From positions 1,760,001 to 1,824,000 of the forward strand of contig OY762926.1 of NCBI GenBank assembly GCA_963666735.1: DNA of 64,000 nt, in the 5' to 3' direction. Every line of letters starts with the position of its first letter. Positions within the stretch are counted from its first letter, which is position 1. Both the position numbers and the translations under genes were made by a program. Positions 1 through 64,000 of the stretch are shown in pieces. Source of the stretch: Gemmatimonadota bacterium. Lineage in GTDB: Bacteria > Gemmatimonadota > Gemmatimonadetes > Palauibacterales > Palauibacteraceae. The notes under the pieces were generated by a model, which saw nothing but the letters and a program-made list of their open reading frames with translations, had not been told where the DNA came from and did not search any database.

Positions 1-229
1 CCCCCGCGGCGACGATGGCCCGGTACCCTCGCTCCGCAGCCTCGCGGGTGACGGCCAGACCTTCCTCTGAATCCGCAGCCTCGATGATATCGAAGGGGAC
101 GCCCCTCGCGGCGAAGGCGCCTCCCAGCCGCCGGCGCAGCGTCTCGGGCTCTGCGGTTCTGCCGCCCGCGCCGGGGTTGAGGAGCACGAGGAATCGCTCC
201 GAATCGGGATAGAGGTGCGCGCTGGACAT
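1..229 (-). CDS. Diacylglycerol/lipid kinase family protein (DagK/YegS-like), 5' part only; runs off the window
   Basis: Manual translation from ATG at 229 gives MSSAHLYPDSERFLVLLNPGAGG...AAERGYRAIVAAG(G). This has the NPxAG motif and the start of the GGDG motif. It is not in the ORF track because it is truncated. Confidence 0.75.
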   Translation of the reverse strand, partial: MSSAHLYPDSERFLVLLNPGAGGRTAEPETLRRRLGGAFAARGVPFDIIEAADSEEGLAVTREAAERGYRAIVAAG

Positions 230-248
230 GGAATGAAGTTAGGGGCCC

Positions 249-3200
249 CTAGCGAGAACCGCTGCCGGAGCCGGAACTGTCGTCGGTACCGGAACTGTCG
301 TCGGAGCCGCTGCCGAACACCCACTCACGGAAGAGGAAGAGACTGTAGGTGCGGTCGTTGGCGACGTTCGTGCCCAGGCTGAGGCCGAACAGCCTCTCGT
401 CGAATCGGCTCGCGGTGCCGGCTTCGACGGACCAGCCGGGGAGGAACGCCCACTCCAGCGCCGCCCTCGGAGGTCCGCCGCCCAGCGGCTGCCAGTAGGA
501 GAGGAAAAGGGCGTTGCTCGCATACCACCCGACTTCCAGCGCCGTACGCTCGAACAGGCTGCGGTTCGCGGCGATTCCTCCCGCGCCGCGCCCGGAAGCG
601 ATGGAGGTCAGGTTGAAATAGGAGATGCCGGTCGCCCCCCCGAGAGCGGATGTGAGCCCGGAACTCAGCGGACCGAAGAGGAACTGCTGCCCAATCCTCT
701 GGGCCAGCTGCTGGTCGGCGGAGCGGTAGCATGGCGTCCCCACGGCGAGCAGGCAGAGCTGGTCGGTCTCGCTCATGGGCGGATTACTCGTGAGGAGGAG
801 CTGCGGCTCGGTTGGGGTACCGGTGATCCGAGCCTCGACGGACACGGGCCCGTCGACCGTCCGGTCCCGATATTCGGCGGTGATGTCGAGGAGGGGGTTG
901 AAGCCGGCGTCGCCCACGAACTGGATGCTCCCCTCGGTGATCCGGAGGGGCCGGACGTAGGGCGGCACGCGGTCGAAGAAGTATGTGCCCCCCGGTATCT
1001 CGGCGCTTCCGCTGATGTAGAGCGTATCGAGGCGGCGGTCCATGTGGACGGCAAGCCCCTCCGCCACCATCTCGGCGTCGAGCCGAGCCGACCGCAATGA
1101 GAGGTCGGAGCCGAGATCGACGTTGGCGTTCAGGACAAGGTTGTCGAGGAACGGGTTCTGGAACTGCGCCAGAACACTCTCGGTCGAGGCGTCGAGGAGA
1201 TCGAAGACTCCCAACTCGCCGGGATTGAAGACCTCGAGTCCGCGGAGGAACTCATCCTGCTCCAGAAACCCGTCGGAGAGAACTACATCGCCGCTCACCC
1301 AGGGCCTCGCGTAGGCGCTGTCGAGCCGCGCCTGGCCGGTCACGGCGAACTCCATGTCGTTGCGCACGATGCCGTGGAATTCGTTGGCATCGAAGTCCAG
1401 AGCGAAGATCGGGTTGGTGATTCGGGCGATGTCCACTGTACCGCGCGCCAGCAGCGAACCGCCCAGGTCCGACCCCACGTAGGCCGAATCGACGAAGGCG
1501 AGCGAGGAACCGCGGAAGGCGATGCGGGCGCCAACATCGGTGAGCCAGACGCCGAGGTCCGGAACCCAACCCCGTCCGTTCACGATGCGCAGGCCGCCGT
1601 CGTAACGGAGGGCGCCGGGGGCGCCGCGAATCGAGAGGTCGGTCTCGGCAGTGCCGGTGACCTCCTCGAAGCTCGCCAGCACGAGTTCGACGAGCGCCAG
1701 CGGGAGACGGTCTCCGGTCAGGTCAAGGTCGAACGGGTTGTCGAGGAGGCGGCGTTCCACCGGAAGGATCGCGAGATCTGCGGCCACGGCGCCGCCGAGT
1801 CGCGCCAGGATGGCGCCGCCATCGACGAGGTCGATCTCTCCCCCGAGTTCGCGAGCGGCGTAGCCGACCCGCGCGCTCAGCGCGTCGTAGGCCTGATGTT
1901 GAAGGGACGGACCGAGGATCTCGAATTCCGCCGTCACAAGGGGTTCGGCCAGCGTGCCGGTCGCCGTCACGGTGCCACCGAAGGTGCCTCCGAGGACCGG
2001 TTGCTCTGAGAGCAGGTAGCCAAATTGGTCGACGCGCACGCCGAAGATCTCCACTCCGAGCGATCCCTCACCTGCGGCGGGGATGCGGCCGTCGGCGCGT
2101 AGCCGACCGAGTTGACCGTTCAGATGGAGGCCCTCGACGAGGAGCGCCGAGTCGGAGTAGACCAGTCTCGCGGGCGTCACGAGGGTGGACTCGAGCTTGC
2201 CGAGACGGAGCCGGAGATCGGTCAGGCCCGCGCTCCAGAGGTCGCCCCCGACCACGACGCCCCGACCCGAGAACTCGAGGCTGGAGTCGCGCTGCGCGTA
2301 GAACTCGGCGTCCAGCGCGTCGGCGCCGGGCTCGCCGGCGCCCGAGCGGGCGAGCCGCACCGAAAGCGAATCCACCCGCCGTCCATCCAACTCGACATCC
2401 GTAGCCGTGAACCGAGACCGGAGATCGCCGATCCGCAGCGGGTCGAACAGTTCGACGCGGGCGAAAAAATCTCCGGCGCGGTAGCTCCGAAAACGCGCGC
2501 CCGAGGCCTCGATGGTGGCGTCGAGCGTGAAGTCTCCCCAGCGGCCGGTGGCGGTCCCCCGCGTTTCCAGCCGACCCTCCAGTCCCTCCGTCGGTCTTTG
2601 GGTTCGCCGGGCCCGGCCCAGCAACTCCTCGATGCTCTCGAACAGCGCTTCGCCGGCCTCGGCCGCCGCCCCGCCCGGAATCTCATCCACAACCCAGCGG
2701 TCCCAGTCGGAGAGATCGGGAGCCTCCGCCTCGAAGGCGATCTGCCCGCTCCGGCCCGCCGCGAGCCCGAAGTCGCCCAGCACCGAGAGCGTCCCCACGT
2801 CTGAAGCGAGGAACGCGCTGTCGATCGTCGCCACGCCATCGGCCACCCGCAGCCGCACGCGACTGTCGAGGATCTCGGCCTGATCCACCCGGGAGGGAAG
2901 GACTTCGAGGTCGAATGCCGCCTCGAGCGTCGCGGGATCGATCCCTGCTCCCCGCACCCGCCCGCGGACGGCGAGCCGCGACGCCGGGGCGCCTTCGATC
3001 CACTGGTCCAGCGAGAGATCCGTTCCCTCGATCTCCGTGTCGTAACGCAGTGCTTCCGAGGCGAGATCGAAGTCCCCGTTCAGGGTGAGTCGGCCGCGTT
3101 CCGATTCGAGTTCCGCGTCGAGGGCCAGCGCCTCGAGACTCCCGCGCGCCCGGACGGGGCCGGTCACCGCGCCCGCCAGTTCGACGCCCGAGGCCCACGG

Positions 3201-5177
3201 GCGCAACAGCGTGAGAGCCAGCGGGTTCACGTCGACCGCCGCATCGACCCGCGACTGGGCGAGGTTGAGGAACCCGGAACCCGAGAAGCGCGAAAGATCG
3301 CCGGCCGGCGTCAGGTGCTCGACGTCGCCCTCGAAGGTGACGCCGCTGTCCTGTTCGCGATCGAGCGTGAGCGTCCCGTCGAAACGCCCGTCGATCCCCA
3401 GGTCCATGTCGATGAGGCGGGTCCAGCGAGATTCGAAGGCGTCGACTTCCACGCCGAGGCGGCGGAGGCTCAGGAACTCCTCGCCGATGCCGACGCCACC
3501 CCGCGCCAGCAGGCGGGACGGCGGCGTGCCCGGCTCGGGATCGTGCAGGGTGAGATCGGCAACGATCAGGAGGTCATCGACATAACCGGAGCCGCGCAGC
3601 GTGCCGCGCAGCGTCCCCGGCACCGTCTCCGCCAGCGTCGCGGGCGCCGTTGCGGACGACGGGTCGGACTCCGCGTCGGACTCCGCGTTGGACTCCGCGT
3701 CAATAGCGGCGGCATTGCCGGGCGCGGAGAGTGAGTCGCGTCCGAGGAGTGGGCCGAGATGCGCGAGATCGAAGGGCGCCAGCGTGACATCGATTCGGCG
3801 GAATCTGGGGCGCGGCTCGAGGGCGAGGGCGAACTCTCCGGTCATGCGGGTGTCGCCCGTTCGGAAGTCTCCGTTCGTGACGTCCACAACCGTGTTCCCG
3901 CCGCGGCCGCTGAGGTCGATGGACATCGGGCCGCCACCCGTCTCAGGCAGGTCGATGGGCAGCCAGCGGAGGTCCCGCACGTCGAGCGGATCGCCCTCCA
4001 GCGCAAACTCGAAATCGAGACCGTTCGCGGCCATCCACCCTTCCCCGCCGATCACCGACTGGTCCGTCTCCAGCCTCTCCAGATCTACGCGCGCCGTGTC
4101 TCCAAGCGTCAGGTTCATGCGCAGGATCGAGACTTCCAGGGGCTGGTTCACGGCGAGCAGCGTGGCGGCCGCATCCTCGACCTCGATCATGAACGGGGCT
4201 TCGGGATCCGTCACCCGCGTGACCGGGAACCGGCCGCGGAGGTTCGTCAGTTCGAACACGCGCTCGAATTCGCCGTCCGGTGTCTCTTGCAGGGCCCACG
4301 GCGACTCCCCCGCGCGCGCCTCGCGCAACGCCTCCGTCCTGGCGGCTCCCGCCAGCGTTTCCGTCCACGGCGTACGGATCCGGATGCGGCCGGAGGCGAC
4401 CGTCGCGTCACGCAGGAGGATGCCGAGCGCGGCCTGCGGCGCCCCGGTCGGCGTCGGCCGCGCGTCCACCGGCTGGTCGGGGTTCTGGTCCGGCGGGTCC
4501 GGGCCCTCGTCCGGATCCTGGTCCAGGCCCTGGTCGGGGGAGAGAGAGAAGGCCGCCGCGAGGAGCGAGGCCGCCGGCGGCTGGGCTGAAGGCTCCGACT
4601 GTGCCGACGGATCGGGCTGTGGCAGCTCGGGGAGCGGTTCGAAGATGCGTTCGTAGTTCCAGCGGCCATCCGGGTACTGCCGGAGACGGAGGTCCAGCCC
4701 GCGGGCGTGGAGCCGGCCCACGTCGAGTTGCTGCCGCAGGAGCGCCACGGGGTCGAATTCGATCGTGACGGTGTCCAGCGCCAGGAGCAGTCCGTCGTCC
4801 TCGTCGACGATCTCGAAGCGGGAGACGGTGAGATCGCTGAGGAGATTGCCGGAGATGGCGTGGCCGATGCGTACCTCCCCGTTCACGCTGCGGGCGAGGG
4901 CGTTCTCGAGCAGGGAGAGCGCGGCGTCCCGACCCCTGGCGGTCTGCGTCATCACGATGAAGGCGCCGAGCACCAGCAAACCCGCGAGCACGGTCAGCGG
5001 CAGTGCGATCCGGCGGCGGCGCGGGGGCGGCGCGAGCTCCGACCCGCCGGACTCGAGCGTGGACTCCGACCCGCCGGACTCGAGCGCCGGTTCGCCGGAC
5101 CCTGGTGCGGCCCCCTCGGACCCGGACGTGGAATCCGGCGGGGGAGGCGACTCGGGGGGGCGTTCGCGGGGACTCAG
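249..5177 (-). CDS. tamB: Translocation/assembly module TamB (AsmA-like) protein
   Basis: N-terminal TM helix (RRRRIALPLTVLAGLLVLGAFIV), long beta-taco-like repeats, and a DUF490-like C-terminus (G.I.F.G...NP.LDI.A...LTSNPPMSETD.L.LL). It lies directly downstream of an Omp85 gene. The start is placed at a CTG overlapping the upstream TGA; the ORF-track extension to 7169 overlaps the Omp85 gene. Confidence 0.8.
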   Translation of the reverse strand: MSPRERPPESPPPPDSTSGSEGAAPGSGEPALESGGSESTLESGGSELAPPPRRRRIALPLTVLAGLLVLGAFIVMTQTARGRDAALSLLENALARSVNGEVRIGHAISGNLLSDLTVSRFEIVDEDDGLLLALDTVTIEFDPVALLRQQLDVGRLHARGLDLRLRQYPDGRWNYERIFEPLPELPQPDPSAQSEPSAQPPAASLLAAAFSLSPDQGLDQDPDEGPDPPDQNPDQPVDARPTPTGAPQAALGILLRDATVASGRIRIRTPWTETLAGAARTEALREARAGESPWALQETPDGEFERVFELTNLRGRFPVTRVTDPEAPFMIEVEDAAATLLAVNQPLEVSILRMNLTLGDTARVDLERLETDQSVIGGEGWMAANGLDFEFALEGDPLDVRDLRWLPIDLPETGGGPMSIDLSGRGGNTVVDVTNGDFRTGDTRMTGEFALALEPRPRFRRIDVTLAPFDLAHLGPLLGRDSLSAPGNAAAIDAESNAESDAESDPSSATAPATLAETVPGTLRGTLRGSGYVDDLLIVADLTLHDPEPGTPPSRLLARGGVGIGEEFLSLRRLGVEVDAFESRWTRLIDMDLGIDGRFDGTLTLDREQDSGVTFEGDVEHLTPAGDLSRFSGSGFLNLAQSRVDAAVDVNPLALTLLRPWASGVELAGAVTGPVRARGSLEALALDAELESERGRLTLNGDFDLASEALRYDTEIEGTDLSLDQWIEGAPASRLAVRGRVRGAGIDPATLEAAFDLEVLPSRVDQAEILDSRVRLRVADGVATIDSAFLASDVGTLSVLGDFGLAAGRSGQIAFEAEAPDLSDWDRWVVDEIPGGAAAEAGEALFESIEELLGRARRTQRPTEGLEGRLETRGTATGRWGDFTLDATIEASGARFRSYRAGDFFARVELFDPLRIGDLRSRFTATDVELDGRRVDSLSVRLARSGAGEPGADALDAEFYAQRDSSLEFSGRGVVVGGDLWSAGLTDLRLRLGKLESTLVTPARLVYSDSALLVEGLHLNGQLGRLRADGRIPAAGEGSLGVEIFGVRVDQFGYLLSEQPVLGGTFGGTVTATGTLAEPLVTAEFEILGPSLQHQAYDALSARVGYAARELGGEIDLVDGGAILARLGGAVAADLAILPVERRLLDNPFDLDLTGDRLPLALVELVLASFEEVTGTAETDLSIRGAPGALRYDGGLRIVNGRGWVPDLGVWLTDVGARIAFRGSSLAFVDSAYVGSDLGGSLLARGTVDIARITNPIFALDFDANEFHGIVRNDMEFAVTGQARLDSAYARPWVSGDVVLSDGFLEQDEFLRGLEVFNPGELGVFDLLDASTESVLAQFQNPFLDNLVLNANVDLGSDLSLRSARLDAEMVAEGLAVHMDRRLDTLYISGSAEIPGGTYFFDRVPPYVRPLRITEGSIQFVGDAGFNPLLDITAEYRDRTVDGPVSVEARITGTPTEPQLLLTSNPPMSETDQLCLLAVGTPCYRSADQQLAQRIGQQFLFGPLSSGLTSALGGATGISYFNLTSIASGRGAGGIAANRSLFERTALEVGWYASNALFLSYWQPLGGGPPRAALEWAFLPGWSVEAGTASRFDERLFGLSLGTNVANDRTYSLFLFREWVFGSGSDDSSGTDDSSGSGSGSR

Positions 5178-7390
5178 AACGCTTCTCCGATGGACACGTG
5201 GATCTGCACGCGGCGCCAGAGTTCGAGCAGGGGGTGCGGATCGTCGAACCGGAACGGATCGAACAAGACGGGCTGCGGCATCTGGACCAGGGTTCCGTCC
5301 TCCATCGATACAATTGCCGGTAACTCGGTCGCGAATGTCGTATTGTATCCTATATCGAGCCGGATGGAACCGACCGGGCTCGCGTACCGGAGTCCGAGGC
5401 CGGGCGTCCACTGGAGTTTCCGAACCTCCGTGAGCCTCTGCGAGACGCTTCCCGCGTCCCCGAAGAAGACGAGTGCCCACCGCTCGCTGAGGTATCGGCG
5501 CAGTTCGAAACTCAGTTCCAGTTGAGCGTCGCCGCCGCGGGGCCGCTCGTCGAAGGCGCCGGGGTTCTGCGTCGCGAGCCGTTCGACGCACGCCGCGAAG
5601 TCTCCCGCCGGGCAGTCTTCCACCTGATCGGCCACGAGCACGCGGGGTCCGAGCAGGTTCTGGCCGACGCCGCGCACGCTCTGCGAGCCGCCGACGAAGA
5701 AGCGTCGGGAGGGATGGATGAGCCGGTCGGTCCGCGGGGCGCCGGGCGTGAAGATGCGGGTGCCGGGGAAGCGGACCATCCCGGTGCGCGCGCGCGCGGC
5801 GAACACGAGGCCGGGTTCGAGTTCCCGGAAGAGGGCGGCTTGCACCACGATCCGCGCGTACCGGTAATGCGATCCCGTCATCTCGTGGGCGATTTCCCCC
5901 TCCGCCGTCAGATAGTGGCCGCGGGTGGGACGGAGCGCGTCGTCCGTTTCGTTGTAGATCCAGGCGAGCGTCAGGGGCGCCAGCCAGCGCGACCTCGTCA
6001 CGGTGACGATGTCTTCGGGCTCGCAGAAGCCGAAGTTGATGCAGAAGAAGATGTCCGCGGACTGCTCGCCGAAGCCGGTGAAGCCCGGCGAGTAGGAGAG
6101 GGTGGCGGACGCCCGGCGCCCGAGTCGGCGCGTGAGGCCGATCTCGGCGCCGAAGCCCTCCTGGATGAAGACATCGGGAATCGTCTCCCGCTCGAGGAAG
6201 ACCCGCGCGCTGAAGCTGTTCTCGGCCGAAAGGGCGACGGGGAGGAGCAGTTCCGCCTGGAGCAGATAATTCAACGTCCGGAAGGCGGGGTCGGTGCCCA
6301 CCTGGGAGCAGGGGAAGGACCCGTCCAGCTGGTCCGCGAAGATGTTCCCGAGCTGGCCGGTGATCTCCAGCCGCCGGGCCGCGCCGAAAAGGTTGCGGTG
6401 CGTGAGCCGCGTCTCGGTCCGGAGGCACTGGTCGGTACTCCATCCGACGCCGAACCGGGCGGCCCGCGGCGAGGCCGGTGTGACCTGGACGACAAGATCC
6501 AGGGTCGAATCGGCGGTGGCGGCCCCGGGCGGCGGCGGTTCCCGGCGGATCGAGGCGAAGCGGATGGCGTCGAGGCCGAAGAGGTTCCGCTGCCCTTCCA
6601 GCTCGGCCTCCTGGTTGTAGTAGTCGCCGGCGCCGAGGGGGAGGAGGTCTCGGATCACTTCCTCGCCGATCGCCTCGCCGCCCTCGATCCGGATCTCTCG
6701 CAGGCGATAGCGGGCGCCGGGGTGGACATCGAGCGCCACCTGCGCGGTCCCGTCCCTCCCGCGGTGGAAGTCTTCCAGAGCCATGGCGTAGACGTAACCC
6801 TGACGGCGTAGCGAACCGATGAGGCTGTCCACGCCGGCCTGCAGCCGCTGGCCATCGAAGGGATCGCCGACGCCGAGACCCACGAGGGCCGCAGCCTCCT
6901 CCGCGCCGAGGGCCTCGGGCAGCCCCTCGATGGAGAACTCGTCGATGAGGGTGGCCGGACCTTCCTCGATGATGAACGAGACGCTGGCGTCGACGCCGTT
7001 CGTGCGGATGATGTGGTGGACATCCGCCTCGAAGTGGCCGCGGTAGTTGTAGTACAGGCGGAGCCGGTCGGCGTCGACCGCGACCTCGAGCGTGTCGAGA
7101 TAGGCCCGGCGGTGCGCGAAGCCCCAGTTCGTCGCCAGACAGAAGGGAGACAGCAGGAGGCTCGCGCACTCGGTGCCGCGGGTGCGGATGACCGCGCGCA
7201 ACTGTCCGTCCGAGAGCGTCGCGTTGCCGCGGAAGTTGAGGGAAGTCACCTCGGCGCGGCGCGGTCCCGCCTCGCCCGCTGCCTGACCGAGGAGCGGGGA
7301 CGGCCCGAAATACGAAGACGGTCCGGCGAACGAAGGCGGTCCGGCGAGGGTGACGGCCAGCGCCAGCCCGGCCAGAGCCACGCGTTTCAC
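5174..7390 (-). CDS. Omp85 family outer-membrane protein (TamA/BamA-like) with POTRA domains
   Basis: Signal peptide, POTRA-like repeats (VTSLNFRGN, IEEGP), RFFVGGSQSVRG, GLGLRYASPVGSIRLDIG and C-terminal SIGEAF. The GTG start overlaps the lgt stop (GTGA). Confidence 0.85.
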   Translation of the reverse strand: MKRVALAGLALAVTLAGPPSFAGPSSYFGPSPLLGQAAGEAGPRRAEVTSLNFRGNATLSDGQLRAVIRTRGTECASLLLSPFCLATNWGFAHRRAYLDTLEVAVDADRLRLYYNYRGHFEADVHHIIRTNGVDASVSFIIEEGPATLIDEFSIEGLPEALGAEEAAALVGLGVGDPFDGQRLQAGVDSLIGSLRRQGYVYAMALEDFHRGRDGTAQVALDVHPGARYRLREIRIEGGEAIGEEVIRDLLPLGAGDYYNQEAELEGQRNLFGLDAIRFASIRREPPPPGAATADSTLDLVVQVTPASPRAARFGVGWSTDQCLRTETRLTHRNLFGAARRLEITGQLGNIFADQLDGSFPCSQVGTDPAFRTLNYLLQAELLLPVALSAENSFSARVFLERETIPDVFIQEGFGAEIGLTRRLGRRASATLSYSPGFTGFGEQSADIFFCINFGFCEPEDIVTVTRSRWLAPLTLAWIYNETDDALRPTRGHYLTAEGEIAHEMTGSHYRYARIVVQAALFRELEPGLVFAARARTGMVRFPGTRIFTPGAPRTDRLIHPSRRFFVGGSQSVRGVGQNLLGPRVLVADQVEDCPAGDFAACVERLATQNPGAFDERPRGGDAQLELSFELRRYLSERWALVFFGDAGSVSQRLTEVRKLQWTPGLGLRYASPVGSIRLDIGYNTTFATELPAIVSMEDGTLVQMPQPVLFDPFRFDDPHPLLELWRRVQIHVSIGEAF

Positions 7391-8220
7391 ACCGCCGCCT
7401 CGCCGGCCCGGCGGCGCAGTCTGAGGATGAGCGCGATGCCCGCCGCGAACATCAGGACCGAGATCACCTGAGCGAGCGTGAAGCCTCCGAAGAAGCGGTC
7501 GTCCTTGGCGCGGAAAAACTCGACGACGAAGCGCTCGGCCGCGGCCAGCGCGAGCCACATGCCGAACAGCCACCCCTGGACGTGCGGGTGCCGCCGCAGC
7601 CGCCACAGGAGGAAGAAGATGACGAGCGAGAGTCCGGTCTCGTAGAGCTGCGTCGGGTGAACGGAGAGGACCTCGGTGTCCGGGATCGCGGGGTCCACGT
7701 CCGCCCCGAAACGCCGCAGGTTGCCGGCGGTCGAGGGCGGAATGCCGTTGGGGAAGGCCATGCCGGCGAACGATTCCGTCGGGCGCCCGTAGTCGTCGCC
7801 GACGAGGAAACAGCCGATGCGGCCGATTCCGTAGGCGAGCGGAAGCGCGGGCGCGATCGCGTCCACTCCGAGGCCGGGGGAGACGGGGCGCCGGTACAGT
7901 ACCCACATGACGCCGATGAACCCGCCGATGAACCCGCCGTACCAGACGAGCCCGCTGCGCGAGAAGATCATCCCCAGCGGATCGACCACGGTTAGGTCCC
8001 AGTAGAGGAGCACGTAGTAGATCTTCGCCCCGACGATGCCGCCGACCAGCGCCCCCAGAAGCATGTCCGCCGCGAGGTCGCGCCCGGCGCCGAGGCGCGC
8101 GGTTTCCTTGCGCAGGAGCAGGTACCCGCCCAGAAAGGCGAGCGCCATCATGAGCCCGAAGGAGGTGATCGTGAACTCGCCGAGTACCGGCAGCGTCAGT
8201 GTGAAGAGTTCGGGATACAC
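7387..8220 (-). CDS. lgt: Prolipoprotein diacylglyceryl transferase
   Basis: Motifs GLVWYGG, GRIGCFLVGDDYG, HPTQLYE and ERFVVEFFR; multi-TM protein. Confidence 0.92.
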   Translation of the reverse strand: MYPELFTLTLPVLGEFTITSFGLMMALAFLGGYLLLRKETARLGAGRDLAADMLLGALVGGIVGAKIYYVLLYWDLTVVDPLGMIFSRSGLVWYGGFIGGFIGVMWVLYRRPVSPGLGVDAIAPALPLAYGIGRIGCFLVGDDYGRPTESFAGMAFPNGIPPSTAGNLRRFGADVDPAIPDTEVLSVHPTQLYETGLSLVIFFLLWRLRRHPHVQGWLFGMWLALAAAERFVVEFFRAKDDRFFGGFTLAQVISVLMFAAGIALILRLRRRAGEAAV

Positions 8221-8302
8221 GTCTGGTACGCTCCTCGTTGGCTCTATACTGCTCGTTGGCTGCTGTGCTGCTCGCTGGCTGTCCCGGCTTGCGCGCCGGC
8301 CG

Positions 8303-9439
8303 CTATGCGAGGCCGGGAAACGCGAGCGCCGCTTCGGCGTTCAACGACCACGGGCTGCGCTCCCCTCTCGCCAGGCGGAACTGCGCGGCCGCGGCGATCA
8401 TCGCCGCGTTGTCCGTCGCGAGACGGGGGGAAGGGGCGTACAACTCCCCGGACGAGCCCAGACGCTCGGCTAAACCTTCACGAAGACGGGAGTTCCGCGC
8501 CACTCCCCCGCCCAGCACGACCCTCCGGCAGCCCGTCTGTTCCACGGCGCGCCGGGTCTTCTCGGCGAGGACTTCGACCACGGCCTCCTGGAATTCCGCG
8601 GCCAGATCGTCGACGGCATCGGCGAGATCGCTCTCCTCCTCCAGTTGTCCGGCGATCCGCGCCGCGGCGGTCTTCAGACCGGAAAAGGACATGTCGTAGT
8701 ACGCGGGATCGCCGGGCAGATCGCGCCGGCTCAGCATCGGGCGCGGGAGCCGGAAACGTCCCGCCGCGCCACCGGCCGCCGTGCTCCCGGCCGCCGCGCT
8801 CCTCTCCGCGGCGCGCTGAATCTCGGGTCCTCCCGGATACGGCAGCCCCAGCCGGCGCGCGACCTTGTCGAAAGCCTCGCCCGCCGCGTCGTCCCGGGTC
8901 TGGCCCAGGAGGCGGTAGCGCCCCCATGCGCGGGCCTCGAGCAGGAGCGTGTGTCCGCCCGATACGAGGAGACCGATGAAGGGGGGATGCGCACCCTCGT
9001 GCTCGAGCGCGGTGCCGAACAGGTGTCCCTCCATGTGATGGACGCCGAGGAGAGGAAGCCCGCGCGCGAAGGCGTAGGCCTTGGCCCAGTTCACGCCCGC
9101 GAGCAGGGCTCCGACCAGCCCGGGCCCCGCCGTCACGCCGACGCCGGCGATGTCCCCGTGGTCGACGCCCGCCTCTCGCATGGCGTGCCGCACCATCGCG
9201 TCGAGCGAGCGGATGTGCTCGCGGGCGGCGATCTCCGGCACGACGCCCCCGAACGCGGCGTGCGCGTCCTGCGACGCGATCGCGAGACCCCCGATCCCGT
9301 GCTCATCGACGACGGCGGCGGAGGTCTCGTCGCACGAAGTCTCGATTCCGAGGACCGGCCCGCCCCGGAAGCCGGCGGGGGGGGCGACGACGGGGGCGAC
9401 GGGGCGCTGAGCGGCGCCCGGGGCGGCCGGCGTGTCTAT
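8303..9439 (-). CDS. tsaD: tRNA N6-adenosine threonylcarbamoyltransferase TsaD (start uncertain)
   Basis: Motifs VLGIETSCDETS, GGVVPEIAAREH, GPGL, HHMEGH, VSGGHT, TRDDAAGEAFDK, SFSGLKT and TDNAAMIA. I found no ATG/GTG/TTG between the ybbR stop and the first motif. Confidence 0.93.
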   Translation of the reverse strand: MDTPAAPGAAQRPVAPVVAPPAGFRGGPVLGIETSCDETSAAVVDEHGIGGLAIASQDAHAAFGGVVPEIAAREHIRSLDAMVRHAMREAGVDHGDIAGVGVTAGPGLVGALLAGVNWAKAYAFARGLPLLGVHHMEGHLFGTALEHEGAHPPFIGLLVSGGHTLLLEARAWGRYRLLGQTRDDAAGEAFDKVARRLGLPYPGGPEIQRAAERSAAAGSTAAGGAAGRFRLPRPMLSRRDLPGDPAYYDMSFSGLKTAAARIAGQLEEESDLADAVDDLAAEFQEAVVEVLAEKTRRAVEQTGCRRVVLGGGVARNSRLREGLAERLGSSGELYAPSPRLATDNAAMIAAAAQFRLARGERSPWSLNAEAALAFPGLA

Positions 9440-10383
9440 GGGTCGGGCGGGTCGGAGGCGATACCCGCGCTCACCCGCTCCGGAACGAGGTCGATCGTCA
9501 CCGTGCCGGCCACGGCGTCGGGCAACTGCGCGCGCACGGGATAGGACCCCGCCGATTCGAAGGAATTGGGGATATCGACCGTCACGCGCACGTCCCCCGG
9601 ATCGAGTCCGTCCACGATGGCCGCCGGTCCGGTGACGGCCACCGTGACCGTGGGCGGATCCACCGCCGCCATGAGGGCTCGTGGACCCGTGGTGACAACT
9701 TCGCTCGCGAACAGGCGGGTGCGGAGAGAATCCACGTCGACGGTCGCGATCACGGTGGCGGGCTCGACCGAGAGTCCCGCGAGATCCGGCGGCAGAGCGA
9801 TCTCGAGTTGCTGGGTCACGCGCGTGGAGACCGCGCCGACCTCGAGCGTGGCCGTCGTCACCTCGGAAATCTGGTTGACGAAGGACGCGGGTCCCTGGAG
9901 CCACACGCTGTCGGGGGCAACCTGCATGCCGACGACCAGCACGCCCGCCGCCGCCCTCGCATCCGTCCGGCCGGAGACCGCGACCCGCTTCCCCACCCGT
10001 TCCTCGAGATACACGGTGACGGCGCCCGGAGAGACTCCCACGGGATCGAGCCCGAGTTCGCGATTGTAGATGACCTCCGAGGTGGAGAGCGGCACCTGGA
10101 CCACGGTGTCCTCGACCTGGTCGAGCACCTTCCGGATCACCGGCCTCTCGAAGCGCGCGGCGAACACCTGGTTCCGGCGTCCGCGGAACGTTGTCGTGAT
10201 CTCGGCAGGCCTTACTTCGCGCAGACTCCACGCGGAATCGCTCACCTGGATCTCGAGGAGCGTCGATACCGGCTGCTCGGCGATCTCGGCATCCGCCGAC
10301 ACGCTGAGCCAGAGAAGCACGGACAGCACGATCGCCGCGACCTTGTAGGGCCAGTTCTGCGTGAAGGCGCTCCTGAAATCCAT
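9436..10383 (-). CDS. YbbR/CdaR-like domain protein
   Basis: N-terminal NWPYKVAAIVLSVLLW TM motif typical of YbbR proteins, plus repeated V.P..V.V.GP motifs. Confidence 0.8.
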   Translation of the reverse strand: MDFRSAFTQNWPYKVAAIVLSVLLWLSVSADAEIAEQPVSTLLEIQVSDSAWSLREVRPAEITTTFRGRRNQVFAARFERPVIRKVLDQVEDTVVQVPLSTSEVIYNRELGLDPVGVSPGAVTVYLEERVGKRVAVSGRTDARAAAGVLVVGMQVAPDSVWLQGPASFVNQISEVTTATLEVGAVSTRVTQQLEIALPPDLAGLSVEPATVIATVDVDSLRTRLFASEVVTTGPRALMAAVDPPTVTVAVTGPAAIVDGLDPGDVRVTVDIPNSFESAGSYPVRAQLPDAVAGTVTIDLVPERVSAGIASDPPDP

Positions 10384-11172
10384 CTAGCCCTCCCCGTCGC
10401 CAGGGGTCGCGGGAACCGTGTCGCGGGCGGTTTCCCGCGTGAGATCCGCCGTGGCCGGGTCGGGCGGCGCCCCCGCCACGATCACGGAGACGAACCCCTC
10501 CCCGCGGAGAGCGGAGCCCGGGGCCGGACTTTGAAAGATGACGCGTCCCTGCACCTCGGGAGCCTCGACCTGGTAGCGGACGGCGCCCAGGCGGAGATCG
10601 ACCTCCTCGAGAAGAAACTCGAGGTCGTCCACATGGCGGCCGTGAAGATCGGGGACGGCGACGATCGCCTTCCCCTGGCTGACGAAGAGGCGGACGCGTG
10701 CGGGGAGCGTGAGGTTCGTCCCCGCGACGGGCTCGGTCCGGATCGCGCCGGCGACGGCGCTCTCGTCGGTTTCCTCGACATCGATATCGAAGCCGAGCCG
10801 GGTGAGGAGGGCCGCGGCCTCGCCGCCCGGTAGTCCGGCGAGGGCGGGCACGCGGCGCGTTTCGATGCCGGCGCTCGCCGTGAGCACGATCGTGTCCCCG
10901 GCCCGGGCGAGCTGGCCGGGGAGCGGTCGCTGGGCGACCACGGCGCCGGCGGGAATCTCGCCATGATGGAGCCGGCCCTGCTCGGTTGAGACGAGCCCCA
11001 GCGCGGAGAGGCGTGCGCCGGCCTCGGCGATGGCTACGCCCGTGAGATCCGGGATCTCGGTGAAAGCGACATCGGTCGGATCCGCCGCCGCCGGGAAGAG
11101 CCGGATCGCGGCGAACAGGTAGCCGATGCCGAACATGGCGGCGAAGAGGAGGACCAGGCGCAGGAATCTCAC
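10384..11172 (-). CDS. PASTA domain-containing membrane protein
   Basis: N-terminal TM helix and three PASTA-like repeats (IPDLTG, VPALAG, VPDLHG, with V..Q.P.PG). Confidence 0.85.
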   Translation of the reverse strand: MRFLRLVLLFAAMFGIGYLFAAIRLFPAAADPTDVAFTEIPDLTGVAIAEAGARLSALGLVSTEQGRLHHGEIPAGAVVAQRPLPGQLARAGDTIVLTASAGIETRRVPALAGLPGGEAAALLTRLGFDIDVEETDESAVAGAIRTEPVAGTNLTLPARVRLFVSQGKAIVAVPDLHGRHVDDLEFLLEEVDLRLGAVRYQVEAPEVQGRVIFQSPAPGSALRGEGFVSVIVAGAPPDPATADLTRETARDTVPATPGDGEG

Positions 11173-11179
11173 GGGACTC

Positions 11180-12490
11180 TCACGCGATCCGCCGCAGACG
11201 CGCGGCGTAGGCGCCGTCCGTGCCGGTGAGCCATGGACGCATGAAGAGGTCGCCGCGAGACGTCACGCAATCGCTGCGCGCGCCCGCGGGGGGCGGCTCG
11301 CGCCGGTAGTCGGACCTCCGATCCAGAAAGGCGTCCACCTGTTCTTCGTTCTCCTCGCGTTCGAGCGAGCACGTGCTGTACACGAGCAGCCCGCCCCGTC
11401 TCACGGCCGCGGCGCAGGCGTCCACGATCTCGCGCTGCAGGACCACGAGGTCGTCGAGGCCGCGCTGTTCGAGCCGCCAGCGGGCATCGGCCCGCCGCCG
11501 CAGTACTCCGGTGCCCGTGCAGGGCACATCGGCCAGCACGGTCCCGGCCGCGGCGACCGGAAGCCGCCGCGCGTCGGCGACCGCCGCGCTCACCGGCAGT
11601 TCGAGCCGCCGGGCCGGCGCGCCGAGGCGGGCCAGCCGCCGGTACGAGATGTCGAGCGCCACGACCGGCAGACCGTACTCCGCGGCGAGCCCGAGGGTCT
11701 TCGTGCCCGGCGCCGCGCACACGTCGAGTACCGGCTCCTCGAGCCGGCCACCTGCATAATCTACCACGGCGGAGGCCGCAGGGTCCTGAATCACCGCTCG
11801 GAGGTGCGAGAGCGCGGTCGCGGGCAGTCCCTTTTCGAGCCGGAAGGAGCGCGGCCAGCCGGGGACGGGCTCGAGTTCCACGCCGTCGGGCGGCGCCGGA
11901 TCTTCATCGGTCAGCATGCGGACGACGACAGCCGGCGGCCGGTTCTGATGTTCGACGAGCCGCCGCACATCCGCGAGCCCCCAGCGCGCCAGCCACCGCC
12001 GGACGAGCCACTCCGGGTGCGAACCCCACGAGCACAGGTGCCCCACCGGATCCACGTCCGGATCGGGAAAGGGACCGGCGCCCGCGAGCGCGTTCGGGCC
12101 GGCGCCGGAATCGGTGTCGCGGATCCTGGCGAGCGCGCGGAGCACGGCGTTCACGTATCCGGCGCGGCCGCGCCCCAGGGCCGAGCGTGCCGCGCCGACG
12201 GTTTCACCCACCGCCGCGTGGTCCGGCGTCCTCAACTCCGTCAACTGGTACGCACCGATGCGAAGCCAGTCGCGCACCGCCCGGTCCATGCGGGACGGCG
12301 GCCGGTCGGCGCAGGCCCGGATCCAGGTGTCGAGGCGGGCGCGCAGGCGGAGGCAACCTAAGGCGATGTCCAGCGCCAGTCCGCGATCGGCCGGGTCCAC
12401 GACCGGGAGGATGCGCGACGCCGCGCGGTCGGAGAGCGCGCCCCGCCGCACCTCGCCCAGGATCCGGTGGGCCGCCGCGCGGGGGTTCAA
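11180..12490 (-). CDS. rsmB: 16S rRNA m5C967 methyltransferase RsmB (NusB-like domain plus NOL1/NOP2 domain)
   Basis: GYVNAVLR, SHPEWLV, IQD, VLDVCAAPGTKT, DVPCTGTG and YSTCS..EENE. The TTG start overlaps the thiG stop (TTGA). Confidence 0.88.
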   Translation of the reverse strand: MNPRAAAHRILGEVRRGALSDRAASRILPVVDPADRGLALDIALGCLRLRARLDTWIRACADRPPSRMDRAVRDWLRIGAYQLTELRTPDHAAVGETVGAARSALGRGRAGYVNAVLRALARIRDTDSGAGPNALAGAGPFPDPDVDPVGHLCSWGSHPEWLVRRWLARWGLADVRRLVEHQNRPPAVVVRMLTDEDPAPPDGVELEPVPGWPRSFRLEKGLPATALSHLRAVIQDPAASAVVDYAGGRLEEPVLDVCAAPGTKTLGLAAEYGLPVVALDISYRRLARLGAPARRLELPVSAAVADARRLPVAAAGTVLADVPCTGTGVLRRRADARWRLEQRGLDDLVVLQREIVDACAAAVRRGGLLVYSTCSLEREENEEQVDAFLDRRSDYRREPPPAGARSDCVTSRGDLFMRPWLTGTDGAYAARLRRIA

Positions 12491-13263
12491 GCCGGCGGCG
12501 GCACGCCCTCGAGCGGGCTCGAAGGCACCGCCCATTCACGTCGGGGCATGCGGCCGGCCAGGTAGGCGCGCCGGCCGGCTTCCACCGCGAGCCGCATGGC
12601 GCCGGCCATCTCCACCGGATCCTCCGCCGCGGCGATCGCCGTGTTCATGAGAATCCCATCCACGCCCTGCTCCATCGTCGCGCAGGCGTCGGACGCGGTG
12701 CCCACGCCGGCATCGACGATGACCGGGACGGACAGGCGGGACTTGATGATGCGGATGTTGAGGGGGTTGAGGAGTCCGAGGCCGCTCCCGATCGGCGAGG
12801 CGAGCGGCATCACCGCGGCGGCTCCGGCTTCCTCCAGGCGCAGCGCCGTGATGAGGTCGTCGTTCGTGTACGGAAGCACCACGAACCCCTCGGCGACGAG
12901 CACGCGCGTGGCCTCGATCAACTCCTCGGTATGGGGCAGGAGCGTGTCGGAGTCGCCGATGACTTCGAGCTTCACCCAGTCGCTCATGCCCGCCGCCCGC
13001 CCGAGCCGCGCCGCGCGGACCGCCTCCTCCGCACTGTAGCAGGCGGCGGTGTTCGGCAGGAGGCTGAATTCGTCCGGGCTCAGCGTGCGGAGGATGTCGT
13101 CGCGGTCCGGGTTCTCGATGTCGACCCGGCGCACCGCGACGGTGACCATGTCGGCGCCGGAGGCCCGGATCGCTTCGAGCATGATCTCGGGACTCGGGTA
13201 TTTTCCCGTTCCGACGATGAGCCGGGAGGCGAACGTGCGGCCGGAGATTTGGAGCGGCGCCAT
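12487..13263 (-). CDS. thiG: Thiazole synthase
   Basis: SRLIVGTGKY, LPNTAAC, WVKLEVIGD, MPLASPIGSG, VDAGVG and LMNTAIA. Confidence 0.96.
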   Translation of the reverse strand: MAPLQISGRTFASRLIVGTGKYPSPEIMLEAIRASGADMVTVAVRRVDIENPDRDDILRTLSPDEFSLLPNTAACYSAEEAVRAARLGRAAGMSDWVKLEVIGDSDTLLPHTEELIEATRVLVAEGFVVLPYTNDDLITALRLEEAGAAAVMPLASPIGSGLGLLNPLNIRIIKSRLSVPVIVDAGVGTASDACATMEQGVDGILMNTAIAAAEDPVEMAGAMRLAVEAGRRAYLAGRMPRREWAVPSSPLEGVPPPA

Positions 13264-13264
13264 C

Positions 13265-13465
13265 TCATCCGCCTCCCACGAAATGGACGAGTTCGACGCG
13301 GTCTCCGGCTTTCAGTTGCGCGCTCTCGACCTCGGGCGGACGGACGATCCGCCGGTTGAGTTCGACGACGAGCGTGCGTCCATCGAGCCCGAGATCCCGG
13401 AGCAACGTCGCGACTGACGTTCCCGCGGGAACGTCTCGCTCCCTTCCGTTCACCTGAATCTGCAT
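13265..13465 (-). CDS. thiS: Sulfur carrier protein ThiS
   Basis: MQIQVNG...VVELN...GDRVELVHFVGGG with the C-terminal GG; adjacent to thiG. Confidence 0.93.
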   Translation of the reverse strand: MQIQVNGRERDVPAGTSVATLLRDLGLDGRTLVVELNRRIVRPPEVESAQLKAGDRVELVHFVGGG

Positions 13466-13529
13466 CTCCATGGTCTCCACGAAGTCCGTATCCGGTCCGT
13501 GACCGGTCCGTGCGTTCGTTCGCGTTCGG

Positions 13530-14285
13530 TCAGCGATCCCGCCGGTCTCGCCGGTCTCGCCGATCGAACCGGTCCAGCCGGTCCAGCTGTGTACGAAGGT
13601 CGAGCGCGGCTCGCGCCGGGTCGGGCGCGGACCACACGGCCCGGCCCACCACGATGCCGTACGCCCCGGCTTCCGTCACCTCCGCGATCCGGTCCGCGCC
13701 CACGCCTCCGATCGCGAGGATCGGCGGCGGACGGCGCGCGGACAGCCGGTTGGCGGGCAGCCGGCGCGCGGCCAGCCGCAGGGCTGACAGTCGGCGGCGA
13801 ACCGCGGATACGGCGGCGGGCCCGCTTCCCTCGACCCCCGGGTGCGAGGGCGTCGCGTAGATCGTGCCGAGCACGAGGTAGTCGGCGCCCCGGGCCGCTC
13901 GCAGCGCCCCGTCCGCGTCATGCACGGAGGCCCCGATCGCGAGCCTCCCCGCGCACGCCGCGACCATCCGGCGCGTCTCCTCCACCCCGAGCGCCGTGCG
14001 CCCAAGTTGTACGGCCCTCGCACCCGCCGCCAGCGCGACATCGGGCCGCCCGTTCACGACGAGCCAGCTCCCGGCGCGCGAGGCCGCGGGGGCGAGCCGC
14101 TCCGCCATTTCGAACATCCGCCGGGTGCTGATCCGGGCCCGCAGATGGATGGCGAGCGGGGCCGCGCGCTCCAGTACGCGCTCGACCGCCGCCAGTCCCC
14201 CCGGACCGCCGGAATCCCCCCGGCGGCCGGAAACCCCGGGATCGCCGGCGCCCTCCAGTTCCCGCTCCGAGACGAGGACGTGCAA
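13530..14285 (-). CDS. Thiamine-phosphate synthase superfamily protein, TenI-like rather than canonical ThiE
   Basis: TMP-synthase barrel motifs (GASVH, GADYLVLG.I..T.SH, AIGG). It has IHLR, NGRPD and VQLG where ThiE has QLR, NDR.D and HLGQ.D. Confidence 0.8.
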   Translation of the reverse strand: MHVLVSERELEGAGDPGVSGRRGDSGGPGGLAAVERVLERAAPLAIHLRARISTRRMFEMAERLAPAASRAGSWLVVNGRPDVALAAGARAVQLGRTALGVEETRRMVAACAGRLAIGASVHDADGALRAARGADYLVLGTIYATPSHPGVEGSGPAAVSAVRRRLSALRLAARRLPANRLSARRPPPILAIGGVGADRIAEVTEAGAYGIVVGRAVWSAPDPARAALDLRTQLDRLDRFDRRDRRDRRDR

Positions 14286-14301
14286 GCGCGGGAGTCGTGG
14301 C

Positions 14302-15312
14302 TCAGGCGAAGCGAACCTCCTTCGGGTCCGGGAGACCCCTCACCCACTCGGCCGCGCTCATGCGGCGGCGGGCGGCCGGTTTCACGGCGCCGATGGCGAT
14401 CGTGCCCGACCCCGTCGCGACGCGCAGCCCCCGAACGGGATCGGCCCGGACGACGGTGCCCGGCGCGGTGCCCGATACGGTGCCCGAGCGGGAGCTTCCG
14501 GCGTGGGCGCCGCCCGCGCGGGAACCGTCTTCCGCTCCGGGGGCGTCGACGCTCGGCTCGAAGCACTGCAGAGTTCTCCCGGCGAGGACGGCGGGCGCAG
14601 CGAGCGACGTCCAGGCGGCGGGCCAGGGGTCGCAGCCGCGGAGCCAGTTCGCGACTTCGGCCGCGGGGCGAGACCAGTCGATGCGCGCCGTCTCGCGGTC
14701 GAGCTTCGGCGCCCATGTCGCGCGCGCGTGGTCCTGCGCCCTCTCCACCGCCCGCCCGGACGCGAGGTCGTCGAGCACGGTGACGAGCCGCGCGCCCCCC
14801 GCTTCCGCGGTCTCCGCGTACAGTTCTCCGGCCGTCATCGCCGCCGGGATGGGGATCCGCGTCTGTCCGAGCACGGGGCCGGCGTCGAGTTCCGCGACCA
14901 TGCGCTGGATGCTGACCCCGGACTCGCGGTGCCCCCGGATGATGGCCCAGTTGATGGGAGCGGCGCCGCGCAGCGCGGGCAGCAGCGACGCGTGCACGTT
15001 CACCGACCCGAGCGGCGGCAGGTCCAGCGCGGCCGGCGGGAGCAGACGGCCGTACGCCGCGACGACGGAGATGTCGGGGCGCAGGCGGCGGGCGGCGGCA
15101 AGGAAACCCTCCTCAGCGGGACGCTCGGGCTGGAGCACGGACACGCCGGCGTCGAGTGCCCACGCCTTCACCGGACTCGCACGCGGACGCCTCCCCCGGC
15201 CGGCGGGCCGGTCCGGGTTCGTGACGACGCCCGCGATGTCGTGCCCCGCCCCCCGCATCGCCTCCAGCGAGGGGAGCCCGAACTCCGGCGTGCCCCAGAA
15301 CAGGACCCTCAT
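14302..15312 (-). CDS. fmt: Methionyl-tRNA formyltransferase
   Basis: MRVLFWGTPEF, VVT.PDRPAGRG, VVAAYG, NVHASLLP..RGAAPI and LDAGP. Confidence 0.95.
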   Translation of the reverse strand: MRVLFWGTPEFGLPSLEAMRGAGHDIAGVVTNPDRPAGRGRRPRASPVKAWALDAGVSVLQPERPAEEGFLAAARRLRPDISVVAAYGRLLPPAALDLPPLGSVNVHASLLPALRGAAPINWAIIRGHRESGVSIQRMVAELDAGPVLGQTRIPIPAAMTAGELYAETAEAGGARLVTVLDDLASGRAVERAQDHARATWAPKLDRETARIDWSRPAAEVANWLRGCDPWPAAWTSLAAPAVLAGRTLQCFEPSVDAPGAEDGSRAGGAHAGSSRSGTVSGTAPGTVVRADPVRGLRVATGSGTIAIGAVKPAARRRMSAAEWVRGLPDPKEVRFA

Positions 15313-15355
15313 TGCGGGAGACCCCTCATGCCGCCCGCAGCCGCTTCAGCCCGCT

Positions 15356-15850
15356 TCAGTCCCGCTCCTGTTTCCGCCACTTCGCGAGCAGGATCTTGCG
15401 CTTGAGCGGACTCACGCGGTCCAGGAAGAGGATCCCGTCCAGGTGGTCCTTCTCGTGCTGGATACAACGGCTCAGAATGCCGTCGGCGCGGATCTCCACC
15501 GGCTCTCCCTCCAGTCCGAGGCCGCGGGCAACGATGGACGCGCTGCGCTCGACGGTCTCCGACAGTCCGGGGATGCTCAGACACCCCTCCTCCTCCTTCA
15601 CCGCACCCTCTTCTTCGACGATCTCGGGGTTCACGAGCACGCCGGGCGAGATCTCCCGGTCTCGAACATCGTACACGAAGAGACGGATCGGCACCCCCAC
15701 CTGGGGCGCCGCGAGACCGATGCCGTCCGCGTCGTACATCGTCTCCTGCATGTCCGCGGCGAGTCGGCGGATCTCGTCGTCGATCTCCGTCACGGGGGCG
15801 CATTTCTCCCGCAGGACGGGGTCTCCGAACATGCGGATGTCGAGGATCAC
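15356..15850 (-). CDS. def: Peptide deformylase
   Basis: GIGLAAPQVG, EGCLSIPG and QHEKDHLDG. Confidence 0.96.
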   Translation of the reverse strand: MILDIRMFGDPVLREKCAPVTEIDDEIRRLAADMQETMYDADGIGLAAPQVGVPIRLFVYDVRDREISPGVLVNPEIVEEEGAVKEEEGCLSIPGLSETVERSASIVARGLGLEGEPVEIRADGILSRCIQHEKDHLDGILFLDRVSPLKRKILLAKWRKQERD

Positions 15851-15906
15851 GAAGACTCGGCGGGGCTACCGGAGCCGGCGGGACGGAGGCGCCGAACCCG
15901 CGGCCG

Positions 15907-18568
<2,662 letters not shown>

Positions 18569-18579
<11 letters not shown>

Positions 18580-19639
18580 CGCCGAACAGCGCACGCTGTG
18601 CCCCGCCCCCCGACCCGTCGCGGTCGCCCGGGAGGGCGTAACCGAAGCGCTCGTACGCCTTCCGGGTGGCCACGCGGCCGCGTGACGTGCGCTGCATGTA
18701 CCCGTTCTGGATCAGGTACGGCTCGTAGACCTCCTCGAGCGTCCCCGCGTCCTCGCCCACGGCGACCGCAAGAGAGGCGAGTCCCACCGGCCCTCCTTCG
18801 AAGGTTTCGATGATCGCCTTGAGCACGCGGGCGTCCATCTCGTCGAGGCCGTACTCGTCGACGTTGAGCAGCGTGAGGCCCTTCTCCGCCGTCGCGGAAT
18901 CGATCCTGCCGTCGCCCCGCACCTGCGCGTAGTCGCGGACGCGGCGAAGGAGGCGGTTCGCGATGCGGGGCGTGCCGCGGGCGCGGCGGGCGATCTCGCC
19001 CGCCCCCCCGGAGGTGATCGGGATGTCGAGGAGGCGCGCGGAGCGGGTGACGATGCGCCCGAGGTCCGACGGCGGGTAGTAGCCCAGGCGCTCGATGACG
19101 CCGAAGCGCGCGCGCATCGGGGCGGTCAGGAGTCCGAACCGGGTCGTCGCGCCCACGAGCGTGAAGCGCTCGAGTTTCATCGAGAAGGTTTCCACGCGAG
19201 GTCCGTCGCCGAGTCGGATCTCGATGCGGTAGTCCTCCATCGCCGGATAGAGGAACTCCTCGATCACGGGCCGGAGGCGGTGGATCTCGTCGATGAAGAG
19301 GATCCCGCGTGGCGGGAGGTTCGTGAGCAGGCCGGCGAGGTCGCCCGGCTTCTCGAGCACGGGGCCGGAGGTGAGCTTGATCCCGACGCCGAGTTCCTCG
19401 GCGAGGAGGAGAGCGAGCGTCGTCTTCCCGAGGCCCGGCGGCCCGTAGAAGAGGGTGTGGTCGAGCGCTTCCTCGCGGCCGACCGCCGCCTCCACAAAGA
19501 CGGAGAGGCTCTCCTTGACCCGCGCCTGTCCGATGAACTCGTCGAGCCGCTGTGGGCGCAGCGAGGCGTCCGGACGTTCGTCGCTCTCGAGCACCTCGGG
19601 CGTCGTGATCTCCGTGCGCGGACCCGTCTCGTCGGTCAT
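18569..19639 (-). CDS. ruvB: Holliday junction branch migration helicase RuvB
   Basis: [43 protein letters not shown] and EPYL. Confidence 0.97.
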
Positions 19640-20250
19640 ACGTGCTGCAGCGCGCGGCGCACGAGTTCCTCGGCGCCCACGTCGACGCCCACGTCCGGGT
19701 CGCCGGCCCCCTGCGCGAGTCCCTGCAGGGCGCGGCTGACGGCGTTTTCGCTCTGCGAGCGCGGGTAGCCGAGGCCGCGCAGCGCCTGCACGGCCGCCGC
19801 GGCGACCCCGCCGCCCGGCACGGGATCGTCGCGCATGTCGCTGAGGTCGTCGAGTTTGTCGGTGAGTTCGATCACGATGCGTTCGGCGGTCTTCTTGCCG
19901 ACGCCGCTCACGGTCTGGAGGGTGCGGTGGTCCTTGGCCCGGATCGCGCGCACGACGCGCTCGGGCCGAAGCGCCCCCAGGATCGCGAGCGCGAGCCGGG
20001 GGCCCACGCCGCTCGGGACGCGGAGCCGCTGGAAGAGTTCGCGGTCGCCCGGCGTCTCGAAACCGAACAGCTCGAACGCGTCGTCGCGCACGACGAGGAC
20101 GGTGTGCAGTTCGACCTCGGATCCCTCGGGCGGCAGGCGCCCGGCGACCCCGAGCGGCACGCTGACCTCGTAGCCGACGCCGTCGCCCGTGAGGATCTCG
20201 ATGACGCTCTCCCCGCGCCAGGCGAGTTCGCCCCTGAGGCGCCGGATCAC
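19636..20250 (-). CDS. ruvA: Holliday junction DNA-binding protein RuvA
   Basis: [28 protein letters not shown] and AL..LGY. The GTG start gives MIRRLRG. Confidence 0.93.
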
Positions 20251-20290
20251 GGAAGTCTCCGCAGCGCCCGGCTCACGCGCTCCGCCCGGC

Positions 20291-20773
20291 TCACCGGATC
20301 GGTCCGGCGAGGAGGTGGCACAGCGCGACCGCGCAGCCGTCCGCCGCATCCGCCGGACGCGGCGGCTCGCCGAGCCGCAGATGGTGCTTGACCATGAAGC
20401 CGACCTGTTCCTTGCTCGCGGCGCCCGTCCCCACGACGTGCTTCTTCACTTCGCGCGGCGCGTACTCGTGCACCGGCAAGCCGCGCAGCGCGGCCGCGAG
20501 CACGAGGACGCCGCGCGCGTGCCCGAGCACGAGCGCCGTGCGCGCGTTCCGTCCGTGAAAGGCGCTCTCGATCGCGACGCACCCGGGCTCGAGCCGGTCG
20601 ATGAGGTCGAGCGCCGCGGTGTGGATGTCCACGAGACGCTCGGGGAGATCCTCTCCGCGCGGCCGCACGACGCCGCATTCGATGAGGCGATACGAGAGCC
20701 CTCCCGGACGGCGCCCCTCGACGAAGCCGTATCCCGTCGCCCGCGTGCCCGGGTCGATGCCCAGCACCTTCAG
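20291..20773 (-). CDS. ruvC: Crossover junction endodeoxyribonuclease RuvC
   Basis: (M)KVLGIDPG, AIE, LGHARG, G.G.ASKEQV and DAADG.AVALCH. The start is probably a CTG overlapping the yebC stop. Confidence 0.93.
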   Translation of the reverse strand: MKVLGIDPGTRATGYGFVEGRRPGGLSYRLIECGVVRPRGEDLPERLVDIHTAALDLIDRLEPGCVAIESAFHGRNARTALVLGHARGVLVLAAALRGLPVHEYAPREVKKHVVGTGAASKEQVGFMVKHHLRLGEPPRPADAADGCAVALCHLLAGPIR

Positions 20774-21522
20774 GGAGCTTCCCAGTCCGCCCCCTCCGCC
20801 TCCTCCAGATCCACGTTCGTATTCACCTTCAGCACGTCGTCGTGTTCGTCGAGCGCATGCAGGACGGCCAGCACCTTCTCTGCGTCGCGCCCCTCCAGTC
20901 TCACCGTGTTGCTGGGCAGCATCGCGAGGTCCGCCTCCTCGACGGGAACGCCGGCGTCGCGCAGCGCCCCCAGGACGTCGTGGAAGTCGGGCGCCGCCGT
21001 CGTCACGACGTACATCCCGTCCTCGGACTCGAAGTTCTCGGCCCCCGCCTCGAGCGCCGCGCCGAGCGCCGCGTCCTCGTCGCACCCGTCGGCGGGCACG
21101 AGGATCTGGCCCTTGCGTTCGAACATCCACGCGACGGACCCGCTCTGGCCCAGGTTGCCCCCCCGCTTGTCGAGCAGATGCCGGAGTTCGGCCAGCGTGC
21201 GGCGGGGGTTGTCGGTCAGGCACTCGAGGTAGAGCGCCGCGCCGCCCGGCCCGTAGCCCTCGTGCGTGACCTCTTCGAAGCTCGCGCCCGGCAGGTCCCC
21301 CGTCCCGCGGCGCACCGCACGATCGATGTTGTCGGCCGGCATGCGCTGGCCCTTGGCGTTGTCGATCGCGGTCCGCAGGCGCGGATTGAAGTCCGGATCT
21401 CCCCCGCCTTCCCGCGCCGCCACGGCGATTTCGCGACCGAGCTTCGAGAAGAGCTTCCCCTTCGCCTTGTCGGTCACCGCCTTCTGGCGCTTGATCTTCG
21501 ACCACTTCGAATGGCCCGCCAC
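20770..21522 (-). CDS. yebC: YebC/PmpR (TACO1) family protein
   Basis: MAGHSKW, NPRLR, EGYGPGG, LTDN..RT, V.WMF..KG and DDV..V..N. Confidence 0.95.
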   Translation of the reverse strand: MAGHSKWSKIKRQKAVTDKAKGKLFSKLGREIAVAAREGGGDPDFNPRLRTAIDNAKGQRMPADNIDRAVRRGTGDLPGASFEEVTHEGYGPGGAALYLECLTDNPRRTLAELRHLLDKRGGNLGQSGSVAWMFERKGQILVPADGCDEDAALGAALEAGAENFESEDGMYVVTTAAPDFHDVLGALRDAGVPVEEADLAMLPSNTVRLEGRDAEKVLAVLHALDEHDDVLKVNTNVDLEEAEGADWEAP

Positions 21523-21568
21523 CGGCTACCGCCCGCCCATCTTCCTGGTCGTCGTCCTCGTCGTCGTC

Positions 21569-23656
21569 CTAATCGTCGTCGCGCTGCGAATCGGCGATCA
21601 CCTTCTCCTGAACATGCGGAGGAACCTGCTCGTACGCAGCCAGGCTGCGCGTGTGCGTCGCCTTTCCGTGCGTCAGGGAGCGCAGCGCGGCGGAGTACTT
21701 GTAGAGTTCGGCCTGGGGGACGTGCGCCTTCACGACCTGCCGCCGCCCCTTCGAGTCCATGCCGAGCACGCGCCCGCGCCGCTGGTTGAGGTCTCCCATC
21801 ACCTCGCCCATGTATTCCTCGGGCGTCTCGACCTCGATCTCCATGATCGGCTCCAGGATCACGGGGTTCGCGTCCCGCGCGACCTTCTGGAACGCGATGG
21901 ATCCCGCGATCTGGAAGGCGATGTCGGAGCTGTCCACGGAGTGATGCGAGCCGTCGTAGCACTCGGCCTGGAAGTCGACGAGCGGATAACCGGCGAGGAC
22001 CCCCCTGCTCGAGGCCTCCCCGACCCCCTTCCCCACGGCCGGGACGAACTTGGTCGGGATCACGCCGCCCTTGATCGAGTCGACGAACTTGTACCCTTCC
22101 CCGCGCGGCAACGGGCTGAGCCGGATGTGGCAGTCGCCGAACTGGCCGCGCCCGCCCGACTGCTTCTTGTGGCGCCCCTGCCCCTCCGCCGTCCTCGTGA
22201 TCGTCTCGCGGTAGGCGATGTTCGGCTGGTGCGTGTCCACGTTGACCCCGTACTTCCGGGTCATCTTCTCCAGCGAGATGTTGAGGTGGATCTCCCCCAG
22301 CCCGCGGATGATCGTCTGTCCGCGCTCGGGATCGTAACCGGAAGAGAAGGTCGGATCCTCCTCGTGCAGCTTCGCGAGGCCGCTGCCGATCTTGTCCTCG
22401 TCGGCACGCGTGCACGCGGTGACGGCAAGGGAGAGATCGGGCTGGGGCCACTCGATGCCGCCGAAGGAGAGCTGGCTCCCGCTGTCGCAAAGCGTGTCGC
22501 CCGTGTGCGTGTCCTTGAGTTTCGTCACAACCCCGATGTCGCCGGGGTTCAGCGCGTCGACATCAATGCGGCGGGACCCGTGCGGAATTGCGAGGTGCGC
22601 GATGCGCTCGCTCGCGGAACGGTCGGGGTTGGCGAGCGTGACGCCGTTCTCAATCCGGCCGGAGAAGACGCGGAAATAGCTCAGGTCGCCGACGTGGGGT
22701 TCCGATGTCGTCTTGAAGACGAGTGCCGCGGTGGGCGCGGCCGCCCCCGGTCCCAGCGACACTTCGCCGTTTCCGTCGCGCGCGGTCTGGGGCGCGGCCC
22801 GGTCCGGCGAGGGGAAGAGTTCCACGATGCGGTCCATGAACGCCGGCACTCCCGCGCTTGTCTGGCATGAACCGCAGAACACGGGGACGATGTCGCCGGA
22901 ACGGATCGCCTCCGCGAACACCTCGCCGAGCCGGCCGGGATCGAGTTCCTCTCCCTCGAAATAGGCTTCGAGCAGGTCGTCATCGCCCGACACGATCGCC
23001 TCGATGAGTTCCTCCCTGAGGTCCTCCACTTCCGACGCGACGCCGGCGGGCGCGTCGGCCACGCCGGCCGCGCCCTTGTCCCCTCCCTTGAAGGTGTGCG
23101 CCTTCATCGTGAGGAGGTCGACGAAGCCGCTGAAGTCGGCGCCCGCCCCGATGGGGACGTGGACCGGCATCGCCGCGGAGGTGAGTTCGTCCCGGACCTG
23201 ACCGAGCGTGTTGCGGAAGTCCGCGTTGTCCCGGTCCATCATTGAGACGAAGACGGCCCGCGGCAGGCTCACGGCGTTCGCGGCGGCCCAGGTCCTCTCC
23301 GTCCCCACTTCGACGCCGGAGATCGCATCGATGACGCAGATGCCGGCGTCCGCCACGCGGATCCCCGCCACGACTTCGCCCAGGAAATCCAGGTAGCCCG
23401 GCGTGTCGATGAGGTTGATCCGCACGCCGTTCCGGACGGCGTGGGCGACGGCGAGGTTGATCGAGATCTTGTGGCCGGTCTCTTCCGGCGTGAAGTCGGT
23501 GAGCGCGTTCCCCTTCTGTACATCGCCCTTCCGCGTGGCTCCGCCGGCGATGTAGCACATCGAGTCCGCGAGCGTCGTCTTCCCCGCCCCTCCGTGCCCG
23601 AAGAAGACGACGTTGCGAAGGTTCCGCGTTTGATATTCCGAGGCGGCAGACGCCAT
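21569..23656 (-). CDS. Elongation factor G paralogue (EF-G2-like, divergent GTPase motifs)
   Basis: Full EF-G domain order (GLGEIHL, AYRETI, HKKQSGGRGQFG, DGS.H.VDSS, EPIM..EV). The GTPase motifs are G1 GHGGAGKT, G3 DTPGY and G4 SMMD. It is not in an rpsL-rpsG context. Confidence 0.9.
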   Translation of the reverse strand: MASAASEYQTRNLRNVVFFGHGGAGKTTLADSMCYIAGGATRKGDVQKGNALTDFTPEETGHKISINLAVAHAVRNGVRINLIDTPGYLDFLGEVVAGIRVADAGICVIDAISGVEVGTERTWAAANAVSLPRAVFVSMMDRDNADFRNTLGQVRDELTSAAMPVHVPIGAGADFSGFVDLLTMKAHTFKGGDKGAAGVADAPAGVASEVEDLREELIEAIVSGDDDLLEAYFEGEELDPGRLGEVFAEAIRSGDIVPVFCGSCQTSAGVPAFMDRIVELFPSPDRAAPQTARDGNGEVSLGPGAAAPTAALVFKTTSEPHVGDLSYFRVFSGRIENGVTLANPDRSASERIAHLAIPHGSRRIDVDALNPGDIGVVTKLKDTHTGDTLCDSGSQLSFGGIEWPQPDLSLAVTACTRADEDKIGSGLAKLHEEDPTFSSGYDPERGQTIIRGLGEIHLNISLEKMTRKYGVNVDTHQPNIAYRETITRTAEGQGRHKKQSGGRGQFGDCHIRLSPLPRGEGYKFVDSIKGGVIPTKFVPAVGKGVGEASSRGVLAGYPLVDFQAECYDGSHHSVDSSDIAFQIAGSIAFQKVARDANPVILEPIMEIEVETPEEYMGEVMGDLNQRRGRVLGMDSKGRRQVVKAHVPQAELYKYSAALRSLTHGKATHTRSLAAYEQVPPHVQEKVIADSQRDDD

Positions 23657-23825
23657 GTACACCTCCTGTACTCTGCTTGTACTCTGCCTGGGAAGACGCC
23701 GGGGCTGGCGGCCCGCGACAGGCGCTTGCTCCGGCCACGGGCCGTTCCGTGCGCGACGCTCCCGGCCGGGGGCTCGCGCGGGGCGGACATTGTAGAAACC
23801 GGCGGCGCAAAACTCCAGCCGCAGG

Positions 23826-23893
23826 GCCACCGCCACGGCCCGCCACCGCCACGGCCCGCTATTGCCGGGGCCTGCTATTGCCGGGGCCTGCTA
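23826..23893. repeat. Two adjacent perfect 16-bp tandem duplications
   Basis: GCCACCGCCACGGCCC x2 (23826-23857), immediately followed by GCTATTGCCGGGGCCT x2 plus GCTA (23858-23893), which includes the rhomboid stop codon. Confidence 0.9.
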
Positions 23894-24817
23894 GTGTGTG
23901 CGGGTCTTCTTCCCCGTCTCCTGTGTCTGCTGGTACTGCCGGCTCACCTCGTCGAGGAAGGCGCGCTCGCGCGCGGAGAGGGAGTCCATGCCGCTCGCGC
24001 GGATCTTGTCGAGGATCCGGTCCACCTCATCGAGGGAATCCCCGTCCGCCCGGCGCCGTCGGCGGGGCGAGGGCGGAGGCGGCGCGGGACGCCGCGCCTT
24101 CCCGCGCGGGGACACCGGACGCTCCTTGTAGAAGGCCCTGCGCGCGAGGCGACCGATGCGTTCCCCGTATCGGAGATAGACGAACCCGGTCACGAGTCCG
24201 CCGAGGTGCGCCCAGTGCGCCACGCCGTCCGCCGACCCCTGCACGGTCGAGAGGAGTGTGAAGGCGCCGAGCGCGGCCACGAACCACTTCGCCGGCACGG
24301 GAAAGACGAAGTAGAGATAGATCTTCGCGTCCGGCCAGTTGAGGGCGAAGGCCACGAGGAGGCCGAAGATCGCCCCGGAGGCGCCCACCATCAGCGTCGG
24401 CCCCGTGAGCGAGTAGAGGAGCACGGAGAACAGAGCCCCGCCGAGCCCGGTCACAAGGTAGAAGCGGAGGAAAAAACGGCTGCCCCACTTCCGTTCGAGC
24501 GGCGGGCCGAAGAAGAAGAGGGCGAGCATGTTCATGAACACGTGCATGAAGCCGCCGTGGACGAACATGTAGGTGACGAGGGTCCACGGGCGCGTGAGGA
24601 AGCCGGGCACGGAGAAGCCGAGCCAGTCGATCGCCGCGACGGGCACGAGCCGCATCGCCACGGCGAGGAAGATGACGAAGTTCGCGATCATGAGCCGCAG
24701 GACCCAGCGACTCATCGGAGAGCCGTGGCCGAAGCGGACCCCGCCGCCGCCCATGCCGCCGCCGCGGAAGCCGCCGCCGCGGAAGCCGCCGCTCCGGAAC
24801 GCGGGCCGTCGCATCAT
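23891..24817 (-). CDS. Rhomboid family intramembrane serine protease with C-terminal DUF6576-like helical tail
   Basis: PWTLVTYMFVHGG..H..MNM, catalytic GASG, AH.AHLGG, and tail EVDRILDKI...G.DSLS..ER. ATGA overlap with ddl. Confidence 0.9.
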   Translation of the reverse strand: MMRRPAFRSGGFRGGGFRGGGMGGGGVRFGHGSPMSRWVLRLMIANFVIFLAVAMRLVPVAAIDWLGFSVPGFLTRPWTLVTYMFVHGGFMHVFMNMLALFFFGPPLERKWGSRFFLRFYLVTGLGGALFSVLLYSLTGPTLMVGASGAIFGLLVAFALNWPDAKIYLYFVFPVPAKWFVAALGAFTLLSTVQGSADGVAHWAHLGGLVTGFVYLRYGERIGRLARRAFYKERPVSPRGKARRPAPPPPSPRRRRRADGDSLDEVDRILDKIRASGMDSLSARERAFLDEVSRQYQQTQETGKKTRTH

Positions 24818-26031
24818 CCCGACCCCGCCTCGCCGTCGTGCGTTTCGCCGTCGCCCCGGAGGTCGATGGCGGAGGCGAGCCGCTCGTCGCGCTCCGCGCG
24901 CTCGATCGCGAGCCGGATGAGACGGTCGACGAGTTCGGGGTAGGACACGCCGCTCGCAGCCCAGAGCTTGGGGTACATGCTGATCCGGGTGAAACCCGGG
25001 AGAGTGTTGATCTCGTTCACCACCAGTGAACCGGCCGGGAGCGGGCCGCAAGCCTCCGCCGCGAGGAAGAGGTCCACGCGCGCCATCCCCTCGCAGCATA
25101 GCGCGCGGAAGGCCCGGACGGCGATGTCGCGGGCCCGCGCGGTGGCGTCGACATCGAGGTCCGCGGGAATGAGCAGGTCCGCACCGTCGTGATCCAGGTA
25201 TTTCGCCTCGTAGGAGTAGAACGCGTGTGTGGGGGCGATCTCCCCCGGGATCGAGGCTTCGGGGGCCTCGTTCCCCAGCACGGAGATCTCGATCTCGCGG
25301 CCCCGGATCGTCCGTTCCAGGAGCACCTTGGTGTCGAAGGAAAACGCCTCGTCGAGCGCCCGCCGGTAGTCGGAGTCCGTGTCGACCCTCGAGACGCCGA
25401 CGGAAGATCCCATGTTCGCCGGCTTGACGAAGATGGGGGCGTCGAGCGCGGCCACGGCCTCGTCCCAGGAGGGGGGTTCGCGCCGGGAAGGGACGGTGAT
25501 GAAGGGCGCGACGGGGATGCCGGCGTCGCGCAGCAGCCGCTTGGCCACATCCTTGTCCATGCAGACGGCCGAGCCGAGGATCCCGGGCCCGACGAACGGC
25601 AGGTGCGCAAGCCGCAGGAGTCCCTGTACGGTGCCGTCCTCGCCGAAGGGGCCGTGCAGCACGGGAAAGACGACGTCCAGTTCCGGCAACCCGGCCGGCT
25701 CCGGGCGGCCCTCACCGGGCCCCTCGCGCCGGCCGGGGTCCTCCGGGCCGTCCGGGACGACGGGTACGATCCGAGGGCGGCGGCCGGGGGTCACGGCGAG
25801 CCTGACCGGCGCGCCGGGGAGGCGGATGCGCCGCGGATCCGAGGCGTGCCGCAGGAAGCGCGATTCGTCGGCGAGATGCCACCGGCCGCGGCGATCGATG
25901 CCGATGAGCACGACCTCGTAGCGCTCCCGGTCGATCGCCTCGATGACGTTCTTCGCCGACCGGAGCGACACTTCGTGCTCCGGGGACTCCCCGCCGAAGA
26001 GGACGCCGACGCGCGGACGGCGGTCAGCCAC
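24814..26031 (-). CDS. ddl: D-alanine--D-alanine ligase
   Basis: GG.S.EHEVS, LHGPFGEDG, FVKPAN.GSSVG, FYSYEAKY, ARVD and NEINTLPGFT..S.YP. GTG start overlaps the upstream stop by 8 bp. Confidence 0.95.
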   Translation of the reverse strand: MADRRPRVGVLFGGESPEHEVSLRSAKNVIEAIDRERYEVVLIGIDRRGRWHLADESRFLRHASDPRRIRLPGAPVRLAVTPGRRPRIVPVVPDGPEDPGRREGPGEGRPEPAGLPELDVVFPVLHGPFGEDGTVQGLLRLAHLPFVGPGILGSAVCMDKDVAKRLLRDAGIPVAPFITVPSRREPPSWDEAVAALDAPIFVKPANMGSSVGVSRVDTDSDYRRALDEAFSFDTKVLLERTIRGREIEISVLGNEAPEASIPGEIAPTHAFYSYEAKYLDHDGADLLIPADLDVDATARARDIAVRAFRALCCEGMARVDLFLAAEACGPLPAGSLVVNEINTLPGFTRISMYPKLWAASGVSYPELVDRLIRLAIERAERDERLASAIDLRGDGETHDGEAGSG

Positions 26032-26449
26032 CGGACGCCGGCACGGGATAGCGGATGGGGAGTCGCGCCCAGATGGCGGTCGGGGCGCCGCCGTGCTGCG
26101 CCGGCCGGTACCGGAGGAGGCGGGCGCCTTCCACCGCGGCCGAGTCGAGGACGGCATGCCCCGACGAGGTCACGACCGAGACGGAGTCGACGCGTCCCGC
26201 ATCGGATATCCGAATGCGGAGGAGGATGTCTCCGCCCGCCCCCTCCTCGAGGGCGTCGGCCGGGTAGGGGAACGCGGGGGACGACGCGGGCTCGAGCACG
26301 GGCCACACGAAGCCGCCTTCGCGGAGTTGGTCCACGCGCAGCGCTCCGACTTCGGGGCTCGGATCGTCCGCGCACCCGGTGGACGCGGCGCCGGCGAGGG
26401 CGGCGAGGACCGCGAGGACACCCGACCTGACAGCCCGCGTGCTATGCAT
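26024..26449 (-). CDS. Short TonB C-terminal domain protein (possible lipoprotein)
   Basis: YP..A...G..G...L...I...G.V....V..SSG...LD.AA......Y.PA motif; signal peptide ending in a Cys (STGC). Confidence 0.8.
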   Translation of the reverse strand: MHSTRAVRSGVLAVLAALAGAASTGCADDPSPEVGALRVDQLREGGFVWPVLEPASSPAFPYPADALEEGAGGDILLRIRISDAGRVDSVSVVTSSGHAVLDSAAVEGARLLRYRPAQHGGAPTAIWARLPIRYPVPASGG

Positions 26450-29054
26450 CGCCGAACGCCTTCCATTCGGCGAGCGTGTTTAGCGCCTCGAGCGGCGTCA
26501 TCCCATCGAGGTCGATCCCGGCCAGCTTCTCGAGCACCTCGAGGGCGGCGGCGATGTCCGCGCTTTCGGCGGGAGCGGGAGCCTCGAAGAGGGAGAGTTG
26601 CCCCAGTCCCGCCTCGGCCAACACGGCTCCGCGGCCGCCGGCGCCCCACGGCCCGCTCTCGAGCATGTGCAGGATGCGGGCGGCGCGCCCGACGACGTCG
26701 GGGGGCAGTCCGGCCAGCCGGGCGACGTGCACGCCGTAGGAACGGTCGGAGCCCCCCGGCTGCAACCGGTAGAGGAAGACGATGTCCTGACCGGTCTCCC
26801 GCACCGCGACGTTGAAGGCGGCCGCGCGCGGCAGCGACTCCGCGAGGCCGACGAGTTCGTGGTAGTGGGTCGCGAACACCGTGCGGGCTCCGAGTTCGTG
26901 CAGCCGCTCGGTCACCGCCCATGCGATCGAGAGACCGTCGTACGTCGACGTGCCCCGCCCGATCTCGTCGAGCAGGACGAGCGAGCGCTCGGTGGCGCCG
27001 TGCAGGATGGTCGCGGTTTCCGTCATCTCCACCATGAAGGTGCTCTGCCCCGCCGCGAGGTTGTCGCTGGCGCCCACGCGCGTGAACACGCGATCGCATA
27101 TCCCAATGTGGGCTCGGCGAGCCGGGACGAAGGAACCGATGTGCGCCATGAGCGCGATGAGCCCCGCCTGGCGCAGCACCGTGGATTTCCCCGCCATGTT
27201 CGGGCCGGTGACGATCAGAATGCGGCGTTCGTCGTCCAGCCGCATGTCGTTCGGGATGAAGGTGTCCCTCGCGGCCGCGGCCTCGACGACGGGGTGCCGG
27301 CCCTCTTCGATGTCGAAGGCGATGTCTTCGCTGAGCCGCGGACGCACGTAGTCCTCGGCGGCGGCGACCTCGGCGAGGCAGGCGAGGAAGTCGATCTCGG
27401 CGACCTGGGCGGCGGTCGCCTGAATCCGCCCGACCTCGGCGGCGACGGCGTCTCGCAGCTCGTGGAAGAGCCGGGCCTCGAGCTTCGCGATCTCATCGTC
27501 GGCCCCGAGCACCTTCGCCTCCCACTCCTTGAGTTCGGGCGTGAGATACCGCTCGGCGTTGGTGAGCGTTTGCCTGCGGGTCCACTCCTCCGGCACGCGG
27601 TCGAGCTTCGAGCGCGTGACCTCGAGATAGTACCCGAACACCCGGTTGAACCCGATCTTCAGCGTGTCGATGCCGGTGCGCTCGCGCTCCCTCACCTGCA
27701 TGCCGGCGATGAAATCGACGGCGCCGCCGCGCGCGCCGCGCAATTCGTCGAGTTCGGCGGAGAAGCCGCTCCGGATCACGCCGCCGTCCTTGAGGGCGTG
27801 GGGAGAGTCGGGGTCGATGGCTTCGTCGATGCGGGCCGCCACGTCCCGGAGCGGATCGAAGCGGGAACGAAGCTCGGCGAGCCGGCCGGCCTCCAGCGGC
27901 GCGAGGGCGGTCGCCAGCCCGGGCAGCGCGCCGAGCGAGAGGCCGAGGCCGAGGAGTTCGCGCGGCGCCGCCCGTCCGGTGGAGACGCGGGCGGCGAGCC
28001 GCTCCAGATCGCGGATCGGGCGGAGCGCGCCTCGAACGCGTTCACGCTCCTCCGCCCGCTCGAGGAGTTCCTGCACGGCGTCGAGGCGGACCGCGATCTC
28101 GTCGGGGACGACGAGCGGGCGCAGCAGGCGCCGGCGCAGCAGGCGCGCCCCCATCGGCGTCCGCGTGCGGTCGATGAGGGCGAGAAGCGACGCCCCCTCG
28201 CCGGGGCGCAGGGGTTCCACGAGTTCGAGGTTCCGCCGGGTCATCTCGTCGAGGTACATCACGCGTCCCGCTCGATCCACGCGCGGCGGCCGCAGGTGGT
28301 CGAGGCCCGCCGGCCGCACTTCGTCCAGGTAGCCGAGGAGCGCGCCGCTCGCCGCGAGGAGAAGCGGGTCGCGCGCGGGATCGAGGCCGAAGCCGGACGA
28401 GGAGGCGACGCCGAACCATTCCCGGAGCCGCTCGTCCCCGAGCGAAGCGTCGAAGCGCCAGGCGGGCCGCGCGGTCAGGTGCCAGGGTCCGGCGGGCGCC
28501 TCCGTCTCCTCGGGGATCACGATCTCGGCGGGCTCGAGTCTCCCGAGTTCGTCGTTGAGATCCGCGGCGGCCACCTCGCGGAGCTCGAACTCGCCGGTCG
28601 AGAGGTCGACGACGGCGAGCCCGAACGGCGCATCTCCGGCGATCGCGACCACGTAGTTGTTGCGGCTCGCCGGGAGGAGCCTGTCCTCGAGGACCGTGCC
28701 CGGCGTGATGATCTCGACGACGTCCCGCTGCACGATCCCCCGGGCCTCCGCCGGGTCCTCGAGTTGCTCGCAGATCGCCACGCGGCGGCCCATCTCGAGC
28801 AGGCGGGAGACATACTCGTTCACGGCCTTCACGGGGACGCCCGCGAGCGGAACGTCCCGCTTTCCGCCGTTGTTGCGCGCGGTGAGGGTGATCCCCAGCA
28901 GGCCGCTCCCCTCCTCCGCGTCCTCGAAGAACATCTCGTAGAAGTCGCCCACCCGGAAGAAGAGGAGCGAATCGGGGTGGCGGGACTTGATGTCGAGATA
29001 CTGCCGGATGAGCGGCGAGTACGCACTCGAGTCCGGGCTGGCCGCAGCCATCAT
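26442..29054 (-). CDS. mutS: DNA mismatch repair protein MutS
   Basis: QYL.IK, GDFYEMF (F-x-E), GRHPVVE, TGPNMAGKST, STFMVEM, DEIGRGTST, FATHYHEL and SYG.HVA.LAG. Confidence 0.97.
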   Translation of the reverse strand: MMAAASPDSSAYSPLIRQYLDIKSRHPDSLLFFRVGDFYEMFFEDAEEGSGLLGITLTARNNGGKRDVPLAGVPVKAVNEYVSRLLEMGRRVAICEQLEDPAEARGIVQRDVVEIITPGTVLEDRLLPASRNNYVVAIAGDAPFGLAVVDLSTGEFELREVAAADLNDELGRLEPAEIVIPEETEAPAGPWHLTARPAWRFDASLGDERLREWFGVASSSGFGLDPARDPLLLAASGALLGYLDEVRPAGLDHLRPPRVDRAGRVMYLDEMTRRNLELVEPLRPGEGASLLALIDRTRTPMGARLLRRRLLRPLVVPDEIAVRLDAVQELLERAEERERVRGALRPIRDLERLAARVSTGRAAPRELLGLGLSLGALPGLATALAPLEAGRLAELRSRFDPLRDVAARIDEAIDPDSPHALKDGGVIRSGFSAELDELRGARGGAVDFIAGMQVRERERTGIDTLKIGFNRVFGYYLEVTRSKLDRVPEEWTRRQTLTNAERYLTPELKEWEAKVLGADDEIAKLEARLFHELRDAVAAEVGRIQATAAQVAEIDFLACLAEVAAAEDYVRPRLSEDIAFDIEEGRHPVVEAAAARDTFIPNDMRLDDERRILIVTGPNMAGKSTVLRQAGLIALMAHIGSFVPARRAHIGICDRVFTRVGASDNLAAGQSTFMVEMTETATILHGATERSLVLLDEIGRGTSTYDGLSIAWAVTERLHELGARTVFATHYHELVGLAESLPRAAAFNVAVRETGQDIVFLYRLQPGGSDRSYGVHVARLAGLPPDVVGRAARILHMLESGPWGAGGRGAVLAEAGLGQLSLFEAPAPAESADIAAALEVLEKLAGIDLDGMTPLEALNTLAEWKAFGDA

Positions 29055-29058
29055 CGCC

Positions 29059-29916
29059 TCACGAGACGACGGGGATGACGGCGGGATCAAAGCCCGCGTC
29101 CAGGAGTCGGCGCGCGAGGCTCTCCGCCGCTTCCCGGCGGGCGAAGCGGCCCAGCCGGACGCGGTGGAACCCGTCTTGCTCGACGACGCGGGAGAAGAAG
29201 CCGGCGGCTTCCAGCTGTCCCCGCACCTCCTCCGCCGGATCCCGGCGCGAGAACGCGGCTACCTGGATCGCGAAGCGCGGGCCGCCCGGCGCGCAGCCGC
29301 GCGCCGAGGCTTCCGCGAGGAGCGTGATCGACGCGGCGCCGACCCTCCGGCCCTCCGCGGCCCCCCGTTGCCACGCTTCGCAGGCCCGGTCGAGGAGGCC
29401 CCGGTCCTCGAACGTCCGCGCCGTCCAGTACCAGGACGCGACCGCCTCGGCGCTCCGCGGATGGTCCGCCCGCAGGCGCTCGAGGCCGGCCGCCGCCCGA
29501 GAGGGTTCGCCGAGCGCCAGGTCCAGTTGTGCGAGCCGCAGCCATGCTCGGGATCCGTAGCGCGAGCCACCGTCCATGGCGACGGAGAGGAGTTCGGCGC
29601 GGGCGGAATCCGGGTCCGTCAGGAGGCGCGCCCGAAGGTATCGCGCGCGCACGACGTCGCCGCGTGCCGCGTTCCGCCCCACCGCGGCGAGCCAGCCTTC
29701 TATCGCCTCGGCGGCGCCTTCGAGCCTCCCGGCCTCGATCCGTGCCTCGAGATGGTCCAGGTCCACGGGAGTGGCGGCTTGCGCGGCCTGCGCGGGAGAG
29801 GGGACGGAAAGCCCCCACAGCGACGCGCCGGCGAGAAGCGCCGGCGCCCAGGCGCGGCGGCTCCCATGGCCCGAGCGCCCTCCGCGGCTCCGGCGGTTCC
29901 GGCGGTTCCGGGTCAT
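29059..29916 (-). CDS. SPOR domain protein with TPR-like helices, secreted
   Basis: Signal peptide, helical repeats, and C-terminal FAIQVAAFS...HRVRLGRF...EAA..L...L...G. ATGA overlap with holA. Confidence 0.8.
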   Translation of the reverse strand: MTRNRRNRRSRGGRSGHGSRRAWAPALLAGASLWGLSVPSPAQAAQAATPVDLDHLEARIEAGRLEGAAEAIEGWLAAVGRNAARGDVVRARYLRARLLTDPDSARAELLSVAMDGGSRYGSRAWLRLAQLDLALGEPSRAAAGLERLRADHPRSAEAVASWYWTARTFEDRGLLDRACEAWQRGAAEGRRVGAASITLLAEASARGCAPGGPRFAIQVAAFSRRDPAEEVRGQLEAAGFFSRVVEQDGFHRVRLGRFARREAAESLARRLLDAGFDPAVIPVVS

Positions 29917-30923
29917 CTTCCGGCGTTTCCCGCCTGCGCCAGTTGCAGGAGCGTCTCGGCGAGAACCGCCCGGTCTCCCCGCCCCGACTTGAGGTGCCGG
30001 TCGGCGCGGTGGAGCGCCCGCAGCGCGTGATCGAGTTCGTGTACGGTCCATGCCCTCGCCTGCTTCGCGTAGGCGTTCGCCTTCCAGGAGAGATAGCCGC
30101 GCCCGGTCTCCGACAGGGCGGCTCGCAGGCCGGCGGGTCCCGCTTCGAGGGCCAGACCAAGCAGAAGGTGCTGTTCCACAAGTCCGGCGACCAGCCCAAC
30201 CCCGCGCTCCGAAGTGAGCACGTTTTCCAACTCGCGCAAGGCGCGCCGGTAGTCGCGCGAAGCCACGAGATCGAGCCAGCTCCAGCGATCGATCCGATGA
30301 GTCCGGGGAACGACGTCGCGGATGTCCGCGTCGGTGCGGCGGTCGGCGGGAAGCGAGGCGAGCTTCTCGAGCTCGGCGTCCAGCGTCGAAAGGTCCGACC
30401 CGACGGCTCCGGCGATCCACTGGGCCGCCGACGGCGAGAGGTCGAAGTTCCAGCGCCTCCGCGCCCGATCGTGGATCCAGCCCGGGATCTCCGCCGCCCG
30501 CGGCGTACTCCACTCCAGCGTGCGGCAGTTCTTCCTGAGGTCGCGGTAGAAGGCCGCGCGCGACCCCTTGGGGATGCGCGCCGTCACGATGAGAGCGAGG
30601 TCGGGGGGGGCCGCCGCCGCGGCCCGCTGCAGGACGTGGCGGGCCTTCGTTCCCATCCGCTCGACGTCGCGCACGAAGACGACGCGGCGCTCCGCCATCA
30701 TCGGGGGCATGGCCAGGGTGGCGGCGAGTTGCTCGTCCGTCACGTCCTCGGCCCGGAACTGGTCGTAGTTGAAGTCGCGCGTGGCCGGGTCGACGGCCGC
30801 CTCGACGAGCTGCTGCGCGGCTTCGTCCCGCAGGCGGATCGCGTCTCCGTGCAGGAACCAGGCTCCGGTGGGGGGGGCCTTGCCAAGGGCTCGCGAGAGC
30901 CGCGGGTCGAGGGGCGCGCTCAC
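29913..30923 (-). CDS. holA: DNA polymerase III subunit delta
   Basis: RDFNYD, PMMAERRVV.V, G.DL..L..ELEKL and L...DR.LKSG. Confidence 0.85.
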   Translation of the reverse strand: MSAPLDPRLSRALGKAPPTGAWFLHGDAIRLRDEAAQQLVEAAVDPATRDFNYDQFRAEDVTDEQLAATLAMPPMMAERRVVFVRDVERMGTKARHVLQRAAAAAPPDLALIVTARIPKGSRAAFYRDLRKNCRTLEWSTPRAAEIPGWIHDRARRRWNFDLSPSAAQWIAGAVGSDLSTLDAELEKLASLPADRRTDADIRDVVPRTHRIDRWSWLDLVASRDYRRALRELENVLTSERGVGLVAGLVEQHLLLGLALEAGPAGLRAALSETGRGYLSWKANAYAKQARAWTVHELDHALRALHRADRHLKSGRGDRAVLAETLLQLAQAGNAGR

Positions 30924-30963
30924 GGCGCCGAAAGAGGCCCGTGCCGCGAGCCGCGGCGGTGGG

Positions 30964-31539
30964 TCAGCGAGACTCGTCGAGCTGGCCGGTGCGCCGCTCG
31001 ACCGGCAGGGGGATGGAGTCGCTTGTCGCGACCGGCACGGCGTACGTCGAACCGAACAGCCCGCCCCCGTCATCGAGCGCGGGAGCGAACGGGGCGAGGA
31101 ACCAGTCCGGCACGTAGGGGTCGTCGGCAAACCGGCTCCCCTGGCTCTCGGCGACCGTCTCCGCCGGCACATCCGCCATCACGGGCGGAAGCTGCACTTC
31201 GACGAGCAGAGGTTGGCTTCCGTTCGACACGCCGAGCGTGAAGAGTCCCGCCGACGCCACGGCGATGGCCGCGGCCCGGCCGAACTGGCCTCGCCAGGAC
31301 CGCTTCGGAGACTCGTCGACGTGGTAGAGGCGGTGCTGCAGGCGGGGCAGGAAGTCCGGAGAGGTGGCGACGCGAGGCAGAGCTCGCCAGACGGCGAGCC
31401 CGCGAGTCAGGACCCGCTGATAGCGTCGACACGACTTGCAATCCTCCAGATGCGTGTCGAAACGATGGCGCTCGCCAAGGGCAAGCGCACCGTCGAGGTA
31501 TTCGGCATGCCGGTCGATAAACTCTTTGCAAACCATCAT
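30964..31539 (-). CDS. Zinc-binding anti-sigma factor (zf-HC2)
   Basis: C.EF....EYLDG.L......F..HL..C..C (HxxxCxxC), then a TM helix; downstream of an ECF sigma factor. Confidence 0.85.
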   Translation of the reverse strand: MMVCKEFIDRHAEYLDGALALGERHRFDTHLEDCKSCRRYQRVLTRGLAVWRALPRVATSPDFLPRLQHRLYHVDESPKRSWRGQFGRAAAIAVASAGLFTLGVSNGSQPLLVEVQLPPVMADVPAETVAESQGSRFADDPYVPDWFLAPFAPALDDGGGLFGSTYAVPVATSDSIPLPVERRTGQLDESR

Positions 31540-31649
31540 TGCACCATCACGAAAACGTCCATCCGGGCTCATCTACTCTGAACTGCGTGCCAGGGTTCCT
31601 TGCGGCGGTCCGGCCGTGCGGGCCGGGCGCCGGGATTCAATCGAGCGAT

Positions 31650-32306
31650 TCAATCGAGCATCGGGGCGATGATGCAGGCGAACCGGTTCCGCGCCCGATT
31701 CAGGCGCGACTTGACGGTGCCCAGCGTCACTCCCGTGATCTCCGAAATCTCCTCGTAGCTCTTCCCTTCCAGTTCGCGCAGCACGAATACGACACGGTGA
31801 TGCTCGGGAAGTTTCGCGACCGCGGCCTCGACCTGTTCGCGCACGCGCCGCTTGCGGAACAGGTCGTCGGGCCGGTAGGCCGTATCCTCGAATTCAAGCG
31901 GCCGATGGTCGGCTTCCCAACTCTTCCTGAGCGTATGGAAGAGTACCAGCGGGTTGCGCGCCCGGTTCCGCAATTCGTTCTTCGCCAGGTTGCTGGCGAT
32001 CGTATAGATCCAGGTTGAGAACTTCCGTGCGGGATCGAACCGGTGGAGGTGCCGGTAGACGCGCACGAAGGTCTCCTGCACGAGATCCTCGGCACGGTCC
32101 CGGTCTCCGATGGTGCGGTAGATGAAGTTGAGCAGGCGGTCCTGGTAGCGCTCGGCAATCTCGTTGAACGCGAAGCGCTGCCCCCCGAGGTAATGGGTGA
32201 CGAGTTCGGCATCCTCGAGGCGCTTCAACTCCCCGCGCCCGAGTGGTTCCATCTCCTCCGGCGCCGCGTATTGCCTCACGACTTCGAGGTTCGGCTTCGT
32301 GTCCAT
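31650..32306 (-). CDS. ECF sigma-70 factor (SigE/SigW-like)
   Basis: AEDLVQETF, FSTWIY.IA.N, VF.LRE.EG.SYEEI and GTVKSRLNRAR. Confidence 0.93.
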   Translation of the reverse strand: MDTKPNLEVVRQYAAPEEMEPLGRGELKRLEDAELVTHYLGGQRFAFNEIAERYQDRLLNFIYRTIGDRDRAEDLVQETFVRVYRHLHRFDPARKFSTWIYTIASNLAKNELRNRARNPLVLFHTLRKSWEADHRPLEFEDTAYRPDDLFRKRRVREQVEAAVAKLPEHHRVVFVLRELEGKSYEEISEITGVTLGTVKSRLNRARNRFACIIAPMLD

Positions 32307-32336
32307 GCCGCTTCCTTTGCAGGCGAGTTCGGCGCG

Positions 32337-32984
32337 TTAAACCCCGTTGCCGCCGATTCGGTCCATCCGGCGGGCAACCCAGCGCGCCGCGAGGGTCAGC
32401 GCACAGATGGTCTTGCCATCGCTGATCTCTCCCGCATCGATCATCTCGATGGTACGGCGCAGGGGCAGCCGATGCACATCCATGAACTCGCTCGCCTCGT
32501 GACTCGTCTCCCCCGCCTCCAGATCCCACGCCGCGAAGAGGTGGATGACCTCGTCCGTGAAACCCGGCGTCGTGTGTACGGAGGCCAGCCGCTCCAGGCG
32601 TCCGGCACGCAGCCCCGCCTCCTCTTCCAGTTCCCGGAGAGCGCACGCCTCGGAGGGCTCGCCGGGCTCCAGGTTGCCGGCCGGCACCTCCCAGATGAAG
32701 CCGCCGGCGGCGTACCGGTATTGACGCACCAGCGTGACGACGGGCTCGCGCGGGGGCGCGGCGCCGGCCTCGCCGGAAGGCTCGGGAAGGTCCAGCGCGA
32801 CGACGGCGGCGGCGCCGGAGTGGCGGATCAATTCGAGCCGGCCGATGGACCCGTCCGGGAATCGCACGCGATCCACGTCGACGTGGACCCTGCGGCCGGA
32901 GTAGACGCGCTCTCCGTCCACGCGGCCCGTCGAGGCGCCGCGCCCGGCGCCTTCGCGCGCGCCGCCGGTCCGGGCGTCGGTCAC
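32337..32984 (-). CDS. Nudix hydrolase (ADP-ribose pyrophosphatase NudF-like)
   Basis: LVRQYRY, E.PAG.LEPGE....CALRELEEEAG and GEI.D.KT. GTGA overlap. Confidence 0.88.
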   Translation of the reverse strand: MTDARTGGAREGAGRGASTGRVDGERVYSGRRVHVDVDRVRFPDGSIGRLELIRHSGAAAVVALDLPEPSGEAGAAPPREPVVTLVRQYRYAAGGFIWEVPAGNLEPGEPSEACALRELEEEAGLRAGRLERLASVHTTPGFTDEVIHLFAAWDLEAGETSHEASEFMDVHRLPLRRTIEMIDAGEISDGKTICALTLAARWVARRMDRIGGNGV

Positions 32985-34354
32985 GGCGTGCTCGAGACGG
33001 ACCGCACGTCCACGGGCTCGAAGCCATCGAGCGTCGGCGCGGCCGTCGCCGCGTCGCCGACCGCGAGGAGCGTGAGGCGGTCGGGATCGAGGTACCTGCG
33101 GCAAGCCTCCCGCACCTCGTCCGCCGTCACGGCCTCGATGCGCGAACGGTACGTCTCCCAGTAATCGTCGGCGAGGCCGAATACGCGCTGGCGGCTCACC
33201 TTGCCGCAAATCTGCACCGCGGTCTCGAACTGGAGCGGGAGGGAGAGCGTCAGTGCGTTGCGGGCCAGCTTCATTTCGTCGGCGGTGACGGGTGTGGTGC
33301 GCATGGTCTCGATCTCGCCCAGGATCTCCTCGAACGCGGGTCCGGTCCGGGCGCACTCGACGGCCGTGCGCGTGACGAAGGGTCCCGCGCCCCGGCGGAA
33401 CCGAAAACTCGATCTCGCCCCGTAGGTCCACCCTTTCTCTTCGCGCAGATTGAGGTTGATCCGGGAGTTGAAGAGGCCGCCGAGGATCGCGTTGGCCACG
33501 ATGATCGCGTAGTGGTCCGCCGTGTTGTAGGGGGCGCCCACGGTCGCGACGCGGATCTCGCTCTGGGCGCTGCCGGGCCGGTCGATGAGGATGAGGTCGT
33601 TCCCCCGCGGGGCCGGCGTTTCCGGGGCCGGGACACGGGCGGTCTCGCCGCTCCAGCCGCCGAAAAGCGTCTCCGCTGCGGACATGAGACGCTCGCGGTC
33701 GAGGTCGCCGCACGCGATGAGGAGGGCGCCTCCGGGGCGATAGCGTGCGGCGTGGAACTCCCGCACCGCTTCCGGGCCGATCTTCGACACGGTGGCAGCG
33801 GTGCCGGCGACCGGGCGGCCGTAGAGGCGGTCGCCGTAGAGTTCGGCGATGGTGGCAAGGCCCGCGACGGTCGCCGGATCGTCTGCCTGGCGTTCGATTT
33901 CGTCGATGCGCTCGCGGCGGATGCGTTCGACTTCGTGCTCGGGGAACTCGGAATCGAGGATGGTGGCGGCGAGGAACTCGAGGGCGTCCTCGAACACCTC
34001 CGAAAGGAAGTGCATGGAGACGGCCCCGACGGCGTAGCCCACCGTCGCGCGGTAGCCGACGCCGAGGCGGTCGAGCCAGCGCGCCATCTCGATGGCGTCC
34101 CGGCCGGGGGCGCCGGCGGTGAGGAGCCGGGCGGTCAGTTCGCCGAGACCGCCGAGTGCCGGCGGTTCGACGCCCGCGCCGCATTCGAGGACGAGGTGGA
34201 GCGATACTTCGGGCAGACCGGGTCGCTCGGCGTGCTCGACCCGCAGGCCGTTGGGGAGCGTGTGCCGCTCGAAGCGCGGCAGCGCGAGCGCGCGCCGTGC
34301 GGCCGGCGCCGGACGCACGGCGCGGTCGGGGGTCGCGGTTCGGGGGTTCGTCAC
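32981..34354 (-). CDS. M16 peptidase, non-catalytic subunit
   Basis: TLPNGLRV and N.ILGG.F.SR.N.NLRE.KG.TYG. It lacks HxxEH. Confidence 0.88.
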   Translation of the reverse strand: MTNPRTATPDRAVRPAPAARRALALPRFERHTLPNGLRVEHAERPGLPEVSLHLVLECGAGVEPPALGGLGELTARLLTAGAPGRDAIEMARWLDRLGVGYRATVGYAVGAVSMHFLSEVFEDALEFLAATILDSEFPEHEVERIRRERIDEIERQADDPATVAGLATIAELYGDRLYGRPVAGTAATVSKIGPEAVREFHAARYRPGGALLIACGDLDRERLMSAAETLFGGWSGETARVPAPETPAPRGNDLILIDRPGSAQSEIRVATVGAPYNTADHYAIIVANAILGGLFNSRINLNLREEKGWTYGARSSFRFRRGAGPFVTRTAVECARTGPAFEEILGEIETMRTTPVTADEMKLARNALTLSLPLQFETAVQICGKVSRQRVFGLADDYWETYRSRIEAVTADEVREACRRYLDPDRLTLLAVGDAATAAPTLDGFEPVDVRSVSSTP

Positions 34355-35661
34355 GGCGTCTCCTCCGTCGTGTCCGCCGCATCCGTTGCGTCCCGGCCCT
34401 CCGCGCCCTCTTCGGGCACGACGTGGAGGACCGTGAGGCCGCGCGGGTCGAACACGGTGTGGGCCACGCGCTCCACGTCCGGGCGGGCTACGGCTCCGTA
34501 GCGCGCGAAAGCATCGTTCACGTAGCCGGCGTCCCCGCGCAACACGGCGGCATGCGCGATCGCGTCCGCCCGGTCGCCGAAGCCCGCGCGCCCGTTCAGG
34601 AGCCCGCGCCGGGCGCGGTTGCGCGCCCCCTCCATTTCTTCCTCTTCGACGCCGCCGCGGAGCAGGTCATCGATGACGTCCCTCACCTCCGTCTCGAGGT
34701 CGGCGGCGGCGACGCCGGGGCGGGCGGTCGCGACGACGAAGCACATTCCGGCGCTCTCGGTCGGCCACGTGAAGGAGATCACGTCGGCCGCCATCTGCTT
34801 TTCGTACACGAGCGTCTTCTCGAAGCGGGAACTGTTCCCGTCGGCGAGCAGGTAGTTGAGGGTGACGACGGCCTCGAAGTCGGGGTCCGCGTAGCGCGGC
34901 GAATGATACATGAGGTACACGCGGGGCATCTGAACGCGGTCCCGAAGGAGCGCGCGCCGCTCTCCACCTCGCTCCGGCACGGGGACGTCCGGGCGCGGCG
35001 CCACGGGTCGCGGGGGAATCTCGCCGAACCAGGTCTCGACGCGCTTCAGGGCTTCGCGCGGATCGAAGTCGCCGGCGAGCACGAGGGTCGCGTTGTTGGG
35101 CCCGTAGTGAAGGTCGAAGAACTCGTGGACGTCCTCGAGCCGGGCCGCATCGATGTCGGACATGTAGCCGATGGTCGGATGACGGTAGGGGTGTCCCTCG
35201 TCGTAGGCGCGCTCGAGCAGGGTCTCGAACGCGAGGCCGTAGGGGCGGTTCTCGTACGACTGCCGCCGCTCGTTCTTCACGACCTCGCGCTGGTTGTCGA
35301 GCTTCTCCTGGGTGATCCCGGGCTTGAAGAACCCCATGCGGTCGGACTCCAGCCACAGGCCGAGATCGAGTTCGTTCGCGGGCAGGGTCTCGAAGTAGTT
35401 CGTGCGGTCGAACCACGTCGTCCCGTTGAGCGTGCCGCCGGCATCCTGGACGAGCTTGAAGTGCTGCTCCTTCGCCACGTGCTCGGATCCCTGGAAGAGG
35501 AGATGCTCGAAGAGGTGCGCGAAGCCGGTTCGGCCGGCGCGCTCGTTCTTCGATCCCACATGGTACATGACGTGAACGGCGACGAGGGGAGCGGACGCAT
35601 CGGGCTGCAGGACCACCCGCAACCCGTTGTCGAGCGTGTGCTCGCGGAGTTCGAGCCTCAT
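34351..35661 (-). CDS. M16 zinc peptidase, catalytic subunit
   Basis: TLDNGLRV, GFAHLFEHL (HxxEH), NGTT..DRTNY, LESDRM and EVVKNERR. Confidence 0.92.
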   Translation of the reverse strand: MRLELREHTLDNGLRVVLQPDASAPLVAVHVMYHVGSKNERAGRTGFAHLFEHLLFQGSEHVAKEQHFKLVQDAGGTLNGTTWFDRTNYFETLPANELDLGLWLESDRMGFFKPGITQEKLDNQREVVKNERRQSYENRPYGLAFETLLERAYDEGHPYRHPTIGYMSDIDAARLEDVHEFFDLHYGPNNATLVLAGDFDPREALKRVETWFGEIPPRPVAPRPDVPVPERGGERRALLRDRVQMPRVYLMYHSPRYADPDFEAVVTLNYLLADGNSSRFEKTLVYEKQMAADVISFTWPTESAGMCFVVATARPGVAAADLETEVRDVIDDLLRGGVEEEEMEGARNRARRGLLNGRAGFGDRADAIAHAAVLRGDAGYVNDAFARYGAVARPDVERVAHTVFDPRGLTVLHVVPEEGAEGRDATDAADTTEETP

Positions 35662-35705
35662 CGTCGCGCGAGACGCTGGAACCAAGTGACTCCTTCCTTT
35701 CCGTA

Positions 35706-35736
35706 GTGCTGCTCCCGGTGCTGCTCCCGGTGCTGC
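35706..35736. repeat. 12-bp tandem repeat, about 2.5 copies
   Basis: GTGCTGCTCCCG x2 plus GTGCTGC, just beyond the rnpB 3' end. Confidence 0.8.
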
Positions 35737-35746
35737 AATGAAGTGA

Positions 35747-36139
35747 GGCGGAGGGAGATAAGCCGGGTTCTGTCACCGGCGGGCCAGGCCCGCGGCGAGG
35801 TCATCTATCTGGGACCTGCGGTTACCCGAGGCCTCCTGCGGCCTACCCGGAACTCTAACGCGACGGGCCGCCGCTCGTTCCTGCTTGGCCTTGCTCCCGG
35901 CGGGGTTTGCCGTGCCGCCCCTGTCTCCAGGAGACGCGGTGGGCTCTTACCCCACCCTTTCACCCTTGCCTGTGCGCCTGAACCCTTGCGGGTCGCAAGC
36001 CGCCATCGGCGGTCTGCTCTCTGTGGCACTTTCCGTCGCCTTGCGACGCCCGGGCGTTACCCGGCGCCGTGCCCTGCGGAGCCCGGACTTTCCTCGAACG
36101 GCGTGCATGCACCCGTCCGCGACCTCTTCTCCCTCCGCC
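35747..36139 (-). ncRNA. rnpB: RNase P RNA (bacterial type A)
   Basis: The minus strand has GAGGAAAGTCCGGGCTCC, AGTGCCACAGA, GGGTGAAAGGGTGGGGTAAGAGCCCACC, GAGCAAGGCCAA and ACAGAACCCGGCTTAT. Terminal P1 helix: GGCGGAGGGAGA/TCTCCCTCCGCC. Confidence 0.97.
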
Positions 36140-36273
36140 GCCGACAACCTAACCGATTGGCAACCCCTTGAGGAATTGTCTACTCTAAGGGTAGGAGGTG
36201 GAGTGTTCGGCGGAGGCGTTTGCCGGACCCGGAGTTCTTCCCGGAGAAGGAGTCGCGAACGCGCGTAAATCGT

Positions 36274-37407
36274 ATGCTACCCGAGTCTACAACACCCCGC
36301 TTGGCGATCGCCCTGTGGGCGCTGGGAATGACGGTCGCGGCGGTTCTTCCCGCGGCCTCCCAGGAAAACAGCCCCGACGGCCTGTCGTCGTATTACGTCT
36401 ACGTGGCGGCGGAATCGGAGGATCGCGTCGATCTCGTCCGGTTCGATGGCGCCGGTGCGTCGGTGCTGGATTCCGTCTTCGTGGGCCGCTTCCCGACGGA
36501 AATCGACGGGCCGCACGGCCTGACGGTCGATCCGAGCGGGGAACGGTGGTACGTGACGCTCGCCCACGGGAATCCCTTCGGCACGGTCGTCGCCTACTCC
36601 ACGGAGACGAACCGCCCGCTCGGGAGCGCCGAACTGGGGCTCTTCCCCGCCACCATGCAGGTGACGCCGGCAGGCCTCCTCTTCGCGGCGAACTTCAACC
36701 TGCACGGCGAACACGAGCCGGGTTCGGTGTCCGTCGTCGACGTCGGCGCGATGATCGAGGTGGCGCAGATTTCGACCTGCACGATGCCGCACGGGTCGCG
36801 GCTCACGGCGGACGGGTCGCGGCACTACTCGGTGTGCATGATGGATGAGATGCTCGTGGAGGTCGACGCGCACCGGCTCGAGGTCGCGCGGCGCTTTCTC
36901 CTCGCCCCGGGTCTGGAACAGGCGTGGCCGCACGACTGGCTCCCGACGCGGCCCGTGGGGGCGCCCGGGTGCAGCCCGACATGGGCACACCCGGCCGTGG
37001 ACGGACGCCATGTGTACGTCGCGTGCAACCGGAACGCGGAGGTGCTGGAAATCGATGCGGAGGCGTGGCGCGTGACACGGCGATTCGAGACGGGCGAGGG
37101 TCCGTACAATCTCGATGTGTCCCCGGACGGCGCCCACCTCGTCGTCACGTACAAGAGCGGGCAGGCGACCGGCATCTGGGATCTGGCCAGCGGGACGGAA
37201 ACGGCGCGGGTTCCGAACACGCGGACGCTGCCGCACGGAATCGCGATATCTCCGGATTCGCGCTACGCCTTCGTGAGCGTGGAGGGCGTGGGCGGAGAGC
37301 CGGGAACAGTGGACGTGATCGACCTCCGGGCCGGCGTCCGGGCGGCCAGCGTGGACGTCGGTAAGCAGGCGGGCGGCATCGCCTTCTGGAAGGTGGAGTC
37401 GCGGTGA
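36274..37407 (+). CDS. YncE/YVTN-type beta-propeller secreted protein
   Basis: Signal peptide and repeats PHGL.VDP.G, PHG..L..DG, P..L.VSPDG and PHGIAISPD. Confidence 0.8.
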   Translation: MLPESTTPRLAIALWALGMTVAAVLPAASQENSPDGLSSYYVYVAAESEDRVDLVRFDGAGASVLDSVFVGRFPTEIDGPHGLTVDPSGERWYVTLAHGNPFGTVVAYSTETNRPLGSAELGLFPATMQVTPAGLLFAANFNLHGEHEPGSVSVVDVGAMIEVAQISTCTMPHGSRLTADGSRHYSVCMMDEMLVEVDAHRLEVARRFLLAPGLEQAWPHDWLPTRPVGAPGCSPTWAHPAVDGRHVYVACNRNAEVLEIDAEAWRVTRRFETGEGPYNLDVSPDGAHLVVTYKSGQATGIWDLASGTETARVPNTRTLPHGIAISPDSRYAFVSVEGVGGEPGTVDVIDLRAGVRAASVDVGKQAGGIAFWKVESR

Positions 37408-40322
37408 GGCGCGGCGCTCGGACCGTACTCGCGGGGATGCTCGCGGGAGTGCTCGCCGTCGCGTGCGGGGACGCGGGAAGCACGGAGGTCGGCTCTCCGC
37501 CGACGACGCTGGTGCCCGTTTCCGCCGCCGTGGACACGATCGTGACGGGCGAGGCCACGGACCCCCCGATCGCGGTTCGGGTCGAGGATGCGCTCGGAAA
37601 CGCGGTCGAAGGGGCGCCGGTCCGCTTCGTCATCGTGAGGGGCGAGGGCGAGCTTTCGCCGGGGGTCGCCGTCGCGGGGCGGGACGGCGTCGCGGAATCG
37701 GTCTACCGCGCGGGCCCCACGCCGGGCCAGGCGGAGATCCAGGCGGACATCCCGAGCGCGGCGAACGTCCCACCGCTCCGCTTTCTCGTTCTCGCGGAGG
37801 CCGCGGACACGGTGCTTCTCAGCATCGTGGAGGGAGACGGCCAGCAAGCGGAGGCGGGAAGCCAGCTGCCGCTTCCGTTCTCCATCCGGGCGGAGACGAT
37901 GAGCGGAGCCCCGGCCGGCGGCGTCCGCATCGCCTTCGAATGGACGACGCCGGAAGCAACCCCGGACGTGCCGGAAGCTGAGGAAACGCCGGGACTGCTG
38001 GAGGCGGGGGACACGGCGGCGGTGGCGGAAGCGCAGGAACCGCCCGCACCGGAGGAGTCGCCGGAGAGCGGGGGTGCCCTCACGCACGACGTCGTGATGA
38101 CGGACGCGGACGGACGGGGCGGCGCCGTCTTCACGCTGGGCTCGCGGCCGGGCGACTACCGGATCCACGTCTTCGCCACGGGCGGCGTGTACTCGGACAC
38201 GCTCTCCTTCTCGGCCAAGGCGCTCGCATCGCCGGGCGGGGCCGTCCAACTCGATTCGGTCGGGAACGGAAGACTCGCCGCAGGCACGCGGGCGCTCCTC
38301 CACGGCAGCGGCTTCCGGCCGGTGCCGGCCGACAACCAGGTCTGGATCGAAGGCACGGCGGCCACGGTGGCGAGTGCCACGGAGACGGAACTCACGGTTG
38401 AAGTGCCCGCTTTCGCCCGCACGTGCCTGCCCGAGCGCGAGGTCGGCGTGCGGGTGCTCGTGGGTTCCGACGCGAGCAACGGTCTTCTGCTTCCGATCGA
38501 ACCGGCCAACCAGCGCGTGGGCCTGGAGGTCGGCGAATCGCTTACCCTGCGCGGGCCGGTCGAGGTCGAATGCGTTCAGTTCCCGCCGGGAGCGCCGCTG
38601 GCAGCGGGAGAAACAGGAGACGCGGGCGAAACGGGAGGGGCGGGCGAGCCCGGGGCGCCGGAAGTCATCGGGGCCGCGACGCGAGAGTATCGGATCGTCA
38701 TCGGCAACACGGGGCGCAGCGCCTCCAGCGGGCTCCCGCTCCGGCTCACGCTGCGGACGCCCGGCGACATGTCGGGGGATGGCCCGGCGACCGCGGTGGG
38801 CCGCCGGGTGATCGACGCCGGGATCGCGGAGGCCGCGCTGGCCGGCACGCGCAGGGACATCGGGATACGCGCACGCACGCTTACGCAGCTTGTTCAGGCC
38901 CGCATCTCGCCCCTGCGGCCCGATGGATCGAGGGCGGTCTCGGCGCCGGCACCCGGAGACACGCTCGAGTACTTCTTCGCCGTCGGTGCGGAGTTGGCGG
39001 CCACCTGCGTCGACCCCGCGAGCACGGTACGGGGAACGGTGCGGGCCGTGGGCGAAGGCGTGGTCCTGGTGGAGGATGTCGCCGCGCCTGCCGGAGGTCC
39101 TACGGAGGAAGAGTGGCTCGCGCTCGCCCGGGCACTGGACGGGACGGTTCTCCCGGCGGTGACCTCCTATTTCGGCCCCCCGGAGGACATCGACCGGAAC
39201 GGGCGCGTCGTCGTCCTGTTCACGCCCGATGTGAACCGGCTCGGCGACGGCGAGGCGGGCGTCGGAGGGTTCTCCCTCCCTCAGGATCTTGCCGCTTCCG
39301 GACGGGGCGACGGCGAGTCATCGGACCCGGACGGCGGGATCTGCCCGGCGAGCAACGAGGCGGAGATCATCTACAGCGTGAGCGCGGACCCGGATGCGAC
39401 GCTCGGCCGCGCCATCTCGACGGAGGACCTGCTGCGCGAGACGCCCGCCCTCGTCGCGCATGAGGTGCAGCACATCGTCAGCGCGGGGCGCCGCGTGCCC
39501 GCTTCTTCAACAGGTTTCGGGGCAGCCGAGGAAGTATGGCTGGATGAGGCGCTTTCGGGTCTGGCCGAGGAAGTGGCGGGACTCGCCGCACTCGGGCTCC
39601 CCGTCGGCGATCGCCTCACCTTCGACCGCGTATCCGAGACGCCCGAGGCGCTCGACACATTCAATGCCTACATGCTGGGCAACTTCCGCAACCTCGGCCT
39701 GTACATGCTCGGACTCCCCGGGGCTCCCACGGTCTCGACGGACGACCTCGACGGCGTCGGCGGGCTGCAGATGCGAGGCTTCGGCTGGTTCCTCCTGCGA
39801 CGGCTCGCGGACCAGGCGGGCGGGGACGAACGGGCCTTCTTCCGGTCCGTCGTCGGGGGCGGAGAGAACCACGGGCGCGGGGTCGCGAACCTGGAGCGGG
39901 TCACCGGCCGGGAGTGGGCGAACATTCTGGCGGACATGTCGGTTTCGCTGGCGCTGGGCGCGCGGACGCTGGACGAGGGAATGGAGCGACCGTCGGGAGA
40001 GGACCCCGAAGCTGGGGGGGTGGGGCCGGAGGCGGGGCCGCCGCTCGCCGCGGCAACGTGGAACGCCACAGATGTGTTCCGATCCTTGAACGAGGATACG
40101 GACGCCCGGTCGGGTCTTCCGGCCGCGATCGCGCTCCGGGCCGAACCGCTGGGGTTTGAAACCCGAGTGCTGAGCCTCGACGTAGGGCCGTCGAGCGTAC
40201 AGTACTTCTCACTCGCCTCGGTTCCGGGCGCACCGGGCCTCTCGCTGTCGCTGGAAACGGCGGGAGGAACCCCGGCGGGTGAGACCGCGGAACCGCTAAT
40301 CACGATCGTGAGGACCAAATGA
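37404..40322 (+). CDS. Large lipoprotein with Ig-like/IPT domains and a zinc metallopeptidase (M30-like) domain
   Basis: Lipobox LAVAC, Big_1-like repeats (GDGQ; V.TDADGRG) and an IPT-like segment (G.GF....DN.V.I.G). The peptidase part has FG.P.DID.NGRVVVL, SNEAEIIY, AHEVQH and WLDEALS..AEE. Confidence 0.72.
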   Translation: MRRGARTVLAGMLAGVLAVACGDAGSTEVGSPPTTLVPVSAAVDTIVTGEATDPPIAVRVEDALGNAVEGAPVRFVIVRGEGELSPGVAVAGRDGVAESVYRAGPTPGQAEIQADIPSAANVPPLRFLVLAEAADTVLLSIVEGDGQQAEAGSQLPLPFSIRAETMSGAPAGGVRIAFEWTTPEATPDVPEAEETPGLLEAGDTAAVAEAQEPPAPEESPESGGALTHDVVMTDADGRGGAVFTLGSRPGDYRIHVFATGGVYSDTLSFSAKALASPGGAVQLDSVGNGRLAAGTRALLHGSGFRPVPADNQVWIEGTAATVASATETELTVEVPAFARTCLPEREVGVRVLVGSDASNGLLLPIEPANQRVGLEVGESLTLRGPVEVECVQFPPGAPLAAGETGDAGETGGAGEPGAPEVIGAATREYRIVIGNTGRSASSGLPLRLTLRTPGDMSGDGPATAVGRRVIDAGIAEAALAGTRRDIGIRARTLTQLVQARISPLRPDGSRAVSAPAPGDTLEYFFAVGAELAATCVDPASTVRGTVRAVGEGVVLVEDVAAPAGGPTEEEWLALARALDGTVLPAVTSYFGPPEDIDRNGRVVVLFTPDVNRLGDGEAGVGGFSLPQDLAASGRGDGESSDPDGGICPASNEAEIIYSVSADPDATLGRAISTEDLLRETPALVAHEVQHIVSAGRRVPASSTGFGAAEEVWLDEALSGLAEEVAGLAALGLPVGDRLTFDRVSETPEALDTFNAYMLGNFRNLGLYMLGLPGAPTVSTDDLDGVGGLQMRGFGWFLLRRLADQAGGDERAFFRSVVGGGENHGRGVANLERVTGREWANILADMSVSLALGARTLDEGMERPSGEDPEAGGVGPEAGPPLAAATWNATDVFRSLNEDTDARSGLPAAIALRAEPLGFETRVLSLDVGPSSVQYFSLASVPGAPGLSLSLETAGGTPAGETAEPLITIVRTK

Positions 40323-40963
40323 GACGCCTCTCCGGCGTTTTTCTCTTTCTCTGCGGGCTGTCTCTCGGAGCGTCGAAGCTGACAGCTCAGATGACTCCCG
40401 CCGTACCGTTCGGCGAGGATACCGGTCCGGAACTGTTCGGACTCGCCGGCGTCATCCAGCCCCTCAACAACCTCACGGACAATACCGGCGCGTACGGCAC
40501 CGTGATTCCGCCGGACGTGATGATGGGGGGCGAGGTGACCTACTGGGCTTCGCGCGCGGTCGGGATCGGCGTGATGGGGCTCTATTCCCCCGCGACGCTC
40601 GAAGCCGTCGCCGGCGGGCCCGGACGGGGACCCGGAACGCTCGGCGAAATGGAGTACCTGGCGGGCACGGTGAATCTGACGTTCCGACTGCGGTCGTCGG
40701 GCTCGGCGGGCGCGCTCGAACCCTACGTCACGATGGGCGGAGGGCTTCGGCAATTGAAGTTCTACGGTGCCGAAGTGCCGAAGCTCAGCGCGACGGACCC
40801 GATGGCGACGGCCGCGATCGGCGTCCGGGTCCATCTCGTGTCGTCGGTCTGGTTCCGGGGCGAACTGCGGGACATGGCGTCCTACTACATCTCCGCCGCG
40901 ACGGACGCGTCGAAACTCCAGAACGACATCGGCATCACGATCGGCTTCGGCGTCCGCTACTAG
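40319..40963 (+). CDS. Small outer-membrane beta-barrel protein
   Basis: Signal peptide, alternating beta strands, PYVT.GGG and C-terminal aromatic ITIGFGVRY. Confidence 0.75.
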   Translation: MRRLSGVFLFLCGLSLGASKLTAQMTPAVPFGEDTGPELFGLAGVIQPLNNLTDNTGAYGTVIPPDVMMGGEVTYWASRAVGIGVMGLYSPATLEAVAGGPGRGPGTLGEMEYLAGTVNLTFRLRSSGSAGALEPYVTMGGGLRQLKFYGAEVPKLSATDPMATAAIGVRVHLVSSVWFRGELRDMASYYISAATDASKLQNDIGITIGFGVRY

Positions 40964-40999
40964 TCCGGCAGCCTGCCGCGGAGCCGGTTCCGCGGCGGG

Positions 41000-43900
41000 T
41001 CAGGAGCCTGACGAGCCTCCCTCTCCGGCGGACGTGACGCCCCCGGCGGACGTGACGCGCACTTCGAGGGTTTCGGACGCGATCGAAACGGACGTCTCCT
41101 CGCCATGCGGCCACACGACGTGCAGCGTCGCGGGACGACCGGTCGTGTCGCCGGGCGGGCGGGCCGTGCCGGCCGCGGCGTCGGCCATGCCGAGCGTCTG
41201 CGTCGATTCATGGCGGGCCAGATAGCCCTCTCCCGACCGGACCTCCCGCACCGGACCGAGCGTTCCGTCGGCATATTCGAGCCGGAGGCGGGCGCCGATG
41301 GCCCGCGGGTTCGCGGGTGGCCCCTCCAGCGTGATCCGGAGACCGGGCGTCGCGCCGACGTTGCGGTAGAGCACGGTTTCGCCGCCGTTGACGCCGAAGG
41401 CCACGTCCACGCGACCATCGCGGTCGTGGTCCGCAAGCGCGACCGCCCGGGCGTCCCCGTAGACCGCGATCCCGGACCGGGAGCCCCGAACGGGCTCGAA
41501 GCCCCCCTCGCCATCCCCTCTCAGCCAGAGCCCGCGCCCCGCGTCGTAGCGCGGCGCCCCCGGCCGGCCGGCGTAGAAGTTCTGCGCGAGAACGAGATCT
41601 TCGTGACCGTCCCCGTCGAGGTCGGCGCCGGCGACGCCGAACGCGGGCGCGCGCTGGGCCTCCGCGGGCAGCGGGGCGCTCTCGAAGCCGGAAGGACGGT
41701 TGAGCCACACGGTGTGGCGCAGTTCGTTCGCGTCCAGCCGGCGCTCCGGGTCCATGCCTCCGATGAGGTCGGTCAGGGATGCGGTCGCGAAGCGCTCGTA
41801 CGTCACGCGCAGGAGCGTCGAGAGTCCGCCGGGGACGGCGAGCGCGTCTCTGCCCCGAAGCGGGCGCCACATGCCGGACTCCATCCGGGCCTCGACGAGA
41901 TCGACGATGCCGTCGCGATTCATGTCGCCGTAGATGAGCGAGTAGGCGGACGGTACGTCGAGATTCGCGCCCCAGCCGGTCGCGACGAGGTCGGGCCGGC
42001 CATCCTCATCGAAGTCCGCGGCGGCGAGGCCGTTCCAGCGCCCCGTGAGACGCGTGAGCCCCAGCGCGTCGCTCACATCGGTGAAACGGCCGTCGTCATT
42101 GCGGAAGAGGCGGACGCTGCCCCACTCCAGGGCGAGCGCGAGGTCGGGGTCGCCATCGAGGTCGTAGTCCGTGAAGAGGGCGGCGGAGACGAGCCCGAGA
42201 CGCGCGAAGGGGAGGGAGCGCTCCGCATCGACGCGCAGGGCGCGGCCGTCGTGGACCAGGAGGCGGGAATCCACGGCAACGGGGTAGGCGCCGGGTGCGA
42301 CGCGTCCGCCCGCGAAGAGGTCGAGATCGCCGTCACCGTCGATGTCGGCCTGAGCGAGCGGGCCGGTCGCGGCGGGGGGCTGCCCGGGCGGGGCGCCGGG
42401 GGCTTCGATGAGCGGGGGCGCCGGCGCGGACGCGCCGAGCGGCGCCGCGATGACCGCGGGAACGGCCGCGGCCTCCGCGGGAGTGCCCGCCTCGTACGCG
42501 CTCATGCCGATGAGCAGCGCGACGCGGCCGTCGGCCGTGCGATGCGGCAGCACGGCGGTCGCGTCCCAGGCCAGCGCGGGCACGAGGGCCCGCGGGGCGG
42601 CGAAACCGTCGCCCTCGTTCCGCATCACGACCGGGCTGCCCCCCCGGCCGCTCCCGACCACGAGATCGGCATCGCCATCGTCTTCCACGTCGATCCACGA
42701 TACGCCCGGACCGGGGCGATCGAGCGAATGGGGCAGCAGCGGCTGCCGGAGCCGGTCGTCGAAGGGCGATTCGACGTGCCGGTGCCCGAGCCGATCCGAA
42801 ATGTCGACGAAGTGAGGGCCGGCCTCGGGCGCCGCCGCCGTGACGGGGTCGTCCGGATCGCCCGGCCCGCCGTCGGGCGCGGGCGCGCGGGCGGCCGGGT
42901 TGGGCGTCGCCGGCTCCGCGGTGGCGGCGTCGATCTCGTATTCGCGGTTTGCGACGATGCCTTCCAGCCGCGTGCGGCGACCGTCCGGCCAGTCGACGGT
43001 GAGGACCATCTCCCCGTCCGCCGCCGCGGCGAAGCTGGCCACGGGTTCGGAAGAGGAGAGATAGGCGCCTCCCGCGGTGATCTCGCGCACCTGGGCGGGC
43101 ACCGCCCCCGGGCTGCCCGGCGTCGCAGGGCCGCCGGACCGGCCGGGGCCGCCGGATCCCTCGAGGCGGATCCTGGCTCCGATCCCGCGCGTGTTCGGAC
43201 CCGCCGACCGGAGACGCACGAGAATGCGGGGCGCCGCGGCTTCGTTCCGGTACAGGAGGGGGGGTGCCCCGAGTCGCGTCACGACGACGTCGAGGTCTCC
43301 GTCACGGTCGAGGTCGCCCGCCGCGAGGCCGTGCGAGATGTCCGCGTCGACCCCCCAGCGCCAGCGCTCGCTCACGTCGGCGAAACCATCGTCCCCTCCC
43401 CGGAAGGCGACGTTCGGCTGCGCGAGCGGCGGGAACATGCGCAGGGCCTGATCCGCCGGCAGCCCGGGGATCGCCGCCACGCGGGCATTCGCATCGCCGT
43501 CCAACTGGTCCCACGCGTGTCCCGTCGTGACGAGGATGTCGTTCCAGCCGTCCAGGTCCGCATCCATGATGAGCGCGCCCCACGTCCAGTCGGAGGCGGC
43601 GAGCCCGAGTTCCCACGCCGCCTCGGCGAAGGTTCCGTCCCCCCGGTTGAGTTGGACCGCGTTCCGGTTCACCTGGATTCTCGTGTCCGTGACGCCGGGA
43701 CGTTCCGGGACGGCCTCGTAGCTCGGGGTCTGGACGAGGCGTCCCGCCGGCTCCCGTGCGAGCATGTCGGTGGTGAGGAGATCGAGATCCCCGTCGCGGT
43801 CGAGATCTCCGACATCGACGGCCATCGAGGAGAGGCTCGTCGTGCGGACGGCCTCGCTCGAAGCCGGCGCGAACGTCCCGCCGCCGACGTTGATCCAGAT

Positions 43901-44920
43901 TCCGTCCTCGCTGTTGAAGTCGTTCGCGACGTAGAGATCGGGATCCCCATCCTCGTCCCAGTCGCTGAACCTGGCCGCGAGTCCCCAGTCGCGAGCCGCC
44001 GTCGAGACGTTCCCGCGGGAACGCGAGAGCGGCGCTCCGAGGCCCGCCGGCGCGAAGCGTCCGTCCCCGAGTCCGGTGTAATACTCGTCCGGCTCTCCAA
44101 GCTCGAAGCGGCGCACGAAGCGGCCATCGAACTCCACGCGGTAGTGCTCGTCGTAGAGGTCCCGCAGCTCCGGAGGGGTGACGAGATTTCCGTCCTCGCC
44201 GCGTTGGAGATGGTTGATGTCGAGAACGTCCGGCGGGTAGAGGTCGTCGACCTGGCGCGTCTTGTAGTTGGCGACGTAGAGGTCCAGGTCGCCGTCGCCA
44301 TCGGTGTCGGCGAGCGCGAGGGTCGTGCTCCCCCACTCCCCGGCGAGACCCGTGTCCTCGAGTTCCGTGAAGCCGCCCGCGCCGTCGCCGAGGAAGATCC
44401 GGTTCCGGCCCCCGTGGACCGCAATCGCGAGGTCGAGATCGTCATCTCCATCGACGTCCGCGAGCGCAGCGCCTCTCGCCAGCACGTCAACGAGCGCGAG
44501 GGCGGGGGGCGTGATCTCCTCGAAGCGCCAGCCGCCGAGGTTCCGGTAGAGCGCGCTCGCGCGCCCGAAGCCGGCGAGGAAGAGGTCCGCCAGGCCGTCC
44601 CCGTCGACATCCCCGACCGCGACGCCCTGCCCTTCCGCGAGCACCCGGTTGCGGAGCCGCGCCTCCTCGTCGACGTCGTACAGGAAGGACACGCCCCTTT
44701 CGGAGGCATCGAGCGGCCGGAAACCGCCGGAACCCCGGGGCCTCAACTCGCGCCACCGGTATCCGTCCGCTTCGACCCAGGGCCCGGGCTCGGGAGCCCC
44801 GCAGGCGGACAGCGCGAGGAGTACCGGGGCAAGGAGGGCCGGAGCGCGGAGGGCCGGGGCGAGGCCGATCAGCCCGCGGGCCGGCCGCATCATCGGTCGG
44901 TGGAGCGTGTGTTCAGCCAC
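41000..44920 (-). CDS. FG-GAP/VCBS repeat lipoprotein with ASPIC/UnbV domains (CRTAC1-like)
   Basis: Many D.DGDG..DL repeats, two N..(G/A)IGAR...G..YL..ASPIC-type segments, and lipobox LSAC. The start could instead be the ATG at about 44893. Confidence 0.85.
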   Translation of the reverse strand: MAEHTLHRPMMRPARGLIGLAPALRAPALLAPVLLALSACGAPEPGPWVEADGYRWRELRPRGSGGFRPLDASERGVSFLYDVDEEARLRNRVLAEGQGVAVGDVDGDGLADLFLAGFGRASALYRNLGGWRFEEITPPALALVDVLARGAALADVDGDDDLDLAIAVHGGRNRIFLGDGAGGFTELEDTGLAGEWGSTTLALADTDGDGDLDLYVANYKTRQVDDLYPPDVLDINHLQRGEDGNLVTPPELRDLYDEHYRVEFDGRFVRRFELGEPDEYYTGLGDGRFAPAGLGAPLSRSRGNVSTAARDWGLAARFSDWDEDGDPDLYVANDFNSEDGIWINVGGGTFAPASSEAVRTTSLSSMAVDVGDLDRDGDLDLLTTDMLAREPAGRLVQTPSYEAVPERPGVTDTRIQVNRNAVQLNRGDGTFAEAAWELGLAASDWTWGALIMDADLDGWNDILVTTGHAWDQLDGDANARVAAIPGLPADQALRMFPPLAQPNVAFRGGDDGFADVSERWRWGVDADISHGLAAGDLDRDGDLDVVVTRLGAPPLLYRNEAAAPRILVRLRSAGPNTRGIGARIRLEGSGGPGRSGGPATPGSPGAVPAQVREITAGGAYLSSSEPVASFAAAADGEMVLTVDWPDGRRTRLEGIVANREYEIDAATAEPATPNPAARAPAPDGGPGDPDDPVTAAAPEAGPHFVDISDRLGHRHVESPFDDRLRQPLLPHSLDRPGPGVSWIDVEDDGDADLVVGSGRGGSPVVMRNEGDGFAAPRALVPALAWDATAVLPHRTADGRVALLIGMSAYEAGTPAEAAAVPAVIAAPLGASAPAPPLIEAPGAPPGQPPAATGPLAQADIDGDGDLDLFAGGRVAPGAYPVAVDSRLLVHDGRALRVDAERSLPFARLGLVSAALFTDYDLDGDPDLALALEWGSVRLFRNDDGRFTDVSDALGLTRLTGRWNGLAAADFDEDGRPDLVATGWGANLDVPSAYSLIYGDMNRDGIVDLVEARMESGMWRPLRGRDALAVPGGLSTLLRVTYERFATASLTDLIGGMDPERRLDANELRHTVWLNRPSGFESAPLPAEAQRAPAFGVAGADLDGDGHEDLVLAQNFYAGRPGAPRYDAGRGLWLRGDGEGGFEPVRGSRSGIAVYGDARAVALADHDRDGRVDVAFGVNGGETVLYRNVGATPGLRITLEGPPANPRAIGARLRLEYADGTLGPVREVRSGEGYLARHESTQTLGMADAAAGTARPPGDTTGRPATLHVVWPHGEETSVSIASETLEVRVTSAGGVTSAGEGGSSGS

Positions 44921-47528
44921 CCTCCCCGTTCGCCGATGCCCCGTGCCCGCCGCCGATCACGCGCTCGAACAACTCGTAGATGCGCCGGTACTCGTCGGTC
45001 CACGACGAGGGCTCCGCGAAACCGTGGTTCTCCACCGGGTACACGGCCATCTCCCAGTTTTCCTTGCCCAGTTCTATGAGACGCTGGGCGAGGCGCACGA
45101 CGTCGGAGAAATGGACGTTCGTGTCGTACATGCCGTGTGCGATGAGGAGGTGTCCCTCGAATCCCTCGGCGAAATAGATGGGGGAGGACTGGCGGTACGC
45201 CTCCTCGTCCTCGTGGGGGAGGTTGAGGATGCGGCTCGTGTACCAGTGGTTGTAGTGCGCCCAGTCGGTCACGGCGCGGAGCGCGCCGCCCGCCGCGAAG
45301 GACTCAGGCGCCGTGAAGAGCGCCATGAGGGTGATGAATCCGCCGTAGGACCCGCCGTAGATCCCCATCCGGTCGGGCTCGACGCCCTCCTCGCGGACGA
45401 GGTAGGCGGCCCCGTCCACCTGGTCGGAGAGGTCCCAGCCGCCCATGTGACGGTAAATCGCCGTGCGCCAGTCGCGCCCGTATCCGGCGGAGCCGCGGTA
45501 GTCGATGTCGAGCACGGTGTAGCCCTGAGCCGCCAGGAAGTGGTGGAACATGTATTCGCGGTAATAGTTCGACCACCAGTTGTGGACGTTGTGCAGATAT
45601 CCGGCCCCGTGTACGAAGATGACGCCGGCCCCGTTGGGCTCGACCCCGAAGTCGGCGGGCCGGTAGATGCGCGCGGGCACGGCCACGCCGTCGCGAGCCT
45701 CGAAGTGCACGATCTCGGGCCGGAGCCAGGGGAATCCGAGCCACGTCCCGGTGGGGGAGGTCGTGACCTGGGTCATCGCGGCCCCGGGCGCGGCGTCGGC
45801 GAAGTAGAGTTCGGGCGGCCGGTTCGCGCGCGAATGGAGGACGGCGAAACGCCCGCCGCCGGGCGAAGGCGTGACGATGAAGGAACCCTCTCCCTCGAGG
45901 AGTTGAACCCGGTCCGAGCCATCGAACGCCATGCGCCACGGATGCTGGTCGAAGGGTGACAGCTCGCTCGTCTGCAGCAGGAACGAGTCCCACCCATCGG
46001 GGATCGTCACGCCGAGGACCTCCCACTCTCCGGCCGTGAGCGCCTCGCGGTTTCCGCCGTCCGCATCGATCGCGTACAGGTGGGAGTAGCCGGTCTCCTC
46101 GCTCACGTACCATGCGCGGGGCATCCCGCCCGCCGCCTCCGCCGGGAGCCAGCCAATGCAGCCCGCCCCCTGGAAGCCGAAGCAGGGGCCGCCGACCCAC
46201 GCTTCGTCGTAGTGAGTATCCAGCATCGTGAGAGAGCCGGTCGCCGCCTCGTAGGCGTAGAGGCGCCACGTCTTGTAGTCGTAGTCCACCGCGAATACGA
46301 GCCCGTGGGAGCCGGAATCGTTCCAGCCCGCGAAGCTCGCCACGGCGAGACGGCCATCGGATTCGGAATCGTCGGATCCGGATTCGTCCGACTCGGACTC
46401 CGCCGCTTCCGGCTCCGTCTCCTCCGGCTCTGGATCCGGGTCGGGATCCGAGTCCGAGCCGTCTCCCGTGAGGTCGAGCCAGGTGGCCTCGCCCGTCCCG
46501 GTGTCGACGATGGCGAGGCGCGAGACGCCCTGCTCGTCCCCGACCTTGGCCCGCATCTCCGTGTTCTCGGTGTAGCCGGACTGCGTGACCCAGCGGGGGA
46601 TGTCCGTGCTCCGGCCTTCGCCGCCGAAGCCGCCGCGCGTGACGGTGACCGCGACACGGCTGCCGGTCGGGTCGGCGACGAACGACTGCGCGCGTTCTCC
46701 CTGCGCGAGGTGAAGCGTCTCGCGTTGCCCGGCCTCCCGCAGTTCCCGCCGCTCTTCGGCACGCTCCTCCCGGATATCCTGCACGCGGATGTGCTCGAAC
46801 AGCTCTCGCTGCTGTTCCTCGAGGAAGGCCTTGTGCCCCTCGGCATCGGGGTCTTCGGGCGTCTCCGGCCCGCCGACGGAGGTGAGCTGCCGGATCTCGC
46901 CGTCGTCGATGTCGAACGCGAAGAGGTTGTTCGCGCGGCGGAAGAAGATGGACGCGCCGTCGCCGGAGAAGACGGGACCCGCCTCGAAGTCCTCCGTGTG
47001 CGTCAGCCTCCGGCTCGTGGAGGCGGCGCGGTCGATGAGATGGAGGTCTCCATCGGAGGACGTCACGCGCCAGCGGCCATCGGGAGAGACGTCGCCCCGG
47101 GCCAGGATGGGGCCGAGGCGAAGTTCTTCTTCGTCGTCGACCCGTTCGGGCGTGCCGCCGGTCGAACGGACGCGGTACAGGGCGCGCGGCTCGTGCCACT
47201 CGGCGCCGCCCGGGAGCCAGCGGAAGTAGATCCACTCGCCGTCGTCGGACCAGCTCACGCCGACGGGCGCCTGCCCGACGTGCTCGGAGCCCCGCATGAT
47301 GGACTCGAGCGTGAGCGCGAAGGCGTTGTCGCGCGCGGGGACGGGCTCGAAGCCGGCCAGGGTCTGCGCCTGGAGGGGCGGAGCGGCGGCGACCCATGTG
47401 GCGGAAATCGCGGCGGACATCGCGGCGGCGACGATCCAGGCGCTTCCGGATCCCGCGGGCCGGGGTCCCGCGGGCCGCAGGGGGGCGCGCCGGAGGGGGG
47501 CGCGTTCGAGTGTCGGGGAAGACTTCAC
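44913..47528 (-). CDS. S9 family (dipeptidyl-peptidase IV-like) serine peptidase, secreted
   Basis: Beta-propeller plus an alpha/beta hydrolase domain with GGSYGG, HG..DTNV and YP.ENH. GTGA overlap. Confidence 0.9.
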   Translation of the reverse strand: MKSSPTLERAPLRRAPLRPAGPRPAGSGSAWIVAAAMSAAISATWVAAAPPLQAQTLAGFEPVPARDNAFALTLESIMRGSEHVGQAPVGVSWSDDGEWIYFRWLPGGAEWHEPRALYRVRSTGGTPERVDDEEELRLGPILARGDVSPDGRWRVTSSDGDLHLIDRAASTSRRLTHTEDFEAGPVFSGDGASIFFRRANNLFAFDIDDGEIRQLTSVGGPETPEDPDAEGHKAFLEEQQRELFEHIRVQDIREERAEERRELREAGQRETLHLAQGERAQSFVADPTGSRVAVTVTRGGFGGEGRSTDIPRWVTQSGYTENTEMRAKVGDEQGVSRLAIVDTGTGEATWLDLTGDGSDSDPDPDPEPEETEPEAAESESDESGSDDSESDGRLAVASFAGWNDSGSHGLVFAVDYDYKTWRLYAYEAATGSLTMLDTHYDEAWVGGPCFGFQGAGCIGWLPAEAAGGMPRAWYVSEETGYSHLYAIDADGGNREALTAGEWEVLGVTIPDGWDSFLLQTSELSPFDQHPWRMAFDGSDRVQLLEGEGSFIVTPSPGGGRFAVLHSRANRPPELYFADAAPGAAMTQVTTSPTGTWLGFPWLRPEIVHFEARDGVAVPARIYRPADFGVEPNGAGVIFVHGAGYLHNVHNWWSNYYREYMFHHFLAAQGYTVLDIDYRGSAGYGRDWRTAIYRHMGGWDLSDQVDGAAYLVREEGVEPDRMGIYGGSYGGFITLMALFTAPESFAAGGALRAVTDWAHYNHWYTSRILNLPHEDEEAYRQSSPIYFAEGFEGHLLIAHGMYDTNVHFSDVVRLAQRLIELGKENWEMAVYPVENHGFAEPSSWTDEYRRIYELFERVIGGGHGASANGEGG

Positions 47529-48124
47529 GGGGCACCTCCTCCGTTCCCGGAGGGCAGATACTGTCCCGGGATCGGCAGATCGGGCCGCTCGCCGGCCCAG
47601 TAGATCGTGACGACGTACCAGCGGTCGCCGTCGTGCATGAGCTGGATCGAGTTGATGCCGCGGGCGAACGGCTCGGGGTCGTCCGCGTTTCGTTTGGAAT
47701 CGTAGGTGGAGAAGGCGTGCACCACCGGACCGAAGCGCGCCTCGCTGCGGGCGATCTCCCGCTCGAAGAACCCGTTCTGCTCGAGGAAGGCGCCCGCCTG
47801 TTCGGCGTATTCGCCGGGGCTCCACACGTTGTAGCCGTGCTCGCCCCCGGGCCCCCGACCCGTGGGAATGAGGCGGGCTTCCGGGATGAAGAGGGAGCGG
47901 AAGCGGTCCCAGTCGCGCGCCTGTCCGGCCGGGCCCGAGATCACGTCGTAGAGCGCGGCGAGGATGCTGTCGACCGACTCCACGTCGGCGGGAGCGGCGT
48001 CGGGCCAGCTTTCCGCCATGGCCACGTTCGGCCGGCCCTGGGCGAGCGAGGGGGTGGGCATCGCGAGCGCCAGGGGTCCGGCGGCCAGCGCGCCGAGGAA
48101 AACGAGTGTGCGCAGTCGTCGCAT
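47525..48124 (-). CDS. Secreted hypothetical protein (NTF2-like fold probable)
   Basis: Signal peptide plus YDVISGPAG..RDWDRFRSLF, F.E.EI and RGINSIQL..DG.RW, a recurrent family signature. Confidence 0.7.
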   Translation of the reverse strand: MRRLRTLVFLGALAAGPLALAMPTPSLAQGRPNVAMAESWPDAAPADVESVDSILAALYDVISGPAGQARDWDRFRSLFIPEARLIPTGRGPGGEHGYNVWSPGEYAEQAGAFLEQNGFFEREIARSEARFGPVVHAFSTYDSKRNADDPEPFARGINSIQLMHDGDRWYVVTIYWAGERPDLPIPGQYLPSGNGGGAP

Positions 48125-48253
48125 CGTTCCGCTCCGGTTCTGGTGGAAGACGTCCCCGAATCTAGCCCGGACCGGACGCCGGGTGCGACCCGGCGGCGAC
48201 GACGCGTACGACCCGAAGGCGGCGACGCGTACGACGGGAGCGGCGGCGTTCGG

Positions 48254-48282
48254 TTGCATCGGACGCGGGCTGCGTCTACCGT
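48254..48282 (+). promoter_or_regulatory. Putative sigma-70 promoter of tRNA-Arg
   Basis: TTGCAT (48254-59), 17-nt spacer, TACCGT (48277-82), ending 18 nt before the tRNA. Confidence 0.5.
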
Positions 48283-48300
48283 TTTCGGCTCGTGGCGCCC

Positions 48301-48374
48301 GCGCCCGTAGCTCAATTGGATAGAGCGTCTGACTTCGGATCAGAAGGCTGGGGGTTCGAGTCCTCCCGGGCGCA
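48301..48374 (+). tRNA. tRNA-Arg (anticodon TCG), CCA not encoded
   Basis: Acceptor stem GCGCCCG/CGGGCGC plus A, D-arm GCTC-AATTGGATA-GAGC, anticodon arm TCTGA-CTTCGGA-TCAGA and T-loop TTCGAGT. Confidence 0.95.
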
Positions 48375-48435
48375 TGATCCCTCGTCCGACAGTAAGAAAC
48401 CCCGAGAACTCCGAGCCCTGACGAACGTCGCCGAC

Positions 48436-48912
48436 ATGAAGCCGAATCCGAACATGCCGCGGGGCCAGGCGGCACCCCATCGGCAGGCGCCCCAGTGCCC
48501 CATCGATCACCAGGCGGCGGAGCGCGCCGCGCGCTCGCTTCCGGGTCCGGTGCGGCGAGCCGTCTTCCTGGGGGTGGGGGGCCTCAGCGTGAGCGCGGGC
48601 ATCATCGGCATCGTCGTGCCGCTGTGGCCCACGACCTGTTTCCTCCTGCTCGCCGCGTGGTGCTTCGCGCGCAGCTCCCCCCGCGCCGAGCGCTGGCTGT
48701 ACGAGAACCGCATGTTCGGCCGCTACCTCGCCGCCTACCGCGAGCGCGGCGTCATCTCCACCCGAGTGCGGCGCGGCGCGACGATCTTCCTGTGGGGCGC
48801 GATCCTCGTCTCGGCCGTGCTCGCCGCCGGACAACTCTGGATCGTGGCCCTCCTCCTGATCGTCGCCGCGCTGGTCACCGCCCACCTCTACTCCCTGCCC
48901 AGCGAAGGCTGA
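48436..48912 (+). CDS. YbaN/DUF454 family inner-membrane protein
   Basis: GIIGIVVPLWPTT.FLLLAAWCFARSSPR...WL....FG.Y. Confidence 0.88.
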   Translation: MKPNPNMPRGQAAPHRQAPQCPIDHQAAERAARSLPGPVRRAVFLGVGGLSVSAGIIGIVVPLWPTTCFLLLAAWCFARSSPRAERWLYENRMFGRYLAAYRERGVISTRVRRGATIFLWGAILVSAVLAAGQLWIVALLLIVAALVTAHLYSLPSEG

Positions 48913-49817
48913 CGGCGGGCTCTATCGCAAGCCCAGAGCTTCGCGCTCGTGTCGTATGTCACAACGCCCTTCCGCTTCAGGTATTGCTGCGCGTTCCTCA
49001 CCCCGTGCTTCCACCGCTTCCCGTAGCGCTCGCCGTTGATGACGAGTTCCTCGGAGTCGTCGCAGAGATCCGGTAACAGCCGACCAACCTCCTCGTGGAT
49101 CGCAGTTGTGGGTTGCGGTCCGTGCGCGAGCACAAAGCGAATCGCCTCGCCGAAGACCGAGTTCGCGCTTCTGCGCCCCACCTGTGCCCGGACGAACCGA
49201 GGTCTGGCGCTGCGCATGATCTTCCCGAACCTCGCTCGCGGCTCAAGCTCCGCAGCGTCGTCGGCTTTCTTTCTGGCTTGGCGGAGGTCGGTCTCAAGGG
49301 ACGCGAGTTCGCCGAGCGCACGTCGACTGACCTGATTCCCCAAGCGGGCGAACGAGTCCATGTCGTCGCGAATCGCGCGCACCAGCGACGGTTCGCGGAG
49401 CATCACGCCGTATTCGAGGTTTGTGTCGAGGCCTGCGCGGGTGAGGTTGCCCGATGTCACGACCGCCACCTTATCGTCGGCTATGAAGACCTTCGCATGC
49501 AGGTTGGGAAGCGCGAACACCCGCGCCTTGTCGGACTGTTCCGCGAAATGGACCAGGCCCGTGACATCAAGCGCGGACGAAGCGACCGCCTCGGCTCTGA
49601 TCGTGGTGAGCGTCACCAGTGCAACATCCTCGGCAAGCTGGCGACGGAACCAAACGGCGGCGGCATGGGTGACGAAGGGGACCGCGACCACCATGGAGTG
49701 GCGGGCGCTTGTGGCCATATCCGCTAACTCGGCACGCCAGCCCGGTCCCAAGAGTTGCGTCCGTTGGCCGGTCTCCCCCGTCCTCTCCGCCTCGCCCCCC
49801 GAGGTATCGAGCGTCAC
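48888..49817 (-). CDS. Phospholipase-D-family nuclease with C-terminal winged-helix-like domain
   Basis: Single HKD motif LHAKVFIAD....VTSGNLT..G...N.E.G, a helical linker, and C-terminal W...VR.A.Q.LK..G.V......W. The GTG start overlaps the upstream stop (GTGA). Confidence 0.78.
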   Translation of the reverse strand: MTLDTSGGEAERTGETGQRTQLLGPGWRAELADMATSARHSMVVAVPFVTHAAAVWFRRQLAEDVALVTLTTIRAEAVASSALDVTGLVHFAEQSDKARVFALPNLHAKVFIADDKVAVVTSGNLTRAGLDTNLEYGVMLREPSLVRAIRDDMDSFARLGNQVSRRALGELASLETDLRQARKKADDAAELEPRARFGKIMRSARPRFVRAQVGRRSANSVFGEAIRFVLAHGPQPTTAIHEEVGRLLPDLCDDSEELVINGERYGKRWKHGVRNAQQYLKRKGVVTYDTSAKLWACDRARRQPSLGRE

Positions 49818-50191
49818 GATGATGCCGAGCGTTTCCGGCCCAGCCCCTGCCAGATATCCCAACCGTTCGATGCATCTGAGACGGTCGCCATCACTGCCGC
49901 CACCTCGTCGGCCGTTCGGCCCTCGGCATCATTCCACTTCCCCGCGTCACCGACGTGGGCTTCCAGGAGCAACTCCAGAAGGACGTTGCTGACATACGAG
50001 CGCGTGTCGTTGGCGGCCTCCACGGCACCCACGGCGCACCACCGAACAGCGGCCGGGTCTTCCGGATCACACGTGCACCAATCGGCATCCGCTGCGACGT
50101 CACCTTGAATCCAACCGCGCCGGACGAATGCCGCGGCCTGCCGAAGGATTCGAGAAGCTCTGACGTATTCGTGCCTGTTCCTAGGTTCCAC
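49814..50191 (-). CDS. DUF6197-like small protein
   Basis: L..AA....GW.QG......C..GA...WND..GRT..EV pattern, preceded by an AAGGAGG ribosome-binding site. Confidence 0.65.
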   Translation of the reverse strand: MEPRNRHEYVRASRILRQAAAFVRRGWIQGDVAADADWCTCDPEDPAAVRWCAVGAVEAANDTRSYVSNVLLELLLEAHVGDAGKWNDAEGRTADEVAAVMATVSDASNGWDIWQGLGRKRSASS

Positions 50192-50236
50192 GGAGCCCCC
50201 TCCTTGTGAAGCAACCTGCCTTGCGGTTGAGAAACA

Positions 50237-50692
50237 TTACTCTACGGGGCGCGTGGCGGCGCGCTCGCGCACCGCATCCGGGGGCGCCGCGGTGATGATC
50301 CGACACGTGGGGCCGGTGGCCCGCGCGAGACGCCGGTCGAGCGTCAGCAGAGGGCACGAAAGCGTCTCGGCGAGGGCCACGTACCATCCGTCGTAGATGC
50401 TGAGGTTGTGGCGCAGTTCCCAGACGCGATCCGCGAGGGGTTCGAAGGGGAAGAGTTCGATCTCGAGCGCGAGTAGGTTTCGTTGGGCGAGACCGGCTTC
50501 CGAACTCTCGATCCGTTCGGCGAGCTCCAGGCGGCGAAGGACGTTGCTGGCCTCGGCGAGGGCGATCTGCGGACCGGCCAATGCACGGCCCTCGCGAGCT
50601 GCTTCCGCGATGACGGCTTCGGACCAGGCACCGTCCGGCCCGAGGTGGGCGACCGCCGCCGCAAGGACCGAGGCGTCAACGACAACCGTCAC
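50237..50692 (-). CDS. vapC: VapC family PIN-domain toxin
   Basis: VVVDAS, EASNVL, NLSIYD..YVALAE and LLTLDRRL, with four acidic residues. GTGA overlap with the antitoxin. Confidence 0.9.
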   Translation of the reverse strand: MTVVVDASVLAAAVAHLGPDGAWSEAVIAEAAREGRALAGPQIALAEASNVLRRLELAERIESSEAGLAQRNLLALEIELFPFEPLADRVWELRHNLSIYDGWYVALAETLSCPLLTLDRRLARATGPTCRIITAAPPDAVRERAATRPVE

Positions 50693-50925
50693 TTCCGGTC
50701 GGCGTCTCGCGCCTGCAGGATGCTCTCGGTGGTCACGCGATTGTTCGACAGCCGCTTGCGGGAGTGAACGTCCGCCAGCCACTCGTGAACGGCGGGTTTC
50801 GCCACCAGCCGCTTGAGTTCGGCGCGCAGATACCGCTGCATCGACTGGCCGCGAGAGGCCGCGCGAACCTTCAGCCGGTCACGCACTTCCTCGGGGATGT
50901 CTCGGATGGTGATTTGAACGCCCAT
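50689..50925 (-). CDS. Ribbon-helix-helix antitoxin (FitA/VapB-like)
   Basis: QITIRDIPEEVRDRLKVRAASRGQSMQ.YL; 78 aa; directly upstream of vapC. Confidence 0.85.
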   Translation of the reverse strand: MGVQITIRDIPEEVRDRLKVRAASRGQSMQRYLRAELKRLVAKPAVHEWLADVHSRKRLSNNRVTTESILQARDADRK

Positions 50926-50931
50926 GACATC

Positions 50932-50960
50932 ATTATGACATCAACAGCATCTTCTTGCAA
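50932..50960 (-). promoter_or_regulatory. Sigma-70 promoter giving a probable leaderless mRNA, with GATG(T/C) operator-like repeats
   Basis: Minus strand reads TTGCAA-17 nt-CATAAT-6 nt-ATG. There is no SD. TGATGTCAT occurs twice across the -10 and start. Confidence 0.7.
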
Positions 50961-51005
50961 GCAAACGCGTTCCCGCGGGAACGTCCCTCGGGCTCGCCGG
51001 ACGCC

Positions 51006-52385
51006 TCACGCGCCGAGCGCGGCGATCAGATCGGAGCGGGTGAGGATGCCGAACGTGCCGTCTTCCTCTCGCACGAGCACGGCGGGCTGCTCGCCGCGCA
51101 GTTGGCGCGCGAAGCCGTGGATGGGACTCGAGGCCTCGACCACCGGGAAGGGCGGCCCCATGAGATCCCGCACGAGGCGCCCGCGCGCGTCCGGGTCGCC
51201 CATGAGGGAGCGGAGGATGTCGAGTTCGGTGAGACTGCCGATGACCTCCTCCCCCTCCATCACCGGCACCTGGGAGATGCCGCGCTCCCGCATCGCCGCG
51301 ATCGCGTCGTCCAGCGACATGTCGGCCGGGGCCGAGACGAGCGCCTTACCGGTCGAACGGCGCCTGGCGAGCGCCCCCGCGGTGAGCGTCTCCGCCTCGT
51401 CGAGAAAGCCGTGCTCCTGCATCCAGACGTCGTTGTAGACCTTGCCCAGCGCGCGGTAGCCGCCGTCGGGCATAATCACAACCAGGACGGACTCGTCGTT
51501 GATCGCGTCCCGGTTCGCCTCCATCCACTGGAGGACGCCGGCCATCGCCATGCCGCACGAGCCGCCGAGGAACATCCCCTCCTCGCGCGCGAGACGGCGG
51601 GTCATGAGCATCGATTCCCTGTCCGTGACGCGCACGTAGTCGTCCACGATGTCGAAGTTCATGTTGCCCGCGAGGATGTCCTCCCCCACCCCTTCGGTGA
51701 CGTAGGGATAGATTTCGTCCTCGTCGAACTCCCCGGTGTGGAAATACTTCCAATAGACGGAGCCGTACGGGTCGACGCCGGTGATCCGGACCTCGGGGTT
51801 GCGCTCCTTGAGATAGGCGGCGGAGCCCGAGATCGTGCCGCCCGTGCCGGAGCCGACGAAGAGGTGCGTGATTCTCCCCTCCGTCCCCTCCCACAGCTCC
51901 GGACCCGTCGTCCGCAGGTGGGCGAGCGCGTTGGCCGGATTGTCGTACTGGTTCATGTAGAAGGAGTTGGGCGTCTCCTCCGCCAGCCGCCGCGAGACCT
52001 GGTAGTAGGAGCGCGGATCCTCGGGGGCGACCGCGGTGGGGCAGACAATGACTTCGGCGCCCAGCGCCCGCAGGATGGCGATCTTCTCGGGGCTCTGCTT
52101 GTCCGTCGTCGCGAAGATGCACCGGTAACCGCGCGCGATGGCGGCGAGCGCGAGGCCGACGCCGGTGTTCCCGCTCGTGCCCTCGACGATCGTGCCGCCG
52201 GGCCGGATCTCCCCCCGCGCCTCGGCATCATCGAGCATCGAGATCCCGATCCGGTCCTTGACGGAGCCGCCGGGGTTGAAGAACTCGAGCTTCGCGAGGA
52301 CGGTGCCGGGGAGGTGCGCGGCGAGGCGGTTCACGCGCACCAGGGGCGTGCCGCCGATCGTGCCCAGGATGTTCTCATGCCACAT
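51006..52385 (-). CDS. Cystathionine beta-synthase/cysteine synthase family PLP enzyme with C-terminal CBS pair
   Basis: IG.TPLV, KLE..NPGGSVKDR, EGTSGNTG, GTGGT, EG.G and GGS.G, followed by two CBS domains. Confidence 0.9.
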   Translation of the reverse strand: MWHENILGTIGGTPLVRVNRLAAHLPGTVLAKLEFFNPGGSVKDRIGISMLDDAEARGEIRPGGTIVEGTSGNTGVGLALAAIARGYRCIFATTDKQSPEKIAILRALGAEVIVCPTAVAPEDPRSYYQVSRRLAEETPNSFYMNQYDNPANALAHLRTTGPELWEGTEGRITHLFVGSGTGGTISGSAAYLKERNPEVRITGVDPYGSVYWKYFHTGEFDEDEIYPYVTEGVGEDILAGNMNFDIVDDYVRVTDRESMLMTRRLAREEGMFLGGSCGMAMAGVLQWMEANRDAINDESVLVVIMPDGGYRALGKVYNDVWMQEHGFLDEAETLTAGALARRRSTGKALVSAPADMSLDDAIAAMRERGISQVPVMEGEEVIGSLTELDILRSLMGDPDARGRLVRDLMGPPFPVVEASSPIHGFARQLRGEQPAVLVREEDGTFGILTRSDLIAALGA

Positions 52386-52390
52386 GGTTG

Positions 52391-53518
52391 CTACCCGGTC
52401 AGGTTGAAGAGACGGCTGTACTTGACCACGAGCTGGCGCTGCTTCGGTCCCGCCATGATGCCCGTGCGCTCGAGCGACCCGGTGTGATTGGTGTCGTTCC
52501 ACACGATGTATAACCCCGTGCCGGCCGTATCGAGCCATGCGAGCCGGACGTTGGTCCCGGTGTAGAACCCTCCGAGTGCCCATCCGACGGACAGCGAGAG
52601 GGGGGCGCCGCGATTCGTGTTCGCCCTGAACTCCCAGTCGAGCGTCAGGCTCTGGTTGAGGCCGATCTTGGCGTCGCCCCCGATCTGCCGGCCGAAGGCC
52701 ACGTCCGACGGCGTGACGCCGTAATCCCTGAAGCCGTCCACGAGCGCGTACGGACTGACGGTGACGGTCCGCCGGGCCGGGGCCTCCAGGGTGAGGGTGC
52801 CGGCGAGCGAGATCCGGTACACGTCGAACTGTCTGGGCAGGGGCGCCCACATCGACTGCTCGCTGTTGCGCCGGATTCTCCGCTCGAAGTTCAGGCCCCA
52901 GTCCTGCGCTCCCCCGGCGCCGTAGCGGAGGGTCGAGAAGGGGATCCGCATCTCGGCGAACCAGACGCGCTCGTCCCGGGTCGTGGCGACCTCCCACGAG
53001 CCGTCCCAGTTGAGGTTGAAACCGCCCGCCGAACCGCGCTGCTGGCGGCCGCCGCCCCGGCCGCCGCCCACGCCCTCGCCGGTGACCTGGCCGTCGTATT
53101 CGATCCCCGCGGGCGTGGTGCCGAAGACGAAGGCGTTCTGCCGGTCCAGGTAGGTGTCGAGCACGACGACGAAGGCGTCCGAGTCGTTGAGCGAGGCGTC
53201 GCGCCGCGTCTGGCCCGTGACGATGCCCGAGGGGTCTTCATCGAAGAGCCACGCGCCGATGTACAGGGCGGCGTCGTCGTGGCCGACCCGGACCTCCGTC
53301 GGCTGCGACACCGGCTGCCCCTCCGACGGCTCGCGCTGGGTGAAGCCCTCGAGCGGCTCGAGACCTGACCACGCGTCGTCGTCGAGCCGCCCGTCGATCA
53401 CCGGAGGCGCCGCGACCCGGGCGGCGCGCGCGAGGGGGGATTGCTGAGCGTGGAGCAAGGCGGGCGCCACGAGAACGGCGAGCATGATACGAACGGCGCT
53501 GCCACGAATCGGGCGCAT
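52391..53518 (-). pseudogene. CBM9-like/DUF5916 outer-membrane protein with large in-frame internal deletions (remnant or mini-gene)
   Basis: The N-terminal domain is intact (P.IDG.LDD..W, FN.NWDG.W, W.AE.RIPFSTLRY). GGDAKIG....LTLD then jumps directly to C-terminal barrel strands. Only 375 aa, and the ORF stays open. Confidence 0.6.
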
Positions 53519-53535
53519 GCGGACCCGTTCCCCTC

Positions 53536-54492
53536 TCAAGTGGCGGACCGCTGAGGAGACACGATCCCCCCGCGGATGGCGGCGATCGCGGGCGGGCCCA
53601 CGCGGCAGCACCCTCCGATGCCATCGGCTCCCGCGGCCCGCCATTCGACCGCGCGCCGCGCCCAGTCCAGGGGGTTCGCACCGCCGGTCCAGCGCTTCGC
53701 CTCCGCGTCCCAGACCTCCCCCGAGTTGGGGTAGACGAGGATCGGCTTCCCGGTCGCGCGGCGCGCCGCCCCGATGAGGGACACGGTGAGGGCCGGATCC
53801 GTGCAATTGACGCCGACCGCCACGACGTGCGGTTCCCCGTCGCACAGGGCGGCGGCGGTCTCCAGCGGCGTCCCGTCGGCGAGGTGCGCGCCGTCACGAC
53901 ACTGGAAGCTGATCCAGGTCGGAAAATGGGACACGGCCGTGAGCCGGCAGTAGGCGCGCGTCTCCTCCGCGGACGGGGTCGTCTCGCAGGCCATGAGGTC
54001 GGCCCCGGCCTCGGCCAGCACTTCCCAGCGCGGGGCGTGGAAGTCGTACAGGTCGGCCGCGGCGAGCCCGTAGTCGCCCCGGTACTCCGACCCGTCGGCG
54101 AGGAAGGCGCCGTAGGGGCCGACGCTCGCGGCGACGAGGGGTCGCGGACGGTCGGGCGGCTCCATGGCGCGGCCGGCCCGAAACTCGTCGCGCGCGGAGA
54201 GGGCGATCCGGACGGCCCGCCCGAGCAGGCGAGCCGTGTCGGCTGCGTCGAGCCCCCGGGCCGCGAAGCCCTCGAAGGTCGCCTGGTAGGTCGCGGTGGC
54301 GATGCAGTCGGCGCCCGCCTCGAGGAAGCGGCGGTGCGCGGTGCGGATCACGTCCGGCGCGTCGATGAGGGCGCGGGCGGACCACAGAGCGTCCTTGAGA
54401 TCGCAGCCGAGCGCCTCGAGTTCCGTCGCCAGGCCGCCATCGAGGACGATGAAGCCCTTCCGCTCGATAAAGTCGCGGACCGGATCGGTCAA
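53536..54492 (-). CDS. mmuM: Homocysteine S-methyltransferase
   Basis: LDGGLATELE, LWSA, F..AGAD...TATYQA, SVGPYGA.LADGSEY.G.Y, GVNC, YPNSGE and IGGCCR. Confidence 0.92.
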   Translation of the reverse strand: MTDPVRDFIERKGFIVLDGGLATELEALGCDLKDALWSARALIDAPDVIRTAHRRFLEAGADCIATATYQATFEGFAARGLDAADTARLLGRAVRIALSARDEFRAGRAMEPPDRPRPLVAASVGPYGAFLADGSEYRGDYGLAAADLYDFHAPRWEVLAEAGADLMACETTPSAEETRAYCRLTAVSHFPTWISFQCRDGAHLADGTPLETAAALCDGEPHVVAVGVNCTDPALTVSLIGAARRATGKPILVYPNSGEVWDAEAKRWTGGANPLDWARRAVEWRAAGADGIGGCCRVGPPAIAAIRGGIVSPQRSAT

Positions 54493-55451
54493 AGCTGGTC
54501 CGGGTCGAGCATGATCGAGAACCCCTCGAACACGAACTCGACCCCGCCGTCCTGAAGCCGGTTGCCCAGGGCGATGCCCTCGAACATGGCGTCCAGGGCA
54601 TCGGTCAGCTCAAGCAGCCGGGAGGGCTGTGCGACCGGCGTGTTGTGGGCCGTGAACAGCATCGTCAGCTCGGGTACGAGCTCGGCGAGCCGGGCCATCG
54701 AACTCCGGTACGCCACCAGATCGGTCTCGGGCGCGAAGAGCCAGATCGGACCCTCGTAGAATGAATCCCCCGTCCACAGGAAGCCGGCTTCGCGGTCGAG
54801 GAGGGCGATCGCGTCGGGCGTGTGGCCGGGGACGGCGACGACTTCGAGCGTGCGTCCGCCCAGGTCGAGCCGGTGTCCATCGTCGATGAAGGCGGCGACC
54901 TCGAAGGCGGGCGTGTGGTAGTTGTCCTCCGTGATCCCCGCGGGCAGGGCCCGGCAGAGCGCGCTCGCGGCCACCTCTCCCCGCACCTCGCGGTTCGTGC
55001 GGCCGCGGGCGCGCGTGCGGGTGAACTCCGTGTCCATGGCGAGCACTCGTTCGAAGGCCGCGTTGCCACCGACGTGGTCCATGTGCGTGTGCGAGTTGAG
55101 GACGGCCACGGGCAGCGTCGTGAGTGCGTCCACGACGGCGCGGATGCGGCCGATCCCCATCCCCGTGTCGAACAGGACGGCGCCCGCGTCACCCAGGATC
55201 AGGTAGGAGATGACCTCCTGGAACTGGAACGGCTCGTAGATCGCGTACACGCGCGGCGCGGCGCGAAAGACTTCGAACCAGTCGTCCGCGGCCTCGGCGC
55301 GCTCCAGCTCGGCGTACTGCGAGCGGGGCACGTTCGAGCAGAACCCCGCCGTCGCCGCACGCGACTCGGCAGCGGATTCGCCGCCGGGCGCGCAGGCGAA
55401 GGCGCCTCCGGCCAGCGCCGCCGCCGCCAGCCGGAGAATCGCCGCACGCAC
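54489..55451 (-). CDS. MBL-fold metallo-hydrolase, lipoprotein
   Basis: DTGMG, SHTHMDHVGG, PGHT, TGD and AH; signal peptide ending AFAC. Confidence 0.85.
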   Translation of the reverse strand: MRAAILRLAAAALAGGAFACAPGGESAAESRAATAGFCSNVPRSQYAELERAEAADDWFEVFRAAPRVYAIYEPFQFQEVISYLILGDAGAVLFDTGMGIGRIRAVVDALTTLPVAVLNSHTHMDHVGGNAAFERVLAMDTEFTRTRARGRTNREVRGEVAASALCRALPAGITEDNYHTPAFEVAAFIDDGHRLDLGGRTLEVVAVPGHTPDAIALLDREAGFLWTGDSFYEGPIWLFAPETDLVAYRSSMARLAELVPELTMLFTAHNTPVAQPSRLLELTDALDAMFEGIALGNRLQDGGVEFVFEGFSIMLDPDQL

Positions 55452-55456
55452 GGTCG

Positions 55457-58400
55457 CTATCCGTCCTGGTCCGTCGTGATGACGCGCCCCACCCTCGCCT
55501 GGAGCATCTGGTTGAACTCCGCGAGTTCGCCGGCGAGGACCGCCTGCAGCCGCACCGCCACCTCGTCGATCCGGTCGCTGAGGATCTGCGCCACCTCGGC
55601 GTGCTGGTCCGTGGGCGGGAAGTCCGCCGTGCCGACCGTGCGCTGGAGGTAGGACAGGCGGCCGCCGATCATCGAGGGCCAGCGCACGCCGTCGGGCCCG
55701 GTGTTCTTCAGCTGCACGAGTTCACCCTCCACCTCGATGAGCGACGCGTCGAGCGCCTCTCCCGCCGCGAGGATATCCTCGGCGTCCCCGGCGTCTTCCA
55801 GCACGGGTCGCAGATCGTAAATCTGGCGGCGCAGCAGTTCGATCTGGTTGACGATGCCGGCGACCCGGTTCCGGTCCTCGACGATGTCGTCGAGCAGCGC
55901 CTTCTGGGCCAGGATGTCCGCCATCGAACCCTCGGCGTTCGGGTCGCGGAGGACCGTCAGCTCCTCGGACCCCACGTCCTCGCCGTCCACTACCAGAGTG
56001 ACCGTGTAGGTTCCCGGCGGCTGCCGAGGCCCGCCGCCGCCGCCGAAGAAGCCGCCCCCGACCTGGCGGGAGACCTCGGGCATCGGCATCCAGTCCGCGA
56101 ACTGCGGCTTCGTCCGGTACTCGACCGGCTTCGCGTCCGGCCCCCGGAAGTTCCACCACACGCGGTTGAACCCGTCGTGGGTCGACCCGTCCAGGGTGGC
56201 GAGCGTCTCGCCCTCCGCGTTCTCGACCCGGACCTTCACTTCGCGCCCCTCCCCGCCGCCGAGCCAGTAGTTGATCGACGCCCCGTTGGGCGGGTTCTCG
56301 CCCACGGACCAGTCCTCGTACATCACCTGGGGTTCGGAGATGTCGTTGAAGCGGTACGCGTCGCGCGGCGCGAACAGGTGCGCGCCGGAGGCCGCGACCT
56401 CCGGCGTGAGCTGCTGCACGGGGCTCAGGTCGTCGAGGATCCAGTAGCCGCGCCCGTACGTCCCCGCCACGAAGTCGTTGAAGTGCTCCTGGATGATGAG
56501 GCCGTAGTACGGCGTCGGCGGGAGGTTCGGCATGAAGAGCTGCCAACTCTCCCCGTCGTCGTAGCTGATGTAGACGTTCGTCTCCGTGCCGAGGTAGAGG
56601 AGACCCGGCCGCACCGGGTCCTCGAGCAGGTAGCGGGTGTAGTCGACCGGATAGTTGTCGACCCCGTTCGTGATCTGCGTCCACGTCTCCCCGAAGTCGT
56701 CCGTCCTGTAGGCGCGCGCGTCGAAGTCGCCGACCTGGTGGTGCTCGATCGTGATGTACGCCTTGGCGACGTCGAAGCGTGAAGCGTCGATGCTCCGCAC
56801 GATCCCGTCGGGCGGCAGGTTCGGGATGTTCCCGGTGACGTTGGTCCATGTCGCGCCGTCATCGCGGCTCACCTGCACGAGGCCGTCGTTCGTGCCGGCC
56901 CAGAAGACGCCCTGCTGGATGGGCGACTCGTCGAAGGCGTAGATCACGCAGCAGAACTCGACGCCGATGTTGTCGGGCGTGAGCCCGCCGGAGATCGTCA
57001 TCTTCGAGCGGTCGTTCGTCGACAGGTCCGGGCTGATGACCTCCCAGCTCTGGCCCCGGTTGCGCGTGCGGTGCACGTGCTGGCTCGTGACGTAGATCGT
57101 CTCGTTGTCGTGCGGCGAAATGAGGAGGGGGAAGGTCCACTGGAAGCGGTAGCGGATCTCCTCCGCGGGATACCCCATCGTGGACTCGGGCCACACTTCC
57201 ACATCGCGGAACTGGCCGCGCTCGCGGTCGTGCCGCACGACGATGCCGCCGACGGCGCCGGCCCCGGAGGCGCTCGACCACACGATGTTCGGGTCCGTCG
57301 GATCGGGGGTCGCGAAGCCGCTCTCGCCGCCGCCCACGGTCGTCCAGTCGCCGCGCGGGATGAGTCCGCGCGCCCAGAAGCCGGTGTAGCGGGTGTTCGA
57401 CGGCCCGTGGTAGGAGGGCCCGTCCTGCCGGTTCCCCATCACGTTATAGGGAATCTCGTTGTCCACCGTGACATGGTACATCTGCGCGATGGGAAGCTGC
57501 ATGCGGGACCAGGACCGCATCCGGTTCTCCGTGATCGCCACGCCGCTGTCGCCGCCGATGAAGACGCGGTCCGCGTTGGTCGGGTCGACCCAGATGTCGT
57601 GCAGATCCCACCCTGGAGCCGCCGGGTCGCCGCCGGGGGGGCCGCCGCCGAGGAAGTTGAACATCTCGTACGTCGCGCCCCCGTCACGGCTCACGCTGAA
57701 GCTCGAGGAGAGGAAGTAGAGCTCGTCGCGGTCATCGGAGGAGACGCCGCAGCGGGTGTAGTAGGCCTGCCGGGAGGCGAGGTTGTGGCTGTAGTTCACG
57801 AGGCGCCACGCGCGGCCGCCGTCGTCGCTGCTCCACAACTCGCCCGTGTCGGTTTCGTAGCCCTCCATCGGCACGCCGTCGCTCGTCTCGATGAGGGCGT
57901 AAACGCGGTCGGAATCCGAGTGGGACATGCAGACGGCGATCTTCCCGAGCGTCCCCGTGGGGAGTCCGTTTCCCTCGAGTTCGGTCCAGGTGTCGCCGCC
58001 GTCCATCGTGAGGTGGAGCCCGCTCCCCGGGCCTCCGCTGTCGCGCTTCCACGTCTTGAGATCGATGTCCCACATCGTGGCGAAGATCTTCCGCGGGTTC
58101 GCCGGGTCCATGACCATGTCGTAGGCACCCGTCCCGCGGTCCGCGAACAGGACCCTCTCCCACGAGGCGCCGCCGTCGGTGGTGCGGTACACGCCGCGCT
58201 CGTCGGACTCCGCGTAGGCGTGCCCGAGCGCCGCGACGTAGACGATGTCCGCGTCGCGGGGGTGGATCAGGATGCGGCCCACCCGGCCGGTGCCCTCGAG
58301 CCCCATGTGGGTCCAGCTCTCGCCGCCATCGGTCGACTTCCAGACTCCGTTGCCGATCGAGACGTTGGAGCGGATCGAGGTCTCGCCCGTCCCCGCCCAC

Positions 58401-58708
58401 ACCACCGCGTGGTCGCTCGGGGCCACGGCGAGGGCGCCGATCGAGTGTACGGGCTGGTCGTCGAACACGGGCCGCCAGTGCAGCCCGGCGTCGTCCGTCT
58501 TCCAGATGCCGCCGGTCGCGGCGCCGGCGAAGTACGTGTTGCGGTCGCCCGGCACGCCGGCCACCGAGGAGACGCGGTTGCCAACCGGTCCGATGTGGCG
58601 CGCCCGCAGCCCCTCGTACTGCTCGGGGACGAGCTGCTGCGCGTCCAGCGGCACGACGGCCGCGAGGGCGAGGGCGAGACTGCTGGAGAAGCGGCGAACG
58701 TTGGACAT
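55457..58708 (-). CDS. Secreted BNR/Asp-box (VPS10/sortilin-like) beta-propeller protein
   Basis: Many S/T.DGG.(T/S)W Asp-boxes, R.IGP..R and a C-terminal helical tail. Confidence 0.85.
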   Translation of the reverse strand: MSNVRRFSSSLALALAAVVPLDAQQLVPEQYEGLRARHIGPVGNRVSSVAGVPGDRNTYFAGAATGGIWKTDDAGLHWRPVFDDQPVHSIGALAVAPSDHAVVWAGTGETSIRSNVSIGNGVWKSTDGGESWTHMGLEGTGRVGRILIHPRDADIVYVAALGHAYAESDERGVYRTTDGGASWERVLFADRGTGAYDMVMDPANPRKIFATMWDIDLKTWKRDSGGPGSGLHLTMDGGDTWTELEGNGLPTGTLGKIAVCMSHSDSDRVYALIETSDGVPMEGYETDTGELWSSDDGGRAWRLVNYSHNLASRQAYYTRCGVSSDDRDELYFLSSSFSVSRDGGATYEMFNFLGGGPPGGDPAAPGWDLHDIWVDPTNADRVFIGGDSGVAITENRMRSWSRMQLPIAQMYHVTVDNEIPYNVMGNRQDGPSYHGPSNTRYTGFWARGLIPRGDWTTVGGGESGFATPDPTDPNIVWSSASGAGAVGGIVVRHDRERGQFRDVEVWPESTMGYPAEEIRYRFQWTFPLLISPHDNETIYVTSQHVHRTRNRGQSWEVISPDLSTNDRSKMTISGGLTPDNIGVEFCCVIYAFDESPIQQGVFWAGTNDGLVQVSRDDGATWTNVTGNIPNLPPDGIVRSIDASRFDVAKAYITIEHHQVGDFDARAYRTDDFGETWTQITNGVDNYPVDYTRYLLEDPVRPGLLYLGTETNVYISYDDGESWQLFMPNLPPTPYYGLIIQEHFNDFVAGTYGRGYWILDDLSPVQQLTPEVAASGAHLFAPRDAYRFNDISEPQVMYEDWSVGENPPNGASINYWLGGGEGREVKVRVENAEGETLATLDGSTHDGFNRVWWNFRGPDAKPVEYRTKPQFADWMPMPEVSRQVGGGFFGGGGGPRQPPGTYTVTLVVDGEDVGSEELTVLRDPNAEGSMADILAQKALLDDIVEDRNRVAGIVNQIELLRRQIYDLRPVLEDAGDAEDILAAGEALDASLIEVEGELVQLKNTGPDGVRWPSMIGGRLSYLQRTVGTADFPPTDQHAEVAQILSDRIDEVAVRLQAVLAGELAEFNQMLQARVGRVITTDQDG

Positions 58709-58811
58709 GGCTCTCTGCCTCGTGAAGCGGGTCATTTGAGCGAGGAAACGTGCGGAGAAGAAGGGGCGCGGACCAGAGCCCGGGTTTCTTGGTTCAGGCT
58801 CGACGCCAACG

Positions 58812-59678
58812 TCAATCAGGGTCGCGGACATCCCCGGATGCTTCGTCAACCGCAGCGTCCCCATCCGGGTTTGTGGCTGTTGAGAGCCCCTTCCAGAAAC
58901 CGGCACGGATCTGGCGTTTGGTGTTCTCGGGAAGTGGGTCTCCTAAACGGTTCGCGGCCTCCTTGATCAGCCATACATCGATTAACCGCGGGATTCGCGG
59001 CCGGTGTGCCAGGATTCCTGCAACCGCTTCCGCGTCGCGCGCACTTCGAATGGCCCAACCACATGCTTCGCCAAAACTGGTCGCTGTTGCGTCCGTAGCG
59101 ATGTTCACCGGTATGTGGCGGTGAGCCTCGTCGGCCTTCCCTGCGTGTCGTGAGATGAATCGAGTGCAATCGTTGCGCGATAACGTGATCAGGTCATCGA
59201 CTTCCCGAACGAGCGTCGCTGCCTGATTGGCTCTCCTCGGTAGGGGTTCTATCCCAAGGAGGACCACGGAGACCCCGAACTCTTGCGCCTCGACGACGCC
59301 TTCCCGCACGTCCTCATCTCCGCTCATCAGGTATGCCGTGCGTACAGCTCCGTTCCGGGACAGTACGATGAGGTCCCGCACGATGCGGGAGTCTACCCCT
59401 TTCTGACCGTGTTTCGTCAGGCGACCCAAGCGAAGCTTGACCCCCTGCTGTCCGCCGATGTGCAACTGGTCGTCGGTAGGAACGGCATCCGGTGCGGCAT
59501 CGTACCAGTAGGTTCTGAGATGCACCTGCTTCGCATGGCTATCGCAGCGTGTCCTCAAGAGCACGGTCGCCTTCTCGGGGTGGAGGATCAGGTCAGCTCG
59601 ACGGCTGGTACCGAAACATAGATCCCCGGCAGCTGCAAGAAGATACCCGGCGTCAATGAAGATCGCGTACCGGTCCAT
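58812..59678 (-). CDS. NYN domain (LabA/DUF88 PIN-like) putative ribonuclease
   Basis: AIFIDAGY, YWYDA, QKGVD..I..DL, L.SGD.D and L..E.D. Preceded by an AGGAGG SD. Visibly more A/T-rich codons than its neighbours. Confidence 0.88.
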   Translation of the reverse strand: MDRYAIFIDAGYLLAAAGDLCFGTSRRADLILHPEKATVLLRTRCDSHAKQVHLRTYWYDAAPDAVPTDDQLHIGGQQGVKLRLGRLTKHGQKGVDSRIVRDLIVLSRNGAVRTAYLMSGDEDVREGVVEAQEFGVSVVLLGIEPLPRRANQAATLVREVDDLITLSRNDCTRFISRHAGKADEAHRHIPVNIATDATATSFGEACGWAIRSARDAEAVAGILAHRPRIPRLIDVWLIKEAANRLGDPLPENTKRQIRAGFWKGLSTATNPDGDAAVDEASGDVRDPD

Positions 59679-59704
59679 CCGATCGATCCCTCCTGCGAAA
59701 AGCG

Positions 59705-59739
59705 AAAAAAAACGGGCCCCCGCCAAAAGGCGGGGACCC
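59705..59739 (-). terminator. Intrinsic terminator immediately upstream of the NYN gene
   Basis: Minus strand GGGTCCCCGCC-TTTT-GGCGGGGGCCC-G-TTTTTTTT: an 11-bp stem with one G-U pair, followed by U8. Confidence 0.85.
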
Positions 59740-59781
59740 CAAGATCAGGGCCGCAGAGGCCCCAGTCCAAAACAACTAGTG
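59705..59781 (-). ncRNA. Putative ~75-nt two-hairpin leader or small RNA
   Basis: Lies between the predicted promoter and the terminator. Hairpin 1 is GGACTGGGGCC-TCTGC-GGCCCTGATCT (59742-59768); hairpin 2 is the terminator. Confidence 0.45.
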
Positions 59782-59787
59782 GTAAGT

Positions 59788-59816
59788 ACGCTAATCGTGC
59801 GGCATGGGTTCCACAA
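59788..59816 (-). promoter_or_regulatory. Putative sigma-70 promoter for the NYN leader RNA
   Basis: Minus strand TTGTGG-17 nt-TAGCGT, followed by an AT-rich start region. Confidence 0.5.
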
Positions 59817-59864
59817 GATCCCATTTCGGACCCGGGCTTACCTCGTCGCGAAGGCCCCGAAGCG

Positions 59865-61049
59865 TCAGTTGTAGGCCGGGAGGCCGGTCTCGTCGTGTCC
59901 CAGGATGAGGGAGTGAATGTCGTGCGTGCCCTCGTAGGTATAGACCGACTCCAGGTTCGCCATGTGACGCATGGAGGCGTACTCGGCGAGGATCCCGTTC
60001 GCGCCGAGCAGCCGCCGCGACTCGCGGGCGCAATCGCACGCCATGTTCACGTTGTTTCGCTTCGCGAGGGAAACGTGCTGCGGCCGCATCGTGCCTTCGT
60101 CCTTCATCCGCCCGAGCCGGAGGCAGAGGAGCTGCGCCTTCGTGATCTCGGTGAGCATGTCCGCGATCCGGACCTGCTGGATCTGGGTCTGCGCGATCGG
60201 CGTCCCGTCGAACTGCACGCGGTTCTTCGCGTACTCGACCGACTCGCGGTAGCAGCCCATGGCGGCGCCGACCGCCCCCCACGAGATCCCGTACCGCGCC
60301 TGCGTGAGACACTTCAGCGGGCTCTTGAGTCCCCCGCTGCCCGGGAGGAGGTTCGTGCGCGGCACCCGCACGTCCTGCAGCACGAGTTCGGAGGTGTCGG
60401 ACGCCAGGAGCGACAGTTTCCCCTTCTGGTCGCTGGCGGAGAAGCCGTCGCGCCCGGTCTCGACGAGAAAGCCGCGGATCGACCCGACGTCATCCAGGTC
60501 TCCGGTCTTGGCCCAGATCACCGCGATGTCGGCCATCGATCCGTTCGTAATCCACATCTTGGCGCCGTTCAGGACCCACTCGTCCCCGTCCTCGACGGCC
60601 CGCGTGATCATGCCGCCGGGGTTGGAGCCGAAGTCGGGCTCGGTGAGGCCGAAGCACCCGATGGACTCGCCGCTCGCCAGCCGCGGCAGCCACGCGCGCT
60701 TCTGTTCCTCCGATCCGAAGGCGAAGATCGGGTACATGACGAGGGCGCCCTGTACCGAGACGAAGGAGCGGAGTCCCGAGTCCGCCCGCTCGAGTTCCTG
60801 CATGATGAGGCCGTAGGCCACGTTGTTGAGACCCGCGCAGCCGTACTCCTCGGGGAGGTTCGCCCCGAAGAATCCGAGTTCGCCCATCTGGGGGATGAGT
60901 TCCCGCGGGAACGTGCGTTCGATGTAGTGGTGGCCGATGATGGGCAGGACTTCCCGGTCCACCCACTCGCGCACCAGATCCCGGATGGCCGTCTCCTCTT
61001 CGTGGAGGAGCGCATCGAGATTGAAGTAATCGACACCCTCGAAACTCAT
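59865..61049 (-). CDS. Acyl-CoA dehydrogenase, glutaryl-CoA dehydrogenase-like
   Basis: ELER.DSG.RS..SVQ..LVM.PI, GCFGLTEPD.GS, G.KMWITNG, ARYGI.WG and NLESVYTYEGTHDIH.LI.G. Confidence 0.88.
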   Translation of the reverse strand: MSFEGVDYFNLDALLHEEETAIRDLVREWVDREVLPIIGHHYIERTFPRELIPQMGELGFFGANLPEEYGCAGLNNVAYGLIMQELERADSGLRSFVSVQGALVMYPIFAFGSEEQKRAWLPRLASGESIGCFGLTEPDFGSNPGGMITRAVEDGDEWVLNGAKMWITNGSMADIAVIWAKTGDLDDVGSIRGFLVETGRDGFSASDQKGKLSLLASDTSELVLQDVRVPRTNLLPGSGGLKSPLKCLTQARYGISWGAVGAAMGCYRESVEYAKNRVQFDGTPIAQTQIQQVRIADMLTEITKAQLLCLRLGRMKDEGTMRPQHVSLAKRNNVNMACDCARESRRLLGANGILAEYASMRHMANLESVYTYEGTHDIHSLILGHDETGLPAYN

Positions 61050-61321
61050 TCGCGAATTTCTCCGGACTCGGGGCAGCCCGTGGCTGCCGGTTGAGAGGCG
61101 GCGGACGAATCCGCGCGGAAACAGCGGAAACAATGGACGCCGAGCGCGACGCCGGCGACGGCGAGGAGGATGCCGGCGGCGACTCCCGGCCAGCCGTACA
61201 CGTGCGCATTGATGACGAGGACGATCCCGACCATGGTGGCGAGCGCCGCGGCCGGAAGTCCCAGCACGGTCCGGATGCCGGCGCGCGGGCCGGGCCGGGA
61301 GCCTATCGGCCGAGACGCCAT
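61046..61321 (-). CDS. Small two-TM hypothetical membrane protein
   Basis: Two hydrophobic helices; the stop overlaps the acyl-CoA dehydrogenase ATG (ATGA). Confidence 0.55.
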   Translation of the reverse strand: MASRPIGSRPGPRAGIRTVLGLPAAALATMVGIVLVINAHVYGWPGVAAGILLAVAGVALGVHCFRCFRADSSAASQPAATGCPESGEIRE

Positions 61322-61626
61322 CGGGTGTAGCCCTTCACGACCTCGCGGCCGATGCGGAAACCGAGATAGTACGCGGCCACGAGCGGCAGCCCCCACGCGT
61401 AGGCGGGCAGGAAGCCGAGATCGGGGGAGGTGCGGAGCCAGATCGCAACCCAGACGGCGAAGGGCAGCGTGATGCACGCGGCGACGACGTGGCGCCAAAG
61501 CCGCATGCGCCGCTGCATGCGCGGGCCGCAGGCCTCGCACCAGTCGTCGGCGTCCAACCGTCCCTTGGGAAACATCTGGCCGCAGGCGCCGCACATCACG
61601 CCCTTGAAATGAAGCTCGTCCGTCAT
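61303..61626 (-). CDS. Small zinc-ribbon plus two-TM membrane protein
   Basis: CGAC...CEAC followed by two hydrophobic helices. Confidence 0.65.
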   Translation of the reverse strand: MTDELHFKGVMCGACGQMFPKGRLDADDWCEACGPRMQRRMRLWRHVVAACITLPFAVWVAIWLRTSPDLGFLPAYAWGLPLVAAYYLGFRIGREVVKGYTRWRLGR

Positions 61627-61636
61627 TCCGCGCCGG

Positions 61637-62671
61637 TCATTCACCGGCGGCGTCCAGTCGTTCGATCACCGCGTCGGCGAACTCCGCCGTGCCGGCGGAA
61701 CCGCCGATGTCCGGGGTATGGCCGACATCCTCGTGCAGGGTCCGGTGCAGCGCGGCGCGGATGCGCGCGGCGACCTCGGGTTCATCGAGGTGGTCGAGCA
61801 GGAGGCAGCCTGCGAGCAGGAGGGAGGTGGGGTTCGCGATCCCCTGCCCCGCGATGTCCGGCGCCGACCCATGCACCGCCTCGAAGATCGCGGCCCGCTC
61901 GCCGAGGTTCGCGCCCGGCGCGAAGCCGAGCCCGCCGATGAGTCCCGCGACCTGATCCGAGAGGATGTCGCCGAACATGTTCTCGGTCACGATCACGTCG
62001 AAGCGGTACGGATCCAGTGCGAGTTGCATCGCCGTGGCGTCCACGATCTTGTCGTCGAATTCCACCCTTCCCTCGTACTCGGCCGCGACGTTGCGCCCGA
62101 CCTCGAGGAAGAGACCCTGCGTATACTTGAGGATATTCGCCTTATGGACGAGGGTCACGAGACGACGGTTGTGGGCGAGGGCGTACTCGAACGCGAAGCG
62201 CACGATGCGACGCGACCCGTAGCGCGTAATGAGCATGACGGACTCGGCGACGGCGCGCGGGTCGTTCTCCATCCCGATGAAGTGCTCGATCCCGGCGTAG
62301 AGGCCCTCGGTGTTCTCGCGCACGATGACGAGGTCCACATCCGGATAGCGGGCGGCCGGAAGGAGGGTTACGGCGGGACGGACGTTCGCGTAGAGGTCGA
62401 AATGCTTGCGGAGCGCGACGTTCACCGACCGGAAACCCGAGCCGATGGGAGTGGTGAGCGGCCCCTTGAGCGCGACGCCGGTCGCCTCGATCGATTCGAG
62501 AGTCGCCTGCGGAAGCGGCTCTCCGGCGGCCTCCATGGCGGTCACGCCGCCGAGGCGTTCGCGCCAGCGGATGGGCGCGCCCGCGGCCTCCAGGATCGCA
62601 ACGGTGGCTTCGGATATCTCCGGGCCAATGCCGTCGCCCGGAATCAACACGACGTCGTGTATCGGTTTCAT
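61637..62671 (-). CDS. Isocitrate dehydrogenase (NAD-type) / beta-decarboxylating dehydrogenase family
   Basis: GDGIGPEI, KGPLTTP.G.GFRSVNVALRK, RENTEG.Y, HKANI, ENMFGDILSD and EAVHGSAPDIAG. Confidence 0.9.
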   Translation of the reverse strand: MKPIHDVVLIPGDGIGPEISEATVAILEAAGAPIRWRERLGGVTAMEAAGEPLPQATLESIEATGVALKGPLTTPIGSGFRSVNVALRKHFDLYANVRPAVTLLPAARYPDVDLVIVRENTEGLYAGIEHFIGMENDPRAVAESVMLITRYGSRRIVRFAFEYALAHNRRLVTLVHKANILKYTQGLFLEVGRNVAAEYEGRVEFDDKIVDATAMQLALDPYRFDVIVTENMFGDILSDQVAGLIGGLGFAPGANLGERAAIFEAVHGSAPDIAGQGIANPTSLLLAGCLLLDHLDEPEVAARIRAALHRTLHEDVGHTPDIGGSAGTAEFADAVIERLDAAGE

Positions 62672-62673
62672 CG

Positions 62674-63306
62674 TCACGAAGGTGCGAGTCGATCGGCCAG
62701 GCGCAGCGCGAGCGTGGTGAGGGCGAATGGGGATGCGGCCTCCGCGGCCGCCCCCGCGACCGCGCCGTGCCAGAGGACGGCGCTGCGCCGCACGTCGATG
62801 AGAGCGAGTTGCAGGACGGCCCGGCTCTCCCGATACGATACCGCGAGCGGCAGAACGACGAGGCGGGCTCCGAAGAGGGCGGCCACCCGGCGAAGCTGCG
62901 AGTGGAGCGGTTCGTAGAGTTGCGACTCGGGACCCGGCGCGGTGAGCAGGCCCCGGTAGGCGAGCCGCCCCGGGTCGACGCCGATCATCGGGTCGCGCGA
63001 GAGGCGGGCCTCCACGGCAAGCGGAAGAGCCCAATGCGCGGCCCCCTCTTCCTCCCCGAACGCAAACTCGATCTCGGCGTTCAGGAGGTCGATCGTGCGC
63101 TGCGCGCTCCCCGTCCCCCCGACCCACGTCCCCTCGAGGTCCGGGACGGCCGACTGTACGGGGAGGATGATCACGGGCGTGCCCCCCGCAACGCCCCGCG
63201 GAAGGATCTCCTGCGCCACCGCGGCGTCGGCGAGGCAGCCGAGCCCCGCCAATCCTGCCAGCCCCGTCAGTCCAGCCAGCGCCGCAGCTGCGAAGCGGTT
63301 TCTCAT
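62674..63306 (-). CDS. Secreted hypothetical protein
   Basis: Signal peptide (..AAVA/QE); ATGA overlap with the upstream gene; GC-rich third positions. Confidence 0.7.
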   Translation of the reverse strand: MRNRFAAAALAGLTGLAGLAGLGCLADAAVAQEILPRGVAGGTPVIILPVQSAVPDLEGTWVGGTGSAQRTIDLLNAEIEFAFGEEEGAAHWALPLAVEARLSRDPMIGVDPGRLAYRGLLTAPGPESQLYEPLHSQLRRVAALFGARLVVLPLAVSYRESRAVLQLALIDVRRSAVLWHGAVAGAAAEAASPFALTTLALRLADRLAPS

Positions 63307-64000
63307 ACGGGGGCCCGCTCCCCCCGGACGCGCCCGATCTCGGCTTCGATTTCCTCGTGCGAGAGCGTGTGATCGCACTTCTTGGCGAGTCGGAACAGCG
63401 CCTCGCACAGCATCTCGTCCTCCGGGTCGTATCCGTTGCGGACCAGCCAGTACCGGACGTTGCTCAGCCCGGAGACCGGCGAGATCTCGATGGTCTGCGT
63501 CCGCCCCACGATCGAGGCGGGGACGCCGCTGTAGACGCAGTCTTCGAGCCAGCGGTCGCCCTTGGCCATCGCCTTGATGATCGCGGCCGCGTGAACGCCG
63601 GTGCCCGTCCGGAAGGCGTCGTCTCCAATCACGGGATAGTTGTGGGGCACCTCGACGCCGCACATCTCCGCCGTCACGCGGCAGTACTCCGGGAGCCGGT
63701 TGATCGGGTGGTCGTGGGTCCCGAGCAGATGGAGGTTCACGAGCAGGAGGTCCATCTCGACGTTGCCGATCCGCTCGCCGATGCCGAGCGCCGTCGCGTG
63801 GACGCGATCCACTCCTTCCTCGATCGCCGCCAGCGCGTTCGCCAGCCCGAAGCCCCGGTCCCGGTGGCCGTGCCAGTCGACCTTCACGGGTTCGCCGGTG
63901 GCGGCGACAAAGTCCTTCGCGAAGCGGACGAGCCGGCGCACACCGGCGGGCGTCGCGTGTCCGACGGTGTCGGCGAGGCAGATCCGCCTCGCTCCCGCTT
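63303..64000 (-). CDS. DRE-TIM metallolyase (LeuA/homocitrate/Re-citrate synthase family), 3' part; lacks the LeuA regulatory domain
   Basis: RICLADTVGHATP, HGHRDRG..LAN, GIGER.GN and YPVIG.DAF....GVH; ends about 70 aa later. Confidence 0.85.
   Translation of the reverse strand, partial: AGARRICLADTVGHATPAGVRRLVRFAKDFVAATGEPVKVDWHGHRDRGFGLANALAAIEEGVDRVHATALGIGERIGNVEMDLLLVNLHLLGTHDHPINRLPEYCRVTAEMCGVEVPHNYPVIGDDAFRTGTGVHAAAIIKAMAKGDRWLEDCVYSGVPASIVGRTQTIEISPVSGLSNVRYWLVRNGYDPEDEMLCEALFRLAKKCDHTLSHEEIEAEIGRVRGERAPV

Follow-up and report, generated by a model that had tools for sequence, protein, structure and literature searches.

The window analysed here, a 64,000-nucleotide stretch of a Gemmatimonadota genome that named relatives place near Ca. 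Palauibacter, carries on its minus strand a compact cassette in which a promoter, a short structured RNA and an intrinsic terminator precede a gene for a nuclease of the NYN (PIN-like) fold. Judged from comparative sequence analysis, the cassette is on balance probably a stand-alone, mobile, type III-like toxin/RNA-antitoxin module with an AbiF-style architecture. The predicted RNA unit before the NYN gene is a family-wide feature, and the conserved protein-RNA module is real and apparently undescribed. The components of the cassette, its two flanking genes and two further NYN loci of the same genome are listed in Table 1.

Table 1 Positions of the cassette components in the window, of the flanking genes and of two other NYN genes of the genome
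Feature	Position	Strand	Details and basis
Sigma70-type promoter	59788..59816	-	-35 TTGTGG 59816-59811, 17-nt spacer, -10 TAGCGT 59793-59788
Transcription start, predicted	near 59781	-	inferred
Candidate antitoxin ncRNA, predicted, ~77 nt	59705..59781	-	U-rich 5' segment, core hairpin, linker, terminator; from folding
Family core motif	59747..59775	-	U-rich single-stranded linker ending in U, then hairpin (stem 59763-59747); anchored comparison, alignments
Intrinsic terminator	59705..59739	-	stem 59739-59714, 11 pairs (10 G-C), T8 59712-59705
Shine-Dalgarno AGGAGG	59689..59694	-	sequence
NYN ORF, 288 aa	58812..59678	-	Pfam PF01936, E 6e-9
Acyl-CoA dehydrogenase gene (flank, outside cassette)	59865..61049	-	Pfam
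VPS10/BNR-repeat glycosyl-hydrolase-like gene (flank, outside cassette)	55457..58708	-	Pfam, NCBIfam
Family A NYN (HEC-09-like), L157/L161 (outside window)	G000:C1:271945-272568	-	
Family B NYN (phrog_5783), L159/L172 (outside window)	G000:C1:2579777-2580412	-	

A sequence-only reading of this DNA had described a TTGTGG-N17-TAGCGT promoter, a small structured RNA with a hairpin and an 11-bp/U8 terminator ending 26 nt before the ATG (59678), and an AGGAGG Shine-Dalgarno sequence, and each of these elements was recovered where it had been placed. Folding assigns the terminator -26.1 kcal/mol with pair probabilities of 0.99-1.0. The hairpin of the core motif has a 5' arm that runs from purines to pyrimidines and a purine-rich 3' arm. 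On its own the promoter is weak, matching the consensus at three of six positions in each hexamer, and a promoter scanner returned no promoter-like site over 56000-62000. It is credible only because its hexamers and spacing are kept in the related loci G123, G017 and L054, with the spacer sequence changed in G123, and because near-consensus hexamers take their place in L055 and L056. RNAs nearly identical to that of the window are found in G123, G017, G002, G016, G427 and G325. Four DNA runs, drawn from two studies, yield assemblies of the cassette that agree with the window, with no joint listed across it.

The NYN protein consists of a nuclease domain (residues ~1-177), a flexible linker and a conserved four-helix C-terminal domain (~199-267). 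The earlier description of a NYN/PIN-like gene with intact acidic motifs is borne out by the Pfam match and by the acidic residues D9, D96, D121 and D123, which are invariant across 109 aligned homologues. An AlphaFold2 model was obtained at a pLDDT of 91, and the top fold match is the MARF1 NYN domain (5yaa; Z 16.7, rmsd 2.8, 146 aligned), followed by 2qip (Z 16.5, rmsd 3.1, 149 aligned). A search by sequence found no solved structure for the protein. For the C-terminal domain, a single-sequence model (pLDDT 76) gave a best Z of 7.8 to unrelated helical bundles, with no clear match, and no OST-HTH was hit in this domain by Pfam. The Atlas search with the NYN protein returned only NYN clusters and one unnamed set. 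No PADLOC 2.0 family matched the window protein or four of its homologues, and the PHROG search with the window protein gave no match; a single phage record carries a protein of the window type, and the one homologue on a viral contig has no RNA unit. R125 is found in 95% of 63 RNA-bearing proteins vs 29% of 17 RNA-less ones, a contrast to be read as a lead only, as one search word contained R125 and related proteins are not independent. One database protein (P0029) has its NYN domain joined to a piece of an IS110-family transposase (PF02371), which is probably an insertion into a NYN gene.

The distribution of the RNA unit was examined in 89 homologue loci, comprising 80 metagenome contigs (the best 80 of 198), one viral contig and eight genome loci. 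Three loci with short upstream sequence were dropped, and dereplication at <80% identity reduced the remaining 86 to 65, with 35-68% identity. A terminator lies within 120 nt before the start in 53 of the 65 loci, compared with 2 of 45 neighbouring ORFs, 21 of 735 genes of this genome, 2 of 65 reverse strands and 1 of 61 downstream windows. Four additional units missed by the caller were recognised by eye (L077, L103, L123 and L131), and two more stand on the opposite strand, giving 59 of 65 in total; 57 of these units are in cis and in sense orientation, most of them 11-37 nt ahead of the start. On our own promoter scale, with the threshold set at a score of at least 7, a promoter was scored upstream of 46 of the 53 terminators, against 117 of 1060 shuffles and 6 of 159 coding windows. 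The predicted RNAs are 34-102 nt long, the shortest (34 nt) occurring in L087 and L092, and they are built alike: a variable 5' hairpin may come first, followed by a U-rich linker with U as its last base and a core hairpin of 6-8 bp. In many loci the core hairpin is itself the terminator; in the window and other clades it precedes a separate terminator. By eye, on a quick tree, the RNA subtypes appear to follow the protein clades. All five proteobacterial-plasmid and phage-scaffold loci possess the unit. Conservation of the upstream structure among homologues, on which the sequence-only reading had made its proposal depend, is seen in the terminator, in the promoter and in a covarying hairpin.

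The RNA marks most of the family and not all of it, given that no unit is present within the fetched DNA of six of the 65 loci (L032, L085, L116, L124, L126 and L134) or in seven more distant actinobacterial plasmid homologues. In L032, L116 and L126, which lack the RNA, every catalytic aspartate is preserved; it seems, then, that some intact proteins can do without an RNA close by. L124 shows Asp-to-Glu changes at two active-site positions together with a degenerate unit. Separately, L078, L085 and L105 represent an RNA-less NYN clade with altered motifs that is apparently fixed between infB and rbfA (neighbours read by eye); this clade has possibly been domesticated for RNA metabolism.

The aligned sequences indicate that the family hairpin is more than a terminator, being sequence-specific and covarying. 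The stem opens with G in 96% of the 53 family hairpins, whereas the share is 50% among 102 ordinary terminators of this genome. The upper 5' arm of the family hairpins is also rich in pyrimidines. A hairpin pattern, written after the data had been seen, matched 43 of the 53 family hairpins and 10 of the 102 ordinary terminators. The loop contains an invariant U in 27 hairpins from 21 loci. In the 8-bp class, the set used for counting covariation and one that leaves the 6-bp version of the window outside, two-sided changes occur at seven of the eight pairs (30 cells vs 7.0 when shuffled); the 27 hairpins were chosen for equal length and stem formation, which makes the percentage paired circular, and related sequences inflate the counts. 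These features bear on a generic explanation, namely that any strong terminator would lower the expression of a mildly harmful mobile gene and that the RNA has no function. In its favour, terminators are by nature G-C hairpins with covarying stems, and our covariance model of the RNA is low in information. Against it, ordinary terminators of this genome do not show the sequence bias, other clades retain a second motif hairpin before a separate terminator, and opposite-strand and tandem copies of the unit exist, which leaves this explanation a very slim chance.

The covariance model (R1) rests on a MAFFT alignment in which the register slips between subtypes, and it is weak: the window's own site scores only 14.6 bits, and the genome-wide search missed the site of this very genome. 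Across 67 sequence sources its matches were confined to NYN-linked or orphan units, with none in 23 empty-site loci; of its nine matches in the genus, seven resemble ordinary terminators or chance. Proteobacterial plasmid units were matched weakly and were recognised by eye. Rfam searches at the gathering score gave no family for the window RNA, the best match being rnk_pseudo at 28.5 bits against a cut-off of 55, which is driven by the terminator, and returned only tRNAs in 20 homologue loci and no match in seven further loci.

The sequence-only reading had further noted cross-complementary hairpin arms and proposed a switch by refolding. The complementarity exists and is energetically negligible: the best pairing between the 5' arm of the window terminator and the upstream RNA gains 4.2 kcal/mol vs 26.1 kcal/mol for the terminator itself. 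None of 46 RNAs has a competing fold stronger than its terminator, with a best gain of 5.8 kcal/mol against a median terminator of -16, and the refolding switch was abandoned. A riboswitch or RNA-refolding attenuator was likewise rejected, as no conserved competing antiterminator was found in these 46 RNAs. A broader version, in which a phage or stress signal triggers antitermination and turns the nuclease on, can still appeal to the fact that the terminator gates the gene, to the short complementarities in the window, and to a protein antiterminator, which would need no alternative fold. Against it stand the missing competing folds and the opposite-strand units, which cannot attenuate, and we regard it as the least probable of the alternatives considered.

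Two other identities for the RNA were discarded. The first, 6S RNA, gave no RF00013 match in the window or the genome. The second, a long ncRNA spanning the whole intergenic gap, has a stable 167-nt fold (z -3.9) but no Rfam match, and G123 is without its 5' half. In G123 the same cassette occupies the identical site with only ~20 nt separating its -35 box from the stop codon upstream, so the unit begins at the promoter and the fold of the whole gap is incidental. As regards 6S RNA in general, none was detected by RF00013 in the whole genome (G000, 94% complete), with a control positive in only 5 of 14 known genomes; the 6S RNA of this lineage may be divergent.

The promoter, RNA, terminator and NYN gene together are a horizontally acquired mobile cassette that is absent from most of the genus. 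As had been pointed out earlier, the gene is less GC-rich than its flanks (GC 0.60 vs 0.66/0.69), and at third codon positions the difference is larger (GC3 0.66 vs 0.91 and 0.95). The flanking acyl-CoA dehydrogenase gene is also found in relatives without the cassette. At 21 of the 22 genus loci fetched, no RNA-like element follows the dehydrogenase stop, and in 8 of the 22 a VPS10-like gene comes directly after the dehydrogenase (by eye). The homologues, moreover, stand beside unrelated genes. A terminator that merely ends the dehydrogenase mRNA, which the sequence-only reading had considered fatal to its own proposal, is thereby ruled out. Of the genomes searched, the protein was detected in 1 of 35 others in the genus, 2 of 113 in the family and 6 of 400 in the phylum, counts that are limited by incomplete genomes. 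Intact cassettes occur in cultured, harmless hosts, Sinorhizobium sp. CCBAU 05631 and two Azospirillum species; SS05631_RS29490 of that Sinorhizobium and HUE56_RS06540 of Azospirillum oryzae encode intact homologues. On Sinorhizobium symbiotic plasmids (L144/L145), the cassette adjoins a RES-Xre toxin-antitoxin pair and a ThiF-family gene.

The position of the unit relative to the gene allows action in cis and in trans to be weighed. In the first case, the hairpin would be an operator in the 5' leader of the nuclease's own mRNA, and by binding or cutting this hairpin the nuclease would restrict its own level; the terminator would only damp expression, and the short RNA would be a by-product or at most a sponge. 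Autoregulation of this kind is exercised by the mRNA leaders of RNase E and RNase III. The predominance of sense-strand units in cis shortly before the start, the many loci in which the motif hairpin is the terminator itself, and the MARF1 NYN domain as the nearest solved fold all agree with it. However, two loci depart from this layout. In L066 the whole unit, including a strong promoter and the sister clade's type of hairpin, is encoded downstream of the gene, on the other strand and convergent with it; the unit of L104 is upstream, also on the opposite strand but divergent, and has a strong promoter and the motif of its clade. Both units keep the motif, although in sense form it cannot be part of the mRNA. 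They are the only two such cases and both are antisense to the likely mRNA, so that interference or antisense action could explain them.

Tandem arrangements raise a similar difficulty for an operator. Seven of the 65 loci contain two units, and 11 of these 14 units have a promoter score of at least 7; Azospirillum thermophilum, in addition to the seven, carries two units as well. The tandem units differ in sequence, and the distal ones keep the motif although each has a terminator of its own at the end. A strong promoter combined with a strong terminator would also be wasteful for a pure leader. We therefore consider autoregulation in cis unlikely as the whole account, and it could coexist with the toxin/RNA-antitoxin reading. 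The RNA is also kept after damage to the gene in four lineages: in G017 only the 3' tail of the NYN gene is left; in G002 and G016 the RNA stands behind a BrnT/BrnA pair, and the window query finds no NYN match; in G325 the first 71 codons are missing; and in S. fredii NGR234 the gene has an early stop. Such retention may simply be recent. The opposite-strand, tandem and orphan units share a free, motif-bearing RNA, which points to a protein-binding role, and by these comparisons the RNA looks trans-acting.

A trans-acting RNA might also be an activating cofactor or guide that joins the nuclease in a ribonucleoprotein, with target RNAs selected by the variable 5' part or by the pyrimidine-rich arm. 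A constant handle next to a variable 5' hairpin would suit such a role, as would tandem units of different sequence, and AbiF-type RNAs have been put forward as precursors of Cas13 guides in a review (PMC12737573). The variable part is, however, a self-paired hairpin or altogether absent, as in the 34-nt RNAs; arrays of more than two units were not seen; and the RNA persists after gene loss. A guide function is accordingly very unlikely, although slightly less so than a functionless RNA. In L028 (5127-6070) and L027 (1-900), an orphan RNA unit behind BrnT/BrnA is bracketed by a direct repeat of the 3' end of brnA and looks like the scar of an integrated element that lost its NYN gene.

No conserved neighbour gene was found among 150 flanking ORFs of 53 loci (script-called ORFs, 150 of 158 examined), in agreement with the earlier remark that the gene has no protein partner. 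A neighbour connected with defence, toxin-antitoxin systems or mobile elements (restriction, HEPN, AbiEi, antidote, integrase, transposase or similar) is present in 14 of the 53 loci, by our own reading and without a matched control, and a tRNA gene lies within 8 of 58 loci. Most cassettes stand alone between housekeeping genes. This neighbourhood is no less compatible with a selfish addiction module than with a defence-island gene, and the support for a defence role is modest. Two loci deserve separate mention. In L064 (2465-5295), a micro-island between two tRNA-Ile copies contains the NYN gene and two RNA units along with genes for a Swt1-like HEPN protein and a DUF5343 protein, and is a candidate compact defence island. 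In L066 (~900-1235), an ImmA/IrrE-like peptidase gene (by eye) stands ahead of the NYN gene.

Under the toxin/RNA-antitoxin reading, the single promoter would yield mostly short terminated RNA, and occasional read-through of the terminator would produce little nuclease mRNA, which would leave the RNA in large excess. The nuclease would bind the core hairpin, plausibly with its C-terminal helical domain, and the single-stranded, U-rich linker would block the metal-binding site by lying in or next to it. Once transcription of the unit stops, through loss of the cassette or host shut-off by a phage, the RNA would decay and the freed nuclease would cut cellular RNA, by analogy with known systems. 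The RNA-antitoxin analogy of the sequence-only reading has gained strong comparative support from the conserved unit, its motif and its opposite-strand, tandem and orphan copies; the antitermination branch that it offered as an alternative has not.

The closest parallel is AbiF/RCd22 of Clostridioides difficile (abiF motif, Rfam RF03085). For the same layout, the portion of the study available to us reports proven action in cis, as a terminator, and in trans, by protein binding (10.1101/2025.04.15.648962). As far as that portion describes it, the shared features are one promoter, a short structured RNA carrying one hairpin motif or two, an intrinsic terminator, a nuclease gene expressed by read-through and the absence of a protein antitoxin. 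In contrast to AbiF, a HEPN nuclease by the same partial description, the window protein has the NYN/PIN fold; no RF03085 match was found in the window or in 20 homologue loci; and the NYN RNAs span 34-102 nt where those given for AbiF span 88-132 nt. The ToxIN, CptIN and TenpIN systems, as described in the part of the source consulted (PMC5086642), resemble the module in the order of promoter, RNA, Rho-independent terminator and endoribonuclease gene and in their patchy, mobile distribution. They differ in that the NYN RNA has, as read from the folds, one core hairpin and no repeat array processed to monomers. An H-type pseudoknot is given as a feature of their antitoxins (PMC5086642). Duplications in the NYN family involve whole promoter-RNA-terminator units. 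Nor is the toxin a homologue of ToxN, CptN or TenpN, since Pfam identifies NYN only and the fold matches lie at Z 16.5-16.7. Of the features in the broad definition of type III, a promoter-ncRNA-terminator-gene unit is found here, as a prediction from sequence and not from transcripts, and a protein antitoxin is lacking. For the two others, a toxic free protein and an RNA that would bind and neutralise it in trans, the pointers are indirect: the intact acidic residues and the four gene-damage events that spared the RNA for the former, the opposite-strand and tandem units for the latter.

Among protein families, the window protein shares its fold and acidic active-site residues with NYN.COG1432/LabA/DUF88 (PF01936; 2qip; 5yaa), a group entered in the consulted part of the 2017 classification with 8754 sequences and function unknown (PMC5499597). 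Unlike that group as described there, it has a four-helix C-terminal domain, no Pfam OST-HTH hit and a cognate RNA unit. Like the type II PIN toxins of VapBC it is a predicted RNase of the PIN superfamily, and unlike them it has no VapB-like partner. It resembles HEC-09, a single-gene NYN defence candidate, in being a lone NYN gene but has no HEC-09 match; for HEC-09, the accessible text mentions no RNA and reports no defence against the phages tested (10.1101/2024.01.29.577857). By analogy, the NYN module would work like AbiF and type III systems while being a member of no named family. In the literature covered, outside which lie subscription papers and supplements, no RNA paired with a bacterial NYN gene was found, and an entry in a motif-catalogue supplement is possible.

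Two of the four other NYN genes of the window genome also show a promoter, a structured RNA and a U tract, followed by the start. The two families to which they belong share with the window protein only the GVD/GD motif region. In family A, a strong promoter, a nearly invariant ~50-nt hairpin RNA and a U tract precede the start in 9 of 10 loci, with no obvious Shine-Dalgarno sequence at the locus; the RNA matches no Rfam family, and the closest PADLOC model for its protein is HEC-09 (E 4e-16). In family B, the promoter is followed by an RNA with a long stem, an inner hairpin and a 3' bulge; all the genome loci (6 of 6) and all the phage loci looked at (4 of 4, one of them by eye) show it. The family B protein occurs in 65 phage records, and in the lambdoid phage 2B8 its gene directly follows the repressor gene. 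The 2B8 cassette has the same general layout, but it belongs to another subfamily than the window protein and lends no independent support for function. Thus three subfamilies in one genome come with different conserved RNAs (59/65, 9/10, and 6/6 plus 4/4 in phages). On this basis, several divergent NYN/LabA subfamilies, each with a cognate small RNA, quite possibly make up a widespread, undescribed PIN-fold branch of RNA-antitoxin systems. Held just as tentatively, such a branch would parallel the MazF-like branch, ToxN being MazF-like, and the HEPN branch, with tandem units as a proto-array of the kind proposed for Cas13 ancestors.

If the toxin/RNA-antitoxin reading is correct, it would supply a mechanism for part of a very large nuclease family that the consulted part of the 2017 classification lists as of unknown function (PMC5499597), and would enlarge the small set of known RNA-antitoxin systems by a new toxin fold and new RNA families. 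Lone NYN genes could then be misjudged in experiments, as a gene cloned with its upstream region would be neutralised beforehand and one cloned without it might be lethal. The small parts (an RNA of 34-100 nt and a protein of 270-290 aa) and the cultured hosts make the claim directly testable. Elsewhere in the window, at 49814-50782 on the minus strand, a PIN-domain gene (PF01850) is followed by a DUF6197 gene; together with an unannotated upstream antitoxin, the PIN gene is probably a VapBC-like pair.
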